Below, piece after piece: positions 1 to 64,000 of a stretch of 64,000 nucleotides of DNA. The notes beneath the pieces were generated by a model. The model was not told the origin of the DNA. It worked only from the letters and a program-made list of their open reading frames with translations, and did no database searches. Positions within the stretch are counted from its first letter, which is position 1. Each line of letters starts with the position of its first letter. Source of the DNA: Bacteroidales bacterium (lineage in GTDB: Bacteria > Bacteroidota > Bacteroidia > Bacteroidales > P3). The stretch lies in the NCBI GenBank assembly GCA_004551865.1, contig SFPR01000002.1, forward strand, positions 874 through 64,873. Reading direction: 5' to 3'. The position numbers were made by a program, and so were the translations under genes.

Positions 1-145
1 TATTTTTAACAACTCCTCTTTCTACACCGCTTGAGGTTGTCTTACCCATTCCTATGATAGATATCTTCCCCTCTTCATCCCTTTGTCCTATAAAAACGGC
101 AATCTTTGTCGTTCCTACATCTATACCAACTACTATGTTTTCCAT
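1..145 (-). CDS. ftsA: cell division protein FtsA, first 48 codons (gene runs off the window start)
   Basis: Reverse-strand ATG at 145 gives MENIVVGIDVGTTKIAVFIGQRDEEGKISIIGMGKTTSSGVERGVVKN, which contains the actin-like DVGT phosphate-1 motif. It lies directly downstream of ftsQ. Confidence 0.8.
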   Translation of the reverse strand, partial: MENIVVGIDVGTTKIAVFIGQRDEEGKISIIGMGKTTSSGVERGVVKN

Positions 146-161
146 ATTTCAAAAATTTTGA

Positions 162-923
162 TTATTTTCTCGTGCAAATCACTTGATTGTTAAATTCCAA
201 ATTCACTTCACTATAATTATCCCAACCATGCTTTGAAAATCCATACTTGTACAAATAATGCAACTTGTTCAGTTTTTCCTCCATGCTTTCGGTACTGCCC
301 AACAAAATTACATAATCTCCCACTTTTGGAAGCAACTGAAAGCCTTTTTTTTTGGAATAATATATCTGATCTATCTGATGTTTCAAAATGTCATCTTTGT
401 TGATTGCCAACACCATATTGCAAATATCGTTGTAGATGGGGAAAGCAACCGAGTCGATAATTGTCTTTCTTTTCACTCTTGTTTTCAAATCTCCATTCAC
501 AATCAAAACATTTGCAGCTCTTGTTTTGCTAATATCACAAACTTCTTTGTTCTCATCTACATAGAATTGTCCGCCATCTGATGTGTAAATTCGTGCAATC
601 GGTCTGTTTTGTCTTACTTCCACATTGAGTTTACCTCCCAAAGTAAGATAGACATTCGCATTCGCGACAAAATTTTGTTTCAAAAGGTATTCTTCAATCT
701 CCTCTCCGTTTACCTCTTTCCTCTTTTTGGAAAGGGGATTGCCAAATCGTTTTGAAATCATGGTCGAAACGTCTCTCTTATCAATGAGTGTATCACCACC
801 GGCATACTCAACGGTGATATTAATTTGGGCAATACCAAAATTTCTCATGCTTATGTTGGCGACAATCACAACAATAATCACAAGTATGAGAATAATGAAA
901 AACCGTATTGCTCTCTTATTCAT
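162..923 (-). CDS. ftsQ: cell division protein FtsQ
   Basis: 253-aa ORF with an N-terminal TM helix (FFIILILVIIVVIVANI). It occupies the position between murC and ftsA in the dcw cluster and overlaps the murC stop by 8 nt. Confidence 0.8.
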   Translation of the reverse strand: MNKRAIRFFIILILVIIVVIVANISMRNFGIAQINITVEYAGGDTLIDKRDVSTMISKRFGNPLSKKRKEVNGEEIEEYLLKQNFVANANVYLTLGGKLNVEVRQNRPIARIYTSDGGQFYVDENKEVCDISKTRAANVLIVNGDLKTRVKRKTIIDSVAFPIYNDICNMVLAINKDDILKHQIDQIYYSKKKGFQLLPKVGDYVILLGSTESMEEKLNKLHYLYKYGFSKHGWDNYSEVNLEFNNQVICTRK

Positions 924-2268
924 TTTCTTTCAACAAATCTGTAATAGGTTCGACCAATTTGTCAATATCTCCGGCTCCCATGGTTACAAGCAATTCGGGA
1001 TTTAATGCTTCAAGCAAAGGAAAAAGTTGAGATTTATCGACACAATACTTATCCATTTTATTGATTTTGTGCAATATCATCTTTGACGACACTCCTGCAA
1101 TCGGCTCTTCTCTTGCAGGATATATTGGTAAAAGTATCACATCGTCAAGTTGTTCCAAAGACTTTGCAAACTCGTCGGCAAAATCCTTCGTTCTCGAATA
1201 CAAATGGGGCTGAAATACTCCGCAAAGCCTCTTGTCGGGATACAACTCTCTCAAAGAAGAAATAGTTGCATCTATTTCCTGAGGGTGATGTGCATAATCA
1301 TCATAATAAATCGTCGAATCGGTTTTCAGTCTCAAATCAAAACGACGCTTCATTCCCGAGAATGAACTCAAAGCTGCACGCATTTCATACTCACCTACTC
1401 CCAAAGAGCATGCAACAGCCAAGGCTACAACTGCGTTTTCTATGTTGTGTCTTCCCGGATAAGTCATCTGCATATCGTAATAGACCTTCTCGGGAGTATA
1501 AAAGTCAAAATAATACTTTCCTTTGCTCACTCTTATGTTTGCAGCATGATAGTCGGTTTGCTCAAGCAAAGAATAGCTCAAAGATTTGTGTTCAAAATCT
1601 ATACGCTCGCAAAGAGTGTCTTTGACAAACAACTTTCCGCTTTTGTCAGTCTTGTCGGCAAAACAAGCAAAAGCCTTTTCTACTTCAGACAATGTGCCAT
1701 AAATATCCAAATGGTCTGCTTCGACAGAGGTTATTACACTCATGTATGGAGAGAGTTGCAAAAATGAGCGGTCATACTCGTCGGCTTCCACAACCACATA
1801 GTCCGAATCAGGATTGATAAGGCAATTTGTGTGATAGTTGTTTGATATGCCGCCAAGGAATGCACTACACCCGATATTGCTTTTGGTCAATATGTGGGCT
1901 ATCATTCCGCTTGTCGTTGTTTTACCATGAGTACCTGCAACGGCTATTGTTTTCTTTTGGCTTGTAATCAGCCCGAGAACCTCCGAACGTTTCTTTACCA
2001 CAAGAGCGTTTTCTCTTGCATATTGCAAAATACGATTGTCATCTCCTATTGCAGGAGTATAAATCACCATGTCGATATGTCGGCTTGCTATGTGAGAAGG
2101 GTCATCTTCGTACTTTATGTCCATACCCTCGGCAGCCAACTCCTCGGTAAGGGCAGTAGGAGTTCTGTCATAGCCGAGAATATTGTTGCCCGTCTGCTTC
2201 AAATATCTCGCTATGGCACTCATGCCTATTCCTCCTATACCGACAAAGTAATATGTTTTCGATTTCAT
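916..2268 (-). CDS. murC: UDP-N-acetylmuramate--L-alanine ligase
   Basis: 450 aa. N-terminal YFVGIGGIGMSAIA Rossmann motif, Mur ligase P-loop GTHGKTTT, and dcw context. Confidence 0.95.
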   Translation of the reverse strand: MKSKTYYFVGIGGIGMSAIARYLKQTGNNILGYDRTPTALTEELAAEGMDIKYEDDPSHIASRHIDMVIYTPAIGDDNRILQYARENALVVKKRSEVLGLITSQKKTIAVAGTHGKTTTSGMIAHILTKSNIGCSAFLGGISNNYHTNCLINPDSDYVVVEADEYDRSFLQLSPYMSVITSVEADHLDIYGTLSEVEKAFACFADKTDKSGKLFVKDTLCERIDFEHKSLSYSLLEQTDYHAANIRVSKGKYYFDFYTPEKVYYDMQMTYPGRHNIENAVVALAVACSLGVGEYEMRAALSSFSGMKRRFDLRLKTDSTIYYDDYAHHPQEIDATISSLRELYPDKRLCGVFQPHLYSRTKDFADEFAKSLEQLDDVILLPIYPAREEPIAGVSSKMILHKINKMDKYCVDKSQLFPLLEALNPELLVTMGAGDIDKLVEPITDLLKENE

Positions 2269-3383
2269 TTGCTTTCTTTTTTCTTTACAAGTTTGTCAAT
2301 TTCTTCCACTATCCTCTTGTCGGCATCTCTTATTCCCATTTGAGACATATTGAACGACATATTTTGCCTCAACACCTCATCATTCAAAACCCTGTCAAGC
2401 TCACTTATCAAAGTTTCTCTTGCATCCGCATCTTTGACCATGAGAGCTGCATTCTTAGATACTAATGCACTTGCATTCTTTGTTTGATGGTCTTCTGCAA
2501 CATTTGGAGAAGGAACCAATATAGATGGTTTTCCGACAATGCAAAGTTCAGAAATGGCTATCGCTCCTGCACGAGATATTATCACATCGGCAACAGAATA
2601 TGCCAAGTCCATATCATAGACAAACTCATATACCTTTATATGATTGCTTTTCAAGCTCTCAACCTTTTCTTTGGCTTTCTCAAAGAACCACTTTCCCGTC
2701 TGCCATATCAGTTGTATGTCATTCTTTTCAAAATAGTCCAACGAATTGTATATGCTTTCGTTTATAGTCAATGCACCCAAACTTCCGCCTACGACCAAAA
2801 CTGTTCTCTTTGTCTTGTCCAAAGAAAATGTTGAAAGAGCTTTAAGTTTGATTTGCTCAATGTTTTCTCCCAAACTAGAAATGGATTGTCTTATAGGATT
2901 GCCTGTAAAAACTATCTTTTTGTAATCAAACCATCGGTCCATATTGTCGTACGCCACACAAATCAAATCGACATGCTCTGCCAAAATCTTGTTGGTTGCT
3001 CCCGGAAAAGAGTTCTGTTCCTGAATGATTGTGGGAACGTGTTTTGACACAGCTGCAGCCAAAGTAGGTCCTGAAGCATATCCGCCCACTCCAACAACCA
3101 CATCGGGCGAAAAAGATTTGACTATCTTCTTTGCTTTCAGAGTGGAATATAAAACTTTGAATGGAAGGGCAATGTTCTTCCATAGTTTCTTTCTCTGAAA
3201 ACCCGAAATCGGCAAACCTATTATCTGGTATCCTGCTTGTGGAACTTTTTGCATTTCCATTTTGCCCTTTGCTCCCACAAACAACACCTGAGCATCAGGA
3301 TACTTAGCTCTCAAAGCATTAGCTATTGCAATAGCAGGAAAAATATGTCCTCCTGTTCCTCCTCCACTGATTATCGCTTTCAT
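2265..3383 (-). CDS. murG: undecaprenyldiphospho-muramoylpentapeptide beta-N-acetylglucosaminyltransferase
   Basis: 372 aa. N-terminal GGGTGGHIFPAIAIA motif typical of MurG. Overlaps murC by 4 nt. Confidence 0.95.
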   Translation of the reverse strand: MKAIISGGGTGGHIFPAIAIANALRAKYPDAQVLFVGAKGKMEMQKVPQAGYQIIGLPISGFQRKKLWKNIALPFKVLYSTLKAKKIVKSFSPDVVVGVGGYASGPTLAAAVSKHVPTIIQEQNSFPGATNKILAEHVDLICVAYDNMDRWFDYKKIVFTGNPIRQSISSLGENIEQIKLKALSTFSLDKTKRTVLVVGGSLGALTINESIYNSLDYFEKNDIQLIWQTGKWFFEKAKEKVESLKSNHIKVYEFVYDMDLAYSVADVIISRAGAIAISELCIVGKPSILVPSPNVAEDHQTKNASALVSKNAALMVKDADARETLISELDRVLNDEVLRQNMSFNMSQMGIRDADKRIVEEIDKLVKKKESK

Positions 3384-3384
3384 A

Positions 3385-4608
3385 TCATTCTTGTTTTAAT
3401 TCCCCATTATTATCTTCTGATTTCACAGAATTATCTTCAAGTTTCATTTCTTCAGAACTCCGTTCTGTTTCTCCATCTTGGCTTTTTGCCGACTCAACAC
3501 TTATGTTCAGCATAATGCCCAAGGCAGCACTGCTGACAAGCAGAGATGTTCCTCCATAACTTATGAACGGCAATGTCTGCCCTGTAACAGGCAGCAAACC
3601 CGTTGCAACCATCATGTTCACCAAAGCCTGAAAAACAATCATGAACCCTATGCCCACAGATGCATACCTTCCGAACAACCCCCTTGCATTCCTCGATATT
3701 TTCAGCGACCGATAAAAAAGTACAAAAAACAAACCTGCCACAACAATACCGAAGATTATTCCTCCCTCTTCCAAAATGATTGCAAAAATAAAATCGTTGT
3801 GAGACTCGCTCAAAAACCGTCCCTGAGTTGTATTTCCTATACCTTTGCCCAACAAACCTCCCGTGGCGATTGCCATTGTTGCTGTGTTTGGTTGGGTAAT
3901 TTCCTCTCTGTCTGAGTTCAACCACAAATTCACACGACTATACCATGTTCCGCTTCGCTCCAAAATATCGGGATTTACCTTGTACAGCCCGAGAACAGAC
4001 AAGCACAAAAACAAACCCACGGGAACTATCATGATATAATCTCTGAACTTTGCTCCTGCAATTATAATCATGACATAGCAACCCAAAAACACCAAAGCAC
4101 TTGTAGAAAAATTCTCGGGGAAAATAAGTAAGCAGACTACTGCCATTTTAACAATCAGCTTATAGAAGTTCTTTCTCTCTTTTATACCGTCTTTCAACAA
4201 ACTAAGCTCATTGGCAATATAGAGGACAAGAACATATTTTACTATTTCGGAGGGTTGAAACTGTCCTATACCCGGCAAAGAAATCCATCTTGCTGCTCCC
4301 TCTCCGAACAATCGTCCCAAAATAAGAGTAAACAAAAGCAATACCACGGAACCGCCATAAGCAATCTTTATGTATTTAGAATAGTGAACATACTTGATGC
4401 GATGAAAGATATATGTAATGAGAAGACCTGCGAGCAATAAGCCGAAATGTTTGAGAAACATTTTTGCAATATCTCCTCCCATTTTGTCATAAACAGCCTT
4501 CCCCATCGAGCTGTACACCTCTAAAAGGGAAATAAGCATCAGAAGGATATATACTATCCAAACTACTTTGTCTCCTCCTATCTTAAACCTTTTAGCACTT
4601 ATCTTCAT
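3385..4608 (-). CDS. ftsW: SEDS-family peptidoglycan glycosyltransferase FtsW
   Basis: 407-aa polytopic membrane protein with SEDS C-terminal motifs (TGQTLPFISYGGTSLL), in dcw context. Confidence 0.9.
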   Translation of the reverse strand: MKISAKRFKIGGDKVVWIVYILLMLISLLEVYSSMGKAVYDKMGGDIAKMFLKHFGLLLAGLLITYIFHRIKYVHYSKYIKIAYGGSVVLLLFTLILGRLFGEGAARWISLPGIGQFQPSEIVKYVLVLYIANELSLLKDGIKERKNFYKLIVKMAVVCLLIFPENFSTSALVFLGCYVMIIIAGAKFRDYIMIVPVGLFLCLSVLGLYKVNPDILERSGTWYSRVNLWLNSDREEITQPNTATMAIATGGLLGKGIGNTTQGRFLSESHNDFIFAIILEEGGIIFGIVVAGLFFVLFYRSLKISRNARGLFGRYASVGIGFMIVFQALVNMMVATGLLPVTGQTLPFISYGGTSLLVSSAALGIMLNISVESAKSQDGETERSSEEMKLEDNSVKSEDNNGELKQE

Positions 4609-4635
4609 GGCATCACAAAATATCAGACTTTCAAC

Positions 4636-5172
4636 CTACAAATTATTGACAAAGTTCAAAAATCGTTCTCCGTTTGTTTCTGCCTCTTGTTCGTTTCCCG
4701 AAGCCGGGGAATAAATGACAACATCAGGCTCGTTTGCAAAATAGTAAGCTGTCTTGACAGCCTCCTCCAAAGTGTTGAGTTGTATAAAATTCGTAATGGT
4801 CGAAAATGTTTTCTTGATATTGGCTCTGTCCTCTCCCACCATTATGAGAGTATGAACTTTCTGTTTGACCTCATCGACCAAAGATGTAAGTTCTTGTATA
4901 TTCTCCCCCGCTTCCAAAATCCAAATTATGGGATTGCTTGTCTGTTCAAAGGTAAACCAAGTCGAATTGGGTTTGACACTCTTTGCATCATCAACATAGT
5001 TCACTCCCTTTATGTTTGCCACGACCTCGTTTTTGTGTCTCATCGAACGACTATCGGAAAACATATTGTGAAGAGTATTGTTTCGCGAACGTATATATTC
5101 GGAATAGTTTCTTTCTGCCAAATTGCCATAGAGCGAACGTCTGCCCTGAACAGCCAAATCTTCTATATTCAT
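4636..5172 (-). CDS. MurD-like C-terminal domain only (truncated, degenerate UDP-N-acetylmuramoylalanine--D-glutamate ligase remnant)
   Basis: 178-aa ORF exactly in the murD slot between mraY and ftsW. Its layout, GVNYVDDAKSVKPNS...IWILEAGEN...LIMVGED...LEEAV...VIYSPASGNEQ...GERF, follows MurD domain 3. The N-terminal and ATP-binding (GxxGKT) domains are absent and there is no room for them. Confidence 0.6.
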   Translation of the reverse strand: MNIEDLAVQGRRSLYGNLAERNYSEYIRSRNNTLHNMFSDSRSMRHKNEVVANIKGVNYVDDAKSVKPNSTWFTFEQTSNPIIWILEAGENIQELTSLVDEVKQKVHTLIMVGEDRANIKKTFSTITNFIQLNTLEEAVKTAYYFANEPDVVIYSPASGNEQEAETNGERFLNFVNNL

Positions 5173-5179
5173 ATCTGTG

Positions 5180-6433
5180 TTATCTTAGTTTAAGTGTTAC
5201 TATTGTGGTTACTGCAAGTATGATACAGATTATCATAAACCTTTGAACTATCTTTGGTTCTGCATATCCTTTCTTTTGATAGTGGTGATGCAAAGGAGCC
5301 ATAAGGAACAATCTCTTTCCTTCTCCATACCTCTTTTTGGTAAATTTGAAATAAGACACCTGCAAAACGACCGAACAAGTTTCGGCAACAAAGATTCCGC
5401 AAAGAATAGGTATCAACAATTCTTTCCTTATCAATATGGCAAACACTGCAATGATACCTCCGATTGCCAACGAACCCGTATCGCCCATGAATACTTGTGC
5501 AGGATAGGTGTTATACCAAAGAAAGCCCACGGTAGCCCCCACAAAGGCAGATATATATATTGTAAGCTCTCCCACATTCGGTATATACATTATATTAAGG
5601 TAGTTGGCAAAGATAATATTTCCCGACACCCATGCAAGAAGTGCAAGACAAGCTCCGATAATTGCGGAAGTTCCTGTTGCCAAACCATCAATGCCATCCG
5701 TCAGATTAGCTCCGTTTGATATTGCAGTGATAAAGAAAATAACGATAGGAATGAAAATAATCCACGCATAATCCTTGTAATCTTTGCCTATCCACTTTAT
5801 CAACCAACTATAATCAAACTCATTGTTCTTGACAAAAGGAATTGTAGTCTTGGTAGAGCGTGCAGACTCTTTCATAAACTCTGTTTTTGCTTGCTGATAG
5901 TCCGATTGTCGTTGCAAGTTGTGATTTTGAGAATAGGTTGCAATCTCTTGTTTTTCTTTGATTGTTATATCGGGGTGAAAATACATCATGCAACCAACCA
6001 CCACACCAAGTATGACTTGTCCGACTATTTTCAATTTGCCGCTCAAACCTGCTTTGTTCTTTTTGAAAACTTTGATATAATCATCTATAAAACCCAAAGC
6101 TCCGAGCCAAACGGTGGTAATCAACATTATGATTACATATATGTTATCCAGCTTGGCAAACAACAAAGTTGGAACAAGAATTGCCGCAAGTATGATAAGA
6201 CCTCCCATTGTTGGAGTACCTTCCTTGGCTTTCTGTCCCTCCAATCCCAAATCTCTCACAGTCTCTCCGACTTGTTTTTTTCGCAAAAGTTCGATGAGTT
6301 TTTTGCCAAACACAATCGTAATTAACAGCGACGTTATTATTGCACCTGCCGCTCTGAATGATATATACTGAAATACGCCCGCTCCCGGGATATTCAATGT
6401 ATCGTGTAACCAACCAAACAAATAATATAACAT
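5180..6433 (-). CDS. mraY: phospho-N-acetylmuramoyl-pentapeptide-transferase
   Basis: 417-aa membrane protein with MraY motifs ([33 protein letters not shown]). Confidence 0.95.
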
Positions 6434-6452
6434 ATCTCTATCCTCTTTATAA

Positions 6453-7892
6453 TCAATACTTCATTATTTCTTCCTTGTCATCAAAATGATGCTTCACACC
6501 ATTTATTTCCTGATAGGTCTCATGACCTTTCCCTGCAATCAGAATAATATCATTCTTGCTGCCTGCCAATTGTGCCGCAAGTTTAATCGCTTCCCTTCTG
6601 TCGGTAATGCAGAACACTTGACTTATGTCTGAGATACCCTCTTTCATGTCTTCCAATATGCTTTCGGGATTTTCACTTCGAGGATTATCCGATGTGAGTA
6701 TCAGAATATCACTTCCCTTTTGTGCAATAGCTGCCATTTCAGGACGCTTTGTCTTGTCTCTGTCGCCGCCACAACCAACAACGGTTATCAGTTTTCCTGC
6801 TATTCTTATCGAATTGATAGTCGAGATAACATTGTCCAAAGCATCGGGAGTGTGAGCATAATCTATTATTGCAACTGCTCCATTTTTCAAAGAATGCGGT
6901 TCAAATCTTCCGTCGGCAGCCCTCAGTTTGCTGAGAGCAATCAGTGTTTCGCTCTCACTCACACCACACAAGCGTGCAATAGAATAAATAGCCAACAGAT
7001 TGTAAGCATTGAACTTGCCGACAAGAAGAGTATTGACTTCCTTGCCATTGATTTCGAGCAACAAGCCCTCAAAACAATTCTCAATAATCTTCGCCTTAAA
7101 ATCTGCAGGCTTGGTCAAACTATATGAGTACTTCCTTGCTTTTGTATCTTCAAGCATCTTTTCTCCGTTTCTGTCGTCAATGTTGGTCAAAGCAAACGCC
7201 TCTTTGGGTAACATATCGAAGAAAGCCTTTTTTGCCTTTATGTAGTTGGCAAAAGTCTTGTGATAATCAAGGTGGTCATGAGTGATATTGCTAAAAACTG
7301 CTCCTGAAAAGTTCAATCCTGCAATCCTTTGCTGCACAACGGCATGAGAACTAACCTCCATAAAAACGAACTCACAGCCTGAGGCAACCATGTCTGAAAG
7401 AAGTTCGTTCAAACTCAGAACATCGGGAGTTGTTCTTTCGGTAGGATAATCCTTGTCGCCAATCTTATTTACTATGGTAGAAATCAACCCACACTTAAAT
7501 CCCAAAGAAGAGAAAAGATTGAAAGACAAGGTGGCAGTTGTTGTCTTACCATTTGTTCCTGTTATGCCGACTAATTTCAGCTGAGAAGAAGGATTGTCAT
7601 AAAAATTCCTTGCAATAAGTCCGAGAGAATATGAACTATCTTCAACTCTTATGTAAACAACACCGTCTTTAAGCTCTTGCGGAAGAGTTTGAGCAACAAT
7701 TACAACAGCACCTTTTTCTATTGCAGCACCTATATATTGATGTCCGTCGGCAACAGTTCCTCTTTGGGCAACGAAAAGAGTGTTGCAAGACACCTTTCGC
7801 GAATCAAATTGCACATTGTCAATAGATACGTCAGCCTGCCCTACCCGTTGCAAAACAGCAACACCTTTCAATAAATCAGACAATTTTTTCAT
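6453..7892 (-). CDS. murE: UDP-N-acetylmuramoyl-L-alanyl-D-glutamate--2,6-diaminopimelate ligase
   Basis: 479 aa. Mur ligase P-loop [11 protein letters not shown], a DNPR motif (SDNPRSE) and a GKGHE motif near the C-terminus. Confidence 0.95.
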
Positions 7893-10111
7893 TTCTCAGT
7901 TTTATTTGTTTTTGCTCCTGCAGTTTGCAATTCAAGTACAATCAAATTATGTTTTTTATCTATCTTGCTGCCTGCAGCCACACTTTGCTTTACAACCTTA
8001 CCCTTGCCGGAAAATCTTACTCTCATTCCCATGTTTTCCAACATATATACCGCATCTTTTATGCTCAAGCCCACCACATTGGGAACTATTCCGTCGGAGA
8101 GTTTCTGTTCTCTCAAAACACACTTGCCGTCAAATTCCTTTCCTCTTACCCACTGTGCATTCACACTCGGAGCAATCAAGCCTAAACTCTTGCAAAATGC
8201 CACAAAATCCTTGTTGTTTCCGTAGCGAATTATAGGAAACTGCACAAGAGAATCATTGCGACTTATGTTATTGAAGTCAATCCTCGTTCCCACAACTCTG
8301 TCAGACAAATCTCTGAACACAGGTGCAGCCAAATCTCCTCCATGGGTACGATTCTTTTGTGGTCTGCTTATCACGACAATGCAAGAATACTTCGGACTGT
8401 CGGCAGGGAAGTATCCAACAAAAGAAGCTCTGTGCTGAATTGATGCATTCTTCTTTTCATAACCAATCTCGGCTGTACCCGATTTGCCTGCAATGCCGTA
8501 TGAAGCACTCTTCAATCTTCTGCCCGTACCATTTTGAACAACGCCTTTCAACACATTGTGTATCTTATCTCTTGTTTCCTGCTTACATATCTTCTCATTG
8601 ATAACTTCGGGTTCAAATCTCTCAATCTCTTTTCCGTTACTTATTATCGACTGAACAAACATAGGCTTTACCATTTTGCCGTTGTTTGCAATAGCATTAT
8701 AAAAGGTAAGCATCTGCAAAGGAGTTACGCTTGAAACATAACCAAAACTCATTCTCAAAAGGTCGGTCATATTTTCGGAAGACTTTATCTTGGGAGCAGG
8801 CTCATGAACATCTATATCCATATTCAAACGTTCAAATCTGAAATACTCCATCAAGTCTTTTCTAAACTCCTTTCTTCTGTCGCTTCTACCATATATATTA
8901 TATACCAACTGGCTTATGCCTACATTTGAAGAGATTTCCAAAGCTCTCTCAAACGAAACCAAACCTCGATTGACTTCTCCAACGTCTCTGATTGGTTTCT
9001 CGCTACCATTAAAGTATTTCACTCCCGTCGGAACAGAGTCCGAAATGTCTGCAAACCCCTTGTCGAGCAACATCATGGCAGTAACTATCTTGAAGGTGGA
9101 ACCCGGCTCAAAGGAATGTGATATTGCTATGTTGTCATTCTCCACATACTCTCCGTCTTTGTTTAAGGTCAAACTCGAAATCGCCCTCACATATCCTGTT
9201 TCTACCTCCATAAGAACCACGCAACCGCTTTCGGCATCATTGCTGTCCAAACAGCTCCTCAAAGAGTTTTCTGCCAATTCTTGCAAACTGACATCCAAAG
9301 TGGTAACAACATCATATCCGTCAATGGTCTTTATCTTCTCATTTACGTCTATCGGAACCCACTCATCTTTATTTATCTTTCGCTCTTTCCTTGTTCCGTG
9401 AATACCTGTCAAATATTTTGAAAACGCACCATCTATTCCATTATAACAAGTGTCGCAACCATTATTGGTTACATTTATTCCTATTGTTCGTCTTGCCATA
9501 GGGAAATAAGGATATACTCTTTTGTAGCCTTCCTCATAATGAACCGCTCCCACAAAAGCATATCTTTTCTTCTTCTCGTTCTTATAGCCAATGACAGGAA
9601 AGGTTTTCATTCTTTCAAGTTCTTCTTGCGAGACTTTTTGTGCAACCAAAACATATCTGCGGCCTTGCTTTCTCTTTTGTTTGAAATACTTTCTATAATA
9701 AGCAGACGACTTGGCATTGCTTCTATATGACAACATCTTGCTCAAACTATCGCACAAGCCGTTCAATCCCTCATTAAATTTTTGCTCCGATATTGTAAGT
9801 TCAAATGTCTCCTTACCCTTTTTGAGAACTTTTCCTCCACCCAAGTCCACATACACATCATATTGAGGCTCTGTGGTTGCAAGCAAAAGATACTCTCCAC
9901 TTTCGCTGTCTATCGCATAAATGTCTCCACGCTTTGCAAGCAACTCTTTATCTCTCAAAATTCGCTGCTGTTCCAAAGAGACCCAGAAGTCCTTTTCCGC
10001 AGTCTTCAAATAGACAGCCCTAACCAAAACAACAACAAACGCTGCTGCCACCAACAGATAAACTATTGATAACCTGACATTAAATTGGCCGTTGTCATTT
10101 GCGTTATTCAT
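7889..10111 (-). CDS. ftsI: penicillin-binding protein (FtsI/PBP3-type transpeptidase) with a C-terminal PASTA-like module
   Basis: Transpeptidase motifs are present (SxxK as STFK, KSGTA). The C-terminal NVVGLSIKDAVYMLENMGMRV stretch looks PASTA-like. I chose the ATG at 10111; the ORF extends to a GTG at 10162, but that start would overlap ftsL by 47 nt. Confidence 0.88.
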   Translation of the reverse strand: MNNANDNGQFNVRLSIVYLLVAAAFVVVLVRAVYLKTAEKDFWVSLEQQRILRDKELLAKRGDIYAIDSESGEYLLLATTEPQYDVYVDLGGGKVLKKGKETFELTISEQKFNEGLNGLCDSLSKMLSYRSNAKSSAYYRKYFKQKRKQGRRYVLVAQKVSQEELERMKTFPVIGYKNEKKKRYAFVGAVHYEEGYKRVYPYFPMARRTIGINVTNNGCDTCYNGIDGAFSKYLTGIHGTRKERKINKDEWVPIDVNEKIKTIDGYDVVTTLDVSLQELAENSLRSCLDSNDAESGCVVLMEVETGYVRAISSLTLNKDGEYVENDNIAISHSFEPGSTFKIVTAMMLLDKGFADISDSVPTGVKYFNGSEKPIRDVGEVNRGLVSFERALEISSNVGISQLVYNIYGRSDRRKEFRKDLMEYFRFERLNMDIDVHEPAPKIKSSENMTDLLRMSFGYVSSVTPLQMLTFYNAIANNGKMVKPMFVQSIISNGKEIERFEPEVINEKICKQETRDKIHNVLKGVVQNGTGRRLKSASYGIAGKSGTAEIGYEKKNASIQHRASFVGYFPADSPKYSCIVVISRPQKNRTHGGDLAAPVFRDLSDRVVGTRIDFNNISRNDSLVQFPIIRYGNNKDFVAFCKSLGLIAPSVNAQWVRGKEFDGKCVLREQKLSDGIVPNVVGLSIKDAVYMLENMGMRVRFSGKGKVVKQSVAAGSKIDKKHNLIVLELQTAGAKTNKTEK

Positions 10112-10115
10112 AGGA

Positions 10116-10430
10116 CTACTTTGAAATAAAAATAACTTCTTTAATCGGTTCTTTTGAAACACTCACCCCCACAGGCTCCAACTTCTCCGAAAGCACAAGC
10201 ATCATCGACGAGTTTTGATACCGTGTCTTCATCATGATATGTTGCTGATGCAGTTGCTTGATGTCCTTCGAGCATTTTTCAATATCTTTCACCGTTCCCT
10301 CAATGTTATATCTGTTGGTGATATACAACACAAACAAAAAGACTATAAAAAGCCCCAACAACACATTTGACCGAAGCCAACCTCCGAGCAACAAATCTCC
10401 CTGAACAACTTTTTTGATATTCCACTTCAT
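10116..10430 (-). CDS. ftsL: FtsL-like cell division protein
   Basis: 104 aa with a single TM helix (VLLGLFIVFLFVLYI) followed by a coiled-coil-like region. It sits between rsmH and ftsI. Confidence 0.6.
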   Translation of the reverse strand: MKWNIKKVVQGDLLLGGWLRSNVLLGLFIVFLFVLYITNRYNIEGTVKDIEKCSKDIKQLHQQHIMMKTRYQNSSMMLVLSEKLEPVGVSVSKEPIKEVIFISK

Positions 10431-11344
10431 ATACCATGTCTTTTTTTTGCCACTCTCAACTTGGCACTTCGAGAGCGTGGGTTTAATTGCATCTCTTCCT
10501 CGCTTGCAACAACAGGCTTTCTTGTCAAGACCTCAAAATCACTTACCACATTACCAAAAAAGTCTTTCTTCACCTCGCCCTCGCAGTTGCCCGTCTTCAT
10601 AAAGTTTTTCACTATCCTGTCTTCCAAAGAGTGGTAACTCATCACCACCAATCTTCCACCCTCTGCAAGCAATCCTGCCGACTGAGACAACATTTTCTTC
10701 AAAGCCTCCAACTCTTGATTGACCTCAATCCTCAAAGCCTGGAACACCTTGGCAAAGAACTTGTTTTCCTTTCCCTTGGGAGCAAGTCTCTGCAAAAGGT
10801 TCTGCAAATCCGAAGTCGAAAAAATCCCCTCGCTCTGCCGACTTGCTATCAGCTTAGATATGTTGTAAGCATTGCCCAATTCTCCATACTCTGAAAAGAC
10901 ACGGCAAAGCTCCTGCTGCGAATAAGAGTTTACAACATCCGATGCTGTCAAGCCATGCCTATAATCCATTCTCAAATCCAAAGCACCATCAAACCTTGTG
11001 CTGAAACCCCTCTCGGGACAATCTATCTGATGAGAAGAAATACCCAAATCGGCAATAATTCCGTCAATCTTTGTTGCTCTGTAAAGCCTCAAACTCTCCG
11101 ACAACTTGTCAAAGTTCTCCTCAATCAGACAAAATCGCTCATCGTCAATAGCATTTGCAACAGCATCGGGGTCTTGGTCAAAGGCAAACAAGCGACCCTC
11201 CGAAGACAACTTTTCCAAAATAGCTCTCGAATGACCGCCACCACCAAAGGTAACATCAACATAAGTGCCGCAAGGCTTAATATCCAAAGCCTCGATACAC
11301 TCTTGCAACATCACAGGTACATGATACTCTTCTTCCAAAACCAT
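10427..11344 (-). CDS. rsmH: 16S rRNA (cytosine1402-N4)-methyltransferase
   Basis: 305 aa starting HVPVMLQECIEAL, with DVTFGGGGHS, DLGISSHQ and SYHSLEDRIVK motifs. Confidence 0.95.
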   Translation of the reverse strand: MVLEEEYHVPVMLQECIEALDIKPCGTYVDVTFGGGGHSRAILEKLSSEGRLFAFDQDPDAVANAIDDERFCLIEENFDKLSESLRLYRATKIDGIIADLGISSHQIDCPERGFSTRFDGALDLRMDYRHGLTASDVVNSYSQQELCRVFSEYGELGNAYNISKLIASRQSEGIFSTSDLQNLLQRLAPKGKENKFFAKVFQALRIEVNQELEALKKMLSQSAGLLAEGGRLVVMSYHSLEDRIVKNFMKTGNCEGEVKKDFFGNVVSDFEVLTRKPVVASEEEMQLNPRSRSAKLRVAKKRHGI

Positions 11345-11346
11345 TC

Positions 11347-11814
11347 TTACAAATCCTCGCTGCCTTTTACAACATTACCCAACAACATCTCTGCCGAAGC
11401 AACATAGTCAAAGTTGTCGTTGTCAATCTCATTGTAAGTTTTGGCATCCCAGATTTCCATGTATTTTCCCGATGCCACAACCACAATATCCTTATCTATA
11501 CTGACAGTAGCACGTTGTTCCACAGGAATGAGTATTCGGTCGTTGGCATCAAGCTCGATTATGTTGGCTTGCGTCAAACGTCTGAATAATCGCTTGGCAT
11601 CAGGATTGTAAGGGTTTAAGTTAGCTTGAAGTCTCTCGACCTCCTTTTGAAAATCAGAATACGTAAAAAGTTCCAAGCAAGAATTGTAGATACTTTTCCT
11701 GACAACAAATCGCACATCGTCAGTCGCAACAATCTGCTTCTTCAAAGCGACAGGCAACTTAAACCTACCGTTTGAATCAACCTTACAGAACTCAACTCCA
11801 ACGACTAACGACAT
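11347..11814 (-). CDS. mraZ: division/cell wall cluster transcriptional repressor MraZ
   Basis: 155 aa with two SpoVT-AbrB-like halves (DSNGRFKLP and NDRILIP). It is the first gene of the dcw cluster. Confidence 0.95.
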   Translation of the reverse strand: MSLVVGVEFCKVDSNGRFKLPVALKKQIVATDDVRFVVRKSIYNSCLELFTYSDFQKEVERLQANLNPYNPDAKRLFRRLTQANIIELDANDRILIPVEQRATVSIDKDIVVVASGKYMEIWDAKTYNEIDNDNFDYVASAEMLLGNVVKGSEDL

Positions 11815-11985
11815 AATATGCTACTTCTTTTCAGCTTGTAAAATTACTACAATTTTCCCAGAAAATACCATCTGTTGAAAACTTTTTACCTTTTTCTCCC
11901 CAAAAATCCCATTTTTCTAACACAATTTTGTACGCAAAAGCCGTGTCAATGTTTCAAAAAGGAGTACAAAATGGCTCGAATTTCC

Positions 11986-11993
11986 TATCTTTG
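11986..11993 (+). promoter_or_regulatory. Bacteroidota -7 box TATCTTTG (TAnnTTTG) upstream of apbE
   Basis: Exact match to the TAnnTTTG consensus, 25 nt upstream of the ATG at 12018. Confidence 0.5.
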
Positions 11994-12017
11994 CACCAAA
12001 TTATACATATTATATAT

Positions 12018-13073
12018 ATGACAAGACTTGCACAAAGATGCCTTTTGCCAATCGTGATTGCCCTTTTGCTATCCGGTTGTGGCGAAAAAGGGAAAAGCGA
12101 ATTGAAAAAATTCACCTTGGACGGCAGAGTTCAGGGAACGTATTACCATATTGTATATTACCACCTCGACGACAAAGAAGCCGCAAGAGCCAAACTGCCA
12201 AACTCAAACGACATAAAACGAGGGATAGACAGCATATTCAAAGCAATCGACGAGACTTTGTCGCTATGGAACCCCAACTCGATTGTCAGCAAGGTCAATG
12301 CCAACGAACAAGTCATGCTCAACGATATTTTTATCGACAACTTCCAATCTGCACAAGAGTTCTCACGGCTGACAGACGGCTGTTTTGACATCACAATCGC
12401 CCCAATAGTAAAAGCACAAGGCTTTGCAAACGAGCAACGTACCAAAACAGACAAGCAACAAATCGACTCTCTTATGCAATATGTGGGATACGACAAAGTC
12501 AAAATAGAGAACAACACAATAAAAAAGCTCTATCCCCAAACCCAACTTGACTTCAACGCCATTGCACAGGGCTATACTTCCGACAAAGTGAGCCAATATC
12601 TCACAAAGAACAACATCTGCTCACACATTGTCGATGTAGGAGGCGAAGTATATGCCTCAAACCGAAAACCCGACGGGCAACAATGGAGAGTGGCAATCGA
12701 ACAGCCGAGCGACACTCCCGATGCACAACGAGAATACAACAGCTTCATAAAGATAGAAAACCAAAGCATAGTAACAAGCGGCAACTATCGCAAATTCTTT
12801 GTCGAAAACGGAATAAAATACACCCACACCATAGACCCCAAAACAGGACAAAACGCCAAACACTCACTACTGAGCGTATCGGTCGTTGCCAAAACTGCAA
12901 CCACAGCCGACGCTCTTGCAACCGCATTCATGGTAATGGGAATGGAAAAAGCCGAAGCGTTTATCGCCAAGCACCCCGAATATCAAGCAATCTTCATCTA
13001 CTGCGACACCGACGGCAAAACAAAAACCAAGGCAACCAAAGGCTTACAAGACCAAATCGAGATACTAAAATAG
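12018..13073 (+). CDS. apbE: FAD:protein FMN transferase (ApbE family lipoprotein)
   Basis: I chose the ATG at 12018; the ORF track start at 11928 is a TTG. This gives the lipoprotein signal MTRLAQRCLLPIVIALLLSGC. ApbE-like motifs are present (AIAQGYTSD, VDVGGEV, SIVTSGNY, HTIDPKTG). Confidence 0.9.
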   Translation: MTRLAQRCLLPIVIALLLSGCGEKGKSELKKFTLDGRVQGTYYHIVYYHLDDKEAARAKLPNSNDIKRGIDSIFKAIDETLSLWNPNSIVSKVNANEQVMLNDIFIDNFQSAQEFSRLTDGCFDITIAPIVKAQGFANEQRTKTDKQQIDSLMQYVGYDKVKIENNTIKKLYPQTQLDFNAIAQGYTSDKVSQYLTKNNICSHIVDVGGEVYASNRKPDGQQWRVAIEQPSDTPDAQREYNSFIKIENQSIVTSGNYRKFFVENGIKYTHTIDPKTGQNAKHSLLSVSVVAKTATTADALATAFMVMGMEKAEAFIAKHPEYQAIFIYCDTDGKTKTKATKGLQDQIEILK

Positions 13074-13077
13074 ACCA

Positions 13078-14487
13078 ATGTTCATTCAACAACTGCAATA
13101 CCACTTTCAATACCCCTTCACCGAAGACCAACAACAACTTGCGGTCAAGCTATATGAATTTTTATTCAATTCGCCACACACAAACATCTTGATAATCGAC
13201 GGATATGCAGGAACAGGAAAAACAGGCATGGTGTCCGCACTTGTAAAGACCCTGCCTGCCTACAATATCAAGACCATACTTCTCGCACCCACCGGAAGAG
13301 CTGCAAAAGTTCTCAGTCGCTATTCGCAAAAGCCCGCCTCAACAATCCACAAACACATCTACTACGCCTCGGCCGACAAAGAAGGAAACATAAACCTCAA
13401 ACTAAAACAAAACAAAAACACCCAAACACTCTACATTGTCGATGAAGCATCAATGATTGGCGAAAGCGAACGGCTTTTCGACACAAACAGCCTTCTGAGC
13501 GACCTTATCACCCACTGCAACAACAAACAAGGAAACAAAATCATCTTTGTGGGCGACACAGCACAGCTCCCTCCGATAGGAAGCCCCTGCTCACCGGCAC
13601 TCGACAAAGACTATCTCAACTCACACTTCAATCAACCCACAGCCTACCACCACCTGAGGCAAGTCGTTCGACAAGCACTTCAATCAGGCATAGTAAAAAA
13701 CGCCTCAAACATACGTTGGTCATTGGCAAACAACCGAATAAAGCTGCCAATCTTCAAAACCGCAAACCAACAAGAAGTCTCCAAGGTAGAAGCCTTCGAC
13801 TTGGAAGACACCCTTCGCAGCGAATACAGACAAAACGGAGTGAACGAAGTGCTGATAATCACACGAACAAACAAACTCGCCAACCAAATAAACCAATACA
13901 TAAGAACACGAATACTCGAAAAAGAAAACCTCATCGACATTGGCGAAACGATAATGTCGGTCAAAAACAACTACCATTGGACCGACCAAGCAGCCCTCTC
14001 GGACTTTATTGCCAACGGAGATATGCTGCAAATCACACGAATATTCTCCTACGAAGACATCTACGACATGAAGTTTGCAGACATAGCCGTCAAGTTTATC
14101 GACTCACCCGAACAACAGGAGATAGAACTCACAATCATCTTAGACACACTCTCCGACAATCAAGCCTCACTGTCCGAAGACAAACAACGCTCCCTCTACA
14201 ATAATCTCTACAACCACTATAGTCAATACTCTTCGGACAAAGCAGTAATAAGACAGATGATAAAACAAGACAAACACTACAACGCCCTGCAAGTCAAGTT
14301 CTCCAACGCCCTCACCTGCCACAAGGCACAAGGAGGCGATTGGCACACAGTCTTCATTCAACAAGGCTATTTCTCACAAGACATGCTCACACCCGACTAC
14401 TTCCGATGGCTCTACACCGCAGTAACACGAGCCAAACAAAAGCTCTACTTGGTGAACTTCTCCGACGACTTCTTCCTTCAAGAGTAA
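13078..14487 (+). CDS. RecD/Pif1-like SF1 DNA helicase (AAA ATPase plus UvrD-like C-terminal domain)
   Basis: 469 aa. Walker A GYAGTGKT, Walker B YIVDEASM, GDTAQLPP, and C-terminal TCHKAQGGDW...YTAVTRAK. The start is 4 nt after the apbE stop. Confidence 0.8.
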   Translation: MFIQQLQYHFQYPFTEDQQQLAVKLYEFLFNSPHTNILIIDGYAGTGKTGMVSALVKTLPAYNIKTILLAPTGRAAKVLSRYSQKPASTIHKHIYYASADKEGNINLKLKQNKNTQTLYIVDEASMIGESERLFDTNSLLSDLITHCNNKQGNKIIFVGDTAQLPPIGSPCSPALDKDYLNSHFNQPTAYHHLRQVVRQALQSGIVKNASNIRWSLANNRIKLPIFKTANQQEVSKVEAFDLEDTLRSEYRQNGVNEVLIITRTNKLANQINQYIRTRILEKENLIDIGETIMSVKNNYHWTDQAALSDFIANGDMLQITRIFSYEDIYDMKFADIAVKFIDSPEQQEIELTIILDTLSDNQASLSEDKQRSLYNNLYNHYSQYSSDKAVIRQMIKQDKHYNALQVKFSNALTCHKAQGGDWHTVFIQQGYFSQDMLTPDYFRWLYTAVTRAKQKLYLVNFSDDFFLQE

Positions 14488-14542
14488 GCACTGCTCACTC
14501 CTGCAAGACTATTTCGACACACAAACCTCCAAACACAAAAAG

Positions 14543-14565
14543 GTCCGAGGCAGGACGCCTCGGAC
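14543..14565 (-). terminator. hairpin GTCCGAGGC-aggac-GCCTCGGAC followed by a T-run on the minus strand
   Basis: 9-bp GC-rich stem about 50 nt downstream of the minus-strand gene ending at 14615. AAAAA at 14537-14541 gives a U-run on the minus transcript. Confidence 0.6.
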
Positions 14566-14580
14566 ACCACAAGAAAAAAG

Positions 14581-14609
14581 AACTTTCTAAAGAAAGTTTA
14601 ATAATTTTC
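14581..14609 (+). terminator. weak AT-rich hairpin AACTTTC-taaa-GAAAGTT followed by TAATAATTTT
   Basis: Seen downstream of the helicase gene. The stem is short and AT-rich, so support is low. Confidence 0.3.
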
Positions 14610-14614
14610 GTCTG

Positions 14615-16348
14615 CTATTCTACAATTATCTTAGTTGAGTTTACACTCTTGCCGTCTTGAACCCTCAAAACGTACGCTCCCGAAGCCACATTGTTCAAGT
14701 CAAACACTCTGTCGCTTGTCTCATATACCTTTTGTCCCAATGCGTTATACACTTCTGTACGAACACTCTTGCCTCCGTAAACTCTGATTGAACGATTGTT
14801 GTTCACAACTCTTATGCTCTCTGCTTCGGCAACATCTGCTATCGAGACATTGTTCTTGGTTATCAAGAGTTTGAAACGGTCTGCGTTTTCGCCCTCTGCA
14901 ATATCGGTAGTATAAACATCGCCTTGGTTCATCACAACTTCCAAAGCTCCGTCAATCAAGGTAAGAGAGTATCCCTCAGGAATGTTGTCGGCAACAATAT
15001 CAACATTGCGGCTTTCAAACGACTTGATATTCATGGTTGCCGTGTAGTTTGTCGAACTTACTTCTTCCTTGCAAAGGTTTATTCCGTTGCAAATCAAATA
15101 AGGCTCTGCCACACTGCCGTCTCCAAACATCTTATTTGCATCAAAAATATCGTATCCGTCAGAAGCATCATCGTTTTGTGCAAACATAACAGGCACTTTG
15201 TAGCCCTCAGTCGAAACAGACACCTTTACAAACTCACGCTCTGCACTCTTGCTCTTGGCAGTTGAAGTTGAGTATTGATCATTGTTGAATTGGATTTGTC
15301 CGTCATTTGATGCCATATTTACAAAGAAGCCTTGTCCCACTTTGATTGTTCCGCTTGTTACATTCTCATCAAAGGTACTTCCGTTGTATTTGTAGACACA
15401 ACCGCCTTGAATAATACCCGAATTGGCATTGAGAAACTTTGTTATATCCAATGGGAACGAGAATGGATTTGCCAAAGCGAACCAACGACCTTTTTCATTG
15501 CTGCCTGCAGTGCTTGAATATGTCATTCTTCTGTTTTCATTTGTAACAACAGAAGAAGCAGTTATTGTATAATCGTTTGCGGGCCAAGCAAATATACCTT
15601 GTCCGCAAGGAAGAGCGTCTTGTTGTCCGCCGTCAATCCAGTGAAGATAGTTCTCCGCCCATTGATTTGTACCATAGTCAAATGCCAAAGCCCAAATCGA
15701 AGGAGCACCATTAGCTGCCAAAGGTGAAATATTCTCAACATGAGGAAAGCCTATGAAGTTCCATTTGTTTGCCGTCAAAGAAATGGAAATGCTTTGCTCT
15801 CCCTGATAACCAATAACCACAGCTCCCGGAACGATAGTTACCGTTCCTCCGGTGATTGTAGCAGTTGTAAAATCAACCACAGCTCCCGCAGCGATATTTA
15901 CCATTCCTTCGTTGATTGTAATAGCTCCCGTTATGCTCGAACCTTGATTGATATTCACAACTCCACCGCCTATGGTAAGATTTCCGTTGATTGCTCCACT
16001 ATTTGTAAGAGTTCCGGAAGTAATCGAAACATTTCCGCTAATTGTTCCACTATTTGTAAGAGTTCCTCCGCTGATTGTAGTACCATTTGTTGTAGTAGTA
16101 GTAAGAGTACCGCCATTAATAGAAAGTGAACCTCTGCTGATAGCAAGACTTGCTGCTTGTCCTGTGCCTGCCAAAGAAACATTGTTTCCATTTACTATTG
16201 AAACAGTAGAAGTTCCATCAGGGACTCCGCCACCTTTCCAAGTATCTCCTGAATTCCAATCCTGAGATTTGTTATCTGTTTGTTGTGCATTAACAATTGT
16301 TCCTATGCACAATAGCAATCCCAAAGCAAAAATACTTAATCTTTTCAT
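14615..16348 (-). CDS. secreted beta-helix repeat protein with a T9SS C-terminal sorting domain
   Basis: Signal peptide MKRLSIFALGLLLCIGTIVNAQ. N-terminal autotransporter-associated-like repeats (GGTLTNSGTISGNVSITSGTLTNSGAINGNLTIGGG). The C-terminal ~80 aa resemble a T9SS CTD (VYNALGQKVY...GAYVLRVQDGKSVNSTKIIVE). Confidence 0.75.
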   Translation of the reverse strand: MKRLSIFALGLLLCIGTIVNAQQTDNKSQDWNSGDTWKGGGVPDGTSTVSIVNGNNVSLAGTGQAASLAISRGSLSINGGTLTTTTTNGTTISGGTLTNSGTISGNVSITSGTLTNSGAINGNLTIGGGVVNINQGSSITGAITINEGMVNIAAGAVVDFTTATITGGTVTIVPGAVVIGYQGEQSISISLTANKWNFIGFPHVENISPLAANGAPSIWALAFDYGTNQWAENYLHWIDGGQQDALPCGQGIFAWPANDYTITASSVVTNENRRMTYSSTAGSNEKGRWFALANPFSFPLDITKFLNANSGIIQGGCVYKYNGSTFDENVTSGTIKVGQGFFVNMASNDGQIQFNNDQYSTSTAKSKSAEREFVKVSVSTEGYKVPVMFAQNDDASDGYDIFDANKMFGDGSVAEPYLICNGINLCKEEVSSTNYTATMNIKSFESRNVDIVADNIPEGYSLTLIDGALEVVMNQGDVYTTDIAEGENADRFKLLITKNNVSIADVAEAESIRVVNNNRSIRVYGGKSVRTEVYNALGQKVYETSDRVFDLNNVASGAYVLRVQDGKSVNSTKIIVE

Positions 16349-16351
16349 CGC

Positions 16352-16576
16352 CTATTCCTCCTTTTTGTTGTTTTGGTAAATCTTTACTCCTGCAAAACTG
16401 CCTGCCAAGCCGAGCAACAAAAGTGTTGCAGGGGCAAGAGGTCCTGTTACACTTGTCGCCTTATTACCCTGTTGTGCGTTAGCTGTTGCACCTTCTCCCG
16501 GTAGAGGCGGCGTTTGTGCATTTGCTGCAAAGGCAAAGCCGAGAGCGAGCATCATCGAACAAATTACTTTTTTCAT
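16352..16576 (-). CDS. 74-aa protein: signal peptide, short linker, and a C-terminal hydrophobic helix with a basic tail (sorting-signal-like)
   Basis: MKKVICSMMLALGFAFAANA|QTPPLPGEG...TGPLAPATLLLLGLAGSFAGVKIYQNNKKEE. The stop is 3 nt before the start of the downstream T9SS gene, and a promoter box lies 75 nt upstream. Confidence 0.5.
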   Translation of the reverse strand: MKKVICSMMLALGFAFAANAQTPPLPGEGATANAQQGNKATSVTGPLAPATLLLLGLAGSFAGVKIYQNNKKEE

Positions 16577-16650
16577 CTTCTTGTTTCTTTATTGATTTAA
16601 CTTCTTTTTTAGTTTTAGTCAAACAGCAAGTGGAGCTGTTTAACAGGCTG

Positions 16651-16658
16651 CAAAAATA
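16651..16658 (-). promoter_or_regulatory. -7 box TATTTTTG (minus strand) upstream of the 74-aa gene and the T9SS gene
   Basis: CAAAAATA on the plus strand is TATTTTTG on the minus strand, 75 nt upstream of the ATG at 16576. Confidence 0.4.
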
Positions 16659-17191
16659 TGACACTTCCAAACAATCTCCAAATCGTTTGATTTCCAAAAG
16701 AATTAATTTAACATTTGAAGTCGTTGTTATTTAACTCAAATTAAATTATGCCTTGGGGGGGTATTAAGAAAGTGCTTAGTAGAGTTATTAACATTTAAGG
16801 GTAATTACAAATTCGGGCTGTTGATAACAAAGGAACTTTCTATTTATTGGTTCATTTTTAACATTTCAAGAGCGATTTTTTGTGCCGATTTTTCGCCATT
16901 TAGACCTCATTTGACGCAAAAAATCATCATTTTGACAGCAAAAATCACCATTTTTGACACCCGCTTTTGCCCTTTTTCTGCAAAAATTGATTGGGCGAAT
17001 AGGAGGTTATAGGTAGTTTATAGGGCTTCTATGGGGTCTATGACCTGATATGTTGGTTCGATAAAAACAGAATAGCAAAAGACATCGACAGAGGCTTTGT
17101 ATTTTCTCTATCAAAGAGATTTTGTGATTGTTGTTTCTTACTTTTTGTTCAACCCTCGGGCTGAAAAATGCAATTTTCATGGCAAAGCACG

Positions 17192-17401
17192 CAACTCTCG
17201 GGCTGAAAGCCCAAAAGCACTTAGCTCGGGGCAGAGCATAAGCGTCGCCCCCGAGTGAAGCGATACCACATTATTTTCGCACTGTAAGGGCAAAAGCGTT
17301 GAATACGGCTGATTTTTGGCAAACCAAACCGCCGTTTTGTCCGACCAAAACGCCATTTCGCAAAAATAGAACGGCGAGTTATTTTGCCAACTCGCCGTTT
17401 T
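17192..17401 (+). repeat. composite intergenic repeat, copy A (GGGCTGAAAGCCC...GCAGAGCATAAGCG... module plus GCCGTTTT hairpin module)
   Basis: Near-identical over about 114 nt (17192-17305) and about 83 nt (17319-17401) to 18446-18558 and 18613-18696, in the same orientation. Confidence 0.85.
17370..17399. terminator. hairpin AACGGCGAGTT-attttgcc-AACTCGCCGTT, T-rich on both sides
   Basis: 11-bp perfect stem about 60 nt downstream of the higA stop (minus strand). The minus-strand tail reads TTCTATTTTTG. Confidence 0.55.
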
Positions 17402-17460
17402 AATCTCTCAAAAATCCAACAAAACCGAACCTTGCTTCAATCTGCCGAACTAATTCCCAA

Positions 17461-17799
17461 TCAGCTGTATTGAGCTTGCAGGCTTGCCGTTCGGGCTTGC
17501 CGTTCTTCGCTCGCTCTTTGTTCAGCAGCTCTCATACAATCGTTGTATTGAGTTTGCAGATTGAGCAAAGTGATTGCAGAAATACCGAGTATGCTTTCAA
17601 TCTTTTCGGCTGTCGGTTTGTTCAGCGGTCGTTTACCCTTTATCAATTCATTCAAATGCGACCTCTGCATACCAATCATGATTGCAAAATCCTTTTGGGA
17701 AATTGCTCTTTCTTCCAATTCGTACCCCAAGATGCAACCCGGATGTGTTGCTTTCCAAGGTGTCATGTTTTCATTTCTTGTTGCCATAGTGGTCTTCAT
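17461..17799 (-). CDS. higA: HigA-family antitoxin (XRE helix-turn-helix)
   Basis: THPGCILGYELEERAISQKDFAIMIGMQRSHLNELIKGKRPLNKPTAEKIESILGI is a typical HigA/VapI HTH. Alternative ATGs at 17787 and 17766; the last removes the overlap with the toxin gene. Confidence 0.85.
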   Translation of the reverse strand: MKTTMATRNENMTPWKATHPGCILGYELEERAISQKDFAIMIGMQRSHLNELIKGKRPLNKPTAEKIESILGISAITLLNLQTQYNDCMRAAEQRASEERQARTASLQAQYS

Positions 17800-18094
17800 T
17801 TAATTCTATCAACGTTATCTCCAATCCGGTCTCGGTTTCTCTGAACAACAACCTTTCGACCCTGCTGTTAAACACCCGAACAGAGCTTAACGATATGTGT
17901 TTCAACTGTTCGTAGTGAAGAAAACTATATTGCCTCAACTGTGAGACGTGTTCCAATGCACACATCAAGTTATATATGTCGGTCAGTTTTTGTACAAATT
18001 TCTTGTCTTTGGCAATCTTCTTATATCTTCCTGCATTCCTGCCGCAGAGAATAAGTTCTCGCAAGTCATCGTCTGCTATCTCTACCTTTATCAC
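17771..18094 (-). CDS. higB: HigB/RelE-superfamily toxin (plasmid maintenance system killer-like)
   Basis: 107 aa with a GTG start. The C-terminal ...LHYEQLKHISLSSVRVFNSRVERLLFRETETGLEITLIELNEDHYG resembles the HigB pattern. The gene lies immediately upstream of higA (toxin-first order typical of higBA). Confidence 0.7.
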   Translation of the reverse strand: MIKVEIADDDLRELILCGRNAGRYKKIAKDKKFVQKLTDIYNLMCALEHVSQLRQYSFLHYEQLKHISLSSVRVFNSRVERLLFRETETGLEITLIELNEDHYGNKK

Positions 18095-18118
18095 GCAAGC
18101 CTGTTAATTTTCTCTCTG

Positions 18119-18126
18119 CAAAGGTA
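18119..18126 (-). promoter_or_regulatory. -7 box TACCTTTG (minus strand) upstream of higB
   Basis: CAAAGGTA on the plus strand, 25 nt upstream of the GTG at 18094. Confidence 0.5.
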
Positions 18127-18192
18127 TGAAAAAAATACCAATCTCGGGAAATAAAACGCAGAAAATATACTCTTTGTTGCACCTTTGCCGAT

Positions 18193-18241
18193 TGATAATC
18201 GGATTATAAAACAATTTTTTTGCTTGATAATCGGATTATCA
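18193..18241. repeat. palindrome array 1: TGATAATCGGATTATA, an A/T tract, then TGATAATCGGATTATCA
   Basis: Two 7-3-7 dyads read directly from the sequence. Same family as the arrays at 27019, 36796, 50769 and 59813. Confidence 0.85.
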
Positions 18242-18445
18242 TAGACTTAGAGTGCATTTAGAGCGGCTCTCATGTTTTTCAAAGCTGAACATTTTGTTCG
18301 CAATCTGAGAGACAACAAACGCTTTTGCCCTTGCAGAGCGAAATGTCTTTGTTTTGCTTACCCTCATGTGCCGCTTCGGGTTTCACGATTGCCGCTTCGG
18401 GTTTGCTTTTATACTTTTTGGGCTTTGCGTTTCTTATTTTTTGCA

Positions 18446-18696
18446 CAACTCTCGGGCTGAAAGTCCAAAAGCAATTAGCTCGGGGCAGAGCGTAAGCGTC
18501 GCCCCGAGTAAAGCGATACCACATTATTTTCGCACTGTAAGAGCAAAAGCGTTGAATATGACCTCGATTTTTGCGGTCTTGTTGCACCTTTGGCGGTTGG
18601 CAATACTGCTTCGCAAAACCAAACCGCCGATTTGTTTGACCAAAACGCCATTTCGCAAAAATAAAACGGCGAGTTGCTTTGCCAACTCGCCGTTTT
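18446..18696 (+). repeat. composite intergenic repeat, copy B
   Basis: Direct repeat of 17192-17401 with about 40 nt of extra internal sequence (18559-18612). Confidence 0.85.
18665..18694. terminator. hairpin AACGGCGAGTT-gctttgcc-AACTCGCCGTT
   Basis: 11-bp stem about 65 nt downstream of the stop of the minus-strand gene 18760..19587. T-rich on both sides. Confidence 0.55.
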
Positions 18697-18759
18697 GTTT
18701 CTCAAAACCAACAAGGCTGAAAATCAGAACTCCAAAAGTGTTTTGACAAACAGAAGATG

Positions 18760-19587
18760 CTATTGAATTACATCGAAGTTGTCGAATGGTTTGTCGTCGG
18801 AAATGAGGTTGCCTTGTCTGCCTATGGAGTAGTACATTGTCGGATTGCCCGAGGTTTTTAGCCATACATATCTGTTCATCAGGAAGTTGAAGAAGTATCT
18901 TCCGCATAGTTCGGCATTGGAGTGTGCCAATAGGTAGGCATCGTTGGGGTTTATCTTCGTGAGGGTGTAGTCTGCATAGTATTGTCCGCCTGTTTTTTCG
19001 ATAAATCCAAAGAAATCGTCCGTTGTTTCGTCATCGGCAAAGAAGATAAGGCAGGTGTTGGTGTCCGAGGTGTTGTATTTGAGCCATGTGTTCCACCTTA
19101 TGCCGCTCAAAAGTTTGGTGTAGCTTATTGTTTGGTTGTTGTCTTTTGCTGCAATGGTGTCATTGACCACAAATTCTTCCAACTCAAACTGTGCAACTTG
19201 GAGTGTGTGTTCGTTGGGTTGAAGGGTTTGTGGGAAGCTGTCTGCCTTGCATTCTCTGACATCAAATCCGAACGAGTTAAGCGTGGAAAGGAACTTGGTC
19301 TTAAAGACAGACAGCAAGATACTGTCGTTTACCTTGTCGCTAACAAGGGTATATTTCTTGGTGAGAAGGTCTTTTGTCTCGGCGTCAAGCTCATCAAATC
19401 CTTCCATCATCGAGAGCGTGGTGTTGGTGTGCAGTATTTCATCTACAAAATCGACATATACCACTTCGGTTTTTGATTTATCTTTCTGGTTTTCAATAAA
19501 CTCTCTTGCAAAGTTCTGACTTTGTACCGCAAGAGGCACAAAGCCCGAAACTAATATGCAAACTGCTGTAAACAAATTTCTTATCAT
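18760..19587 (-). CDS. hypothetical secreted protein
   Basis: 275 aa with signal peptide MIRNLFTAVCILVSGFVPLAVQSQ. No recognisable motifs. Follows parC with a 13-nt gap. Confidence 0.6.
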   Translation of the reverse strand: MIRNLFTAVCILVSGFVPLAVQSQNFAREFIENQKDKSKTEVVYVDFVDEILHTNTTLSMMEGFDELDAETKDLLTKKYTLVSDKVNDSILLSVFKTKFLSTLNSFGFDVRECKADSFPQTLQPNEHTLQVAQFELEEFVVNDTIAAKDNNQTISYTKLLSGIRWNTWLKYNTSDTNTCLIFFADDETTDDFFGFIEKTGGQYYADYTLTKINPNDAYLLAHSNAELCGRYFFNFLMNRYVWLKTSGNPTMYYSIGRQGNLISDDKPFDNFDVIQ

Positions 19588-19600
19588 GTCTATATGTTTT

Positions 19601-22159
19601 TTAGAATAATGAGCCTTGTATGGTGTCTTTATCGTTTAACTCGCTCGAAAAGTTGTCAAAGTCTTCATCGTCTTGTGTTGTTTCGCTCTCTTGCTCGTAT
19701 GCAAGGGGTTCAAGCCAATGGATTTGGGCATCTTTGTTTTTGCTTACTCGTTTTCCTTTGGCTCTCCACTTGTATATGTCGCACAATTCGGTGAGTTCGT
19801 ATTCTTTTCCTTCGATTTCTGCCCTCGGAAGCCAATCGGTAGAGAAGGTTTTCAGCTCTGCTCCTTCCTGATCTTCAAAGATGTTGATTTTCTTGTTGTT
19901 TAGTTCGACTATGAAGCGTTTGAGATAGAGCGATTGTCTGTCTTTGTCGATGTAGAAGACCGAAAGGGGTTTGTCGCTCACGAACTTTTCGATGTGAATA
20001 AGGTCGTCGTCAAAGTGGTTTGACAAGTCGTAGTTGGTAACTCTGTAATGTCCCGAGGCATAAAGGGTGAGTATTTTGTCGTCTGAGGAGAACTCTCCCA
20101 AAAAGATGCCTCTTTGGTCGGTGTTCAATCGCTTTATGTCTTGGTCAAACCATATCTTGATTGCACTGAGGGTCGATATGCCTTCGGTTTTGCGGCTTAT
20201 GCTCGATATGACTCGGTGTGTGAGTATGTTGCCTTTTGAGCCTCGCGACTTGATTGCAAGGTCGGCAAAGTTGTATTCCATTCTGTTGGTCTTCAAACGG
20301 GGTGCAGGCTTCATAACTACGTTTATCACTTCGGCTTCTCCGTTTGGATTGACACTCATATAAACTATCTTTGAGCCTTTTGTGCCTTGTGTGATGTCGT
20401 AATCTCGCGAGCGTATGATGCTTGTGATGTTAAATCGCTTGACATAGTATTTGCCGAAAGCTCCGTCTTGATAGACAACGTTGAATGTGGTTCGGCTGTC
20501 GTTCTTTCTGAACACTCCGACGTACAATATCTTCTTGCCGACATATTCTTTCTCTTGTACCTTTCGCACGGTGTAAGTTCCGTCTTTCCTTATGATGAGT
20601 ATGTCGTCTATTGCCGAACAATCGCACACATATTCGCCCCCTTTGAGCTTGTAACCTACAAATCCGTCGGCATAGTTGCAACAAAGCTTTTCGTTGGCTA
20701 TCGCAACAGTGGTTTCTTCTATCACGTCAAAGTTGCGTATCTCGGTTTTTCTTGTCCGATTTTTGCCATATTTGTTTTTAATTCGCTCAAAGTATGCAAT
20801 GGCATAGTCAATCAGGTTGTCCAAGTCTTTTTGTACGGCGGCAATGTCGTCTTTGATTGCAATCAAAGTGTCGTCGGCTCGGTCGCTGTTGTATTTGGAT
20901 ATGCGGTCTATTGGTATTTTTCTAAGGCGATGAACATCGTCTATGGTAACTTCTCTTATCAGGTTTTTGACAAAGGGTTGCAAGCCTTTCATTATTGCAT
21001 CGTCAATCGCCTGATCGGAAGTACATTTTTCCATTTTCTTATATACGCCCTCCTTGATGAAGATTCGCTCCAAGGAAATCCAATTCCACTTTTCGGTTAG
21101 CTCTTCGAGGGCTATTTCAAGCTCTTTTTTGAGCAGCTTTACGGTGTTTTCGGTCGATACTCTGAGTATTTCGCTCACCGAGGCAAAGCGTGGCTTCTCG
21201 TTTTCGATAACACAGGAGTTTGGAGACAGGCTTACCTCGCAGTCGGTGAAGGCATAGAGTGCGTCAATGGTCTGATCGACCGATGTATCGCTCGGAATAG
21301 AGATGTTAATCTCGACTTCGGCTGCCGTATTGTTGTCTATCTTTTTGATTTTCAGCTGTCCCTTGTCGCAGGCTTTGACAATCGAATCGATAAGGCTGTC
21401 TGCCGTTGTGCCGAAAGGAACTTCTGTTATGGAGATTGTGCGTTGGTCTATCTGCTTTATGCGTGCCCTTACTCTCAAACGCCCTCCCCTCAGACCGTCA
21501 TTGTATTTTGAGACTTCCATCAAGCCTCCCGTCGGAAAATCGGGGTAGATGCAGAACTCTTCTCCTCTCAATATGGCAATGGAAGCGTCAATCAGTTCGT
21601 TGAAGTTGTGAGGAAGAATTTCGCAAGCCAATCCCACCGCAATGCCTTTTGCTCCTTGTGCAAGCAAAAGAGGAAACTTGACAGGCAAAGTGTCAGGCTC
21701 CATGTTCCTTCCGTCGTATGAGGGGTGGAAAGTGGTAGTCTTTGGATTGAATACGACTTCTAATGCAAATTCTGACAGACGTGCTTCTATGTATCGGGGA
21801 GCTGCCGCTCCGTCTCCCGTGAGAATGTTTCCCCAGTTGCCTTGGCAGTCTATCAACAAGTCTTTTTGACCCATTGTAACCAAGGCTCCTGCGATTGAAG
21901 CGTCTCCGTGAGGGTGGTACTTCATGGTATTTCCCACTATGTTGGCGACTTTGTTGTAGCGTCCGTCTTCCAACTCTCTCATAGAGTGGAGTATTCGTCG
22001 CTGAACGGGCTTCAATCCGTCATTGATGTGCGGAACGGCTCTCTCAAGTATCACATAAGAGGCATAATCCAAGAACCAGTCTTGAAACATTCCCCTTATG
22101 CTTGTGGTCTTGTGGGTTGTAATCTCGTTGTCAGAGTATGTGTTGTCTTCCATCGGCAT
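19601..22159 (-). CDS. parC: DNA topoisomerase IV subunit A (GyrA/ParC family)
   Basis: 852 aa. The N-terminus DYASYVILERAVPHINDGLKPVQRRILH...KYHPHGD includes the active-site region ...AAPRYIEARL. The shorter C-terminal domain is typical of Bacteroidota ParC. Confidence 0.88.
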   Translation of the reverse strand: MPMEDNTYSDNEITTHKTTSIRGMFQDWFLDYASYVILERAVPHINDGLKPVQRRILHSMRELEDGRYNKVANIVGNTMKYHPHGDASIAGALVTMGQKDLLIDCQGNWGNILTGDGAAAPRYIEARLSEFALEVVFNPKTTTFHPSYDGRNMEPDTLPVKFPLLLAQGAKGIAVGLACEILPHNFNELIDASIAILRGEEFCIYPDFPTGGLMEVSKYNDGLRGGRLRVRARIKQIDQRTISITEVPFGTTADSLIDSIVKACDKGQLKIKKIDNNTAAEVEINISIPSDTSVDQTIDALYAFTDCEVSLSPNSCVIENEKPRFASVSEILRVSTENTVKLLKKELEIALEELTEKWNWISLERIFIKEGVYKKMEKCTSDQAIDDAIMKGLQPFVKNLIREVTIDDVHRLRKIPIDRISKYNSDRADDTLIAIKDDIAAVQKDLDNLIDYAIAYFERIKNKYGKNRTRKTEIRNFDVIEETTVAIANEKLCCNYADGFVGYKLKGGEYVCDCSAIDDILIIRKDGTYTVRKVQEKEYVGKKILYVGVFRKNDSRTTFNVVYQDGAFGKYYVKRFNITSIIRSRDYDITQGTKGSKIVYMSVNPNGEAEVINVVMKPAPRLKTNRMEYNFADLAIKSRGSKGNILTHRVISSISRKTEGISTLSAIKIWFDQDIKRLNTDQRGIFLGEFSSDDKILTLYASGHYRVTNYDLSNHFDDDLIHIEKFVSDKPLSVFYIDKDRQSLYLKRFIVELNNKKINIFEDQEGAELKTFSTDWLPRAEIEGKEYELTELCDIYKWRAKGKRVSKNKDAQIHWLEPLAYEQESETTQDDEDFDNFSSELNDKDTIQGSLF

Positions 22160-22168
22160 AGTGTATGA

Positions 22169-22759
22169 TTAAAACTCCACTTGGGGAGCAACATCTGCAC
22201 CTTTTTGTGCTTCAAAGTATGCTTTCTTCTCAAATCCGAGGCAGGAAGCAGCTATATTTGTGGGAAAGCGTCTTATGCTTGTGTTGTAATTGTTCACAAT
22301 GTCGGCATAGCGTTGTCTTTCGACTGCAATTCGGTTTTCTGTTCCCTCGAGTTGTGATTGCAACTGCAAGAAATTTTGATTTGCTTTCAAGTCGGGATAA
22401 CGCTCAATTACCACATTCAGACCCTTCAATGCAGAGCTGAGTGCGTCTTGAGACTGTTGAAACTGAGCCATCTGCTCTTGCGTTGCGTTGTTTGCGTCAA
22501 TTTTTACTTGCGTTGCGTTGTTTCTTGCCTCTATGACTTTGAGCAAGGTCTCTTCCTCGTGCTTTGCATATCCCTTTACGGTGCTTACAAGATTTGGAAT
22601 AAGGTCCATACGTCTCTGATATTGACTTTCGACCTTTGACCACTGCTGTGAGCAAGCCTCTTCTTTCTTTACAAGAGAGTTATAGGTGGTCAGAAAAAAC
22701 AAACCTACGATTGCAACAAGTGCAACTACCACAATGATTGAAATGTTCTTTTTATTCAT
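22169..22759 (-). CDS. lemA: LemA family protein
   Basis: 196 aa with an N-terminal TM helix, then YNSLVKKEE...QWSKVESQYQRRMDLIPNLV...RYPDLKANQNF, the LemA signature layout. Confidence 0.9.
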   Translation of the reverse strand: MNKKNISIIVVVALVAIVGLFFLTTYNSLVKKEEACSQQWSKVESQYQRRMDLIPNLVSTVKGYAKHEEETLLKVIEARNNATQVKIDANNATQEQMAQFQQSQDALSSALKGLNVVIERYPDLKANQNFLQLQSQLEGTENRIAVERQRYADIVNNYNTSIRRFPTNIAASCLGFEKKAYFEAQKGADVAPQVEF

Positions 22760-22803
22760 ATTTGTAACTTTTTGTCTTGATATATAATATATGTGTTGCA
22801 GGC

Positions 22804-24045
22804 TCAGAACTTGCCGCCTCCGCCTCCGCCTCCCGAAAAGCCGCCTCCCCAGCCTCCCGAAAAGCCTCCGCCTTTGCCAATTCCGCCGCCCCCTCCTGCA
22901 ACAATGACGGGAGGAGTTTTGGGAATAACGCTCAATTTCTCTCCTTTATGATGACAATTCTCACATTCATACACCGTTTTCATCAATCCGTCTTGAAGAG
23001 CCGTTGCATGGCTGACCACTTTCTCATACTTTTTGTGGTAGGTCTTTGCTTTGCACGACGGACACTCCTGATAGCTTGAGAGGGTCTTGTCATACGAATA
23101 GACAAAGGTCGAATGGCATTTGTCGCACAACCATACGTCATAGTTTTTGCTGCCGAGGGTTTCTTCCAACTGCTTAACCTCATCGAGATATTGGTCTTCT
23201 TCTGCTTCGGAAAGAAGTTTCATCTTCGCTCCACACTCACAGACTATCTTCTTTCGCCTTACCCCGGGAATGATTATACCATATATGCAGATAAGAAGCA
23301 CAATCAAAGAGGGCAAAAACACAAATCCTACAACAATCCACCCGATTGAGTGTTTTTTTATTCTACGTATCTTATCGACTTTGTATTTCGGATTGATCTT
23401 TGAGCCTGAGCGAGAGATAAAAACAAGAGCAAGCACAAGGAATACTCCACACAGAATTGCATATATTGTATTAAACGTACTCATGTCGGCAGGTTCTTTC
23501 GGAGCAAAGCCGTTCTGCTCATACTCATCGTAGATAACGGAACATACTCTCTCTACTCCCGAGAGCATTCCTCCCGACCAATCTCCCTTTTTGAAAAGGG
23601 GAGCCATCGTTTCTTGAAAAATTTCGGTTGCCTTGCTATCTGTCAATGCTCCCTCCAAGCCGTAGCCTGTCCTCATAAACAAATCGCGAGCTTTTACACA
23701 CAGAAGAATTATCAATCCATTGTCAGAGCCTTTCTGTCCAACCTTCCAAAGGTCGAAGAGTTCCATCGACAAATCTCTTGCCGAGCAATCCTCATTTCCG
23801 TTTATCACAACAACCGCCACTTGTGCCGTTGTCTTGCGATAAAGCGTGTCCAACATGCTGTTTATCTTTGCTTCGGTCTGTTCGTCAAGCAGGTTGTCTT
23901 GGTCTGACACATAGCACGAAGGGCAAATCTTCTTGGGGTCGAGAATATCCTTTGCTTCTATCGACTGACTTCTGACTTTGCTGCCGCAAAGAAGTGTAAG
24001 AACCAAAAATATCAAGGTGCAAAGCACCCGAAATGTTGTTTTCAT
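22804..24045 (-). CDS. TPM-domain (YgcG-like) membrane protein with zinc-ribbon insertions and a Gly-rich tail
   Basis: The ATG at 24045 gives signal/TM MKTTFRVLCTLIFLVLTLLCGS. TPM-like region (VSDQDNLLDEQTEAKIN...TTAQVAVVVI), two TM helices, four CxxC pairs, and the tail GGGGGIGKGGGFSGGWGGGFSGGGGGGGKF. Paired with lemA as in many genomes. Confidence 0.8.
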   Translation of the reverse strand: MKTTFRVLCTLIFLVLTLLCGSKVRSQSIEAKDILDPKKICPSCYVSDQDNLLDEQTEAKINSMLDTLYRKTTAQVAVVVINGNEDCSARDLSMELFDLWKVGQKGSDNGLIILLCVKARDLFMRTGYGLEGALTDSKATEIFQETMAPLFKKGDWSGGMLSGVERVCSVIYDEYEQNGFAPKEPADMSTFNTIYAILCGVFLVLALVFISRSGSKINPKYKVDKIRRIKKHSIGWIVVGFVFLPSLIVLLICIYGIIIPGVRRKKIVCECGAKMKLLSEAEEDQYLDEVKQLEETLGSKNYDVWLCDKCHSTFVYSYDKTLSSYQECPSCKAKTYHKKYEKVVSHATALQDGLMKTVYECENCHHKGEKLSVIPKTPPVIVAGGGGGIGKGGGFSGGWGGGFSGGGGGGGKF

Positions 24046-24075
24046 TCTGTAAATCCGAGCCTTGTTTTTGAGGAA

Positions 24076-24083
24076 CAAAGTTA
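24076..24083 (-). promoter_or_regulatory. -7 box TAACTTTG (minus strand) upstream of the TPM-lemA-parC gene string
   Basis: CAAAGTTA on the plus strand, 31 nt upstream of the ATG at 24045. Confidence 0.5.
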
Positions 24084-24156
24084 GAATTTTTTTTTGAATT
24101 GCTTGAAATCTGCCAAAAAAAAGTCTGCCGAAGCGGCTCTTTGTCAAAAAAATTCA

Positions 24157-24164
24157 TAGCTTTG
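24157..24164 (+). promoter_or_regulatory. -7 box TAGCTTTG upstream of trxB
   Basis: Exact TAnnTTTG, 35 nt upstream of the ATG at 24199. Confidence 0.5.
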
Positions 24165-24198
24165 CAATCACAAAAACAAATCGAAAAAATAAATCATA

Positions 24199-25143
24199 AT
24201 GAACACAGAAAAGATAAAATGCCTCATCATAGGCTCAGGTCCGGCCGGCTATACAGCAGCCATTTATGCAGCAAGAGCAGACCTTAACCCCGTTGTATTT
24301 GAGGGAATGCAGGCAGGAGGACAGCTGACTATCACAACAGAGATTGAAAACTTCCCCGGATACCCCGAGGGTGTTGCAGGTACTGAAATGATGTCTCAGT
24401 TGAAAGCTCAGGCAGAAAGATTTGGAACTTCCGTTCGACCCGAAAGCATAACCAAAGCAGATTTCAGCCACCGACCTTTTGCAATCGAAACAGAAAGCGG
24501 AGCAAACATTTTGGCAGAAAGCGTCATTATTGCAACTGGAGCAAGTGCAAGATGGTTGGGATTGGAAAGCGAGCAGAAGTTTATGGGTCAGGGAGTTTCG
24601 GCTTGTGCAACTTGCGATGGCTTTTTCTACAAAAACCAAGTTGTTGCGGTAATCGGAGGAGGCGATACTGCCTGTGAGGAAGCAAGTTACTTGTCCAAGA
24701 TATGCAAAAAGGTCTATTTGGTTGTAAGACGCAACGAGTTGAGAGCTTCAAAAGCCATGCAGGAAAGAGTGTTTGCCAACGAAAAGATAGAAGTGCTTTG
24801 GAATAGCAAACCAAACGAAATTTTGGGAGACATTGACGGCGTTAATGGTTTGAGAATAGAAGACTCCAAGAGCGGAGAGACCAAAGACATAGAGCTTATG
24901 GGAGTATTCCTTGCGATTGGACACAAACCAAACACCGACCTTTTCAAAGAACAAATCGAGCTTGACGCACAAGGCTACATCAAAACTTTGGATAAGAGCA
25001 GCAAAACGAACATTGAGGGTGTGTTTGCGGCAGGCGATGTCATGGACCCTTCGTATCGTCAAGCTATTGTGGCAGCCGGAAGCGGTTGTAAGGCAGCAAT
25101 GGACTGCGAAAGGTTCTTGATAGAAAATCCGATAGCCGAATAG
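24199..25143 (+). CDS. trxB: thioredoxin-disulfide reductase
   Basis: 314 aa. GSGPAGYTAAIYAAR FAD motif, redox-active CATCDG, and GGGDTACEEA NADPH motif. Confidence 0.95.
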   Translation: MNTEKIKCLIIGSGPAGYTAAIYAARADLNPVVFEGMQAGGQLTITTEIENFPGYPEGVAGTEMMSQLKAQAERFGTSVRPESITKADFSHRPFAIETESGANILAESVIIATGASARWLGLESEQKFMGQGVSACATCDGFFYKNQVVAVIGGGDTACEEASYLSKICKKVYLVVRRNELRASKAMQERVFANEKIEVLWNSKPNEILGDIDGVNGLRIEDSKSGETKDIELMGVFLAIGHKPNTDLFKEQIELDAQGYIKTLDKSSKTNIEGVFAAGDVMDPSYRQAIVAAGSGCKAAMDCERFLIENPIAE

Positions 25144-25148
25144 AGAGA

Positions 25149-26963
25149 TTGAAACGTCGAAACATTTTTGTGTTTCTTGCATTTGTCGCAATAACTCTTT
25201 GTTTTAATTTGGCAAATGCACAATCTGACCAAGCGGACTCAACAAAAGACAATACAAATGCCTTTGTTTTGAGTCCGCGTGGTGGTTTTGTCGTTGTGGA
25301 AGGGGCGTTTGACAATCCTCTCTCTTCTGTTCATCGTCCCGACAAGGCAGATAGAATTGACAATGCTTTCTTTCAACGGCTTTCTACCCCTTCAAGTCCG
25401 TCTCAAAACTTGATTTTTGATTGCAATTCGACAACATCGCATTATTTTCTGCCCGATTTATTTGCTGCATACACCTATCTGCCTCAAAATGTGCGATATT
25501 TTCAGACCTCAAAACCTCACAGCAATCTGAAATATTCAAGCAGTATCAATTCTTCTCAGTATTTCAGTGTTTTCCACACCCAAAATATTACGAGGAATTG
25601 GAACATCGGCTTGCAGTATGATGTCAATTACCTTGACGGAACGTTTGCAAAATCGAGCGTGATGAACCAATTTTTCAATCTGACAACCAATTACATAAGC
25701 AACAACGGACGTTATCGGATTGCAGGGGCGTTCATTCGCAATCGGGCTTACGTTTTGGAAAACGGAGGCTTGCTTTCGGATTCTTTGTTTCAAAACCAAC
25801 TCTTCTCAAAACCCGAAACCTATCCTACAAATCTCTCGGAAGGTTCTTCCAAATACAAAACTGCCGATTTTTCTCTTTATCAGAGCTTTGACTTCAATCG
25901 AAACAGCTCTTCGGAAGGCAGAATATTCAACCCCGGAACGCTATCTCTTCAAACTAACTTCATGCGTTCGGCTCGTCTTTACAAGGACGAATACCTCATA
26001 GAGGCGGATTCTCTTGCCACACGCTCGCTTCAAAACAATCTTTTTTGGACAAACGAAACAAAAACGAACAAACATCTGATTGTAAACCTCGGTGTGAAAC
26101 ACGAATTGCTGATGTTTTCTCACAAGAGCAACTCTCCGGTTTTCAATATATTAAGTCCGACTGCAAAGGTGGTGTTCAACCACAAAATGTTCTCATTTTC
26201 GGCAGAGGGAACAAGGAGTTTATTGTCCGAGAGCTACAATGGCGATTTTGATTTGAGAGCTTCGGCTTCCATGTCGGTGAAAAACAACCATATATGCATC
26301 CTTGCAGGCAGCGGAAAGCAATCCAATCAATATATTTATTCGCATTATGTGGGGGAAAACCAATCATGGGATTTGCCACAAGAGAAAACAGACTACGCTT
26401 TTTTGAAAGCAAGTTATTGGTTTGCAGATATATTGACCTGCAACTTGAATTATTTTCGCACAAACAACCGTCCTGTGATGAGAAGCAGCGACATGACAAT
26501 CGTTTACAGCGACATTATCAACATTATTCAGGCTCAAATACTCGCAAAAAAAGAATGGCAACACTTTGGTTTGCAGACAAATTGCGTTTTTCAGCACATT
26601 GACGACGAAACTTATCTTCATTTGCCTCTCTTTATGGCAAAACAAAGTATCTATTTCAAATTCAGTCTTTTCGGAGGCAAGTTGGAGAGCAATACCGGCA
26701 TAGATTTGAGATACAACACCTCATACTATGCCGACAAATACCTACCCGAGTTTGGTCTTTTTGCCTATCAGTCTGAAACCAAGAGCGGTAACTATCCCTA
26801 TTGCGACATTTTCGTCAATGCTCGCATAGATAAGTGCAATGTATTTCTCGCTCTTTCACATCCGTATGCAGGTTTGTTTGGCTACAACTACATTTCCACA
26901 CCCCTATATCCCGAAGAGGGTTTGTCATTACGCTGGGGTTTGAGCTGGAATTTCGTCAATTAG
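25149..26963 (+). CDS. putative outer-membrane porin (Bacteroidota 'putative porin' family-like beta-barrel)
   Basis: 604 aa. The TTG start gives signal peptide (M)KRRNIFVFLAFVAITLCFNLANAQ. Alternating beta-strand-like sequence ends ...LSLRWGLSWNFVN. The family assignment is from memory only. Confidence 0.55.
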   Translation: MKRRNIFVFLAFVAITLCFNLANAQSDQADSTKDNTNAFVLSPRGGFVVVEGAFDNPLSSVHRPDKADRIDNAFFQRLSTPSSPSQNLIFDCNSTTSHYFLPDLFAAYTYLPQNVRYFQTSKPHSNLKYSSSINSSQYFSVFHTQNITRNWNIGLQYDVNYLDGTFAKSSVMNQFFNLTTNYISNNGRYRIAGAFIRNRAYVLENGGLLSDSLFQNQLFSKPETYPTNLSEGSSKYKTADFSLYQSFDFNRNSSSEGRIFNPGTLSLQTNFMRSARLYKDEYLIEADSLATRSLQNNLFWTNETKTNKHLIVNLGVKHELLMFSHKSNSPVFNILSPTAKVVFNHKMFSFSAEGTRSLLSESYNGDFDLRASASMSVKNNHICILAGSGKQSNQYIYSHYVGENQSWDLPQEKTDYAFLKASYWFADILTCNLNYFRTNNRPVMRSSDMTIVYSDIINIIQAQILAKKEWQHFGLQTNCVFQHIDDETYLHLPLFMAKQSIYFKFSLFGGKLESNTGIDLRYNTSYYADKYLPEFGLFAYQSETKSGNYPYCDIFVNARIDKCNVFLALSHPYAGLFGYNYISTPLYPEEGLSLRWGLSWNFVN

Positions 26964-27018
26964 CCAATTCTTCTGCACGGTTTTTCTCAGTTTTTCGGCA
27001 TTTGAAACTCAAAAGATG

Positions 27019-27169
27019 CGATTATCAACAATTATTACACCTTGATAATCGGATTATCTTCTCATGATAATGGTATTATCTTGGCGTGATAATGGTATTA
27101 TTTTCCCATGATAATCGGATTATCACGGCGTGATAATCCGATTATCAACAAAAAATTTTTTGATAATCA
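27019..27169. repeat. palindrome array 2: six units of TGATAAT-(CGG/GGT/CCG)-ATTATCA
   Basis: Units read at 27043-27058, 27065-27080, 27087-27102, 27109-27125 and 27131-27147, with half-sites at 27019-27030 and 27161-27169. Linkers are TTGGCG and CGGCG. Confidence 0.9.
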
Positions 27170-27228
27170 TAGAAAAGCTCGACAGAATTGCCGATTTATC
27201 TCTTGCTATCTTCGTGATAATATGAACT

Positions 27229-27765
27229 TTACAAGTATTTGCAAAGCACTTGCCAAAGAACAATGGCACAACTGTTACATACGTTGAGGGAATGTTTCGT
27301 TCCGAACTGCGGAATTTCTATCGAATCGTTGCTGCTGTTTACAACTTCTTGCTGCACTCCTTCGACTTCATTGCCAAAGACGAGTGCTATCTTTTCGTTT
27401 TTGTCGATTTGCAGATTGTTGAGGGCAATGCTGTTTTGTGTCTGCTCGACTGCATAGACTTTATAACCCTTGGTTTTCAGCTCGTTCACCACTTTCAGGC
27501 TATCTTCTTCATATCTCCATTGCACGCTTTCGGTTGCTCCGAGTGCAGTCTTTTGAATATCGCGGTGAGGAGGCTTGGGTGTTATTCCGCAAAGCAACAA
27601 TTCTTCTACCAAAAAGGCATCGCAAGTTCTGAAAATGCTGCCTACGTTGTTCATACTGCGAACATTATCCAACACAACCACAATCGGATTTTTCTTTGCC
27701 GCCTTAAATTCGTCTATACTCTTGCGAAAGAGTTGTTCGCTTGTCAGTTTGGTTCTTTCTTTCAT
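27229..27765 (-). CDS. TrmH/SpoU-family RNA 2'-O-methyltransferase
   Basis: 178 aa. SpoU motifs NVGSIFRTCDAF, LVFGNEVEGV and IEIPQFGTKHSLNVCNSCAIVLW. Confidence 0.85.
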   Translation of the reverse strand: MKERTKLTSEQLFRKSIDEFKAAKKNPIVVVLDNVRSMNNVGSIFRTCDAFLVEELLLCGITPKPPHRDIQKTALGATESVQWRYEEDSLKVVNELKTKGYKVYAVEQTQNSIALNNLQIDKNEKIALVFGNEVEGVQQEVVNSSNDSIEIPQFGTKHSLNVCNSCAIVLWQVLCKYL

Positions 27766-27785
27766 CGTTTTGTCTTTCCGTCTTC

Positions 27786-28730
27786 TCAGTGTCTGTAATT
27801 CTTGTTGTATATTCTCAATCCAAGTTGTCCGAAACGCTCTGCATCATACTGATAAAGAGGTAGGTAATAATAAACTTGTTTGTATATTTCGAGACTTTCG
27901 GGATTTATCTCCCAGCCCTCGCCAATCCTTATTGCGATTATGTCTTCGGGCATCAAATCCGAAAATGCCGTCTTTATGCTTTCCTGCTGCGTTTGCTCGT
28001 CAAAATAGACATATTCGTTCTTTATGACAAACAAATCCTCAATCTGTTTGAGGGTTGCAAACTCTCCGCCTTCGGGTTTGAAGGCTTTGATTTTGTTTTG
28101 CTTGACAAGTTCAAACAAAGAGGTGCAGAAAGGCATCTGATTGGGGTATCGCAAGGGGTGAACCGAAATAATGGTGTCGGGAATGTGGAAAATGCGTGCA
28201 GTGTCTTGGCTTTCCTGAGGAAAAATCCAAAACAAAGGCATCTGAACGCTGTCGTTGCTCTCGCCGGTGAACGCTCTGTATCTCACCATATAAGGACAAT
28301 ATGCCTTGACTTTCTTTTCCAAGGCAAGGTCTTGGTAAGTGTAGTTCACAAATTCCTCAAACTGAAACGCTCCCACAAAGGGTGCGATATATTCCCAAAG
28401 GGTATCTTTTCCCAAAATCTTACCCGAGTATTGCTTCTCGAAGTCTATGATTTTTTTCTCTACACTATCCAAGTTCAGCTCTCGCTTTCGCTCGTCATAT
28501 ATCTTTACACGCTTCTCCTTAACGGCTGAAAATATGATTTTTGCAAGCTCTTCTCTGAAATATGCGGTGATATGTTCATACTTTTTGGGATTTAGAGTGT
28601 GTTCTGTTTCCCATTGGGGATTGAAAACGCCTACTTTGTGAAACTCATGCTCAATCGAATGCGTCATATATTGGGCTTTGAGAGAGCAAATCGCCAAAAC
28701 GCTCAAAGCAAATGTCAAAATCTTTCTCAT
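27786..28730 (-). CDS. hypothetical secreted protein, paralog of the next gene (possibly GldN/PorN-like)
   Basis: Signal peptide MRKILTFALSVLAICSLKAQ. Shares two FxFEE/GEGW...P motifs with 28734..29741. Confidence 0.5.
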   Translation of the reverse strand: MRKILTFALSVLAICSLKAQYMTHSIEHEFHKVGVFNPQWETEHTLNPKKYEHITAYFREELAKIIFSAVKEKRVKIYDERKRELNLDSVEKKIIDFEKQYSGKILGKDTLWEYIAPFVGAFQFEEFVNYTYQDLALEKKVKAYCPYMVRYRAFTGESNDSVQMPLFWIFPQESQDTARIFHIPDTIISVHPLRYPNQMPFCTSLFELVKQNKIKAFKPEGGEFATLKQIEDLFVIKNEYVYFDEQTQQESIKTAFSDLMPEDIIAIRIGEGWEINPESLEIYKQVYYYLPLYQYDAERFGQLGLRIYNKNYRH

Positions 28731-28733
28731 CTT

Positions 28734-29741
28734 TTACCTCCTTCTGATGTAGTATAACGGATATAAGCCCCTGAAATCGCCTTGTTTGCCGAAGATTGAG
28801 ACCATTGGGGCAAAGTAATTGGTGTTTTTGATGAAGTTAAGGTTCTCTTTGTCGAAGTACCACTCCTCTCCAAATCTGAAATGGTCGATATTGTCGCTTG
28901 TATATGAGGATTTTATGACTGTATCTCGCTCAGACACATTGCCATATTGGTCGGTCGATACAAGGGTTTCCAAAACATCGAACTGCTTTCGCTTGAGAAT
29001 TTCGGGCTTTATGAACTCCTCGCTTGACGAAGGGGCTTCATAAACCTTTATATGTCCGTTTTCGGCTCTGTCGATAAGGCTTTCCAAAAACGGAACGGAG
29101 TATTCTGCCTCCAAATGTGAGTCCCACCAATGGTAAGGTTGAGAATTGTATATAGGAATGGTGAACTCTATGTTCCTTGCCACGACAACGGTGTCTTTAT
29201 AGAGAACTTCTCCCTTTGGTCTGACCCAACCGAGTTCGTATCTGAAAAGCGGCTTTATCTTCAACTCGTCTTGCTCAAAAGCAATGGTGTCTCTGATTAT
29301 CACGGGGTTGAATGCCAAAACCCTTTTGGCGATAAGCATATTGTTTTCGTCGTAATGCCATTGTTCCTCAAACCTTACGGCTCTTATCTGCTCCTCAATG
29401 ATTTTCTGGACTTCCTGCGGTGTGTGCGTTTTGCCGTATTGCTTGTTCAAGGCGAGAGTTAGTGAACTCATAACGCTGTCATACACAATGCTGTCGCCCT
29501 TAAAAGTGGTAAAGAAGAGCTTTTTGTTCTTTGCCAAGGCGTTCACACGGTCTATCGTCTGCCACCAAAAACGCTTATCGACCAAATAATCATACACAAT
29601 GGAGTCTTTGGTTTCGGAAGATGCAATTCTGCCCTGCATAATCGGGACTTCGTACACAATTTTCATTGTCAGCAGCCTCTCTTGCGAGTAAAGAAAAGTC
29701 GCAAACAGCACAGCCGACACAAAAAACAACAATCTTTTCAT
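28734..29741 (-). CDS. hypothetical secreted protein, paralog of the previous gene (possibly GldN/PorN-like)
   Basis: The ATG at 29741 gives MKRLLFFVSAVLFATFLYSQ and removes the overlap with aroA. Motifs VRFEEQWHYDENNMLIAKRVLAFNPV and FRFGEEWYFDKENLNFIKNTNYFAPM. Confidence 0.55.
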   Translation of the reverse strand: MKRLLFFVSAVLFATFLYSQERLLTMKIVYEVPIMQGRIASSETKDSIVYDYLVDKRFWWQTIDRVNALAKNKKLFFTTFKGDSIVYDSVMSSLTLALNKQYGKTHTPQEVQKIIEEQIRAVRFEEQWHYDENNMLIAKRVLAFNPVIIRDTIAFEQDELKIKPLFRYELGWVRPKGEVLYKDTVVVARNIEFTIPIYNSQPYHWWDSHLEAEYSVPFLESLIDRAENGHIKVYEAPSSSEEFIKPEILKRKQFDVLETLVSTDQYGNVSERDTVIKSSYTSDNIDHFRFGEEWYFDKENLNFIKNTNYFAPMVSIFGKQGDFRGLYPLYYIRRR

Positions 29742-29763
29742 CTGAATTTTTGTTTTGCTTGTG

Positions 29764-29771
29764 CAAAGGTA
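29764..29771 (-). promoter_or_regulatory. -7 box TACCTTTG (minus strand) between aroA and the paralog pair
   Basis: CAAAGGTA on the plus strand, 23 nt upstream of the ATG at 29741. Confidence 0.45.
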
Positions 29772-29797
29772 GCTTTTATTTTGGTTTTTACGGACTT

Positions 29798-31129
29798 TCA
29801 GGAGAGCGAAAGGTAGAAAAACTTTGACAATTCTTCCCAATAGTTTGGAAAAGACTTCTCTACACAGTCGGGATTTTTGATGATAACTTTTTCATAGACC
29901 GAAGCGAAAAGAGACATTGCCATTGCAAATCGGTGATCGTTGTAACTATCTGTTTCCAAGACCTTTTTGTTGTCAAATAAAGAGGTTTCATACTCATAAA
30001 TCGCCAACGAAGAAGCATCGGAGTGCAATTTGAAACCAATTTTCTTCAACTCTGCAACAATGTTTCCCAAGCGGTCGGATTCTTTGTGGACAAGAGTATC
30101 AAGACCCTTGTATTCAAATGGTTGCCTCAAACAAATAGCCGTTACGACAAGCGGAAGAAACAAATCGGGGCAGGATTTGAAATCTATTGTTGCCACATTG
30201 TTGTTCTCTCTGCTTGCTTTTGAGTAAGAAAGCAAAGCATAATTGTCTGCAAACAAAGTCTTTACTCCGAAAAACTGCTCAAAAAACACCCTTACGACGG
30301 CATCTCCCTGCAATGATTTGGCTCTCAGACCTTTTATTTTGAGCGAAGGGAGCTTCAAAAGTGCCACAAGAGCATAGGCAAAGGCTGCCGCCGACCAGTC
30401 GGCTTCCACTTCAAAGTCTTTGAACTTGTATCCTACAGGGCTAATTTGCAGATTGTTATCCGACAAGCTCATTTCTGCTTCGCAATCTCTCATAAGAGAA
30501 AGCGTCATATCAATATACGGCTTTGAAACTTGGGCATCTGACAAACTGATACTCAGACCTTTTTGAGTATATGGAGCAATCATTGCCAAAGCACTTACAA
30601 ACTGGCTGCTGTAATTTGCCGGCAGAGTGATACAATCTCCTCCCGAAAGAGGTTTACCACTGATTTTCAGAGGGAAAATACGTCCCGAACCTGCAATTTC
30701 AATATCTGCACCCAAGCGTTTCAAAACATCTGTCAGAGGCATGAGCGGTCGATGTTCCATTCTCTCGTCCGCCCTTATCAACCACTTGCCGTAAGTGATT
30801 GAAAGCAAGGCTATAAGAAAGCGACAAGTCGTTCCTGCATTTTTACAGTCAAGTTCGACAAAACTATCTCGCCTGATGCTTGAAACCATTCGCCGTTTTG
30901 TCGGAATAAAACGGCGTTTTGTCAAAATAATCCGCCGTTTTATTTCAGCCAAATGGCGTTTTAGCAAGAGGGTATCGTCAGACGATGACAAATTGCTTAT
31001 TTTCAGCTCACTGTCTGCAAGAAAACGAATGATGAGAAGGCGATTGGAAATACTCTTTGAGCTTGGCAGTGAAAAAGAAAAGTCATCTTGCGGTTTTCGT
31101 CTGCCGATTGTTGCAAACAAATGCGTCAT
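29798..31129 (-). CDS. aroA: 3-phosphoshikimate 1-carboxyvinyltransferase (EPSP synthase) carrying an in-frame repeat-derived insertion
   Basis: 443 aa. LPSSKSISNRLLII, SSSDDT, KNAGTTCRF and ...ESDRLGNIV..., NDHRFAMA motifs. An extra basic segment, EIKRRIILTKRRFIPTKRRMVS, lies between the DDT and NAGT motifs. Confidence 0.85.
   Translation of the reverse strand: MTHLFATIGRRKPQDDFSFSLPSSKSISNRLLIIRFLADSELKISNLSSSDDTLLLKRHLAEIKRRIILTKRRFIPTKRRMVSSIRRDSFVELDCKNAGTTCRFLIALLSITYGKWLIRADERMEHRPLMPLTDVLKRLGADIEIAGSGRIFPLKISGKPLSGGDCITLPANYSSQFVSALAMIAPYTQKGLSISLSDAQVSKPYIDMTLSLMRDCEAEMSLSDNNLQISPVGYKFKDFEVEADWSAAAFAYALVALLKLPSLKIKGLRAKSLQGDAVVRVFFEQFFGVKTLFADNYALLSYSKASRENNNVATIDFKSCPDLFLPLVVTAICLRQPFEYKGLDTLVHKESDRLGNIVAELKKIGFKLHSDASSLAIYEYETSLFDNKKVLETDSYNDHRFAMAMSLFASVYEKVIIKNPDCVEKSFPNYWEELSKFFYLSLS
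30885..30965. repeat. GCCGTTTT/AAAACGGC hairpin-type repeat embedded in the aroA coding sequence
   Basis: CGCCGTTTTGTCGGAATAAAACGGCGTTTTGTCAAAATAATCCGCCGTTTTATTTCAGCCAAATGGCGTTTT. It shares the 17-mer CGTTTTGTCGGAATAAA with the intergenic repeat at 61684. Confidence 0.8.
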
Positions 31130-32310
31130 TTCTTTTTGTTGAGGTCGTAATCTATCATTTTGCGATAGAGAGTTCTCTCCGAAAATCCGAGTTCCTTTGC
31201 GGCTGCACTTCGTTTGCCTCCATTTCTTTCGAGGGCTGCAATGATAGCTTGCTTTTCCAAGTCTCTCAGATTGACGGTTTCGGTTTTCTTTGTGTGTTCT
31301 TCGGGATAGTCTATGACCATTTCGTTTTCCGTTTCAGCCAAAGGAGCAGCCAAAAGATGCGACTGAGTTGAAGAATTGAACATATTGATAATCACAGACT
31401 TCAATTTGACAACCTCAGCCTTCAAGTCTTCAATGTCTTTCTTGTTTTGCAAAACTATATTGACTATGTCGTCATTCTCACTGCAAGCACTCTCGTTTTG
31501 AACCACTATCGGAAGACGCTCCATTGGCGGAATGTAGATTTTTAACCTCTCTGCGTCTATCTCTCTGTTCATTTCAAGCAGGGAAATACGCTCTGCAATG
31601 TTTTTAAGCTCTCTGACATTTCCACGCCATGGGTAACCTTTCAAATAGTTTACCGCTTCGGGTGAGAGACTTATCCTCGGGATGTTGTATTTCTCGGCAA
31701 GTTCGCCGCAAAAATACCGAAACAACAAAGGAATGTCCTCTTGTCGGTCTCTCAAAGAAGGAACGGTTATGTTGATTTGGTTTAGTCGGTAATACAAATC
31801 GCTTCTGAACCTGCCTTGTTCAACAGCTTTCAGAAGGTTTACGTTTGTTGCGGCAACAATTCGCACATCGACCTTTACGGCTGTTGAAGCTCCCACAGGC
31901 AGAAACTCTCCGTTTTCGATAACTCGAAGAAGTTTTGCCTGCATTGTGTAAGGCAGTTCGCCAACTTCGTCAAGAAAAATAGTGCCATTGTCTGCCTCTG
32001 CAAAATATCCTCGTCTGTCTCTCTCGGCTCCCGTAAACGAACCTTTGACATGTCCGAACAATTCGCTCTCTATTGTTCCCTCGGGAATAGCTGCACAGTT
32101 TACCGCAATATATTTCTTTTGTTTTCTATTGCTGTACTGATGTATTATGCGGGAAAACACATCTTTTCCCGCACCACTTTCTCCCACAATCAGAACACTT
32201 GCATCGGTCTTTGCAACTCTTATTGCAATGTCGATAGCTCGGTTCAAAAGAGGACTGTTTCCAAATATTCTGAATTGTTTCTTGACTTTTTGTACGTCTG
32301 TTTCGGACAT
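31126..32310 (-). CDS. sigma-54-dependent transcriptional activator (AAA+ plus Fis-type HTH, no receiver domain)
   Basis: 394 aa. Walker A GESGAGKD, GSFTGA (GAFTGA variant), Walker B IFLDEVGELP, and C-terminal HTH AAKELGFSERTLYRKM. Confidence 0.85.
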   Translation of the reverse strand: MSETDVQKVKKQFRIFGNSPLLNRAIDIAIRVAKTDASVLIVGESGAGKDVFSRIIHQYSNRKQKKYIAVNCAAIPEGTIESELFGHVKGSFTGAERDRRGYFAEADNGTIFLDEVGELPYTMQAKLLRVIENGEFLPVGASTAVKVDVRIVAATNVNLLKAVEQGRFRSDLYYRLNQINITVPSLRDRQEDIPLLFRYFCGELAEKYNIPRISLSPEAVNYLKGYPWRGNVRELKNIAERISLLEMNREIDAERLKIYIPPMERLPIVVQNESACSENDDIVNIVLQNKKDIEDLKAEVVKLKSVIINMFNSSTQSHLLAAPLAETENEMVIDYPEEHTKKTETVNLRDLEKQAIIAALERNGGKRSAAAKELGFSERTLYRKMIDYDLNKKK

Positions 32311-32348
32311 TTCACAAACCGATTTATGGATTTGCCGACAAAAAACGC

Positions 32349-33041
32349 TTAGAAATTAAATCCTATATAAAGTTTGAAAGTATTCATTCCCAAGTCTGCT
32401 CTGTCTTGTAGGGCAGGTGTTTGTGTAAAATCGGGAATAATGTCTTTGTTGTAGTCAAGATTTGCTTTGCCGAAGAGAAATTCTCCTCCGAAAGAGAACC
32501 ATTGATATTTCAACTCCAAGTTAATCGAAAATCTGTTTGAGAAAGCAAAGCAACCTGCGGTCTCTTCCTTGAGGTGCAATTTTGTTCTGCCCAAAGTTCT
32601 TGTGCCGAACACCAAAGTAGGGCAGTACTTTGCCGATGCTGCAACGCACAATCCGTCAATCAATTCCATTTGAACAGCCAAACCAATCTTTGGTCCTGCT
32701 GTCATCAAAAAACCGTCTTGCGTCTTGTAGTTGTGCAAACTGTCGGCAATAGGGCTTGCTTCATAACTGTAATCGTAGGTTTTGCCCGAATTAAATCCTA
32801 CTTCCATAAAGGTAACATCTATTCCGGGAGTGAAAAGGTCGCCCATTACTACATCAAAATAGAATGTATGACCATATTCGACACCGAATCCTTGCGAGTA
32901 AAAGTCGCTATATTGTCCTATCGGATTGATATATTGTCCTCTTACATAGTTTGCTCCCACGTTTTGTGCAAAAGAGCCATACGAAACGAACAACGCAATC
33001 GGTAAAATTGCCAACTTAAAAAATGATTGTAATCTTTTCAT
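32349..33041 (-). CDS. small outer-membrane beta-barrel protein
   Basis: The ATG at 33041 gives signal peptide MKRLQSFFKLAILPIALFVSYGSFAQ. Alternating strands end with an aromatic C-terminus, ...FKLYIGFNF. Confidence 0.6.
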   Translation of the reverse strand: MKRLQSFFKLAILPIALFVSYGSFAQNVGANYVRGQYINPIGQYSDFYSQGFGVEYGHTFYFDVVMGDLFTPGIDVTFMEVGFNSGKTYDYSYEASPIADSLHNYKTQDGFLMTAGPKIGLAVQMELIDGLCVAASAKYCPTLVFGTRTLGRTKLHLKEETAGCFAFSNRFSINLELKYQWFSFGGEFLFGKANLDYNKDIIPDFTQTPALQDRADLGMNTFKLYIGFNF

Positions 33042-33069
33042 GCTATGATTGTTTAATTGGTTATTCAAA

Positions 33070-33567
33070 CTAAAAAGGTAAATCGCCAAGTTTCTCTATT
33101 TCGGTGTCTTCGCTCAACAATTTGGAAAGATTAGAGTTTGACTTGTTTTCCAAATTTGAGAAAGTGTCGGCAATAATTTCCTCATATACTTGGTCGGAAT
33201 TTGGATTTTCTGTTTCATTTGAGCTAATGGAGGTATTGTATTGACGAGTCAATATCTCAAAGTTGTCCGCAATTATCTCCACAACCCTACGTCTGTACCC
33301 TTCCTTGTCCTCTCTCACTCTTGAACGTATCTTTCCTTCAACATAAATCTGCATTCCTTTTTTCAAGAAGCGTTCTGCAATTTCGGCAAGCCCTCTCCAA
33401 CAAACTATATTGTGCCATTCGGTTTCCTCAACCTTGGAACCGTCTTTTGCTTTGTGAACTTCTGTGGTTGCAAGCGAGAAAGTGGCTTTCTTCACACTGT
33501 CGAAAGAAACGACTTCGGGGTCTCTGCCCAAATTACCTATCAATATCACCTTATTTACTCCCACCAT
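33070..33567 (-). CDS. ssb: single-stranded DNA-binding protein
   Basis: The N-terminal OB fold starts MVGVNKVILIGNLGRDPEV and includes TEWHNIVCW. Acidic tail ends ...LGDLPF. Confidence 0.9.
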   Translation of the reverse strand: MVGVNKVILIGNLGRDPEVVSFDSVKKATFSLATTEVHKAKDGSKVEETEWHNIVCWRGLAEIAERFLKKGMQIYVEGKIRSRVREDKEGYRRRVVEIIADNFEILTRQYNTSISSNETENPNSDQVYEEIIADTFSNLENKSNSNLSKLLSEDTEIEKLGDLPF

Positions 33568-33597
33568 AAAAACACTCTATTGCGATTTAACAACTTG

Positions 33598-33605
33598 CAA
33601 AGGTA
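33598..33605 (-). promoter_or_regulatory. -7 box TACCTTTG (minus strand) upstream of ssb
   Basis: CAAAGGTA on the plus strand, 31 nt upstream of the ATG at 33567. Confidence 0.5.
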
Positions 33606-33693
33606 CAACAAAAAAAGCTAAATGGGCGAAACAATATGTCGTTTTGTCGTTTCGCCACAACTAACAAGCTGCCCGATAGACCTATTCTTCTGC

Positions 33694-34359
33694 TTATTCT
33701 TCTTCTCTTGGCTGAATGATTACGCCCCACTCTCTTTTTGTGGCTGTCTTTCCGACCAATTTGATGTGTTCTATGGCATATCGCTCGCATGGATGTATGC
33801 CTATCACATCTACAACGCCGTCACAAACTTTCAAAACCACCTTATTCATGTTGTAACCATTCTTTCGTTTCCACTGATGGGTAAACATTTCGTGTGGTTC
33901 GCTTACTTTGTAGTTCGGACAGTCATATTCGTGAACCAAGACGCAGAACAACTCTTTCCATTTGGTGTCTTTGTAGGTCCAAATGCGAAAATAGTTGAGA
34001 TTTGAGAAATCTCTGTTTACCGTCATGAAAGATATTTCATCTCCTCCGTCTCCGTCCAAATCTCCTTCGTTAATAAGGAAATACACACCGAGGTCTCCGT
34101 CCAATCGAAGGGGCGTAAGCTCATCGTTATCAGAGAAAAGAGTTGTGGCACTCTCATAAAGATTTTCCGAAAAGCCGTCTCCGTCAAAGTCTCCCCTGAT
34201 ACTGAAACGTGAAGCGTCCGTTTTGTTCCACTTCCATTGCGAAGGGTCTCTTTGATCTATGATTACATCTGTCCAAGGCTTCAATTCTTCGCTTTGAGCA
34301 AGCAAGACAACATCGCAAAGCCCAACAAGGGCAACTATAAAACACAATCCTTTTTTCAT
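33694..34359 (-). CDS. hypothetical secreted protein with FG-GAP/VCBS-like Asp-Gly motifs
   Basis: Signal peptide MKKGLCFIVALVGLCDVVLLAQ, with GDFDGDGFSE and GDLDGDGGDE calcium-binding-like motifs. Confidence 0.55.
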   Translation of the reverse strand: MKKGLCFIVALVGLCDVVLLAQSEELKPWTDVIIDQRDPSQWKWNKTDASRFSIRGDFDGDGFSENLYESATTLFSDNDELTPLRLDGDLGVYFLINEGDLDGDGGDEISFMTVNRDFSNLNYFRIWTYKDTKWKELFCVLVHEYDCPNYKVSEPHEMFTHQWKRKNGYNMNKVVLKVCDGVVDVIGIHPCERYAIEHIKLVGKTATKREWGVIIQPREEE

Positions 34360-34376
34360 ATATTCTTCATCAGATT

Positions 34377-36251
34377 TTAATCAATATCCTCATAACGCAG
34401 GTTTTGTATGATATATTCTTGTCTTTCGGGAGAATTGGAACCCATAAAGAAGGACAACACTTCTCCTACCGACGATTCTTTGTTGAGAATTATGGGGTCT
34501 AACCTTATATCTTTGCCGATAAAATAGCGAAATTCGTCAGAAGAAATCTCTCCAAGTCCCTTAAAACGAGTTATTTCGACGTTTCCTCTCAATTTTTCGG
34601 CAGCTTCATCTCTTTCTTTCTCGTTATAGCAATAGAGTGTTTGCTTTTTGTTTCTCACTCTGAAAAGAGGGGTTTGCAAAATATAGACATGACCTGCCTT
34701 TACCAAGTCGGGAAAGAACCTGAGGAAGAAAGTCATAAGCAACATACGGATATGCATTCCATCGACGTCGGCATCGGTTGCTATAACCACATTGTTGTAT
34801 CTCAAATTGTCCATATCCTCGTCTATGTTCAAGGCATTGTGCAACAAGTTCAGCTCTTCATTGCGATAAACAAACTCTTTGCTCTTGCCGTATGAGTTTT
34901 CGGGCTTTCCCCTTAACGAAAACACAGCCTGAGTATTGACATCTCTGCTCTTTGTTATCGAACCCGAAGCCGAATCTCCCTCGGTAATGAAGAGAGTGGA
35001 CTCAAGACGACGAGGGTCTTTGCTGTTGTAATGAACTCTGCAATCTCTCAATTTCTTGTTCGTAAGGCTTACTTTCTTGGCACTTTCTTTTGCCAATTTG
35101 CGAATGCTTTGCATTCCCTTACGTTCTTTTTCGTTGCGAACAACTTTTTGCAATATCGCATCGGCTGCCTCAGAATTGATATGAAGATAGTCGTCCAATG
35201 TTCGGCGAACAATATCTGCAATATAGGTTTTTACTGCCACTCCGCTGCCGTCGGGTTGCATATTGGTAGAACCGAGCTTCGTTTTGGTTTGAGACTCAAA
35301 TACCGGCTCTTTTATTCGTAAGCTGATTGCGGCAACAAGTCCTTGTCTTATGTCTGAGGGTTCGTAGTCTTTTTTGTAAAACTCTTTGAGTACTTTCACC
35401 AAGGCTTCTCTAAATCCTGCAAGGTGTGTTCCTCCCTGAGTGGTATTCTGACCATTTACAAAGGAGTAATGCTCTTCTGTATAGACCTTGTCGGAATGTG
35501 TGAAGGCAAATTCAAAGTTTTCTTCGCTCAGGTGGATTATCGGATAGAGACTGTCGGCTTCGTTCATGCTGCTTAGCAACAAGTCCTTCAAACCATTTTT
35601 GGAGTAAAACTTCTTTCCGTTGTACTTTATGGTCAGTCCCTTGTTCAAGCAGACGTATCTCCATATCATTTTGGTGATATAGTCGTCAATGAAGGCGTAC
35701 TTGCCAAATATTCTCGGGTCGTTGTCGGGTATAAACTCCACACAAGTTCCGTTTTCCAAGTCTGTGGGTTGCAAAGGGTTGTCTTTGATGATTTGTCCTT
35801 TCTGAAATTCTGCTATTTTGGTTTGTCCGTCTCTTATCGACTGCACTTTGAAATATGAAGAAAGGGCATTCACGGCTTTTGTTCCCACTCCGTTCATTCC
35901 GACCGACTTTTGAAATACCTCAGAGTCGTACTTTGCTCCCGTATTCATTTTGGAAACACAATCGACAACCTTTGAGAGCGGAATACCTCGCCCATAATCT
36001 CTGATGCGGACGCGTTTGGTGTCAAAATCTACATCAACCTCTATAACCTTTCCGCAACCCATCGTAAATTCATCAATGGAATTGTCAATCACTTCCTTGA
36101 TTAACACATACACACCATCGTCTGCCGAAGCTCCGTCGCCCAATTTGCCTATGTACATACCGGGACGAAGACGAATATGCTCCGACCAGTCCAACGATTT
36201 GATGTTATCTTCGGTATAATCTGTCCTGTTGTTTTGTTCTTCCATGGTCAT
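34377..36251 (-). CDS. parE: DNA topoisomerase IV subunit B (GyrB/ParE family)
   Basis: [15 protein letters not shown] ATPase motifs, and Toprim ([11 protein letters not shown] and [11 protein letters not shown]). I chose the ATG at 36251 (alternative 36245) because the -7 box at 36259-36266 lies inside the longer ORF. Confidence 0.88.
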
Positions 36252-36258
36252 GAGATTG

Positions 36259-36266
36259 CAAATGTA
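36259..36266 (-). promoter_or_regulatory. -7 box TACATTTG (minus strand) immediately upstream of parE
   Basis: CAAATGTA on the plus strand, only 8-14 nt from the candidate ATGs. This implies a very short leader if the box is real. Confidence 0.35.
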
Positions 36267-36291
36267 CAAAAAAAATCAAAACCATCAGAAC

Positions 36292-36678
36292 TCATTCGGC
36301 AGAACCGAACATCGATTGTCTTATCTTGGCAAATTTCTCCATTTGTTTGTCGGAATAGAATAGTTTTTTGTCGATTGATTTGAGAAACAGCAGGTCTTTC
36401 ACATTTCTTTCTTCTCTGTTGCAAGCCACAACGCCCGAAGACACAAGGTTTTTGTCCTTGTCGAGCATCGCATAGCACAAAACACCTTCGCTGTTTGCCA
36501 AAAGCGTATAACCATCGGAACTTTCGCACCACGAAACCACCTCATCGCCCTTCAATATATAGGTAAGCACTCTTCCGTCGGGCTGAGTTATCGTTATCGG
36601 TGTTTGCTTTGCAGGCACGGCAAGAAGACTCTCGAAAGCAAACAAAGTAAATATCAAAATCAAAACAATTTTCCGCAT
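36292..36678 (-). CDS. 128-aa secreted protein resembling the N-terminal module of larger Bacteroidales secreted proteases
   Basis: The ATG at 36678 gives MRKIVLILIFTLFAFESLLAVPA, then TQPDGRVLTYILKGDEVVSWCESSDGYTLL. It has its own -7 box at 36711. Confidence 0.45.
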   Translation of the reverse strand: MRKIVLILIFTLFAFESLLAVPAKQTPITITQPDGRVLTYILKGDEVVSWCESSDGYTLLANSEGVLCYAMLDKDKNLVSSGVVACNREERNVKDLLFLKSIDKKLFYSDKQMEKFAKIRQSMFGSAE

Positions 36679-36710
36679 ATACTTTCCTTGTTTGAATATC
36701 ATTCAAGTTG

Positions 36711-36718
36711 CAAATTTA
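36711..36718 (-). promoter_or_regulatory. -7 box TAAATTTG (minus strand)
   Basis: CAAATTTA on the plus strand, 33 nt upstream of the ATG at 36678. Confidence 0.45.
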
Positions 36719-36795
36719 CTCAAAACTTGCTTGCAATCGGCAAAAAGAAACACCGATTTGTTGCGACAAAACCAAGTTTTAGGCAACATTTTCCC

Positions 36796-36908
36796 GATTA
36801 CCAAAAATTTTTTCTTGTTGATAATCGGATTATCAAGGCGTGATAATGGTATTATCATGGGAAGATAATCAGATTATCACGCCGTGATAATGGTATTACC
36901 ACGCCTTG
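36796..36908. repeat. palindrome array 3: half-site plus A/T tract, then four 7-3-7 dyads nested in a larger inverted repeat
   Basis: Units at 36819-36835 (TGATAATCGGATTATCA), 36841-36857 (TGATAATGGTATTATCA), 36863-36879 (AGATAATCAGATTATCA) and 36885-36901 (TGATAATGGTATTACCA). The flanks CAAGGCG...CGCCTTG are themselves inverted. Confidence 0.9.
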
Positions 36909-37042
36909 AAGTAAGTTGAAAATCCTTTTTTTACGGTCTTCAAACTTGGAATGTTTTCGGCAATACACCACAATGCTGCGATATATGGCTGTTTTGGAAA
37001 ATTCAATCAATGTTTTGCGAAAACATAATCGTGAATTTTCGC

Positions 37043-37050
37043 TAATTTTG
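37043..37050 (+). promoter_or_regulatory. -7 box TAATTTTG upstream of the EamA transporter gene
   Basis: Exact TAnnTTTG, 23 nt upstream of the ATG at 37073. Confidence 0.5.
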
Positions 37051-37072
37051 CAGTCTGAAAAAATTGGTTTTT

Positions 37073-38011
37073 ATGAAACAATCTTATTGGGGACACATTG
37101 CAATCATTGCTGTCAATCTTATTTTTGGTTTCAATACGCCTATCACAAAATCGGTTCTCGGTTCTGAGTTTATGATTTCGCCTTTGGCTCTTACGTTTTT
37201 GAGGTTTGCAGGGGCTGCTTCGGTCTTTTGGATTGCGGCTGCTTTGCTAAAAGTTCCCAAAGCCGGCAAAAAAGATATTCTTATAATGATTGTGGCGGCT
37301 TTTCTCGGAATTGCTCTCAATCAGATGAGCTTTGTTGTCGGGCTTTCTTCGACTTCGCCTGTTGATGCTTCGATTGTGGTTACCCTCACGCCTGTTTTGA
37401 CCATGATTGCGGCGGCTTTGTTCCTCAAAGAACCGATTACCGCTCTCAAAGTACTTGGTGTGTTTATCGGTTGTGCGGGAGCAGTGCTTCTCATACTCAC
37501 TTCGGCAAACAATTCGTCGGCAGAGCGTTCATGGGTCGGCAATTTGTTTTGTCTGACAAGCTGCATAGCTTACGCCCTTTACCTTACGCTTTTCAAAAAG
37601 CTCATTTCTCGCAATCACCCTCTCACTCTTATGAAGTGGATGTTCCTTTTCGGCACGATTATGGTGCTTCCGATTTGCTATAAGCCTCTTTCCGAAGTAC
37701 CTTTTGCAAGTCTGCCTGCCGAAATATGGCTCAAACTTGCCTACATTGTGCTTGCTGCCACATTCGTAACCTATCTTCTTATCCCTGTCGGACAAGTTCG
37801 TCTTCGTCCTACCACGCTTTCGATGTACAACTACTTGCAACCGATTGTTACAACGCTTGTTGCAGTCTTTATGGGTATGGATACTTTCGGCTGGCACAAG
37901 GCTTTGGCGGCAGGATTGGTCTTTTTGGGAGTGTATGTGGTAACTCAAAGCAAGTCGAGACAGCAAATCGAAAACGAAAAACGCCTCAAAGAAAAAAGCA
38001 ATCAGCTTTGA
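37073..38011 (+). CDS. DMT-superfamily (EamA) transporter
   Basis: About 312 aa with 10 predicted TM helices in two EamA-like halves. Confidence 0.85.
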   Translation: MKQSYWGHIAIIAVNLIFGFNTPITKSVLGSEFMISPLALTFLRFAGAASVFWIAAALLKVPKAGKKDILIMIVAAFLGIALNQMSFVVGLSSTSPVDASIVVTLTPVLTMIAAALFLKEPITALKVLGVFIGCAGAVLLILTSANNSSAERSWVGNLFCLTSCIAYALYLTLFKKLISRNHPLTLMKWMFLFGTIMVLPICYKPLSEVPFASLPAEIWLKLAYIVLAATFVTYLLIPVGQVRLRPTTLSMYNYLQPIVTTLVAVFMGMDTFGWHKALAAGLVFLGVYVVTQSKSRQQIENEKRLKEKSNQL

Positions 38012-38141
38012 GAGATTAAGTATTCAAGACAAAACCACAAGCGTTGCAGTACTTTTGACTTCTATTTGCCAAACTACCGCAACGCTTTGTGGTAAAAAAG
38101 GAGTATTTCACCAAAGTACTCCTCAGAAAATCTTTGTTGAA

Positions 38142-39458
38142 CTATATTGTTTCGCCAAAAAGGGTTGCAGAAGTACACTCTGTAACTCTCACCTTCACAT
38201 AATCGCCCTGTCGAAAGTCTTTTCGGTCAAAGATAATGACTTTGTTTTGAGAGTTTCTGCCGAAAAGCTGGCTCGATTTCCTTTTTGATTCTCCCTCAAC
38301 AAGCACCTCAAACACCTTTCCCACGTCTTGTTTGTTGCTTTCCAAAGACAGCTCTCTTTGAAGGTCGATTATCTGTTCCAAACGTCTTGTTTTCTCTTGG
38401 TAAGGTATGTCGTCCTCATATTTTTTTGCCGCAAGGGTGTTGGAACGCTGCGAATAGTTGAACATAAAAGCCGAATCATACTTGGCATAACGCATCATCG
38501 ACAAAGTATCCTCATGATCTTCCAAAGTCTCGGTGCAAAATCCTGCAATAATGTCGGTAGATAGTCCGCAATCGGGAATAGTTTTCCTTATCGCATCAAT
38601 CTTTTGCATATAATCTTCCCTTGTATATTTGCGATTCATCAGCTTTAACATACGACTGCTGCCCGATTGAAGCGGAAGATGTATGAATTTGCATATATTA
38701 TCGTACTTTGCGATTGTGTCAAGCAGCTTTTGAGACATATCTTTCGGGTGAGATGTCGAAAATCTTACTCTGAGCAAAGGGTCAATCTGAGCAACCATTT
38801 CCATGAGGCAGGCAAAATCGACTTCATCTTCACGACCTTTGTTCCAAATATAAGAATTGACATTCTGCCCCAAAAGAGTTACTTCTCTGAAACCCCTGCC
38901 GAACAAATCCTTTGCCTCATCGACTATCGTCTTTGGGTCTCTGCTTCTTTCGCGTCCGCGAGTGTATGGCACAACACAGTAAGAACAAAAATTCTCACAG
39001 CCTCTCATGATTGAGATAAAGGCAGTTACTCCGTTGGAATGCAGTTTTACGGGATTGATGTCCGAATAAGTCTCGTCGGTTGAAAGTTCTACCGAAATGC
39101 CGGGCTGATTGTCCGCTTGCAAAAGAAGAGAAGGAATATCTCTGTAAGAATCGGGACCGACAACAAGATTAACCTTACACTCTTCAACAAGAAGGGTTTG
39201 CAGTCTTTCTGCCATACAACCGAGTACTCCGACTTTCAGCCATGGTTTTTTCTTTCTCAGAGAGTCAAACTCGACAAGACGTTTCTTCACTCTCTGCTCT
39301 GCGTTCTCTCTTATCGAACAAGTGTTCACAAAAATAATGTCTGCTTCATACACATCGTCGGTAAGCTCATATCCTTCTTTTTTTACTATTGCTCCTACGA
39401 CCTCGCTGTCGGCTGCATTCATTTGACAGCCGTATGTTTCAATATATACTTTCTTCAT
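38142..39458 (-). CDS. miaB: tRNA-i6A37 methylthiotransferase
   Basis: 438 aa starting MKKVYIETYGCQMN, with the radical-SAM motif CENFCSYCVVP and a C-terminal TRAM domain. Confidence 0.95.
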   Translation of the reverse strand: MKKVYIETYGCQMNAADSEVVGAIVKKEGYELTDDVYEADIIFVNTCSIRENAEQRVKKRLVEFDSLRKKKPWLKVGVLGCMAERLQTLLVEECKVNLVVGPDSYRDIPSLLLQADNQPGISVELSTDETYSDINPVKLHSNGVTAFISIMRGCENFCSYCVVPYTRGRERSRDPKTIVDEAKDLFGRGFREVTLLGQNVNSYIWNKGREDEVDFACLMEMVAQIDPLLRVRFSTSHPKDMSQKLLDTIAKYDNICKFIHLPLQSGSSRMLKLMNRKYTREDYMQKIDAIRKTIPDCGLSTDIIAGFCTETLEDHEDTLSMMRYAKYDSAFMFNYSQRSNTLAAKKYEDDIPYQEKTRRLEQIIDLQRELSLESNKQDVGKVFEVLVEGESKRKSSQLFGRNSQNKVIIFDRKDFRQGDYVKVRVTECTSATLFGETI

Positions 39459-39467
39459 CTTTTGCTA

Positions 39468-40157
39468 TCAGGCGTATTTCTCTATTATCAAATCAACCAC
39501 TTCTTTCACTCCCTCGGTTGCTTTCTTCTTCACAAAGTGTATTCCTTTGAGACTTGCATTTGGTTCTTTCGGATCTACAAGATATTTGTCGCAATCGCTC
39601 TTTGCATAACCCAACAAACCTGCCGCAGGATACACATTGAGACTTGTGCCTACAACAATCATTATATCGGCTCTCTGACACAGCTCGGCAGCAGGAACAA
39701 TGTTGGGAACAGCTTCTCCAAACCACACTATGAAAGGTCTTAAAGGCTTTCCGAAACTGTCAATCATGTCTTTTGTCTGCTCCCAACCCGAAAGGGTTAC
39801 GACCTCTTCGGGATTGGTTTGGCTGACAAGTTTTCTTGCCTCGCCATGAAGGTGAAGCACATTGCTGCTTCCTGCTCTCTCATGCAAATCGTCAATATTC
39901 TGAGTTACCACATCGACCCTGAAATTCTCTTCAAGCCTTACAAGTTGTTTGTGAGCTTCGTTTGGCGAAGTTTCCAAAATCTCTTTTCTTCTTTGATTGT
40001 AGAACTCTCTTACCAAGTCGGGATTTCTCAACCACGCATCGTAAGTTGCCACATCTTCAACTCGATAATTCTCCCACAAGCCGTCAGAGTCTCTGAAAGT
40101 CTTTATGCCACTTTCGGCACTTATTCCCGCACCGGTAAGAACAACTATTCTTTTCAT
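39468..40157 (-). CDS. cobB: NAD-dependent protein deacylase (Sir2 family)
   Basis: ATG at 40157 (the track start is a TTG). Motifs are GAGISAESGI, TQNIDDLHERAG, HLHG and GTSLNVYPAA. Confidence 0.9.
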   Translation of the reverse strand: MKRIVVLTGAGISAESGIKTFRDSDGLWENYRVEDVATYDAWLRNPDLVREFYNQRRKEILETSPNEAHKQLVRLEENFRVDVVTQNIDDLHERAGSSNVLHLHGEARKLVSQTNPEEVVTLSGWEQTKDMIDSFGKPLRPFIVWFGEAVPNIVPAAELCQRADIMIVVGTSLNVYPAAGLLGYAKSDCDKYLVDPKEPNASLKGIHFVKKKATEGVKEVVDLIIEKYA

Positions 40158-40166
40158 GCCAACCAA

Positions 40167-40898
40167 TTATATGTTTTCAGTATGCTTCTTTATTATCTTT
40201 TCACTCAAGATTTCGTAAATCTCTCTTTCGTCTTGCGAAAGTCTTTCCTTGTGCTGACGCATTATCTCATGCTCTTTGCGGAATGCAGGACCGGTTTGAA
40301 TGCTGAAAGGGTCAAATTGCTTTGCTCTTTCCAAAGTTGCGTCCAACAAAGGGAACAAAATCGAAAAAGGAATGTCGTCTTTTTGCAATAATTCCCTTGC
40401 TATTCCGAACAAATGGTTGGGAAAGTTGTTGCAAAACACGGCTGCAAGGTGCAGAGTTTTGCGTTGCTCGTCCGAAAGTTCGTAATGTAGGTTTGAAAGC
40501 TGCAAGGCAAGCTCTCCGAGTTGCTTTCTCACCTTTTCATTGTTGCCGTAAGTACAAAGAGGAAGTGTGTTGTAGTCAGTTTCTTTTCCTTTTTTCAAGG
40601 TTTGAAGCGGATAGAGACTTCCGTAAGCTCCGCTTTCGGCACTTTGCAGGCAGTCTGTGGAAACAAATCCCGAGGTGTGAACAAGCAAACCTTTCATTCC
40701 TTTGAGCTTTTGAGCCACTTCGGCTATTGCCTCGTCTTTTACGGCAATGATTACCAAGTCTGCCTCAAAGCAAATCGGAGCAAGAGTCTCACGAGGCGAG
40801 ACCACACAACACGAAAAGCCCTTTTGAGTAAAAAGTTTCTCGTAATGCCATGCCACGTTTCCCCTGCCCACAATGCAAACTCTCTCTATCGCTTTCAT
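40167..40898 (-). CDS. Rossmann-fold protein with a DUF2520-like C-terminal domain
   Basis: ATG at 40898. N-terminal VCIVGRGNVAWHY dinucleotide-binding motif. The family assignment is from memory. Confidence 0.6.
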   Translation of the reverse strand: MKAIERVCIVGRGNVAWHYEKLFTQKGFSCCVVSPRETLAPICFEADLVIIAVKDEAIAEVAQKLKGMKGLLVHTSGFVSTDCLQSAESGAYGSLYPLQTLKKGKETDYNTLPLCTYGNNEKVRKQLGELALQLSNLHYELSDEQRKTLHLAAVFCNNFPNHLFGIARELLQKDDIPFSILFPLLDATLERAKQFDPFSIQTGPAFRKEHEIMRQHKERLSQDEREIYEILSEKIIKKHTENI

Positions 40899-40904
40899 CA
40901 AAAC

Positions 40905-42437
40905 CTACAAATTGATTTTCTCTATCGCAACTCTTATTCTTCTCAAAGCCTCCTGCTTTCCCAAAACGGCAAACACATCAAGCATTCCGCAGCCTCGGGT
41001 GTCTCCAACAATGGCAAGACGAATCGAATTCATAATCTGACCCATGTTGAGTTCGTTTTCCTTGATGTAATTCATGAGAAACTCTTCCGCCTTCTCTGCC
41101 CAATCTTTATTGTCTTCAATTTCTTCAAGACAAGCGACTATTGCGGTCAATCTTTCTCCCGTTCCCTCTTTCCAACGCTTCTTCAAGGCTTTCTCGGCAT
41201 AGTCTTTTGGTGCAACAAAGAAGTAATCGCCGTTGTCCCACAGCTCTTTTGCAAACGAACATCTCTCTTTTATCAATCCCACAACCCTTTCGGCATAGTC
41301 GATAGTGCTGTCTATTCCTCTTTGTTTCAAGTCTGACAAAAACTGCTCTGCCAAAGTGTGATTATCGACCGTCTGAAGATATTGGTGATTGAACCATTTG
41401 GCTTTTTCGAGGTCAAATCTTGCACCATGTTTGCTTATTCTCTCGATTGAGAACGCACTTACAAGCTCTTCCAAGGTGAATATTTCTTGTTCTGTTCCCG
41501 AGTTCCAACCCAAAAGTGCCAACATATTCACCACAGCCTGCGGCAAATAGCCGCTTTCTCTGTATCCAGACGAAATTTCTCCCGTTTTTGGGTCTTTCCA
41601 TTGAAGAGGGAAAACAGGGAAACCAAGTCTGTCTCCGTCTCTTTTTGAAAGTTTTCCGCTGCCTTCGGGTTTCAAAAGAAGAGGAAGGTGTGCAAACTCG
41701 GGCATTGTTGCTTCCCAGCCAAAAGCTCGGTAAAGCATCACGTGCAAAGGGCAGGAAGGCAGCCACTCTTCGCCTCTTATCACATGAGATATTTGCATCA
41801 AGTGGTCATCAACAATGTTTGCAAGGTGATAAGTAGGCATTCCGTCCGACTTATACAGCACCTTGTCGTCCAAAAGAGAAGAGTTCATCTTGACATGTCC
41901 CCTTATCAGGTCGTCAAACTCAATCAATTCATCTTTGGGAAAACGAAAGCGTATCACATAAGGCTCTTGCGAAGAGAGCAAACGCTCAACCTCCTGCTCA
42001 GAGAGCGAAAGAGAGTTTCGCAAACCCTCTCTTGTGGTACAATCATATTGAAAGGTCTTCTTCTCTGCTTCGGCTTGCTTTCGTTTTGCGTCAAGTTCTT
42101 CGGGTGTATCGAAAGCATAGTATGCCCAACCCTTTTCCACAAGCTCCAAGGCATACTGTTTGTAGATTGGTTTACGCTCCGACTGCTTGTAGGGACCAAA
42201 ATCGCCCCCTATTCCCTGACCTTCATCAAACGACAAGCCGAGCCACTTGAAAGACTCTATGATATAATCTTCCGCACCCTCAACAAAGCGAGTACGATCG
42301 GTATCTTCAATTCTCAAAATAAAATCTCCGCCGTGCTTTTTGGCAAAAAGATAATTGTACAAAGCCGTCCTGACGCCCCCAATGTGCAAAGGACCTGTCG
42401 GACTTGGAGCAAATCTCACTCTTACTCTTCTTTCCAT
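40905..42437 (-). CDS. gltX: glutamate--tRNA ligase
   Basis: The ATG at 42437 gives [30 protein letters not shown] (HIGH motif). KLSKR is also present. The -7 box at 42471 lies inside the longer ORF. Confidence 0.93.
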
Positions 42438-42470
42438 CGTTGCTATATTATATATTGTATAATCCGATTG

Positions 42471-42478
42471 CAAAGGTA
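42471..42478 (-). promoter_or_regulatory. -7 box TACCTTTG (minus strand) upstream of gltX
   Basis: CAAAGGTA on the plus strand, 34 nt upstream of the ATG at 42437. Confidence 0.5.
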
Positions 42479-42714
42479 CAACTTTTCTTCCGCCTACGCA
42501 AAGAATTTCTTTCTGCATACAACAGACTTTTTTGCAGGTTTAATGCCATAAAATCAACATTTGGGGTTATTGTTTTCGGGAACAGGATTATAAAATTAAA
42601 GTGTTGTTATGCTAAATTGGGGATTGGACAAAGTGTTAAGCTGTGAAATTCATCGGAGTTTTGATGTATTTTGAGCAAAATCGTGGAGTTTTTGAGCAAA
42701 TGTAGGAGTTTGAT

Positions 42715-42960
42715 TGAAAGAAATCGCCGCCTTTTCACAAAAAATCGCCACTTTTTTGGGAAAAACCGCCGCTATTTTTCAAAAAAGTCGGCGTTTTGAA
42801 AGGAACAAAACGGCGTTTCAAAACGACAAAACGCCGTTTTATTTTTGCAAATCGGCGTTTTGTCGGCTCGAAACGCCACAAAAGAGCATTTTGTCGGCGT
42901 TTTATTTGGGCAATTCTTGCAGACAGAGTAAGGAAAGGCGAAAAAATCGCCTTATTTCGA
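42715..42960. repeat. dense block of alternating GCCGTTTT / AAAACGGC bricks
   Basis: AATCGCCGCCTTTT, AATCGCCACTTTTTT, ACCGCCGCTATTTTT, GTCGGCGTTTTG, AAAACGGCGTTTC, AAAACGCCGTTTTATTTTT, ATCGGCGTTTTGTCGG, GTCGGCGTTTTATTT and AATCGCCTTATTT were read in series. Confidence 0.8.
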
Positions 42961-43236
42961 GCTTAAAATCTGCCAAATGTTAATTCTTTTGCATCTAAAA
43001 CCTTAATGTGTTTTAATTATTGCCGGAAAGAAGCCTTGCTTCCTTCTGTTTTTTCACAATCAAAAGTTTGTAGTCTGCCGAAAAATGCCTCTGCGGAAAA
43101 GCAAAGTCGCAAAGCAGCGTTCCAAAACTCTCTTACCATATATAGAAACTTGAATATGGGTGGTTTTGATACTTTTTGCGATAAATTTTCGTTTGACATT
43201 ATGGTGGTCGGTTGCACAAGATATGTTGTCAAAAAG

Positions 43237-44268
43237 ATGAAAACAAGGTGTAGTTCTGAAAGAATATGGATTGTTGCGGTACTTGTGTTGTTTGTTTGCT
43301 GCACAAAGTCTCCAAAGCAGGAGCATTACGGAGTGTCAATTTCGGCTCCGAGTGTTGCGGAGGCTTCTTGCGAGACTTTTTCTGCACAAGAACTTGCCTT
43401 GCTCAGGCTTTCCAACGGCTGGACTTTCGATTTGCTCGGCAAAGTGTGCCAAAACGACAGCACATTTTCCAATATCGTCTTTTCGCCTCTGCTTCTGACA
43501 GAAGAATTGCACGCTTGTGAGTACGAAAGAGCCTATGTTGAAGCTCTATTTGCCTTTTGCAATTTGGAGGATACTTCTTTTGAAACAATAAGAGCAAATT
43601 TTAATTCGATAAAGCAACGTTTGAGCGAAATGGATTCTTCTTTTGCCATGAGTTCTTCGCTTGACAGTTCGGACAAAGGAGGTTTTGTCATTTGCCAATC
43701 GGCACGCATGGGTTTATTGAGGGAAGATGCCGCAAAAACAAGCCGACATACTTTTTCGCCTTGCAATGGAAATGAACGCCTTTGCGAGTTTTTTAACCTG
43801 AGCGGAAGTTTCAAAACCTTTGAATCGGAAAACGAATTTGCAACAGACATTCCCATCGGAAACGGAAGCTGTTCTCTTTTGCTGGTTAGACCTGCGGGAA
43901 ACAGGATAAGAGAATATGTGGCAACATTTTCCGAAAAGCAATATGTGGAAGTTGTAAAACACTTGGAAGAAAGAAAACTAAGCGTGAGATTTCCCGACTT
44001 TGAGAGATTTGTTTCAAAACAGAGGCTTCTGCTACCCGAAATACAGACCGCCGACACCCTCTTTCACTCTCGTGAAGTAATGACAGACTGTCAATTCTCG
44101 CTTTTCAAGCCCACCGAAGCCGTATTGCAATCGTTGGGGAAGTCGTTAGAAGACAAAATTTTGAACTCCGAGAAAGGCGAAACGGCAACTTTCGACACCC
44201 CTTTCCTTTTCTTTGTAAGAGAAATAGCCTCTGGAGCAATCCTTTTGGCAGGTATCTGTTGCGAATAA
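43237..44268 (+). CDS. serpin-like lipoprotein (apparently lacking a reactive-centre loop)
   Basis: The ATG at 43237 gives MKTRCSSERIWIVAVLVLFVCC (lipobox). Serpin landmarks are NIVFSPLL, LSVRFPDFE, and the hinge-like EKGETAT running directly into FDTPFLFFVRE...GAILLAG. Confidence 0.55.
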   Translation: MKTRCSSERIWIVAVLVLFVCCTKSPKQEHYGVSISAPSVAEASCETFSAQELALLRLSNGWTFDLLGKVCQNDSTFSNIVFSPLLLTEELHACEYERAYVEALFAFCNLEDTSFETIRANFNSIKQRLSEMDSSFAMSSSLDSSDKGGFVICQSARMGLLREDAAKTSRHTFSPCNGNERLCEFFNLSGSFKTFESENEFATDIPIGNGSCSLLLVRPAGNRIREYVATFSEKQYVEVVKHLEERKLSVRFPDFERFVSKQRLLLPEIQTADTLFHSREVMTDCQFSLFKPTEAVLQSLGKSLEDKILNSEKGETATFDTPFLFFVREIASGAILLAGICCE

Positions 44269-44395
44269 GTCGTTTGTCTGATTTTCAAGCAAATATATTA
44301 CAAATAAACCCCCTTTCGGCTTGGATTGTTCGATATATTGACAAAAAAAATCGGAAAATTCTTGATAAAAACTTTGCTTGCATAAAAAAAATAGT

Positions 44396-44403
44396 TACCT
44401 TTG
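44396..44403 (+). promoter_or_regulatory. -7 box TACCTTTG upstream of the EF-G paralog
   Basis: Exact TAnnTTTG, 49 nt upstream of the ATG at 44452. Confidence 0.5.
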
Positions 44404-44451
44404 TCCCTATGAAGTAAACACTTTTACTAACTTTCAAAACCAAACGGGAGT

Positions 44452-46590
44452 ATGAAAATTTATCACAGTTCAGAAATCAAGAACATTGCCCTCATGGGAG
44501 GAGCAAAGTCAGGAAAGACTACCTTGGCAGAAGCCATGTCTTTCGAAGGAAAAGTAATCAATCGCAGAGGTACGGTTGAAGAATCCAACACCATATCAGA
44601 CTATCGAGAGATTGAAACAGAGAGAAAAGGTTCTGTTTTTTCAAGTCTTTTGTATTCGGAGTACAATAACAAGAAGATAAACATAATTGACGTACCCGGA
44701 TATTCCGATTACCAAGGAGAGTTGGTCGCAGCCCTACATGCAGTTGAAACAGCTGTTGTTGTGATAAATTCACAGATAGGTGTGGAAGTCGGAACAGAGA
44801 TTGCGTTCAGACACACCGGCAGATTGGCAATTCCTCTTATGTTTGCAATGAACCAACTCGACCACGAAAAATCCAACTTTGACGAACAAGTAAGAGAATT
44901 GAAAGAGTTTTTCGGCGAAAAGATAACAATAGTTCAATATCCTGTCAATCAGGGACCGGGATTTAATTGTTTCATCGACTTGATTATGCAAAAGATGTAC
45001 AAATATCCCGCAGGGGGAGGCAAACCCGAGATTTTGGACATTCCGGCAGAAGAGAAAGAAAAGGCAGAGCAACTTCGCCTTGCATTGGTCGAGAATGCAG
45101 CGGCAGGCTCCGACGATTTGATGGAAAAATACTTCGACAATGGAGACTTGGCAATCGATGAAGTACGTCGAGGCTTGAAACTCTCGATAGCATCTCGCAA
45201 CGTGTTCCCTATATTGTGCGTTTCGGCAAAAGAAAACATAGGTGTGGGAAGATTGTTGGAGTTCATAACCTTCAATGTCCCTTCACCAACAGACGCACTT
45301 CACACAAAAACGCTCGTTTCAGGCGAAAAAATAACATACGATGAAGCCTCGCCAACAACCCTCTTCGTTTTCAAGACCGCAAACGAAACACACGTGGGAG
45401 ATATTACCTACATGAAAGTCATGAGCGGCGAACTGACCGAAGGAATGGACATTGTAAACTCCACAAACGAAGCAAAAGAAAGAATTGCCCAAATATTCGT
45501 AAACTCAGGCAAGACAAGAACAAAGATAGAAAAAGCATCGGCAGGAGATATTGTCTCAACAATCAAGTTGAAGAGCGTTTCGACAAACGACACCCTCACT
45601 TCAACCAAAAATCTCGGAGACAAACTCAACGAAATCAAGTTCCCCGAACCTGTATATTCGACAGCCGTCAGAGCAATCGACTCTTCCGACGAAGAAAAAC
45701 TCGGAGCCGCATTGAACGAATACACATCGAACGACTGCTCAATGAAAGTTGAGATTGCAAGAGAGTTGAAACAGACGATAGTAAGGGCAATGGGCGAATA
45801 CCATATCAACACTTTGAAATGGTATTTGGACAATGTTTACAAAATACCCGTTGAATTTTTCGCTCCGAAGATACCTTACAGAGAAACAATCACCAAAAGT
45901 GCCGAAGCATCTTATCGTCATAAGAAACAATCAGGCGGTGCAGGTCAGTTCGGAGAGGTATATATGATGATAGAGCCTTATTATGAAGGCATGGAACAAC
46001 AAAAGAAATATCCGATACGAAACACCGAGACAGTAGAATTGGCTTGGGGCGGAAAATTAGTGTTCAACACCTGTATAGTTGGCGGGGCTATTGACGCAAG
46101 ATTTATGCCTGCAATACTAAAAGGTATAATGGAAAAAATGGAAGAAGGACCTTTGACAGGCTCTTACGCAAGAGACATAGTCGTAAACGTGTTTGACGGA
46201 AAGATGCACCCTGTTGATAGTAACGAAATGGCTTTCAAACTTGCGGGACGTAACGCTTTCAAAGAAGCATTCAAGAATGCAGGACCAAAAATCCTCGAAC
46301 CTATATACGATATTGAGATTACAGTACCGTCAGAGCTTATGGGAGGCGTCATGACCGACCTTCAAAGCCGTCGTGCAGTCGTTATGGGAATGGATTCTGA
46401 GGGAATGAACACCATAATCAAAGCAAAGATACCGCTTGCCGAAACTTACCGCTACTCGACAGCCCTTTCGTCTATCACTTCGGGCAGAGCAGTTTTTGCA
46501 ATGCAGTTCTCCGAATATGAAGCAGTTCCTTCAGATGTTCAATCAAAGCTCTTGAAAGCATACGAAGAACAAACCAAAGACGAAGAATAG
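44452..46590 (+). CDS. elongation factor G paralog with divergent GTPase motifs (EF-G2-like)
   Basis: 712 aa with EF-G five-domain length and C-terminal similarity. G1 is GGAKSGKT, G3 is DVPGY (Tyr in place of the catalytic His of DTPGH), and G4 is NQLD (instead of NKxD). It stands alone and is not in a str operon. Confidence 0.85.
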   Translation: MKIYHSSEIKNIALMGGAKSGKTTLAEAMSFEGKVINRRGTVEESNTISDYREIETERKGSVFSSLLYSEYNNKKINIIDVPGYSDYQGELVAALHAVETAVVVINSQIGVEVGTEIAFRHTGRLAIPLMFAMNQLDHEKSNFDEQVRELKEFFGEKITIVQYPVNQGPGFNCFIDLIMQKMYKYPAGGGKPEILDIPAEEKEKAEQLRLALVENAAAGSDDLMEKYFDNGDLAIDEVRRGLKLSIASRNVFPILCVSAKENIGVGRLLEFITFNVPSPTDALHTKTLVSGEKITYDEASPTTLFVFKTANETHVGDITYMKVMSGELTEGMDIVNSTNEAKERIAQIFVNSGKTRTKIEKASAGDIVSTIKLKSVSTNDTLTSTKNLGDKLNEIKFPEPVYSTAVRAIDSSDEEKLGAALNEYTSNDCSMKVEIARELKQTIVRAMGEYHINTLKWYLDNVYKIPVEFFAPKIPYRETITKSAEASYRHKKQSGGAGQFGEVYMMIEPYYEGMEQQKKYPIRNTETVELAWGGKLVFNTCIVGGAIDARFMPAILKGIMEKMEEGPLTGSYARDIVVNVFDGKMHPVDSNEMAFKLAGRNAFKEAFKNAGPKILEPIYDIEITVPSELMGGVMTDLQSRRAVVMGMDSEGMNTIIKAKIPLAETYRYSTALSSITSGRAVFAMQFSEYEAVPSDVQSKLLKAYEEQTKDEE

Positions 46591-46631
46591 AACAAGAAAC
46601 TTTGTTGTTTATCATATTGATTATTTTTTTC

Positions 46632-46666
46632 GGCGTTTTGTTTCGGCAAAACGCCGTTTTGTTTTC
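46632..46666 (+). terminator. Rho-independent terminator CGGCGTTTTG-tttcgg-CAAAACGCCG followed by TTTTGTTTT
   Basis: 10-bp perfect stem plus a T-tract, 42 nt after the EF-G paralog stop. Confidence 0.8.
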
Positions 46667-46821
46667 TGCTTGCTTCTTGTTAGCTGCTTTTTACGCCTTC
46701 TTCGGAGAATATTTCAAGGTTTCGGGCTGCAAAAATAGGATAAATCATTCCTAAACCCTTTGATTTTCTGCAATCTGATAGCAAGAAAAAAACTTGTTTT
46801 CAGCCCTTGCCGCAGCAAGTG

Positions 46822-47589
46822 TCAGAGGTTGAATAATTGAGTTGCGGTTTCGGTGGTTCTTTCCGCCACCTCTTCGAGAGAAATGTTCTTTATTTCGGAG
46901 AGTTTTTCGGCAATATTGAGGACATAAGAGCTTTCGTTTCGCTTCCCTCTGAAAGGCACGGGAGCAAGATAGGGAGAATCGGTTTCCAAAACGATGTCAT
47001 CTATGTCTATTTGTGCGACAAGCTCCGCAAGATGAGCATTTTTGAAAGTCAAAACCCCTCCTATCCCTATTTTGAAACCCATCTCAATCAAACGTTTTGC
47101 CTGATTGACATCTCCACCAAAGCAATGCAACACCCCATTATAAGTCTTGCGGTTAATAGACTTCAACACTGCGAACAATTCATCAAAAGCCTTGCGAATG
47201 TGAATGCTAATCGGAAGAGAGAGTTCAAAACTCCACATCATCTGTTGGCGTAACGCCTCGATTTGTTCCTCAACAAACGTCTTGTCCCAATACAAATCGA
47301 GACCGACTTCGCCCACTGCACAAAACCGAGAAGGGTTTTCAAACAAAACCTTCCTGATATTACCCAAGTCTTCTTCCCAATTTGCGTTTACACTTGTCGG
47401 ATGCAACCCCATCATCGGGTAAAGTCCCTCAAATTTATCGCACAAAAGCAACAAAGGTTCGACAGTCGAACAATCCACATTGGGGAGCAGGATTTTTTTC
47501 ACTCCATTTGCAGACGCTCTTTCCATAACCTGAACAATATCTTGCTCAAAATCTTTTTCGTAAATGTGCGAATGAGTATCTATCAACAT
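46822..47589 (-). CDS. TatD-family metal-dependent hydrolase
   Basis: The ATG at 47589 gives MLIDTHSHIY (HxH motif). The length of about 255 aa is typical of TatD. Confidence 0.88.
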   Translation of the reverse strand: MLIDTHSHIYEKDFEQDIVQVMERASANGVKKILLPNVDCSTVEPLLLLCDKFEGLYPMMGLHPTSVNANWEEDLGNIRKVLFENPSRFCAVGEVGLDLYWDKTFVEEQIEALRQQMMWSFELSLPISIHIRKAFDELFAVLKSINRKTYNGVLHCFGGDVNQAKRLIEMGFKIGIGGVLTFKNAHLAELVAQIDIDDIVLETDSPYLAPVPFRGKRNESSYVLNIAEKLSEIKNISLEEVAERTTETATQLFNL

Positions 47590-47609
47590 AGCTTTTGTCA
47601 GTTTGTTAC

Positions 47610-47635
47610 AAAAAAAGCCCCCGACAAGCGGGAGC
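47610..47635 (-). terminator. terminator after rpsT: GCUCCCG-cuugu-CGGGGGC followed by U7 (minus strand)
   Basis: 7-bp stem (one G-U pair) followed by a run of seven T on the minus strand, between the rpsT stop and the tatD start. Confidence 0.7.
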
Positions 47636-47678
47636 CTCCATTCGATATTATGAAAAAACGTATTTGTTTTTCGACAAC

Positions 47679-47933
47679 CTATTGCATTTTTGCTACTTTT
47701 CTCATGCACTTCGACTTCAAATTGGCAGCCTTGTTCTTGTGAATAACCGAACGTTTTGCCAATCTGTCTATTTGAGAAATCAACTTAGGCAATCTTTCAC
47801 TTGCTTCTTTCATATCTTCTGTTGCTCTAAAATCTCTCAAAGCGTTACGCATTGTCTTCGCATAGTAGCGATTTGCGATTCTTTTCTTTTCGTTGGAACG
47901 AATTCTCTTTATTGAACTCTTATGATTTGCCAT
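47679..47933 (-). CDS. rpsT: 30S ribosomal protein S20
   Basis: The ATG at 47933 gives [31 protein letters not shown]..., a canonical bS20 N-terminus. 84 aa. Confidence 0.95.
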
Positions 47934-47954
47934 TTCTATACTCTTATTTTTTAG

Positions 47955-48029
47955 TACCCCGTAGGGGATTCGAACCCCTGATTTCAAGAATGAAAATCTT
48001 GCGTCCTAGGCCAGCTAGACGAACGGGGC
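47955..48029 (-). tRNA. tRNA-Glu (anticodon UUC)
   Basis: The minus strand reads GCCCCGTTCGTCTAGCTGGCCTAGGACGCAAGATTTTCATTCTTGAAATCAGGGGTTCGAATCCCCTACGGGGTA. It has a 7-bp acceptor stem, a CAAGA/TCTTG anticodon stem with loop TTTTCAT (anticodon TTC), and a GGTTCGAATCC T-loop. 75 nt, CCA not encoded. Confidence 0.92.
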
Positions 48030-48059
48030 GTTTGCAACTTTCCGCCGTTTTTGATGGTG

Positions 48060-48067
48060 CAAAATTA
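48060..48067 (-). promoter_or_regulatory. -7 box TAATTTTG (minus strand) upstream of tRNA-Glu and rpsT
   Basis: CAAAATTA on the plus strand, 31 nt upstream of the tRNA 5' end. Confidence 0.5.
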
Positions 48068-48125
48068 CAACAAAAATTTGTTCTGCCCAAGTAAAATTGA
48101 AAAAAAATACCGTTTTGAGGCTATT

Positions 48126-48782
48126 TTACTCCTTATCTTGCTGAAATTCAAAGCCTAATCTTTTCGCAGTAATAAAGCGTTTTGAGGCTGTTTTTTGCTT
48201 AATTTCACCAACAGTTATCTCTTTTACCTGATCGAAAGGCGGTGTGAGCAAATCAAAATTGTTGGCATATTCCATTGCCGAAACGATTATGCTTGTTATT
48301 GATTGTTTATCGACAACCGAGGTATTGAAACTTGAATAAAGCAATCCGACTTCTCGTTTTCCTTCGATAAAGTAGTGCTTTTCTTTGTTGATAAACACTC
48401 TTCCGATAAGGTATCCTATATCATAGTCTCTATTGTAGTCGAAAGAATCGGTCAAAAAGTTGTAAATGTTTATCATTCCGCTGAATGAACGCTCCTTATC
48501 TTCCTTTATGTAAGGAAGTTTCATCACTTCGTGCATTCTCGAAAACTCAAATACATTGGTGTGCATTGAAAAAAGAAGAATGTCTGCTCCGAAACGTATC
48601 TCAAATTCTGCTTCCGACTTGTCGTTAAAGAAAAAATAATTCGGATATTCGGCTTTCAGAGCGTCAATTATCTCTTTTGCAGTGTCCCTGAACAAGGCAA
48701 ATGTTTCTTTTGTATTTGAAAGAACTCTGTCAAGAAGGTCTGTTTTTTGCTTGATTGCCTTTCCTAATTCTTTGTATTCCAT
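48126..48782 (-). CDS. hypothetical cytoplasmic protein
   Basis: 218-aa ORF with an ATG start, no signal peptide and no recognisable motif. Confidence 0.6.
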   Translation of the reverse strand: MEYKELGKAIKQKTDLLDRVLSNTKETFALFRDTAKEIIDALKAEYPNYFFFNDKSEAEFEIRFGADILLFSMHTNVFEFSRMHEVMKLPYIKEDKERSFSGMINIYNFLTDSFDYNRDYDIGYLIGRVFINKEKHYFIEGKREVGLLYSSFNTSVVDKQSITSIIVSAMEYANNFDLLTPPFDQVKEITVGEIKQKTASKRFITAKRLGFEFQQDKE

Positions 48783-48802
48783 AATTTTGACACATATTTA
48801 AT

Positions 48803-48836
48803 CAAAAAAAAGCCCCATGTTTGCTACACAGGGCTT
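48803..48836 (-). terminator. terminator after the ferredoxin gene: 10-bp stem (with G-U pairs), loop UAGCAAA, followed by U7-8
   Basis: The minus strand reads AAGCCCUGUG-UAGCAAA-CAUGGGGCUU followed by UUUUUUU, 25 nt after the ferredoxin stop. Confidence 0.65.
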
Positions 48837-48860
48837 TGGTTTCTTTGTCTATTATAGGAA

Positions 48861-49031
48861 CTATTCCTCAGGGTGAATAGCTTCCATAGGGCAAACGTCG
48901 GCACAAGTTCCGCACTCAACGCATTTTGCAGGGTCTATCTTGTAGATATCACCTTCTGAAATTGCCCCAACAGGACATTCATCAATACAAGTGCCGCATG
49001 CAGCACAATCTTCTGAAATTTTGTAAGCCAT
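48861..49031 (-). CDS. 2[4Fe-4S] ferredoxin (56 aa, below the ORF-track size cutoff)
   Basis: Hand translation gives MAYKISEDCAACGTCIDECPVGAISEGDIYKIDPAKCVECGTCADVCPMEAIHPEE, with two CxxCxxCxxxCP clusters. Confidence 0.9.
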   Translation of the reverse strand: MAYKISEDCAACGTCIDECPVGAISEGDIYKIDPAKCVECGTCADVCPMEAIHPEE

Positions 49032-49062
49032 TGCTTCTATTTTTTAGGGTTTATAACGAGTG

Positions 49063-49070
49063 CAAAGATA
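49063..49070 (-). promoter_or_regulatory. -7 box TATCTTTG (minus strand) upstream of the ferredoxin gene
   Basis: CAAAGATA on the plus strand, 32 nt upstream of the ATG at 49031. Confidence 0.5.
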
Positions 49071-49188
49071 TAACATTCTGCTCAAACACCAAATAAAAAG
49101 CATGATTTTTTTTTGCACAAAGAGTGTTTGCTTCACCCGACCGGCAGAATAAATTGAGATTTTCGTGCAGTAAATCACGACAAATGAG

Positions 49189-49196
49189 TATCTTTG
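49189..49196 (+). promoter_or_regulatory. -7 box TATCTTTG upstream of the MORN-repeat gene
   Basis: Exact TAnnTTTG, 37 nt upstream of the ATG at 49233. Confidence 0.5.
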
Positions 49197-49232
49197 CCAT
49201 CGAAAAACAACCAAATAAAAATTCTATCTGCG

Positions 49233-49961
49233 ATGAATAAAACGACTATGCTGAGATTGACACTTGCCGTTGCGGCTCTGACTTTGATTGTTTGCAGTTG
49301 TACTCAAGACAAAGTGGTCGAAAAATATGACAACGGCAAAGCAAAAGTAATCCAAATTCTCAAAAAGAAAGACGGAAGTTTGCAACAAGTGGGCGAAAAA
49401 CGCTTGTATGAAAACGGCAAAGAACGAATGAGCGGCAAAATATCCGAGGGCAAACGCACCGGAGTGTGGAAATTTTACTTCGAGAGCGGCAAACTATTTG
49501 CTAAAGCCGACTTTACCGACAATCAACAAGGCAAAAACTGGGAAGTATATGACCATGAGGGCAAACAACTTGTGAGCAAATCGGACAAAATTGCCGAACT
49601 CCACTTTGCACAAGACGGAGGTTTGTGCGACATAAGGATAAAACAAGACGACAAAGAACTGTTGTACCGCTTTTTTGAGTCGTTCCGAGTATGCGTAACC
49701 TCACAAATGAAAGGCAACATACCAAACGGAGAAACGATTGCATGGTTTGAAAACGGCAAAATGAACTCCTACTACTATTACAGAGACGGAATACAAGACA
49801 GCATTTACCGAGTTTATACCGAAGAGGGAGGATTGCTTGTGAGCGGACAATATAATAAAGGTATAAAGGTGGGCAAATGGGAATACTATCTCTCAGACGG
49901 TTCACCCTCAGGCATAGAAATCTACGACACAGACGGCACAAAACTAAAATCGAGAGAATAA
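49233..49961 (+). CDS. MORN-repeat-variant (YwqK-like) lipoprotein
   Basis: The ATG at 49233 gives MNKTTMLRLTLAVAALTLIVCSC (lipobox). Repeats are GKRTGVWKFYFESGKL, NGETIAWFENGKM and GIKVGKWEYYLSDGS. Confidence 0.75.
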   Translation: MNKTTMLRLTLAVAALTLIVCSCTQDKVVEKYDNGKAKVIQILKKKDGSLQQVGEKRLYENGKERMSGKISEGKRTGVWKFYFESGKLFAKADFTDNQQGKNWEVYDHEGKQLVSKSDKIAELHFAQDGGLCDIRIKQDDKELLYRFFESFRVCVTSQMKGNIPNGETIAWFENGKMNSYYYYRDGIQDSIYRVYTEEGGLLVSGQYNKGIKVGKWEYYLSDGSPSGIEIYDTDGTKLKSRE

Positions 49962-49962
49962 G

Positions 49963-50532
49963 ATGAAAAAGATATTGTTTTTTCTTGCGGTGATATTGCC
50001 CTTGTTTTCCTATGCACAATACTCTTTCGGCAAAATAGAACTGAACAAAGAGAGCAAACAAAGCCCCTTTTGCTGCAAAATAGGAAGCAAAGACAGCCTT
50101 CACATCGCCCCTTGCAAACAAAACGGAGTGCAACAACTCTCGATAGGAAACCTGATTTGCAAGGCAGAAAACCAAGATGAACATTTGGATTATGAGATAT
50201 TCGCAAACCACAAAGACAAAAAAGCCTTCGTACTTGTAAGCCGAACAACCGACAATCTGTGTGTTGGCTGTTCGCTATATCTTTTTGAAAACCGCAATGT
50301 GAAAGACTGCGGACTACTTCCCGTTGCAGCCTACACCAAAGACAAAAGCGGAAGAATGAACTACAACAGCATTCTCCCACATTTGTCAATCGTAAAAGTC
50401 TCAAACCGCTACATACTCTCGTTCGAGACCCCTCTGATAGTCCTTTTCCCCATGCAGGAACAAGAAGAAATCCTTTCGGGAAGAGACATCTTCTTTACCT
50501 TTGACAAAGACGGTCTGCAAATGAACAAATAA
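49963..50532 (+). CDS. hypothetical secreted protein
   Basis: 189 aa with signal peptide MKKILFFLAVILPLFSYAQ. The start is 2 nt after the previous stop. Confidence 0.6.
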   Translation: MKKILFFLAVILPLFSYAQYSFGKIELNKESKQSPFCCKIGSKDSLHIAPCKQNGVQQLSIGNLICKAENQDEHLDYEIFANHKDKKAFVLVSRTTDNLCVGCSLYLFENRNVKDCGLLPVAAYTKDKSGRMNYNSILPHLSIVKVSNRYILSFETPLIVLFPMQEQEEILSGRDIFFTFDKDGLQMNK

Positions 50533-50594
50533 CAAACCCGGATTGTTCAACCTGCCGATTTTTGCAAGACAAAACGCCCTTTCGCTGAAACAAC

Positions 50595-50630
50595 TCGCCG
50601 TTTCATCAAGCTGAAACGGCGATTTATTTT
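50595..50630 (+). terminator. terminator TCGCCGTTTCA-tcaagc-TGAAACGGCGA followed by TTTATTTT
   Basis: 11-bp perfect stem plus a T-rich tail, about 60 nt after the stop at 50532. Confidence 0.7.
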
Positions 50631-50768
50631 GCCCGAACGCCTAACTATTCCGCCACAAATGCCGACTTTGTAAAGTATTTTCAAGCAAAAAACCACCTTT
50701 GTAAATAATTGATTTTCAAAAATCTTCATTTTACTCCCCAAAAATCGCCGTTTTGGTTTGCGAAGCAG

Positions 50769-50917
50769 GATTACCAAAAAAATTTCTTGTTGGTAATAGG
50801 ATTACCAGCCTCATGGTAATAGGATTACCTTGGCGTGGTAATACCATTACCAAGCCGAAAAAAATTTTGGTAATACCATTACCAAGCCGAAAAAAATTTT
50901 GGTAATACCATTACCAA
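50769..50917. repeat. palindrome array 4: variant dyads TGGTAAT-(AGG/ACC)-ATTACCA, including a 32-bp tandem duplication
   Basis: Units at 50791-50807, 50814-50829, 50836-50852, 50869-50884 and 50901-50917. GGTAATACCATTACCAAGCCGAAAAAAATTTT is repeated exactly at 50837-50868 and 50869-50900, with a partial third copy. Confidence 0.9.
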
Positions 50918-50954
50918 CCGCAAAAGTGCGAAAGTAGTATATAAATCGAGGTTA

Positions 50955-51035
50955 TATTTAACGCTGTTGCCCTTGCAGGCAGGGGCAACTTGCACACAGC
51001 CCTCACGTAAAGCGAAGCGGCACGCAGGGTAAGCA
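50955..51035. repeat. diverged relative of the GCCCTT...GCAG repeat module
   Basis: TATTTAACGCTGTTGCCCTTGCAGGC... resembles 18317-18340 (AACGCTTTTGCCCTTGCAGAGCG) and 61565-61590. Its tail is the reverse complement of 18355-18386. Confidence 0.4.
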
Positions 51036-51051
51036 ATCCTATATTAAAAAG

Positions 51052-51077
51052 AAAAAGCCGAAGGATAATCCTCCGAC
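51052..51077 (-). terminator. terminator after the TPR lipoprotein gene: GUCGGAGG-auuau-CCUUCGGC followed by U5 (minus strand)
   Basis: 8-bp stem with two G-U pairs on the minus transcript, then UUUUU, about 35 nt after the stop at 51111. Confidence 0.6.
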
Positions 51078-51110
51078 TTTTTCGGTGAATTCTAATATCA
51101 AATATAGAGT

Positions 51111-52946
51111 TTAATTATTCACTATATTCTGAAATTCTATCAAAGATTGGTAACGCTTGAACTCCAAGTCGTTCTTTGCCTGATATTTATAAGAAGGTTC
51201 TTGTTTGCAGGCTTCTTTGAGGTTCTTGGTAAGTCCGGGAACGTCGTCCAATCGTGCATAACAAACAGCTCTCAAATAATATACCTCTGCCGTTTGGTCC
51301 ATACAGCAATCCAAAGTACGGATTGCGTTTCCGGTATTGCCGGTGAGCAACTGTATGAGTGCAAGGTTGTAGGTACACTTTCTGCCGTCGAGTTTTTCGG
51401 CTGCTTCTTCGTACTTTCCTTGTTTTATCAAAACGATTGCTTCATTCATTTGTGCTTGTTCGTTGCCGGCTGCAATAGATTGTTGTATGTAGTTGTCGGC
51501 TGCTTCGGTGTCTTTGAGTGCAAGGCTGAGCAAAGCAAGGTTTGAGAGGATTTCTCCGTTGTTTGGAGAGAGCTTGTCGGCCGTTTCCAAAAATCTTTTT
51601 GCATCGTCAAGCTGATTGAGGTACAATGCAACAGCTCCTGCATTGTTCCAACCGCCCCATTCCGAAGCGAAACGTTCGGTTGCCGCCGTATAGATTTGCA
51701 ACTTGCTTGCATAGTTGTGAGTAAGTGTTGCTGCGTACATAAGTTCGTCGTATGTGAGCTTGTCGGGATCAGACATTGCCATTTTTGCTATTTCTTGTTC
51801 TGTCTTTTGAACGCCCGAAAAGTTGAATGCTATTTCGCCTCGTCTCAATGTAGGTAGGATTTCTTCTTCTATTTGGCTGAACACTACCGACATATTTCGG
51901 ATTTCTTGTTCTCTTCTTATCTTGTCGGGTTGTGATTTTACAACGTTGATTACGGTGTTCTTCTCTTTTAGCGATGAACCTTCAACCAAGCGTATGAAGT
52001 TTTCCCAGTCTTCTCCCTTGGCACTTGAAGTTATCACAACGTCTTGTTTTGCTTGTTCGACATAGCGTTTGATGTCATTCTTCTTTATGTTTTCGGCTTT
52101 GGCTCTTTCGGTAAGGGCTTCGGTGAGCATTCTTTCTACCAAATTGACGGTGGTTTCGGCTCTCTTTTTGGACAATCCTATGTTGAAAGTCTCTTCTCCT
52201 TCGGGTGAAGCCCATGCGTTTACGAAAATTTGACGTGGAACTTGGTTGTTCACTATGTAGCTTTTCATGCTTTCATAGCCTCTTTTGGCGTCCATTTTCT
52301 TGTTCAACTTGTTGTTCCAATTCAAATCAGACATATTTACGGTGAAATAAATGTCGGTTGTCATGATTTGGTCTGTTGATACCTTGTAGTTGGCAGGTGC
52401 CATTGCCAAATCTCCTCTTATATCCACTCTATTGGAAGTCGAATTGACACCTTCGGCAATTTTGACGTTGCCGAGCTTTATTGCTCCGGGGTTTTCCATT
52501 GCCTCACTCCACGTTGCATTGGCTTCATTGACTTCTTTTGCTTTGTATGCTATGGGATTGAGGTAAAGTTTGGCACTTTCCATTCCCTGACGATAAGCAA
52601 CAGTGTCTTTATATACAAATCTGCCTCCGCTGCTCTTGTCAATGGTCTTGCCGTTACCCTCTACTTTTGAGCCTTTAAGGTTCATTGGCGAAAGAATGAC
52701 CTCACCTGTTTCCCATGTCAAAACAGGTTGCAAGTAAACCACTGCATTCTTTTGAAAATACTTCTCGGGGATATTGCCGTTGATTGTAACGACAACCTTA
52801 TCGCCGTGAGCCTCCATCGGGTTTGGAGAAATCTGATAACGCACGGTGTCGTGCTTCTTCTGCATGGTCTTTATGCTTCCGCAAGATGCGGCAAGAAGTG
52901 CAAAACCCATGCCGATAACTAATGTTCTTAATATTGTCTTTCTCAT
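51111..52946 (-). CDS. large lipoprotein with a C-terminal TPR-like repeat region
   Basis: 611 aa. Lipoprotein signal MRKTILRTLVIGMGFALLAASC. The C-terminal ~230 aa have TPR-like helical repeats (...YLNQLDDAKRFLETADKLSPNNGE...YYLRAVCYARLDD...). Confidence 0.65.
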   Translation of the reverse strand: MRKTILRTLVIGMGFALLAASCGSIKTMQKKHDTVRYQISPNPMEAHGDKVVVTINGNIPEKYFQKNAVVYLQPVLTWETGEVILSPMNLKGSKVEGNGKTIDKSSGGRFVYKDTVAYRQGMESAKLYLNPIAYKAKEVNEANATWSEAMENPGAIKLGNVKIAEGVNSTSNRVDIRGDLAMAPANYKVSTDQIMTTDIYFTVNMSDLNWNNKLNKKMDAKRGYESMKSYIVNNQVPRQIFVNAWASPEGEETFNIGLSKKRAETTVNLVERMLTEALTERAKAENIKKNDIKRYVEQAKQDVVITSSAKGEDWENFIRLVEGSSLKEKNTVINVVKSQPDKIRREQEIRNMSVVFSQIEEEILPTLRRGEIAFNFSGVQKTEQEIAKMAMSDPDKLTYDELMYAATLTHNYASKLQIYTAATERFASEWGGWNNAGAVALYLNQLDDAKRFLETADKLSPNNGEILSNLALLSLALKDTEAADNYIQQSIAAGNEQAQMNEAIVLIKQGKYEEAAEKLDGRKCTYNLALIQLLTGNTGNAIRTLDCCMDQTAEVYYLRAVCYARLDDVPGLTKNLKEACKQEPSYKYQAKNDLEFKRYQSLIEFQNIVNN

Positions 52947-53001
52947 CTTTGTGAAATGATTTGTTCTTTACTCAATCTATTAAAAGTTACACTACGCCCT
53001 G

Positions 53002-53009
53002 CAAAAGTA
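53002..53009 (-). promoter_or_regulatory. -7 box TACTTTTG (minus strand) upstream of the TPR lipoprotein gene
   Basis: CAAAAGTA on the plus strand, 56 nt upstream of the ATG at 52946. Confidence 0.4.
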
Positions 53010-53050
53010 AGAATAAATCTTGAAACAGCGTCTTATTGTTCGTTATTTCT

Positions 53051-53977
53051 TTATTTGAGCCTGCTGCGTTTCAAAAGATAGGGCAGCAATACTTGGTCAA
53101 ATCCTTTGTTTATATCTGCTTGAACGAAGTCGGTTTGCAGATTGTTGCATTGAGTTTTTATTTGTGTTACCAACTCTTGCATCTTTTGGGAGTAGTGTTC
53201 TTTGAGTTGAAGCGGCGTGGCTTTGATTTGCTCTCCTGTTTCCATGTCGATAAACCTTCGGGGAGAGTTGTCAAAGTTCAATTCTATCTCTTTGTCTTTG
53301 TCGCATACATGAAACAAAATAACTTCGTGTTTGTTGTATCGGAGATGTTGAAGAGCATTGGTGAAGCCGTTTGTGTTATCGACAAGGTTCATAAGGTCGG
53401 TAAATATTATAATGAGGCTCCGCTTGTGAACACATTCTGCAATCTTGTGAAGAGCTTCCGCAATGTTTGTGTGGCGGTTGTACTCTGCTTTCTTCGATAG
53501 GAGCTGTTCCAAAAGCGTAAACATACTCTGTCTGTGAGCAAAACTCGTTTTTATGTCGGTGAGCTGCCTGATTGTATCATCTACAAGACTTATACCGAAA
53601 GCGTCTCTCTGCTTGTAAAACAAATGACAAAGACAGCCCGAAGCATAAAGGGAAAAGGTTAGTTTGTCGGGACTTTCAAACGTGCGTGCCTTGCCGAGAG
53701 GGAAATACATTGAAGACGATGTATCCACAACCAAAAGACATCTGAGATTGGTTTCTTCTTCGTACTTTTTCACAAACAGCTTGTCGCTTTTTGCATAAAG
53801 TTTCCAATCAATATGCTTTGTCGAGTCTCCTTGATTGTACAATCTGTGTTCGGCAAACTCGACCGAGAAACCATGAAACGGACTTTTGTGCAAGCCGCTC
53901 ATAAATCCCTCTACAATTTTTCTTGTTTTGAACTCGAGAGAGTTGTATCGTGAAAATTGTTCAATCTCTCCTGCCAT
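53051..53977 (-). CDS. DUF58-family protein (MoxR-associated family, vWA-like)
   Basis: ATG at 53977 (the track start is a TTG). The motif GLHKSPFHGFSVEFAEHRLYNQGDSTKHIDWKLYAKSDKLFVKKYEEE is characteristic of DUF58. Confidence 0.8.
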   Translation of the reverse strand: MAGEIEQFSRYNSLEFKTRKIVEGFMSGLHKSPFHGFSVEFAEHRLYNQGDSTKHIDWKLYAKSDKLFVKKYEEETNLRCLLVVDTSSSMYFPLGKARTFESPDKLTFSLYASGCLCHLFYKQRDAFGISLVDDTIRQLTDIKTSFAHRQSMFTLLEQLLSKKAEYNRHTNIAEALHKIAECVHKRSLIIIFTDLMNLVDNTNGFTNALQHLRYNKHEVILFHVCDKDKEIELNFDNSPRRFIDMETGEQIKATPLQLKEHYSQKMQELVTQIKTQCNNLQTDFVQADINKGFDQVLLPYLLKRSRLK

Positions 53978-53984
53978 TGGGAAA

Positions 53985-54030
53985 TAAGAAAACAAAGAGT
54001 GAGAAGCTGCAATACTCTACTGCTTCTCAC
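53985..54030 (-). terminator. terminator after trxA: GTGAGAAGC...GCTTCTCAC followed by a T-rich tail (minus strand)
   Basis: 9-bp perfect stem (53999-54007 and 54022-54030) with a 14-nt loop. The minus-strand tail is CTCTTTGTTTTCTT. Confidence 0.55.
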
Positions 54031-54052
54031 CTTTTATTATAAGGTTGCTTTT

Positions 54053-54370
54053 CTACAAGTACTTCTCAATCTTTTCTACGAAAGCACTCTTGGGATTTGC
54101 TCCCACCAACTTGTCGAGAAGCTCTCCGTTTTTCAAAAATACAACGGTAGGAACGTTTCTTACTCTAAACTGAGCAACAACATCGCTGTTGCCATCAACA
54201 TCACACTTTCCTATTATTGCTTTTCCTTCGTACTCTTGTGCCAATTCCTCAATTACAGGTCCTATCTTTTGACAAGGTCCGCACCAAGTAGCCCAAAAGT
54301 CTATCACAACCAAGGTGTCTTTCTTCGATATTACTTCATTGAATGAAGCATCTGTAATTTCTAATGCCAT
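54053..54370 (-). CDS. trxA: thioredoxin
   Basis: 105 aa with the active site WATWCGPCQ. Confidence 0.95.
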   Translation of the reverse strand: MALEITDASFNEVISKKDTLVVIDFWATWCGPCQKIGPVIEELAQEYEGKAIIGKCDVDGNSDVVAQFRVRNVPTVVFLKNGELLDKLVGANPKSAFVEKIEKYL

Positions 54371-54415
54371 AATGTTTTCTGTTTTTTATGTGTTTACTCT
54401 GTATCAAAATTTGTG

Positions 54416-54423
54416 CAAAACTA
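54416..54423 (-). promoter_or_regulatory. -7 box TAGTTTTG (minus strand) upstream of trxA
   Basis: CAAAACTA on the plus strand, 46 nt upstream of the ATG at 54370. Confidence 0.45.
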
Positions 54424-54685
54424 TCTATTTTTTGCGACATGACCAAATGAAACGCTGTCGAAAAGCATTTTTTGGGTCTTTCTGTCATTTGATACACCAT
54501 TGCTTTCAAACAAGACAAGGAGTCTTTTTATCGAGTCAAAATTAACAAATCGTGTTTTATTTGGATAAACACAAATTACTCACAATCAGCACTTGCATTG
54601 TCTGTAAATTTTATTGAGAACGCAATAAACGAAATTTCTCAAGAAGAAATTTGCGAAAAAGATTTGTCGATTGAGCAAAAAAATG

Positions 54686-54693
54686 TACCTTTG
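54686..54693 (+). promoter_or_regulatory. -7 box TACCTTTG upstream of rnfB
   Basis: Exact TAnnTTTG, 37 nt upstream of the ATG at 54730. Confidence 0.5.
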
Positions 54694-54729
54694 TCGGACG
54701 AAATAATGCTTATAAACCAATAGAAAGAG

Positions 54730-55590
54730 ATGATAACCACGGTTGTTTATGCAGTTGTTGCATTGGCAGCGATAGGAGCGGCAGCTGCACTGATACTTTA
54801 CTTTGTTGCTCAAAAATTCAAGGTTTACGAAGACCCTCGTATTGATTTGGTAACCGACAAATTGCCGGGAGCAAATTGCGGAGGTTGTGGTTTTGCCGGT
54901 TGCAGGGCACTGGCAGAAGCTGTTGTGAAGAGCGAAAGCCTGGAAGGCAAGTTTTGCCCTGTGGGAGGCGACGGAGTAATGAAACAAGTTGCCGAAGTAA
55001 TGGGACTTAAAGCCGAAGAATCCGATCCTATGATTGCAGTTGTCAGATGTAATGGAGGAAAATGCAACAATGTTTCCAAGGTTGAGTATGACGGTTTGAA
55101 AGATTGTTCCTTTGCAAACATGAATTTTTCGGGTGAAGGAGGCTGTGCAAACGGTTGTTTGGGATTTGGTAATTGCGTTTCGGCTTGTAAGTTTGATGCT
55201 TTGGAAATTGACGAAACCACAAGGTTGCCAAAAGTAAATCAAGACAAATGTGTGGCTTGCGGAGCTTGCGTCAAGGCTTGTCCTCGCAAGATTATCGAAC
55301 TCCGAAAGAAGGGAAAGAACAACAGAAGAGTGTTTGTGAGCTGCATGAACACCGAAAAGGGAGCGGAAGCCAAGAAAAATTGTACTTCTGCCTGCATTGG
55401 TTGCGGCAAATGTGCAAAGGCTTGTCCTTTTGAGGCAATAACGGTAACAAACAATCTTGCATACATAGACTTCAACAAGTGCAAATCTTGCAGGAAATGT
55501 GTGGCAGAATGTCCTACGGGAGCAATCCATGCGGTCAATTTCCCTGAAAAGCAGGCAAAATCGGAGACAAATGAAGGTTCTATCAGCTAA
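54730..55590 (+). CDS. rnfB: Rnf electron transport complex subunit B (polyferredoxin)
   Basis: 286 aa. N-terminal TM helix, CGGCGFAGC cluster, and several CxxCxxCxxxCP motifs. Confidence 0.9.
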   Translation: MITTVVYAVVALAAIGAAAALILYFVAQKFKVYEDPRIDLVTDKLPGANCGGCGFAGCRALAEAVVKSESLEGKFCPVGGDGVMKQVAEVMGLKAEESDPMIAVVRCNGGKCNNVSKVEYDGLKDCSFANMNFSGEGGCANGCLGFGNCVSACKFDALEIDETTRLPKVNQDKCVACGACVKACPRKIIELRKKGKNNRRVFVSCMNTEKGAEAKKNCTSACIGCGKCAKACPFEAITVTNNLAYIDFNKCKSCRKCVAECPTGAIHAVNFPEKQAKSETNEGSIS

Positions 55591-55605
55591 AAAACAATAT
55601 AGTTC

Positions 55606-56937
55606 ATGAATACATTCAAGTTGGGTGGCGTTCACCCTGAAGAAAACAAGATAGCAAGAAATCATTCCACAGAAACATTTGCTCTTCCTCAGAAAGCAGT
55701 GGTGTTTGTTTCCCAACATTTGGGAGCGCCTTCCACTCCTGTTGTACAAAAAGGAGAAAGGGTAAAAACAGGTCAGCTTTTGGCAAAGGCAGATGCTTTT
55801 ATTTGTGCCAATACACACTCTCCTTATACGGGTGTTATAACGAAAATTGATTTGGCAACCGACTTTAACGGATACAAGAAGCCTGCATTCTATATTGATG
55901 TGGAGCAAGACGAATGGGAAGAGGGCATTGACACCTCCGACTCGATAGAGCGAGATATTAAGTTGGAGCCTCAACAAATCATAGAGAGAATAAAGGACAG
56001 AGGGATAGTCGGTCTCGGAGGTGCTGCTTTCCCTACTCACGTCAAATATATGATTCCGAACGACAAAAAGGCGGAATACCTTATCATAAACGCAGTTGAG
56101 TGCGAGCCTTACCTGACTTCGGACAACAGAGTGCTGTTGGAACACAGCGAAGAGGTGCTTATAGGTATCGAAATAATGAAAAAGGCTTTGGGAGTAAAGT
56201 ATGCAAAAGTCGGAATAGAGAACAACAAACCCGAAGCGATTGCTCAAATGCAAAAAGCAGCCAAAGACTTTGAGGGAACGGAAATTGTACCTTTGAAAAC
56301 CAAGTACCCCCAAGGAGCAGAAAAACAGTTGGTATATGCTTTGACCAAACGAGAAATCCCAAGCGGCAAACTGCCGATAGAAGTTGGCTGTGTGGTAAAC
56401 AATGTAGGTACAGCCTTGGCAATTTATTATGCAGTTCAGAAAAACAGACCTCTGATAGACAACATACTTACCTATACCGGCAAAGACGTAAAAGAAAACA
56501 AAAACCTATTGGTAAGAGTCGGAACACCGATAAGGTCAATAATTGACTATTGCGGAGGACTTCCCGAAAGCACAGGCAAGATTATCAGCGGAGGACCTAT
56601 GATGGGAAAAGCCATTGTCAATATTGACGCTCCCACCGTCAAGACCACTTCGAGCATCTTGGTAATGACCGAAAAAGAATCGAAAAGAAAAACCCAAACC
56701 AACTGCCTTCGTTGCGGCAAATGCGTCTCTGCCTGCCCTATGGGCTTAGAACCAATACAGCTTTCATTGCTCTCTAAACAACATCGTTGGGAAGAAGCCG
56801 AAAAAGAATGTGCAATGGATTGCATCGAATGTGGTTGCTGTTTGTTCACCTGCCCTGCCGGACAGCCGTTGCTCGACTTGATAAGAGTGGCAAAAAGCAA
56901 CATAGGAGCAATACGAAGAGAAAGAAGTAAAAAATAA
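55606..56937 (+). CDS. rnfC: Rnf complex subunit C
   Basis: 443 aa. GIVGLGGAAFPTHVK NADH/FMN-site motif, AVECEPYLTSD, and two C-terminal 4Fe-4S motifs (CLRCGKCVSACP and CIECGCCLFTCP). Confidence 0.92.
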   Translation: MNTFKLGGVHPEENKIARNHSTETFALPQKAVVFVSQHLGAPSTPVVQKGERVKTGQLLAKADAFICANTHSPYTGVITKIDLATDFNGYKKPAFYIDVEQDEWEEGIDTSDSIERDIKLEPQQIIERIKDRGIVGLGGAAFPTHVKYMIPNDKKAEYLIINAVECEPYLTSDNRVLLEHSEEVLIGIEIMKKALGVKYAKVGIENNKPEAIAQMQKAAKDFEGTEIVPLKTKYPQGAEKQLVYALTKREIPSGKLPIEVGCVVNNVGTALAIYYAVQKNRPLIDNILTYTGKDVKENKNLLVRVGTPIRSIIDYCGGLPESTGKIISGGPMMGKAIVNIDAPTVKTTSSILVMTEKESKRKTQTNCLRCGKCVSACPMGLEPIQLSLLSKQHRWEEAEKECAMDCIECGCCLFTCPAGQPLLDLIRVAKSNIGAIRRERSKK

Positions 56938-56961
56938 CAATAATATATTGTAACCCTTGCA

Positions 56962-57483
56962 ATGATAAGTCGTCTGTTTTCTCCGATTGTGTTGTTGATG
57001 TGCTGTTTTACCACAATGGCACAAGCAAAGCAAATGTCAAACTACCAAAATGACACTTTCGGATACTCTTTCGACTATCCCTCGGGGTGGGAAATCGAAG
57101 AGAATTTAGAAAGCGGAACGACAACTCTTTATGTACCCTTGGCAAAAGGAGAAACGATTTACAAGCAACTTCAAATCAGCGTTGCACAATGGGAAGAGGG
57201 AACGTTGCAAGAGTTTGTCGATGTGTCGTTTGCCGAAGGTGTGTGGAGAAAGCTCTATCCCGACTTCACAATCTCCGATTTGGAAGAGACAGAAAACTCG
57301 GAAGAGAACACACGGAGCTTTGAAATGCACTACTCGATAGACGACAGAAAGGTTGTGATGCTCTGTTATCTGAAACAAAACTACGACAGAGTATATATAA
57401 TCTTGGCAGCATCACCCCAAGACGAATACAACACATACAAAGAACAATTTATGGGAGTGATAAACTCCTTGAATATTTGGTAA
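56962..57483 (+). CDS. hypothetical secreted protein inserted in the rnf operon (PsbP/DUF1795-like N-terminal motif)
   Basis: 173 aa. Signal peptide MISRLFSPIVLLMCCFTTMAQA, then FGYSFDYPSGWEIEE. It lies 24 nt after rnfC and 40 nt before rnfD on the same strand. Confidence 0.6.
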   Translation: MISRLFSPIVLLMCCFTTMAQAKQMSNYQNDTFGYSFDYPSGWEIEENLESGTTTLYVPLAKGETIYKQLQISVAQWEEGTLQEFVDVSFAEGVWRKLYPDFTISDLEETENSEENTRSFEMHYSIDDRKVVMLCYLKQNYDRVYIILAASPQDEYNTYKEQFMGVINSLNIW

Positions 57484-57523
57484 AAATTGAAGATTAAGAA
57501 CAATCAAACAAAAGAAAACTAAT

Positions 57524-58480
57524 ATGGGATTATTAAAGGTATCGGGTTCACCGCACGTTCAGAGCAGAGAAACCACAAAATCAATAATGTGGAATGTGGT
57601 TATCGCATTAGTTCCTGCATTGTTGGTAGGCATATATTTCTTCGGATTCAGAGCATTGGCACTGACATTGGTTTCGGTTGCCTCTTGCATTCTCTTCGAG
57701 TGGATAATACAAAAATTCCTCATCAAAGGACAACAAACAATCTCAGACGGCTCGGCAGTAATCACAGGAATGCTGCTTGCGTTCAACCTTCCTTCCGACA
57801 TACCTTTCTATTTGGTAATCATAGGAGCTTTGGTGGCAATAGGAATAGGCAAAATGACCTTCGGAGGCTTGGGTAAAAACCCTTTCAACCCTGCATTGGT
57901 GGGACGAGTATTCCTTTTCTTGTCTTTCCCTACCGAAGTGGCAAAATCAGACTGGCCCACACCGCAACCACTCTTCGGAAGTAAGATTGCAGACGCACTG
58001 AGCGGACCAACACCCCTTGCACAAATAGGAGCAAACAACCAAGCAGGCTTGAACAATCTCGATATGTTCTTGGGTTCGACGGGAGGAAGTTTCGGAGAAG
58101 TTGCGGCAATAGCCATAATTTTGGGAGGAATTTACCTGTTGCTCAAAAAGATAATCACATGGCACATACCCGTTGCCTTTTTGGCTTCGGCAGGTATCTT
58201 CGCTTGGATATTGAACTTGTGCGGACTTACCGTCAATCCTATCTATCATCTTTTGGCAGGAGGCATGATGCTCGGAGCCGTATTTATGGCAACCGACATG
58301 GTAACAAGCCCTGTAAGCAAAAAAGGACAACTTATCTTTGGAGCAGGCTGCGGACTTCTTACCATACTCTTCCGTTGTTTCGGACCAATGCCCGAGGGAG
58401 TTTCGTTTGCAATACTCATAATGAACGCCCTCACACCTCTAATCAACAAGGTATGTAAACCAAAACGTTTCGGATATTAA
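57524..58480 (+). CDS. rnfD: Rnf complex subunit D
   Basis: 318-aa polytopic membrane protein (NqrB/RnfD family) with an SGPTPL FMN-attachment-like motif and FMATDMVTSP. Confidence 0.92.
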   Translation: MGLLKVSGSPHVQSRETTKSIMWNVVIALVPALLVGIYFFGFRALALTLVSVASCILFEWIIQKFLIKGQQTISDGSAVITGMLLAFNLPSDIPFYLVIIGALVAIGIGKMTFGGLGKNPFNPALVGRVFLFLSFPTEVAKSDWPTPQPLFGSKIADALSGPTPLAQIGANNQAGLNNLDMFLGSTGGSFGEVAAIAIILGGIYLLLKKIITWHIPVAFLASAGIFAWILNLCGLTVNPIYHLLAGGMMLGAVFMATDMVTSPVSKKGQLIFGAGCGLLTILFRCFGPMPEGVSFAILIMNALTPLINKVCKPKRFGY

Positions 58481-58507
58481 ACAAACCCAAAAACAATAGC
58501 AAAAACC

Positions 58508-59095
58508 ATGGCAAAATTAGAATCATCATTGAAGAATATGCTGCTCAGTCTGACACTCATCTCCTTGAGTGCGTCGGCTCTTTTGGCAGGAGGCTATGCC
58601 TTGACCAAAGACCCAATCGACAAAGCGGCACAAGACAAAAAAGATAAAGCAATCAAAGAAGTTCTGCCTCAAGGAAACATAAGTTTAGACAAGCCCGTGG
58701 AAATAAAATTGGAAGGATTTGCCGATGCTTTCATCGTCTATCCTGCACGAGAGGGCGAAAAATTGGTCGGTTGTGCCATAGAGACCTACGACAACAACGG
58801 ATACGGAGGAAAAATCAAAACCATGGTAGGACTTGACAGCCAAGGAAACATCATAAACTACTCCATACTTGAAACAAACGAGACCCCCGGACTTGGAGCC
58901 AAAGCCTCCGAATGGTTCAAAACCAAAGGAGACATAAGAGGCAAGAACCCATCGCAAGAAAGTTTCAAAGTATCGAAAGACGGAGGCGAAATAGATGCCA
59001 TAACAGCCTCAACAATCACCTCGAGAGCCTTCATCGCCTCAATAAAATCGGCATACAAAGCATTTGAAAAGTATCAAGAACAATCAAAACAATAA
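58508..59095 (+). CDS. rnfG: Rnf complex subunit G (FMN-binding)
   Basis: 195 aa. N-terminal TM helix, ETPGLG motif, and DAITASTITS flavinylation-site region. Confidence 0.9.
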   Translation: MAKLESSLKNMLLSLTLISLSASALLAGGYALTKDPIDKAAQDKKDKAIKEVLPQGNISLDKPVEIKLEGFADAFIVYPAREGEKLVGCAIETYDNNGYGGKIKTMVGLDSQGNIINYSILETNETPGLGAKASEWFKTKGDIRGKNPSQESFKVSKDGGEIDAITASTITSRAFIASIKSAYKAFEKYQEQSKQ

Positions 59096-59099
59096 AGCC

Positions 59100-59684
59100 A
59101 TGAACAAGATAAAGATAATACTCAACGGAATTGTAAAAGAGAACCCCGTCTTCTGCCTTTTGCTCGGAATGTGTCCCACACTCGGAACAACCACCTCGGC
59201 AATCAACGGAATGGGAATGGGATTGTGTACAATGTTTGTGTTGATTTGCTCAAACCTTGTCATATCGCTGCTCAAAAACGTAGTACCCGACAAAGTCAGA
59301 ATACCCGCATTCATAGTCGTCATTGCCTCATTCGTAACCCTTTTGCAACTCTGCATGCAAGCATATCTGCCATCGTTGTACGAAAGCCTCGGCTTGTTCA
59401 TACCATTGATAGTTGTAAACTGCCTCATCTTGGGAAGAGCAGAAGCATTCGCAAGTCGCAACACACCATTGAACTCCATCTTTGACGGAATCGGTATGGG
59501 CTTAGGCTTCACACTCGGATTGACAATTCTTGGTTTGATAAGAGAGATGCTCGGCAGCGGTTCAGTATTCGGCTACAAATTCATAGGCGATGCAGACGGC
59601 ATATTGGTATTCGTTTTAGCTCCCGGAGCGTTCATTGTTTTGGGATACCTCATTGCAATAGTAAACAGATTGAAATCCAAATAA
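59100..59684 (+). CDS. rnfE: Rnf complex subunit E
   Basis: The ATG at 59100 gives ...ENPVFCLLLGMCPTLGTTTSAINGMGMG, the RnfE/NqrD pattern. About 194 aa. Confidence 0.9.
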   Translation: MNKIKIILNGIVKENPVFCLLLGMCPTLGTTTSAINGMGMGLCTMFVLICSNLVISLLKNVVPDKVRIPAFIVVIASFVTLLQLCMQAYLPSLYESLGLFIPLIVVNCLILGRAEAFASRNTPLNSIFDGIGMGLGFTLGLTILGLIREMLGSGSVFGYKFIGDADGILVFVLAPGAFIVLGYLIAIVNRLKSK

Positions 59685-59720
59685 AGATTACAATCCTCAA
59701 AAACAAAACATTCAACAAAT

Positions 59721-59762
59721 AAAACGGCGTTCTGCACAGAGCAGAACGCCGTTTTGTTTTTG
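59721..59762 (+). terminator. terminator AAAACGGCGTTCTGC-acaga-GCAGAACGCCGTTTT followed by GTTTTT
   Basis: 15-bp perfect stem, 37 nt after the rnfE stop, followed by a T-tract. Confidence 0.85.
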
Positions 59763-59812
59763 TGAAAAGGCGTTTTGGCAGAATAACTCGCCGATTTATT
59801 TTGCCAAACACA

Positions 59813-59883
59813 GGATTATCAAAAAAATTTTGGCTTGATAATCCGATTATCAATAAGAAAAAAATTTGATAATCCTATTATCA
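59813..59883. repeat. palindrome array 5: half-site plus A7T4, TGATAATCCGATTATCA, an A/T tract, then TGATAATCCTATTATCA
   Basis: Units at 59836-59852 and 59867-59883, ending ACCGCAAGG as in array 4 (ACCGCAAAAG). Confidence 0.9.
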
Positions 59884-59960
59884 ACCGCAAGGAGTTAGGA
59901 AAAGAGTGTACAAATCGAAGAAAAAAACGAACGCTTTTGCCATTCAATTTTTACCAAACC

Positions 59961-60000
59961 AAAATAGGCAGTCCTATGACGTCATAGGACTGCCTATTTT
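59961..60000. repeat. perfect 40-bp palindrome AAAATAGGCAGTCCTATGAC|GTCATAGGACTGCCTATTTT
   Basis: 20-nt arms with no loop and a TGACGTCA centre. The A4/T4 flanks give it the form of a bidirectional terminator. Confidence 0.85.
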
Positions 60001-60142
60001 TCTGAGCAATTTTATATAGAAGGTGCAAAAGCGTCCCTCCAAAACAGACTTTGAAAACCTCTACTTGGCGTTTTATCCGACAAATTTCACGCTTAACCGA
60101 ACAAAAACGCCGAAAATCTATTGCAAAATCGAAAAACATTTG

Positions 60143-60150
60143 TAACTTTG
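60143..60150 (+). promoter_or_regulatory. -7 box TAACTTTG, 174 nt upstream of the T9SS-CTD gene
   Basis: Exact TAnnTTTG, but the leader would be long, so assignment to this gene is uncertain. Confidence 0.3.
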
Positions 60151-60323
60151 CTGCGAGAATTTTATTTTTTCGGCAATGAAAACAAATTATATCTTTTTGC
60201 TCTGTAAGAATAACTTTGAAAGGCGATGATGTTCGTCTTGGTTTCCTTGTTGCGAACATCGGTAAAATAAGCTCAAACAAGGAAATACAGACAAAGTTAT
60301 TAAATTTAGAAAGACTAAAAGAG

Positions 60324-61460
60324 ATGAAAAGACAAACATTTTTCAAAGCAATGCTCGCTTTGAGCATAATTTTTGCAAGTTTTACGGCAAAAGCACAGTT
60401 GGATACGGCATGGTATCAAGACACTCACAGCAGTCAGTACATTTTTCCGCCCTTATTGGACAGCAATTACAGATATGAGGCAGACAATCTGATGAATAAT
60501 CTCTGTTTAAGCGGTGTAAATACTAATACAGTTGCGGTTGATAATGGCGATCAAGGTTTGGGAAATATCAGACGCTTTGCTCAACGATATGAAGTAAGAG
60601 ATAGTCTCAAAATAATGGGTGTTTCATTGTTTGTTGTAGGAAGTCCATCGCTTGGTCACATGGATTGCGATACCGTAACAGTAGGGATTTGGGACGAAAC
60701 CCTGTCGAATGAATTGTACTCAAAAACGTTTGTATCGGGAGGAATTACACCATATGCAAACGGATTTAGGTTTGTAGAATACCTTTTTGATGATACCATT
60801 ACATTGTATGGTGATTATCATGTTTCTATATCGTATAACGACCCTTGTCCGTTCTATGATTTGGGTCTTGAAACTGCATTTACATGGCTTTTTATGAAAG
60901 CATACCTTACAGTCGGCTTCGGGGGTACAAACGATGAAACCTATTGTCCTCCTGCAGGTTGCGGAACGAAATATCCTTTGTATGTTTCCTATTGTAACGG
61001 AGAGAGAATGTCAGATTGGGTTCGAGCAGTTGACATAAATAATTGGTTTGCTGAATGGTCTTCATACCCACACCATGCCACATATATTCGTTCTCCTTTA
61101 GCAAATTGCGACACCATGGTTTATGCTCCTGCAGCTATCTGTCCGATAAGAGCGTTGGAAGATACCGTTTCGCAAGATACGGTTTCGCAAGACACGACTT
61201 CGAGCAGCGTTTTGTCGGTTGAGCTTTTGGAAAAGGCGGTAAGGCTTTATCCAAATCCTGCAAATGAGGTATTGAACGTTGCTTGTGATTATGATATTGA
61301 GAGCATTGCAGTTTTCGATGTGCTAAATCGCTTGGTCGAAGAGCGAAAAGTAAACTCCAAAACACTACAACTGTCTCTTGCAAACTACGCTCAAGGAACG
61401 TATTTCATAACAATAACCACTCCGAAAGGCAAGCTGAACAAAAAGTTCGTTGTTCAATAA
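60324..61460 (+). CDS. secreted protein with a T9SS C-terminal sorting domain
   Basis: The ATG at 60324 gives MKRQTFFKAMLALSIIFASFTAKAQ. The linker has a 15-bp tandem repeat (DTVSQDTVSQDTTS, 61161-61205). CTD: VRLYPNPANEVLNV...GTYFITITTPKGKLNKKFVVQ. Confidence 0.8.
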   Translation: MKRQTFFKAMLALSIIFASFTAKAQLDTAWYQDTHSSQYIFPPLLDSNYRYEADNLMNNLCLSGVNTNTVAVDNGDQGLGNIRRFAQRYEVRDSLKIMGVSLFVVGSPSLGHMDCDTVTVGIWDETLSNELYSKTFVSGGITPYANGFRFVEYLFDDTITLYGDYHVSISYNDPCPFYDLGLETAFTWLFMKAYLTVGFGGTNDETYCPPAGCGTKYPLYVSYCNGERMSDWVRAVDINNWFAEWSSYPHHATYIRSPLANCDTMVYAPAAICPIRALEDTVSQDTVSQDTTSSSVLSVELLEKAVRLYPNPANEVLNVACDYDIESIAVFDVLNRLVEERKVNSKTLQLSLANYAQGTYFITITTPKGKLNKKFVVQ

Positions 61461-61510
61461 AGTCAAGTCGAACTTCGACAAAAGGAATTGAATAAGAGAA
61501 TATTAAAAGC

Positions 61511-61546
61511 GGCGTTTTCATCAAACCAAAACGCCGTTTTGTTTTT
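61511..61546 (+). terminator. terminator GGCGTTTT-catcaaacc-AAAACGCC followed by GTTTTGTTTTT
   Basis: 8-bp stem plus a T-tract, 50 nt after the stop at 61460. Confidence 0.7.
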
Positions 61547-61564
61547 CTGAAAACAGCAATTATT

Positions 61565-61678
61565 TAACGCTTTTGCCCTTTCTGGGCGAATATTTTAATG
61601 AATTATCAACTCTGGGCAACGCTTACGCTCTGCCCCGAACTAATCTATTTTGGACTTTCAGCCCGAGAGTTGTGCAAA
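61565..61678 (-). repeat. inverted, diverged copy (C) of the 17192/18446 repeat module
   Basis: AACGCTTTTGCCCTT...GCTTACGCTCTGCCCCGA.CTAA...TTTTGGACTTTCAGCCCGAGAGTTGTGC is the reverse complement of the module at 18446-18558. Confidence 0.75.
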
Positions 61679-61756
61679 AAGGCGTTTTGTCGGAATAAAT
61701 CGGAGATTGGATTTTGATTGTCGGTTTGGCTTTTCTTGTTACCTTTGCAAATGGTT

Positions 61757-64000
61757 ATGCAACACGATGTTTCTATAACAGATGAATTGAAAAGGCTGCA
61801 AGAAAGGCTTGCAGGCGAGTTGAGCTTTGATGCTCTTACATTGGTTTTGTACTCTACCGATGCGTCAGCTTACAGAGAGCGACCCTTGGCTGTGTTTTTC
61901 CCTTGTGAGGATTGCGAAAACGACATAAAAATTCTGCTTGACTTTTGCAGAAAGCACCAAACCTTTCTTATCCCTCGGGCTGCCGGCACTTCGCTTGCCG
62001 GTCAGGTTGTGGGAAAAGGGATTGTTGTCGATGTGAGTAGGCGAATGAACAAAATTTTGGAACTGAACAGCAAAGAAAGATGGGTAAGGGTTCAGCCGGG
62101 TGTGGTATTGGAGGAGCTAAACAACTATCTCAAACCTTTCGGATTGTTTTTTGCTCCCGAAACGTCAACTGCCCCGAAACGTCAACTGCCAATCGTTGTT
62201 GTGTGGGAGGAATGGCGGGAAATAACTCCTGCGGATTGCATTCTCTGGTCTATGGTTCGGTGAGGGAGCATATTTTGGAAGCACGTGTTTTGCTTTCAAA
62301 CGGAGAACAGACGGTGTTGAAGCAACTGAGCAAAGAGGAGTTTGAGGCAAAAACTAATATCGAAGGGCTTGAAGGGGAGATTTATCGCTTTGTGTCAGAC
62401 ATTCGCTCCGACATGGGTTTGAAAGAAAGAATTGAGCAGGCGTTTCCCGAAAAGTGTGTACCGAGACGAAACAATGGTTATGCTTTGGATTCTCTCTATG
62501 AGGGCGATGCTCCCAATCTTGCCAAGCTCTTTTGCGGAAGTGAAGGTACATTGGCTTTTGCAACCGAGCTGAAACTCAACCTTTTGCCTCTTCCTCCGAA
62601 AGAGAAAGCTGTATTGTGTGTTCATTTTGCCGACTTGTATGATAGTTTTGAGGGAAACCTCACCGCTTTGAGGCACAATCCTATGGCTGTTGAGCTTATG
62701 GACGACCATATTGTGGAGGCTGCATATCGCAATCCTGCTCAAAAGCAAAACACTTTCTTCATTCAGGGCAGTCCTAAGGCGGTGTTGATTGTCGAATTTG
62801 CAGACAACTGTCGTGAAATGCTGCTCAAAAAGGTGCAAGAGTGCAAGGCAGACTTTGAAAGAGAGAAAAAAGCATACGCATATAGTATTGTGGAAGGTCA
62901 CAAGGTTGCAAGGGTGTGGGCTTTGCGTAAGGCAGGCTTGGGGCTTTTGACAAACATTCCCGGAAACGACAAACCTGTTTCGGTGATTGAAGACACTGCC
63001 GTTGGAGTGGAGAAGTTACCAAATTACATGAGGGATTTCGAGAAGATTTTGGAGAAACACAATCTAAAATGTGTCTATCATGCTCACATTGCAACGGGAG
63101 AGCTTCATCTGAGACCTGTTCTCAACTTAAAAAAAGAGGAAGATGTGCAACTCTTCCGACAAATCAGCCGAGAAATTGCTCTTCTTGTAAAGAGATACAG
63201 AGGTTCTCTGAGCGGTGAACACGGAGACGGAAGACTGAGAGGGGAATGGATTCCTCTCATGTACGGAGAAGAGATTTATCGTTTGATGTGTCAAACAAAA
63301 AAGGTTTGGGATAAAGACAATGTTTTCAACTCGGGTAAGATTGTCAATACGCCTTCAATGAACGAAAGCCTGCGTTACCAAGGTGCAAATGCTCCCGAAA
63401 TAAAGACGTATTACTCTTTTGAAAAGGAGAAGGGCTTGCAGTGTGCGGCAGAGCGTTGCAACGGAGCTGCCGATTGCCGTAAGAGCCAAACGATAGGAGG
63501 GTTGATGTGTCCGACTTTCAAAGCCACAGGTTCGGAACTTGATACTCCGAGGGCAAGAGCCAACATAATCAGGGAGATGCTCTCTTTTTCTTGTGCCGAT
63601 GACCCTTTGAGCGAAAATATTGTCAAGAATGCGTTGGATAACTGTTTGATGTGTAAGGCTTGCAAGAGGGAATGCCCTTCCAATGTGGACATAACCAAGC
63701 TCAAAAGTGAGGTCTTGCAACACCATTACGACAAGCACGGCTATCCTTTGAGCGTTTTGATGATAAACTCTCTGCCAAAGTTTCAGCAAGTCGGCAGTAT
63801 GTTCCCCTCAATCTACAATTGGTTTGTGTCAAACGCTCTCACTTCTTCGGCTTTGAAAGCCCTCATGGGATTTGCTCCCCAAAGAGAGATACCGAAAATA
63901 TATCCTTGCAATTTCTCAAAGCAGTTTGACCAAGCGACAAAAGCAAACGGCAGGACGATTTATCTTTTTATCGACGAGTTTTCAAGATTTCAAGACACTT
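61757..64000 (+). pseudogene. YdiJ-like FAD-linked oxidase fused to an Fe-S (CCG-type) oxidoreductase, frameshifted by a 17-bp tandem duplication; continues past the window end
   Basis: The first frame (61757-62263) encodes an FAD-binding PCMH domain up to FAPETSTA and then terminates. The frame starting at 62188 reads ANRCCVGGMAGNNSCG...SGEHGDG...CxxCxxCxxxCP and stays open to position 64000. CCCGAAACGTCAACTGC occurs twice in tandem at 62156-62189. Confidence 0.8.
62156..62189 (+). repeat. perfect 17-bp tandem duplication (CCCGAAACGTCAACTGC x2)
   Basis: Read directly: unit 1 at 62156-62172 and unit 2 at 62173-62189. Removing one unit restores a single long reading frame. Confidence 0.95.

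What the first reader, a model, noticed from the sequence alone, without database searches (positions are those of the whole stretch)
30885..30965. An intergenic-type hairpin repeat is inserted in frame inside the EPSP synthase gene (aroA)
The segment CGCCGTTTTGTCGGAATAAAACGGCGTTTTGTCAAAATAATCCGCCGTTTTATTTCAGCCAAATGGCGTTTT lies inside aroA. It shares an identical 17-mer (CGTTTTGTCGGAATAAA) with the intergenic repeat at 61684.

On the coding (minus) strand it is read through without a stop as ...LKRHLAEIKRRIILTKRRFIPTKRRMVSS..., a strongly basic stretch. It sits between the conserved SSSDDT and KNAGT(T)CRF motifs. In the Bacteroides AroA sequences I recall, these two motifs are separated by only about 10-15 residues, against about 35 here.

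So a repeat that elsewhere forms terminator-like hairpins has been tolerated in frame in an essential enzyme, close to the substrate-binding NAGT loop. The hairpin CGCCGTTTT...AAAACGGCG also persists in the mRNA.
Basis: partly seen in the sequence, partly recalled or inferred. Interest (0 to 1): 0.65.

Follow-up and report, generated by a model that had tools for sequence, protein, structure and literature searches.

The report
Intergenic repeat array read inside aroA
A short palindromic DNA repeat that normally sits between genes in this pig-gut Bacteroidales bacterium is present as a four-unit array inside the EPSP synthase gene and is translated as an extra surface loop; this resembles the in-frame palindromic repeats known from Rickettsia, here in a new phylum and repeat family.

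Summary
Window 30884-30965 lies inside aroA (29798-31129, minus strand, 443 aa). It is a four-unit, 21-nt-period array with core AAAACGSCGTTTT, translated as KRHLAEI-KRRIILT-KRRFIPT-KRRMVSS.

A profile built only from 52 intergenic arrays in related metagenome contigs matches it over nearly its full length (E=9e-17). It is the only coding copy among 49 genes in the window. All 7 Arg codons in the array are CGN, including the rare CGG.

AroA is otherwise intact. Catalytic residues are conserved, the model has pLDDT 90.5, and residues 74-87 are predicted to be disordered.

The picture is richer than a single insertion. The linker is 19 aa in other Bacteroidales AroA but 27, 34 or 41 aa in a clade of about 26 protein clusters, so it changes in 7-aa (one-unit) steps, and the tree requires several gains or losses. 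The 56%-identical ortholog carries a different core (GGCTGTTT) that matches its own genome's intergenic arrays. Near-identical strains differ by clustered changes at the core centre.

The terminator-like form is on the antisense strand only, and RNA contigs read through.

Best reading: a tolerated, DNA-driven, in-frame repeat array, like RPEs or intragenic REPs. This is a new member of a known kind.

The parts
29798..31129 (-). aroA (EPSP synthase) coding sequence, 443 aa, intact
   Evidence: ORF. Pfam PF00275 at 2.2e-66. Catalytic positions K25, S26, R30, D52, G99, T100, R103, R127, S175, Q176, D322, K349, E350, R353, H399, R400 and K425 are invariant across 26 homologs. AF2 model pLDDT 90.5. 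Foldseek TM 0.83 to E. coli EPSPS.
30884..30965 (-). Four-unit, 21-nt-period repeat array in frame (about residues 56-82). It is a full-length member of the intergenic AAAACGSCGTTTT array family.
   Evidence: nhmmer with a profile of 52 metagenome intergenic arrays: HMM positions 5-86 of 90, E=9e-17. TRF and the repeat finder give period 21. Spacers are shared with other arrays.
30941..30961 (-). Unit 1 (sense AAAACGCCATTTGGCTGAAAT, K57-I63). It overlaps the C-terminal turns of the native helix.
   Evidence: Codon layout. Aligns with the helix of insert-less orthologs.
30920..30940 (-). Unit 2 (AAAACGGCGGATTATTTTGAC, K64-T70); extends the helix in the model
30899..30919 (-). Unit 3 (AAAACGCCGTTTTATTCCGAC, K71-T77), with a perfect palindromic core; contains most of the 17-mer
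30878..30898 (-). Unit 4 (AAAACGGCGAATGGTTTCAAG, K78-S84), with a decayed 3' half
   Evidence: In the 85% ortholog L081 this unit reads AAAACGCCGTTTT.
30891..30916 (+). Terminator-like hairpin plus T-run, on the strand antisense to aroA only
   Evidence: Antisense fold z = -5.0, sense fold z = -3.4.
61683..61699 (+). Intergenic twin of the 17-mer, next to a ~130-nt repeated element
42783..42877 (.). Best intergenic array of the same family in the window, lying between divergent genes
   Evidence: nhmmer E=7e-18. Flanking gene map. TRF period 21.
18616..18707 (.). Intergenic family copy, including a 14-pair terminator-like hairpin (18696-18663)
59714..59808 (.). Intergenic family copy, including a 15-pair terminator-like hairpin (59755-59721)
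31126..32310 (-). Upstream sigma-54-dependent activator gene. Its stop overlaps the aroA start by 4 nt, so the two are likely co-transcribed.
   Evidence: The same arrangement is present in all ten orthologous loci.

Best explanation
The segment is a copy of a genome-wide, short-period, quasi-palindromic repeat array that has come to lie in frame inside aroA and is tolerated as extra peptide. The family typically has four units, each a 13-nt core AAAACGSCGTTTT plus an 8-nt spacer.

Shown: it is a sequence member of the intergenic family; it is translated in frame; the enzyme's catalytic residues and fold are kept.

Inferred mechanism:
- The array entered, or was rebuilt, by a DNA-level process: insertion or recombination with dispersed copies, followed by slippage or unequal exchange.
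- Because the unit is 21 nt, any gain or loss of units keeps the frame. This explains why orthologs differ in 7-aa steps.
- The core has no stop codon in any frame, and arrays are unusually stop-poor, so read-through is easy.
- The site tolerates the insert because it is the distal linker between a helix and a strand, where the Bacteroidota enzyme lost the beta-hairpin that class I enzymes have.
- The native helix codons (CGS CAT/TGT TTG G) already resemble a core, and may provide the microhomology that makes this site a recurrent target.
- Exchange with dispersed copies, or shared mutational pressure at the core centre, keeps each lineage's aroA array looking like that genome's own repeats.

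I read the peptide as a passenger (a helix extension plus a floppy loop) rather than an adaptation. No sense-strand termination is expected.
For: Family membership: profile HMM E=9e-17 for the window and 3e-19 for the 85% ortholog. The insert segments rank top of 1578 coding segments for recurrent 10-mers. About 10 other contigs at the same depth match 33-41 nt of the insert, one with a 31-nt exact match. Spacer types are shared.

DNA-level rather than protein-level origin: 7 of 7 Arg codons are CGN, including 3 CGG, against 41% CGN and 2.8% CGG in 48 other genes, p=0.002. The peptides differ entirely between lineages (KRRFIPT against KGCFGAA/KQPFGKS), while each DNA matches its own genome's arrays. 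The same family is read in other frames in other genes (KT[AP]F, QNA).

Unit-step dynamics: linkers of 19, 27, 34 and 41 aa, with sister lineages that differ by 1 or 2 units. Clustered 4-nt changes at the core centre among strains 3-4% apart, P=0.0016 and 0.0007.

Ease of read-through: 40% of frames are open in arrays against 14% in shuffles.

Tolerance: invariant catalytic residues; model pLDDT 90.5 with only residues 74-87 below 50; length fixed at 443 aa in 26 sequences of two species; the array diverges at the gene-average rate, 15.5% against 13.3%.

Transcription: the terminator form is antisense only, and RNA-run contigs of 2.4-9.4 kb span the insert with no joints.
Against: No insertion event has been caught: there is no empty site in a close relative, no target-site duplication, and no identified transposase.

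Independent insertions and one old insertion with concerted evolution cannot be told apart.

The 41-aa insert of L084 and the 34-aa inserts give no significant match, or only a marginal one, to the family profile. Part of the linker expansion may therefore be unrelated to the repeat, or too decayed to tell.

The (K/R)RR cores are invariant across two species. That could reflect selection on DNA, RNA or protein rather than neutrality.

Neutrality of the peptide is inferred from a model, not measured.

Logan RNA contigs have no strand and may contain DNA.
Confidence: 0.65

Rival explanations
1. The arrays are functional cis-elements: phased binding sites for an abundant DNA-binding protein, or a structured RNA element. 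On this view the copy inside aroA is kept by selection for that function. It might modulate the sigma-54-activator/aroA operon, or stop antisense transcription. Lineage-specific cores would reflect co-evolution with the binding factor.
For: Spacing is strict at 21-22 nt, which is two helical turns; the cores are palindromic; runs of four units are preferred. Arrays are enriched in divergent (5') intergenic regions: 22 of 63 against 43 of 214 background gaps. The aroA array tracks the genome-specific core variant in L082. The cores are invariant in 26 sequences from two species. A complete terminator-like hairpin exists on the antisense strand. The array lies about 170-250 nt downstream of the upstream gene's stop, in an operon with no intergenic space.
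Against: No binding protein or RNA function is known or testable here. The genes downstream of aroA differ between loci, so there is no conserved downstream target. Orthologs with 27-aa linkers lack any array, so the element is dispensable for the operon. The array diverges at the gene-average rate, including at third positions. There is no Rfam match.
Confidence: 0.2
2. The insert is a protein-level adaptation: a basic amphipathic heptad helix (KRRxIxT, three times) selected for a new property of AroA, such as nucleic-acid, membrane or partner binding. Its similarity to the intergenic repeats would be secondary.
For: The heptad periodicity and strongly basic composition. The model extends the native helix through residue 72. 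The K/R-R-R triplets are invariant within two species.
Against: Orthologs with inserts of equal length encode unrelated, non-basic peptides (KGCFGAAKQPFGKSFGCF; RRLSIETKRLRLGMLTKAD). Arg codon choice is that of the repeat, not of the genome. Residues 74-87 are modelled as disordered. The DNA matches the intergenic arrays over spacers as well as cores.
Confidence: 0.06
3. The array arose by simple in-frame tandem duplication (slippage) of a native 21-nt heptad codon block of aroA, and resembles the intergenic repeats only by chance or by composition.
For: The 27-aa orthologs already hold one K-Q/R-R-I/F-x-x-T-like heptad at this place (KQRISNT, RERTASI). The first unit overlaps native helix codons. 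Length changes come in whole units.
Against: The profile E=9e-17 comes from arrays that contain no aroA sequence. Matches of 31-41 nt, spacers included, are found at other loci of the same organism. L082's units carry that genome's own core variant and share a spacer with its intergenic array. The single heptad DNA of L087 and L088 shows no similarity to the core.
Confidence: 0.05
4. The motif is a DNA-uptake-type signal, accumulated by biased uptake and recombination wherever it is tolerated, including this variable loop.
For: A dense short motif: 25 strict cores in 64 kb. Inverted pairs form terminator-like hairpins. There are lineage-specific variants. Known uptake sequences sit preferentially at poorly conserved residues (PMC2817400).
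Against: Known uptake sequences are 35-65% intragenic (PMC2817400). Here only 1 of 49 genes in the window carries a copy, and only 8 of 105 arrays fall in possible ORFs. The strict 21-nt tandem architecture is not a feature of uptake sequences. Competence cannot be tested here.
Confidence: 0.04

Closest known systems
Rickettsia palindromic elements (RPEs) inserted in frame in protein-coding genes
   Same: A dispersed palindromic repeat found in both intergenic and coding DNA. It is inserted in frame in housekeeping genes, encodes an extra peptide at a position compatible with the fold, and shows lineage-specific proliferation. One direct parallel is the 63-84-bp RPE-7-like insert in PheT of all Rickettsia (PMC1779305; review PMC10969869).
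   Different: RPEs are single elements of 100-150 bp with a conserved encoded peptide. They are abundant in ORFs (44 cases in R. conorii) and occur in obligate intracellular Alphaproteobacteria. Here the element is an array of 21-nt units (82 nt). The encoded peptide is not conserved between lineages, coding copies are rare, and the host is a free-living gut Bacteroidales. No sequence relationship was tested or is expected.
Intragenic REPs / BIME-like clusters (GTAG- and CGTC-tagged repetitive extragenic palindromes)
   Same: Short palindromic units are often arranged close together in alternating orientation and can fold into larger structures. Most copies are extragenic, but some lie inside known genes as dimers or groups encoding 20-30 aa, probably in loops or linkers (PMC3733652). 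The 27-aa, four-unit array here fits that description.
   Different: The units carry no GTAG or CGTC tag. Multi-unit arrays are enriched between divergent genes rather than downstream of genes or between convergent ones. No RAYT transposase was sought or seen. The strict 21-22-nt periodicity and preferred four-unit runs are distinctive.
DNA uptake sequences (USS/DUS) in coding regions
   Same: A short, over-represented motif whose inverted pairs form terminators. It shows lineage 'dialects', and its coding copies sit at poorly conserved positions and shape the local peptide (PMC2817400).
   Different: Uptake sequences are frequent inside genes and are not tandem arrays. Here the copies are almost wholly intergenic and tandem.
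In-frame intragenic tandem repeats (contingency-type VNTRs)
   Same: The unit length is a multiple of three, and copy-number steps between lineages keep the frame.
   Different: No copy-number variation is seen within species: all 26 sequences are 443 aa and four metagenomes show no indel. The units belong to a dispersed intergenic family rather than being private to the gene.

Membership tests
In-frame palindromic repeat insertion (RPE / intragenic-REP phenomenon) | The inserted DNA belongs to a dispersed repeat family that is mostly intergenic | tested here: met
   Profile from 52 intergenic arrays hits aroA at E=9e-17. All other window copies are intergenic. 97 of 105 arrays in related contigs lie outside ORFs. 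About 10 other same-depth loci match the insert.
In-frame palindromic repeat insertion (RPE / intragenic-REP phenomenon) | Palindromic, hairpin-forming sequence | tested here: met
   Inverted repeats of 26 nt at 81% complementarity. Fold z = -3.4 (sense) and -5.0 (antisense).
In-frame palindromic repeat insertion (RPE / intragenic-REP phenomenon) | Reading frame preserved, and the segment is absent from orthologs outside the lineage | tested here: met
   443-aa ORF without a stop. Linker of 41 aa against 19 aa in outgroups, a 66-nt difference.
In-frame palindromic repeat insertion (RPE / intragenic-REP phenomenon) | The insert lies at a position compatible with the fold and function of the host protein | tested here: inconclusive
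   The model keeps the EPSPS fold (pLDDT 90.5, TM 0.83), with the insert as a helix extension plus a low-confidence loop. Catalytic residues are invariant. Enzyme activity was not measured.
In-frame palindromic repeat insertion (RPE / intragenic-REP phenomenon) | Sequence homology to the described RPE families | not tested
   No RPE models were available. Homology is not expected, given the phylum and the unit size.
REP (repetitive extragenic palindrome) super-families | An unpaired GTAG or CGTC tag at one end of the palindrome | tested here: not met
   The aligned four-unit arrays show the core AAAACGSCGTTTT with spacers ATTTTGCC, GTCSGAAT, ATTCCGAC and GCRAAAAT, and no conserved GTAG or CGTC. 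Criterion taken from PMC3733652.
REP (repetitive extragenic palindrome) super-families | Located predominantly downstream of genes, between unidirectional or convergent ORFs | tested here: not met
   Arrays of 3 or more units: divergent 22, convergent 12, tandem 29. Background gaps: 43, 46 and 125. Single hairpins do sit at 3' ends.
REP (repetitive extragenic palindrome) super-families | Association with a RAYT (Y1) transposase gene | not tested
   The window's ORFs were not scanned for Y1 transposases, and only 64 kb of the genome was available.
MITE | Terminal inverted repeats of 15-30 bp and target-site duplications | tested here: inconclusive
   Array ends often carry inverted spacer types (GCAAAAAT ... 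ATTTTTGC). No defined TIR or target-site duplication could be delimited, and none is evident at the aroA borders.
DNA uptake sequence | A high share of copies inside coding regions (35-65% in known cases) | tested here: not met
   1 of 49 window genes, and 8 of 105 arrays in possible ORFs. Reference values from PMC2817400.
DNA uptake sequence | Preferential uptake of motif-bearing DNA by competent cells | not testable with these tools
   This needs an experiment.
EPSP synthase (AroA), the host gene | Pfam PF00275 over the full length, conserved S3P/PEP-binding residues, two-domain EPSPS fold | tested here: met
Intrinsic terminator acting on aroA mRNA | A G+C-rich stem followed by a U-run on the sense strand | tested here: not met
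   The only terminator-like site in aroA is on the + strand, antisense to the gene. The sense hairpin is followed by AAUGGUUUCA. RNA-run contigs span the site.

The most novel reading that the evidence does not exclude
The 21-nt arrays are phased recognition sites of a genome-wide DNA-binding or DNA-processing system, and its motif drifts between lineages (CGSCG, GGCTG, CAGCG, TGCTG). On this reading, the aroA linker is a recurrent landing or conversion site, because its native helix codons mimic a core. Several lineages would then have captured or rewritten an in-frame array independently, and that array stays in sequence register with the rest of the genome's sites. That would make this a case of concerted evolution between non-coding sites and a piece of an enzyme's coding sequence.
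Probability: 0.2. Interest if true: 0.7.

Novelty: new member of a known kind. Interest (0 to 1): 0.45.

Why it matters
It extends the 'selfish or passenger palindromic DNA inside essential genes' phenomenon from Rickettsia and a few REP-rich Proteobacteria and Verrucomicrobia to gut Bacteroidales, with a repeat family that is very different and, as far as I could find, undescribed.

The 21-nt unit gives a simple mechanical reason why such arrays can grow and shrink inside a gene without breaking it. The comparison between lineages shows DNA-level forces, not protein function, writing up to 22 residues of an enzyme.

In practice, the segment can mislead annotation, alignment-based phylogeny, and any structural or inhibitor modelling of this AroA. 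The same repeat family breaks metagenome assemblies at this point (run X31).

If the arrays prove to be functional sites, the aroA copy would be a natural experiment in overlapping coding and non-coding constraints.

Tried and rejected
It returned only relatives at 39% identity or less, which were useless for the close clade. I replaced it with the look-up of encoding contigs.

(2) A cross-matrix of recurrent 8-mers was swamped by composition, so I redid it with 10-mers.

(3) Rfam gave only a tRNA; no known RNA family covers the repeats.

(4) I looked for unit copy-number variation within species and found none, either in 26 cluster members or in four metagenomes.

(5) I looked for excision or splicing of the insert in RNA-labelled runs and found no joints.

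(6) I tested whether the L084, L086, L087 and L088 inserts match their own genomes' arrays. L084 and L086 gave only non-significant 9-10-mers, and L087 and L088 gave nothing. L209 was marginal at E=0.024.

(7) I tested whether the strong profile hit inside the L082 MurL/MurD gene is a clean insertion. It is not: it overlies a variable stretch that includes the conserved IAD motif.

(8) I searched for closer relatives of P0003 to date the gain or loss of units, and none exist in the database.

(9) I folded the ~130-nt element next to the 17-mer twin. It shows no covariation.

(10) The 'native heptad duplication only' reading is rejected on the profile and spacer evidence.
Full report
OBSERVATION. 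It lies inside a 443-aa ORF on the minus strand, 29798-31129, which Pfam identifies as EPSP synthase over its full length (2.2e-66). The 17-mer CGTTTTGTCGGAATAAA occurs exactly twice in the window, at 30894 and 61683, with 0.03 matches expected by chance. The minus-strand reading ...LKRHLAEIKRRIILTKRRFIPTKRRMVSS... has no stop and sits between SSSDDT and CKNAGTTCRF. The segment is periodic: three to four tandem 21-nt units, so it is translated as heptads.

THE REPEAT FAMILY. The motif CGSCGTTTT occurs 17 times on the + strand and its complement 8 times; about 0.5 per strand would be expected (my estimate). Every copy outside aroA lies between long ORFs. Several copies are the strongest terminator-like hairpins in the window: 59755-59721 (15 pairs), 18696-18663 (14 pairs), 46631-46656 and 50595-50622. 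Others form 21-nt-period arrays, for example 42783-42877 between divergent genes.

Several large pig-gut contigs carried multiple arrays each, and some of these contigs share the window's other repeat classes or are 84% identical to it. Across these loci:
- Core spacing is 21 nt (213 cases) or 22 nt (102 cases), and runs of exactly four units are the commonest, with 61 runs.
- Spacers come from a small set: ATTTTGCC, GTCSGAAT, ATTCCGAC, GCRAAAAT and GCTGAAAT.
- Only 8 of the 105 arrays in loci of similar GC content lie in possible ORFs.
- Arrays are enriched between divergent genes, 22 of 63 against 43 of 214 background gaps. Multi-unit arrays are therefore not primarily terminators.

MEMBERSHIP OF THE aroA SEGMENT. 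A profile HMM built from 52 of these arrays, none from aroA, matches window 30884-30965 over HMM positions 5-86 of 90 at E=9e-17. This is the second-best hit in the 64-kb window. It matches the 85%-identical ortholog L081 at E=3e-19. The array therefore has the typical four units, and the first (AAAACGCCATTTGGCTGAAAT, K57-I63) overlaps the codons of the native helix.

Of 1578 coding segments of 123 nt in the window, the four that overlap the insert take the top four ranks for recurrent 10-mers (15, 15, 13, 9). The next best score is 6 and the 99th percentile is 4.

In four independent metagenomes, one contig carries aroA with the insert intact and no indel. About ten other contigs of the same depth match only 30889-30945 (33-41 nt at 90-100% identity, one with a 31-nt exact match present twice) and then run into unrelated flanks.

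ORTHOLOGS. The organism is a pig-gut Bacteroidales. The 85% cluster is named 'Candidatus Onthomorpha sp.' by one source.

The linker between T53 and C95 has these lengths:
- 41 aa in the window, P0001, P0002, P0003 and P0007.
- 34 aa in three subgroups.
- 27 aa in P0020, P0023 and P0024.
- 19 aa in all more distant Bacteroidales AroA.

Within the clade, lengths therefore differ by 7 aa, which is one 21-nt unit. A tree built with the linker masked places P0003 (41 aa) as sister to P0020 (27 aa) at 68% identity, and P0007 (41 aa) as sister to a 34-aa group at about 75%. Several independent gains or losses are required.

Canonical class I enzymes (V. cholerae 3nvs, E. coli 1g6s) also have about 44 residues here, forming a beta-hairpin. 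The Bacteroidota short form is thus the derived state, and this clade re-expanded it.

THE INSERT TRACKS EACH GENOME'S OWN REPEATS. The 56% ortholog (L082) has an insert of equal length, but its cores are GGCTGTTT/AAACAGCC, translated as KGCFGAA KQPFGKS FGCFDNS. L082's own intergenic regions carry AAAAGGCTGTTT units in 21-nt arrays that alternate with CGSCGTTT units, at 2768, 6724, 6766 and 18414. One spacer (GAAAATCGTTT) is also shared.

In a cross-test, the window's recurrent 10-mers hit its own insert at 15 positions in 123 nt, against 7 in the remaining 1217 nt of aroA, and hit L082's insert 0 times. L082's recurrent 10-mers hit its own insert 5 times, against 2 in the rest of its aroA.

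In the 34-aa group, strains only 3.1-3.6% divergent carry AAACAGCGTTTC, AAACGCCGTTTC or AAATGCTGTTTC at the same position. This includes a run of four consecutive differences (P=0.0016), and 4 of the 47 differences fall within the 12-nt core (P=0.0007). These changes are consistent with short-patch conversion or with CpG-type hypermutation; that is inference.

The inserts of L084, L086, L087 and L088 give no significant match to the family. Repeat identity is therefore solid only for the window, L081 and L082.

DNA-LEVEL VERSUS PROTEIN-LEVEL.
- All 7 Arg codons in the array are CGN, and 3 of them are CGG. In 48 other window genes CGN makes up 41% of Arg codons and CGG 2.8% (Fisher p=0.002).
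- The encoded peptides are unrelated between lineages.
- The same family is read in other frames elsewhere: KT[AP]F in an anti-sigma-like protein and in a TPR protein, and QNA in the MurD part of an L082 gene. The MurD case is not a clean insertion.
- 40% of reading frames across intergenic arrays are open, against 14% in shuffles.
- Between the window and L081 the array diverges at the gene-average rate, 15.5% against 13.3%.
- Within each species the length is fixed and the (K/R)RR cores are invariant.

PROTEIN. Catalytic residues are invariant. The AlphaFold model has pLDDT 90.5. The native helix 51-63 is predicted to extend to residue 72, and residues 74-87 fall below pLDDT 50. The fold matches closed EPSP synthases at TM 0.83. 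From the known EPSPS topology, helix N-termini point to the cleft, so the C-terminus of this helix and the start of strand 91-94 are distal to it. 'Close to the NAGT loop' therefore holds in sequence, and probably not in space (inference).

RNA. The only terminator-like site in aroA (30891-30916 plus a T-run) is on the + strand, antisense to the gene. The sense RNA still folds (z = -3.4; antisense z = -5.0) but has no U-run after the stem. Contigs from RNA-labelled runs, 2.4-9.4 kb long, span the insert with no joints. One run's assembly breaks at the repeat. Logan contigs carry no strand information and may include DNA, so this supports read-through only weakly.

INTERPRETATION. The best-supported reading is a tolerated in-frame array of a dispersed palindromic repeat. 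It was placed and reshaped by DNA-level processes (recombination with dispersed copies, and slippage in 21-nt steps) in a distal linker that can absorb it. The main rival is that the arrays are functional, phased cis-elements and that the aroA copy is kept for that reason. The strict phasing, the 5'-region enrichment and the genome-specific core variants are what such a model predicts. Against it, orthologs without any array, the non-conserved downstream genes and the average divergence rate all argue that the aroA copy is not essential.

COMPARISON AND VERDICT. In-frame palindromic repeats in housekeeping genes are known:
- Rickettsia RPEs, including a 63-84-bp RPE-7-like insert in PheT (PMC1779305; PMC10969869).
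- Intragenic REP dimers or groups encoding 20-30 aa (PMC3733652).

This case works like those, but it is not a member of the GTAG/CGTC REP super-families: there is no tag, and the genomic distribution is different. It also does not fit the pattern of uptake sequences, which are common inside genes (PMC2817400).

I file it as a new member of a known kind. Its noteworthy features are the 21-nt unit, the 7-aa length steps across lineages, and the co-variation with each genome's own repeats. Interest is moderate.

LIMITS. Only 64 kb of the genome was available, together with flanks of 21 kb or less in relatives. No insertion event or mobilising enzyme was seen. Function was inferred from models and conservation only.

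Noticed in passing
window 27043-27146, 36819-36909, 18225-18241, 59836-59883: A second intergenic repeat class: a palindrome TGATAATNNNATTATCA in tandem arrays of 22-nt period (4-5 copies), at several intergenic sites. One metagenome locus (L124) shares it.
   Followed up: partly
window 50792-50925: A third class: the palindrome GGTAATNNNATTACC in an array of 22- to 32-nt period (2.8 copies of a 32-nt unit at 96% identity). It is shared with metagenome locus L131 at 81% identity.
   Followed up: partly
window 17192-17318, 18446-18573, 61536-61672 (reversed): A repeated element of about 130 nt (91% and 75% identity between copies), each copy adjacent to an AAAACGSCGTTTT array. The 17-mer twin at 61683 lies just beyond the end of the third copy. 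It has no Rfam match, and three copies show no covariation in a consensus fold.
   Followed up: partly
window 31126-32310 with 29798-31129; also L081, L082, L084, L086, L087, L088, L209, L210, L211: A sigma-54-dependent activator gene (394 aa; Sigma54_activat + HTH_8) overlaps the aroA start by 1-4 nt in nine of the loci examined and ends two bases before it in L211. This is a conserved and unusual gene pair for a shikimate-pathway enzyme.
   Followed up: no
L082 14353-14426 (inside the 890-aa MurL/Mur-ligase gene, 13234-15906, minus strand): A three-unit, 21-nt-period array (CAAAACGCCGTT..., read as NQNAVIAD QNAEIIC RNADLPI) scores E=1e-10 against the array profile. It lies inside the MurD-like N-terminal domain and overlaps the conserved IAD motif. 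L082 is about 10 aa longer there than its closest relatives, but this is not a clean insertion.
   Followed up: partly
L093 1787-1870 and L100 6466-6517 (both from the same 384-kb pig-gut contig): Arrays of the same family are read in frame as KT[AP]F... within a 365-aa anti-sigma-like protein (weak zf-HC2 hit plus a TM segment) and within a 227-aa TPR protein. In both cases the array lies in an apparent linker.
   Followed up: partly
Alignments A1 and A6; PDB 3nvs, 1g6s: Bacteroidota AroA generally lacks the roughly 22-residue beta-hairpin that class I EPSP synthases have between the SDD helix and the NAGT strand. Several NCBI MAG records name these AroA proteins 'hypothetical protein'.
   Followed up: partly
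L086, L209 and L210 aroA, nt 207-218: The core-centre variants CGCCG, CAGCG and TGCTG among strains about 3% apart can mostly be explained by transitions at CpG (CG to TG or CA), which hints at methylation-linked hypermutation of the core. L086's CAGCG would also need a C/G change at the central base. Gene conversion is the alternative explanation.
   Followed up: no
window 47954-48029: A tRNA-Glu (UUC) gene; a GGCGTTT/GCCGTTTT pair lies immediately upstream of its 5' end.
   Followed up: no

Follow-up and report, generated by a model that had tools for sequence, protein, structure and literature searches.

Phased inverted-repeat arrays in intergenic regions of Bacteroidales genomes and their association with DUF6078 genes

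Five intergenic elements of the window

The window, that is, the whole 64-kb stretch of Bacteroidales DNA analysed here, has a G+C content of about 42% and encodes GldN, Porin_10, a T9SS C-terminal sorting domain and Rnf. It contains in total 18 units of the palindrome TGRTAAT-N3-ATTAYCA, which lie at five loci, all of them intergenic (Table 1). By scanning the window with TGRTAATNNNATTAYCA at no more than 1 mismatch, 17 matches were obtained, against an expectation of 0.05 (the mean over 100 dinucleotide-preserving shuffles); the 18th unit, at position 27087, has 2 mismatches to TGRTAATNNNATTAYCA. When 3 mismatches were allowed, the matches in the window outside the five loci were at chance level only. 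The five intergenic arrays of a 7-3-7 palindrome that had been reported in the first-pass annotation are therefore real, and occur at about one per 13 kb of the window. The elements are slightly larger than the arrays of units, since they include terminal half-sites (see elements 2 to 5 in Table 1); for element 3 the extent is the one given in the first-pass annotation.

Table 1. Coordinates, composition and setting of the five repeat elements and the tail module in the window
Feature	Position	Strand	Composition	Setting
Element 1	18193..18241	.	Units TGATAATCGGATTATAA and TGATAATCGGATTATCA, 32 bp apart, with an A/T-tract linker	Upstream of an HTH_3 pair (17461-18094, minus strand); tandem genes
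Element 2	27020..27168	.	Half-site GATTATCA (27020-27027); five units with a 22-bp period (27043-27147); at the far end an A6T6 tract, then the terminal half-site TGATAATC (27161-27168)	Between convergent Porin_10 (plus strand) and SpoU methylase (minus strand) genes; orthologous copy in MAG187
Element 3	36796..36908	.	Half-site GATTACCA and an A5T6 tract; four units with a 22-bp period (36819-36901)	Between a divergent signal-peptide ORF (36292-36702, minus strand) and an EamA transporter gene (plus strand)
Element 4	50767..50916	.	AGGATTACCA and an A-tract; five G/C-variant units (TGGTAAT-N3-ATTACCA) from 50791; then ACCGCAAAAG	Between convergent genes; missing from the orthologous region of MAG187
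Element 5	59810..59883	.	ACAGGATTATCA and an A7T4 tract; two units from 59836, 31 bp apart	Downstream of rnfA (plus strand); tandem genes
Tail module	59884..60034	+	About 150 bp, beginning ACCGCAAGGAG	Accompanies some elements

The spacing of the units in the window is mostly exactly 22 bp, and is 31-32 bp where an A/T tract occupies the linker. TRF assigned arrays 2 and 3 a period of 22 bp; in array 4 the successive spacings are 23, 22, 32 and 32 bp, and its second half was assigned a period of 32 bp. The linkers, previously described as 5-8 nt long, measure 5 nt, or 14-15 nt where they include an A-tract. Taking the window together with its close relative 'Bacteroidales bacterium MAG187', a spacing of 22 bp was found 52 times, one of 31-33 bp 13 times and one of 23 bp once. 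As 22 or 31-33 bp corresponds to about two or three helical turns, successive dyads should lie on one face of the duplex. The inverted hexamers are also offset by 11 bp, which is the automatic outcome of a palindrome every 22 bp and is not independent evidence.

Several details of the first-pass description were confirmed: the arrays open with a half-site and an A/T tract (GGATTAYCA-A6-8T3-4), arrays 4 and 5 close with ACCGCAA(A/G)G, and array 3 lies within an outer inverted repeat, CAAGGCG...CGCCTTG, which is produced by its linkers AGGCG, TGGGA, CGCCG and CGCCT. Element 3 has no terminus at its far end. The minus-strand ORF beside it was considered as a candidate for the DUF6078 family described below and was rejected, as its product is an unrelated signal-peptide protein. 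It also remains correct that no IS, CRISPR or coding feature accounts for the arrays, which belong instead to a dispersed intergenic repeat family. A CRISPR array has unique spacers of about 26-72 bp, and the linkers here are of 5 or 14-15 nt. Across the whole window the only Rfam match at the gathering score was a tRNA-Glu, and for the region of array 5 and its tail the E-value mode gave sub-threshold noise and nothing at the gathering score.

The repeat family in related genomes

A scan for two adjacent units, with one genome per species, gave at least 103 loci. Among the matches listed, genuine arrays of 3-12 units at the exact 22-bp period were found in Bacteroidales only, and the matches from other phyla were single and chance-like. 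The carriers are Ca. Onthomorpha spp., MAG187 (the contigs of which are 88-93% identical to the window), Prevotella dentasini, P. brunnea, P. falsenii, Hoylesella saccharolytica, Segatella baroniae and several uncultured Bacteroides, Parabacteroides and Prevotella bins. The 70 arrays that were examined in related genomes are intergenic without exception. They lie between convergent genes in 17 cases, divergent genes in 16 and tandem genes in 18, compared with 69, 65 and 250 in the background, and are thus enriched at convergent and divergent gene pairs relative to tandem ones.

Across genera, G2, T4, A5, A6 and T7 of the unit and their mirror positions are near-invariant, and positions 3/15 are A/T in the window clade and G/C in Prevotellaceae. 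What is conserved is the hexamer cores and the 22-bp phase; the loops (3 nt) and linkers (5 nt) vary freely. The arrays of Prevotellaceae have a single ATTACCA at the start and a single TGGTAAT at the end; an array is therefore best described as a series of inverted half-sites separated by alternating 3-nt and 5-nt spacers.

In the window clade the element is about 70-150 bp long and is spread genome-wide. The inverted ends found in MAG187 and the window read (C)AGGATTATCA-A6-8T3-4-xGGCT on one side and ACAAG-A6T4-TGATAATCCTG on the other, and most copies in the two sequences are framed by CAGGATTATCA-A6-8T3-4 ... A6T4-TGATAATCCTG. The elements thus have terminal inverted repeats as MITEs do, although these ends are half-sites of the array itself, joined to it by the 14-15-nt A-tract linker. 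Copies at different loci share the order of the loop variants (CGG-GGT-GGT-CNG-CCG), the order of the linker variants and the ends, which indicates that whole elements were copied and did not grow independently.

Comparison with a close relative, as recommended in the first-pass annotation, proved informative. Array 2 is orthologous and conserved between the window and MAG187, with 1 difference in 76 positions of the cores, 7 in 73 of the non-core element and 9 in 116 of the flanking intergenic sequence (Fisher p = 0.03 for core versus non-core), and these counts show the half-site cores to be under purifying selection. Two presence/absence differences were found within about 16 kb of aligned sequence: a three-unit element of MAG187 has no counterpart in the window, at position 46708/46709, and array 4 of the window is missing from the orthologous MAG187 region. 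The flanks of the elements are A-rich. Target-site duplications, which the first-pass annotation had named together with terminal inverted repeats as the signature of an ordinary mobile element, could not be defined: the filled and empty sites are highly diverged and no consistent direct repeat was seen at the ends.

The DUF6078 gene beside the array

When the ORFs (100 aa or longer) of 84 array-bearing loci were clustered all-vs-all, a single recurrent family emerged, a protein of about 145 aa with four cysteines that belongs to DUF6078 (PF19555). Its gene lies 20-100 bp from the array in 9 genomes. The RAYT-like gene for which a search had been proposed was not among the recurrent neighbours; at these 84 loci, to which this search was confined, no RAYT, other transposase-like ORF or parent IS with matching ends recurs.

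The association was then examined in reverse with 80 metagenome loci of DUF6078 that were picked by protein similarity alone. A TRF-detectable array of 21-23-bp period was present within 400 bp of the gene in 46 of the 80 loci, located downstream in 41/77 and upstream in 4/78, whereas elsewhere in the same loci only 3 arrays of such a period were found in 242 kb. Inspection of 12 TRF-negative loci showed degenerate phased half-sites in several of them, and further DUF6078 loci obtained by other routes had an array in 10 cases out of 10, often no more than 25 bp from the stop codon. The cassette also occurs in Bacteroides finegoldii and Parabacteroides distasonis. Since the association holds in both directions, the DUF6078 gene and the array constitute a conserved two-part cassette across Bacteroidales.

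The period of the 42 distinct unit consensuses at DUF6078 loci is 22 bp in 33 cases and otherwise 23 bp (six cases) or 21 bp (three cases). Their half-sites differ by lineage, and include TGGTAAT, TGATAAT, GTTTCAT, GTCTCAA, CTACCAC, GTACCAA, TTGTACT and TTTCTC as well as others. Proteins that are only 28% identical can nevertheless have the same TGGTAAT half-site, and protein identity showed no significant correlation with array 6-mers in common in a crude Mantel test (rho 0.14, p 0.12); we therefore claim lineage-specific half-sites and make no claim of a co-evolution of protein and site.

No DUF6078 gene is present in the window itself. The DUF6078 gene of MAG187 (L061) has a typical element 74 bp upstream, and a 97%-identical protein (P0001) is encoded on a short contig whose start lies only 79 bp upstream of that gene, at the place expected for the array. 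From these two sequences it is presumed that the window's genome has a DUF6078 gene as well. The half-site of the gene-adjacent array is also that of the dispersed copies, namely TGATAAT in MAG187 and TGGTAAT at a locus from a relative of the window clade (L184), where a second array lies 4 kb away. Four 20-kb loci of other lineages have the gene-adjacent array only, so dispersal of the array is lineage-specific. In most lineages the array is 3' of the gene and in the window clade it is 5', and owing to this difference no single regulatory logic is obvious.

The DUF6078 family comprises about 1,400 clusters at 50% identity (E <= 0.001). The best 150 of these are mostly of 135-160 aa and align over the full profile, and no additional domain is evident. 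Four cysteines are invariant (C27, C32, C38 and C67 in the numbering of L061) and probably bind zinc; Arg/Lys at about eight positions and Y104, Y110, Y137, Q125 and D142 are conserved too, and the median pI is 8.8. AlphaFold2 produced a confident model with an alignment of 57 sequences (pLDDT 90, pTM 0.78), while the single-sequence model was poor (pLDDT 47). Nothing significant was found for DUF6078 by Foldseek against PDB and BFVD or by an HMM search of the PDB sequences, and NCBIfam, PHROGs and PADLOC gave no match. In the profile searches only PF19555 was matched, and neither a DNA-binding or catalytic domain nor a conserved HUH motif could be recognised. For one member, the zinc finger of the herpes UL52 primase was matched weakly, below the threshold. 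Phage and plasmid collections contain almost no members of the family (one IMG/VR locus and a handful of doubtful 'plasmid' or 'phage' records), on the basis of which a phage or plasmid origin was rejected. No paper on DUF6078 or PF19555 was found in a full-text literature search.

The genes around DUF6078 are diverse. In the window clade the order is YitT, DUF6078, LepA; elsewhere the gene was found in a ribosomal-protein operon by topoisomerase IV, in the interior of a BREX locus and in a PUL. At 22 of 93 loci, DUF6078 and the array are followed by a gene for a primase-helicase of 600-700 aa, in which a BT4734-like AEP primase-polymerase (PrimPol) domain is joined to a VapE/D5-like helicase and DUF3874. 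BT4734-like proteins are recognised as one of the AEP families (PMC5862659). Often these loci form part of RM or BREX islands and have restriction-modification genes next to them. The PrimPol-helicase gene is a neighbour neither in the window clade nor at any of the five arrays of the window, and no relevant paper on DUF3874 with Bacteroides was found in the literature search.

Interpretation and comparison with known systems

The reading that we prefer, with a probability of roughly 0.55, is that a DUF6078 protein has a cognate array of DNA sites, to which it would bind, and that the five arrays of the window are dispersed copies of this array. The association of gene and array suggests an undescribed partnership between a protein and a DNA repeat, and not a Fur regulon. 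The recognition unit would be formed by inverted hexamer or heptamer half-sites (TGRTAA/TTAYCA) with a 22-bp period; the small, basic, four-cysteine protein would bind these half-sites as a dimer and may oligomerise along the array on one face of the duplex. A gene with one array would represent the ancestral type of cassette across Bacteroidales, from which the array would have been copied to many intergenic sites in the window clade (MAG187, Ca. Onthomorpha) and some Prevotellaceae, in a dispersal resembling that of REP/REPIN or MITE elements. What we infer here is the binding by DUF6078, the role of the bound arrays and the enzyme that copies them. The first-pass idea of an array for a dimeric DNA-binding protein thus survives, as this type of array is a conserved neighbour of DUF6078 genes. 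Its other idea, a REP/BIME- or MITE-like element, stands with respect to dispersal, inverted ends and presence/absence polymorphism, and is weakened with respect to structured hairpins, the arms being uncompensated. The two ideas are two sides of one thing.

Other explanations were weighed, and ranked by our confidence they are an ordinary MITE, an iteron or partition array, a hairpin-forming REP-like element and a Fur-type operator. That the arrays are a REP/BIME-like structural element, whose RNA or ssDNA hairpins serve as 3'-UTR stabilisers, terminators or enzyme substrates, is suggested by the perfect 7-bp arms, by the location of many arrays at the 3' ends of genes and by the predicted ssDNA fold of array 3 (-26.3 kcal/mol, z = -6.5), although a fold of this strength is what any palindrome gives and is not special. 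The variants in the arms tell against it. At positions 3/15 of the Onthomorpha units, 90 A-T, 16 A-C, 10 G-T and 1 G-C combinations were counted, so that A-C mismatches are no rarer than G-T pairs; G-C was seen once versus about 1.6 times expected under independence, only 1 of 27 variants was compensated, and no compensated pair was found at positions 6/12 and 7/11. The mirrored variants of Prevotellaceae are likewise uncompensated. This argues against selection for a hairpin and for recognition of half-sites on double-stranded DNA. Moreover, the stem sequence itself, beyond its pairing, is conserved across genera, the arrays are as frequent at divergent as at convergent gene pairs, and neither an Rfam match nor a recurrent HUH/Y1 (RAYT) gene was found. 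Taken together, the maintenance of the arm sequence across genera, the selection on the cores and linker differences of about 10 bp fit a protein that reads the half-sites on one face of the duplex better than an RNA or ssDNA structure, which we regard as improbable. Operator or titration arrays of the Fur/PerR/Zur family are far less probable still. The Fur box is the 7-1-7 sequence TGATAAT-N-ATTATCA, and its heptamer is identical to the half-site of the window clade; to that extent the resemblance that the first-pass annotation had pointed out is genuine. The link to Fur/PerR was nevertheless rejected: the spacer is of 3 nt and not 1 nt in 18/18 units, the sites form tandem arrays, TGGTAAT is the family consensus in most genera, the sister genera included, and the window has no excess of 7-1-7 boxes (one match at 2 mismatches versus 0.27 expected). 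The neighbouring genes, for their part, are unrelated to metal homeostasis, and the recurrent partner is DUF6078.

An ordinary MITE with an internal minisatellite, moved in trans by an unrelated transposase, for which the flank of DUF6078 would be an old tolerated insertion site, is the strongest of the alternatives and is still unlikely. It would account for the inverted ends (CAGGATTATCA-A/T tract ... A/T tract-TGATAATCCTG), the polymorphism between the window and MAG187 and the strictly intergenic location with its preference for convergent and divergent pairs, and it has a precedent of the same architecture in the same order. This is the BrickBuilt MITE of P. gingivalis, a tandem minisatellite of 23 nt with variable copy number and a leader and tail with inverted ends, which is strictly intergenic at about 19 copies per genome and whose TIRs, GAGACCTTTGCA, match IS5-family elements (PMC4596501). 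Like it, the arrays here are intergenic minisatellites of Bacteroidales framed by inverted ends. The ends here are, however, the array's own half-site and an A/T tract, and differ from the published TIRs GAGACCTTTGCA; the sequences of the two appear unrelated, the BrickBuilt repeats were not described as palindromic and no partner gene was reported (PMC4596501). The MITE explanation is further opposed by the lack, at the 84 array-bearing loci, of an IS with ends like CAGGATTATCAAAA and of a transposase recurring near the arrays. In addition, DUF6078 genes with quite different half-sites and in unrelated contexts still have an array of their own, which an incidental insertion site does not explain. 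We also doubt that these are origin or partition arrays of iteron type from an integrated element, with DUF6078 as the origin or centromere binder and the dispersed copies as orphaned or decoy iterons, and place this a little below the MITE. The order of DUF6078, array and PrimPol with VapE/D5-like helicase at about a quarter of the loci points in that direction, as does the faint UL52 zinc-finger match, and sites of 17-22 bp with 22-bp phasing next to an A/T-rich tract are the classical layout of an iteron origin. Among arrays bound by small adjacent proteins, such as plasmid Rep-iterons, ParR-parC and omega-heptads, tandem sites phased by whole helical turns likewise lie beside the gene for a small DNA-binding protein, which is putative here. 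In contrast to these, the present arrays are chromosomal and dispersed, at a density (one per 13 kb of chromosome or so) unlike that of origins, and their half-sites are inverted rather than direct. About three quarters of the DUF6078 loci are without the primase-helicase and lie among housekeeping genes, DUF6078 is almost missing from plasmid and phage collections and unrelated to RHH or Rep folds, and no ParA/ParM/TubZ-type NTPase is nearby.

For the preferred reading of a DUF6078 protein with its cognate array, REP/REPIN-RAYT of Proteobacteria would by analogy be the closest system in logic. In both cases short palindromic units occur in intergenic arrays with many copies per genome, a small cognate gene is flanked by the repeat, is apparently present once per genome in the sampled loci and has ordinary chromosomal contexts, and the repeat sequence differs between protein lineages; as for REPINs, dispersed intergenic copies carry the half-site of the cognate gene's array (MAG187, L184). 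The partner here is, on the other hand, the four-Cys DUF6078 without HUH-Y1 motifs and not an IS200-like transposase, the units have no 5' tetranucleotide of GTAG type and keep a strict 22-bp phasing, and their arms show no compensatory evolution, which makes recognition of half-sites on the duplex more likely. Without an HUH-Y1 protein and hairpin covariation, the arrays do not qualify as members of REP/REPIN-RAYT.

We tentatively consider it possible that, in Bacteroidales, DUF6078 and the phased inverted-repeat array make up a self-propagating protein-DNA cassette of a new kind. In that case DUF6078, with a novel fold and a Cys4 metal site, would be a hitherto unrecognised protein that binds DNA sequence-specifically, it would itself promote the copying of the array (as an analogue of RAYT-REPIN unrelated to HUH) or recruit the PrimPol-helicase, and the hundreds of arrays would be its non-autonomous progeny and a genome-wide binding landscape. 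The full-text literature search found no REP/RAYT-like repeat-protein system for Bacteroidales and no paper containing the unit sequences. Bacteroidales dominate the human and animal gut, and a very common intergenic repeat of theirs is now tied to a large orphan family: the uncharacterised DUF6078 gains a testable function in the 22-bp-phased site, and the repeats gain a candidate partner. If confirmed, the partnership would bear on genome plasticity and on assembly breaks in gut metagenomes, on promoter and terminator architecture at hundreds of loci and on the biology of those PrimPol-helicase islands in which defence systems are found.

A minor observation concerns the tail module next to element 5 (Table 1), which includes a hairpin with a perfect 20-bp stem and A and T runs on its flanks (59961-60000). 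Copies of this tail of about 150 bp are found in MAG187 both with and without arrays, and it is therefore probably a module separate from them.

Repeat period and array growth

The palindrome arrays consist of TGRTAAT-N3-ATTAYCA units, mostly at a 22-bp period. When the arrays at loci of DUF6078, a family of four-cysteine proteins of about 145 aa, and the window array at 27043-27146 were analysed by TRF, a 44-bp (or 66-bp) period outscored 22 bp in many of them (e.g. loci L107, L114, L121, L124, L148, L173, L196 and L199 from other genomes or metagenomes). Because linkers alternate along these better-scoring arrays, growth seems to proceed by duplication of two- or three-unit blocks.

Other repeats and the tail module

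The window carries further intergenic repeats (see table). The second family, in which CGCCGTTTT/AAAACGGCG and TTATTTTGCCAAA are abundant, is often directly adjacent to the palindrome elements on their left side, which produces a mosaic resembling BIMEs. The TGTTTTGGAAAACACAATCAA repeat contains its own palindrome. Intergenic minisatellites of ~21 bp seem to be unusually abundant in this genome.

Further repeats and a gene pair in the window
Feature	Position	Strand	Description
Tail module	59884-60034		~150 bp, repeated (ACCGCATGGAGTGCAGAAAAGAGTGTACAAATCGAAG...); hairpin at 59961-60000
Second ~21-bp repeat family	30891-30941, 42738-42841, 50590-50766, 59745-59809		Intergenic, tandem or dispersed
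22-bp tandem repeat	36990-37030		TGTTTTGGAAAACACAATCAA, 1.9 copies; between array 3 and EamA transporter gene
Further tandem repeats	16910-16959, 42669-42711, 53423-53464		20-22-bp period, unrelated units
Two-gene pair	17461-18094	(-)	Adjoins array 1; HTH_3/Xre-type protein (112 aa), overlapping 107-aa ORF

The tail module, which matched no Rfam family, is closed by a perfect hairpin with a 20-bp stem flanked by A and T runs, and looks like a bidirectional terminator. A diverged copy follows array 4 (50917-~50960). In the ~90% identical genome 'Bacteroidales bacterium MAG187', copies occur with arrays (L007, L022, L039 and L023) and without one (L047, 7739-7841).

Genes beside the arrays

The first-pass annotation had placed a TA module beside array 1; confirmation was limited to the HTH domain of the 112-aa protein, the 107-aa ORF being without family.

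In another genome, a BREX locus (L197, CAYPUJ010000002.1, 979-17667) includes a DUF6078 gene and its array, positioned between its pglX and pglZ genes, and also houses DUF3791/DUF3990 and an SLFN/AlbA_2-Fic gene. Other cassettes, comprising DUF6078 and a PrimPol/helicase gene, lie at the edges of restriction-modification islands of the type I, type II and DpnII kinds (L185-L187, L193). Only 79 bp precede the gene of the 97%-identical DUF6078 protein on its contig (L194, Logan contig SRR20337165_189306, 1-80), which starts at the position expected for the array. Such repeats may cause short-read assemblies to break.
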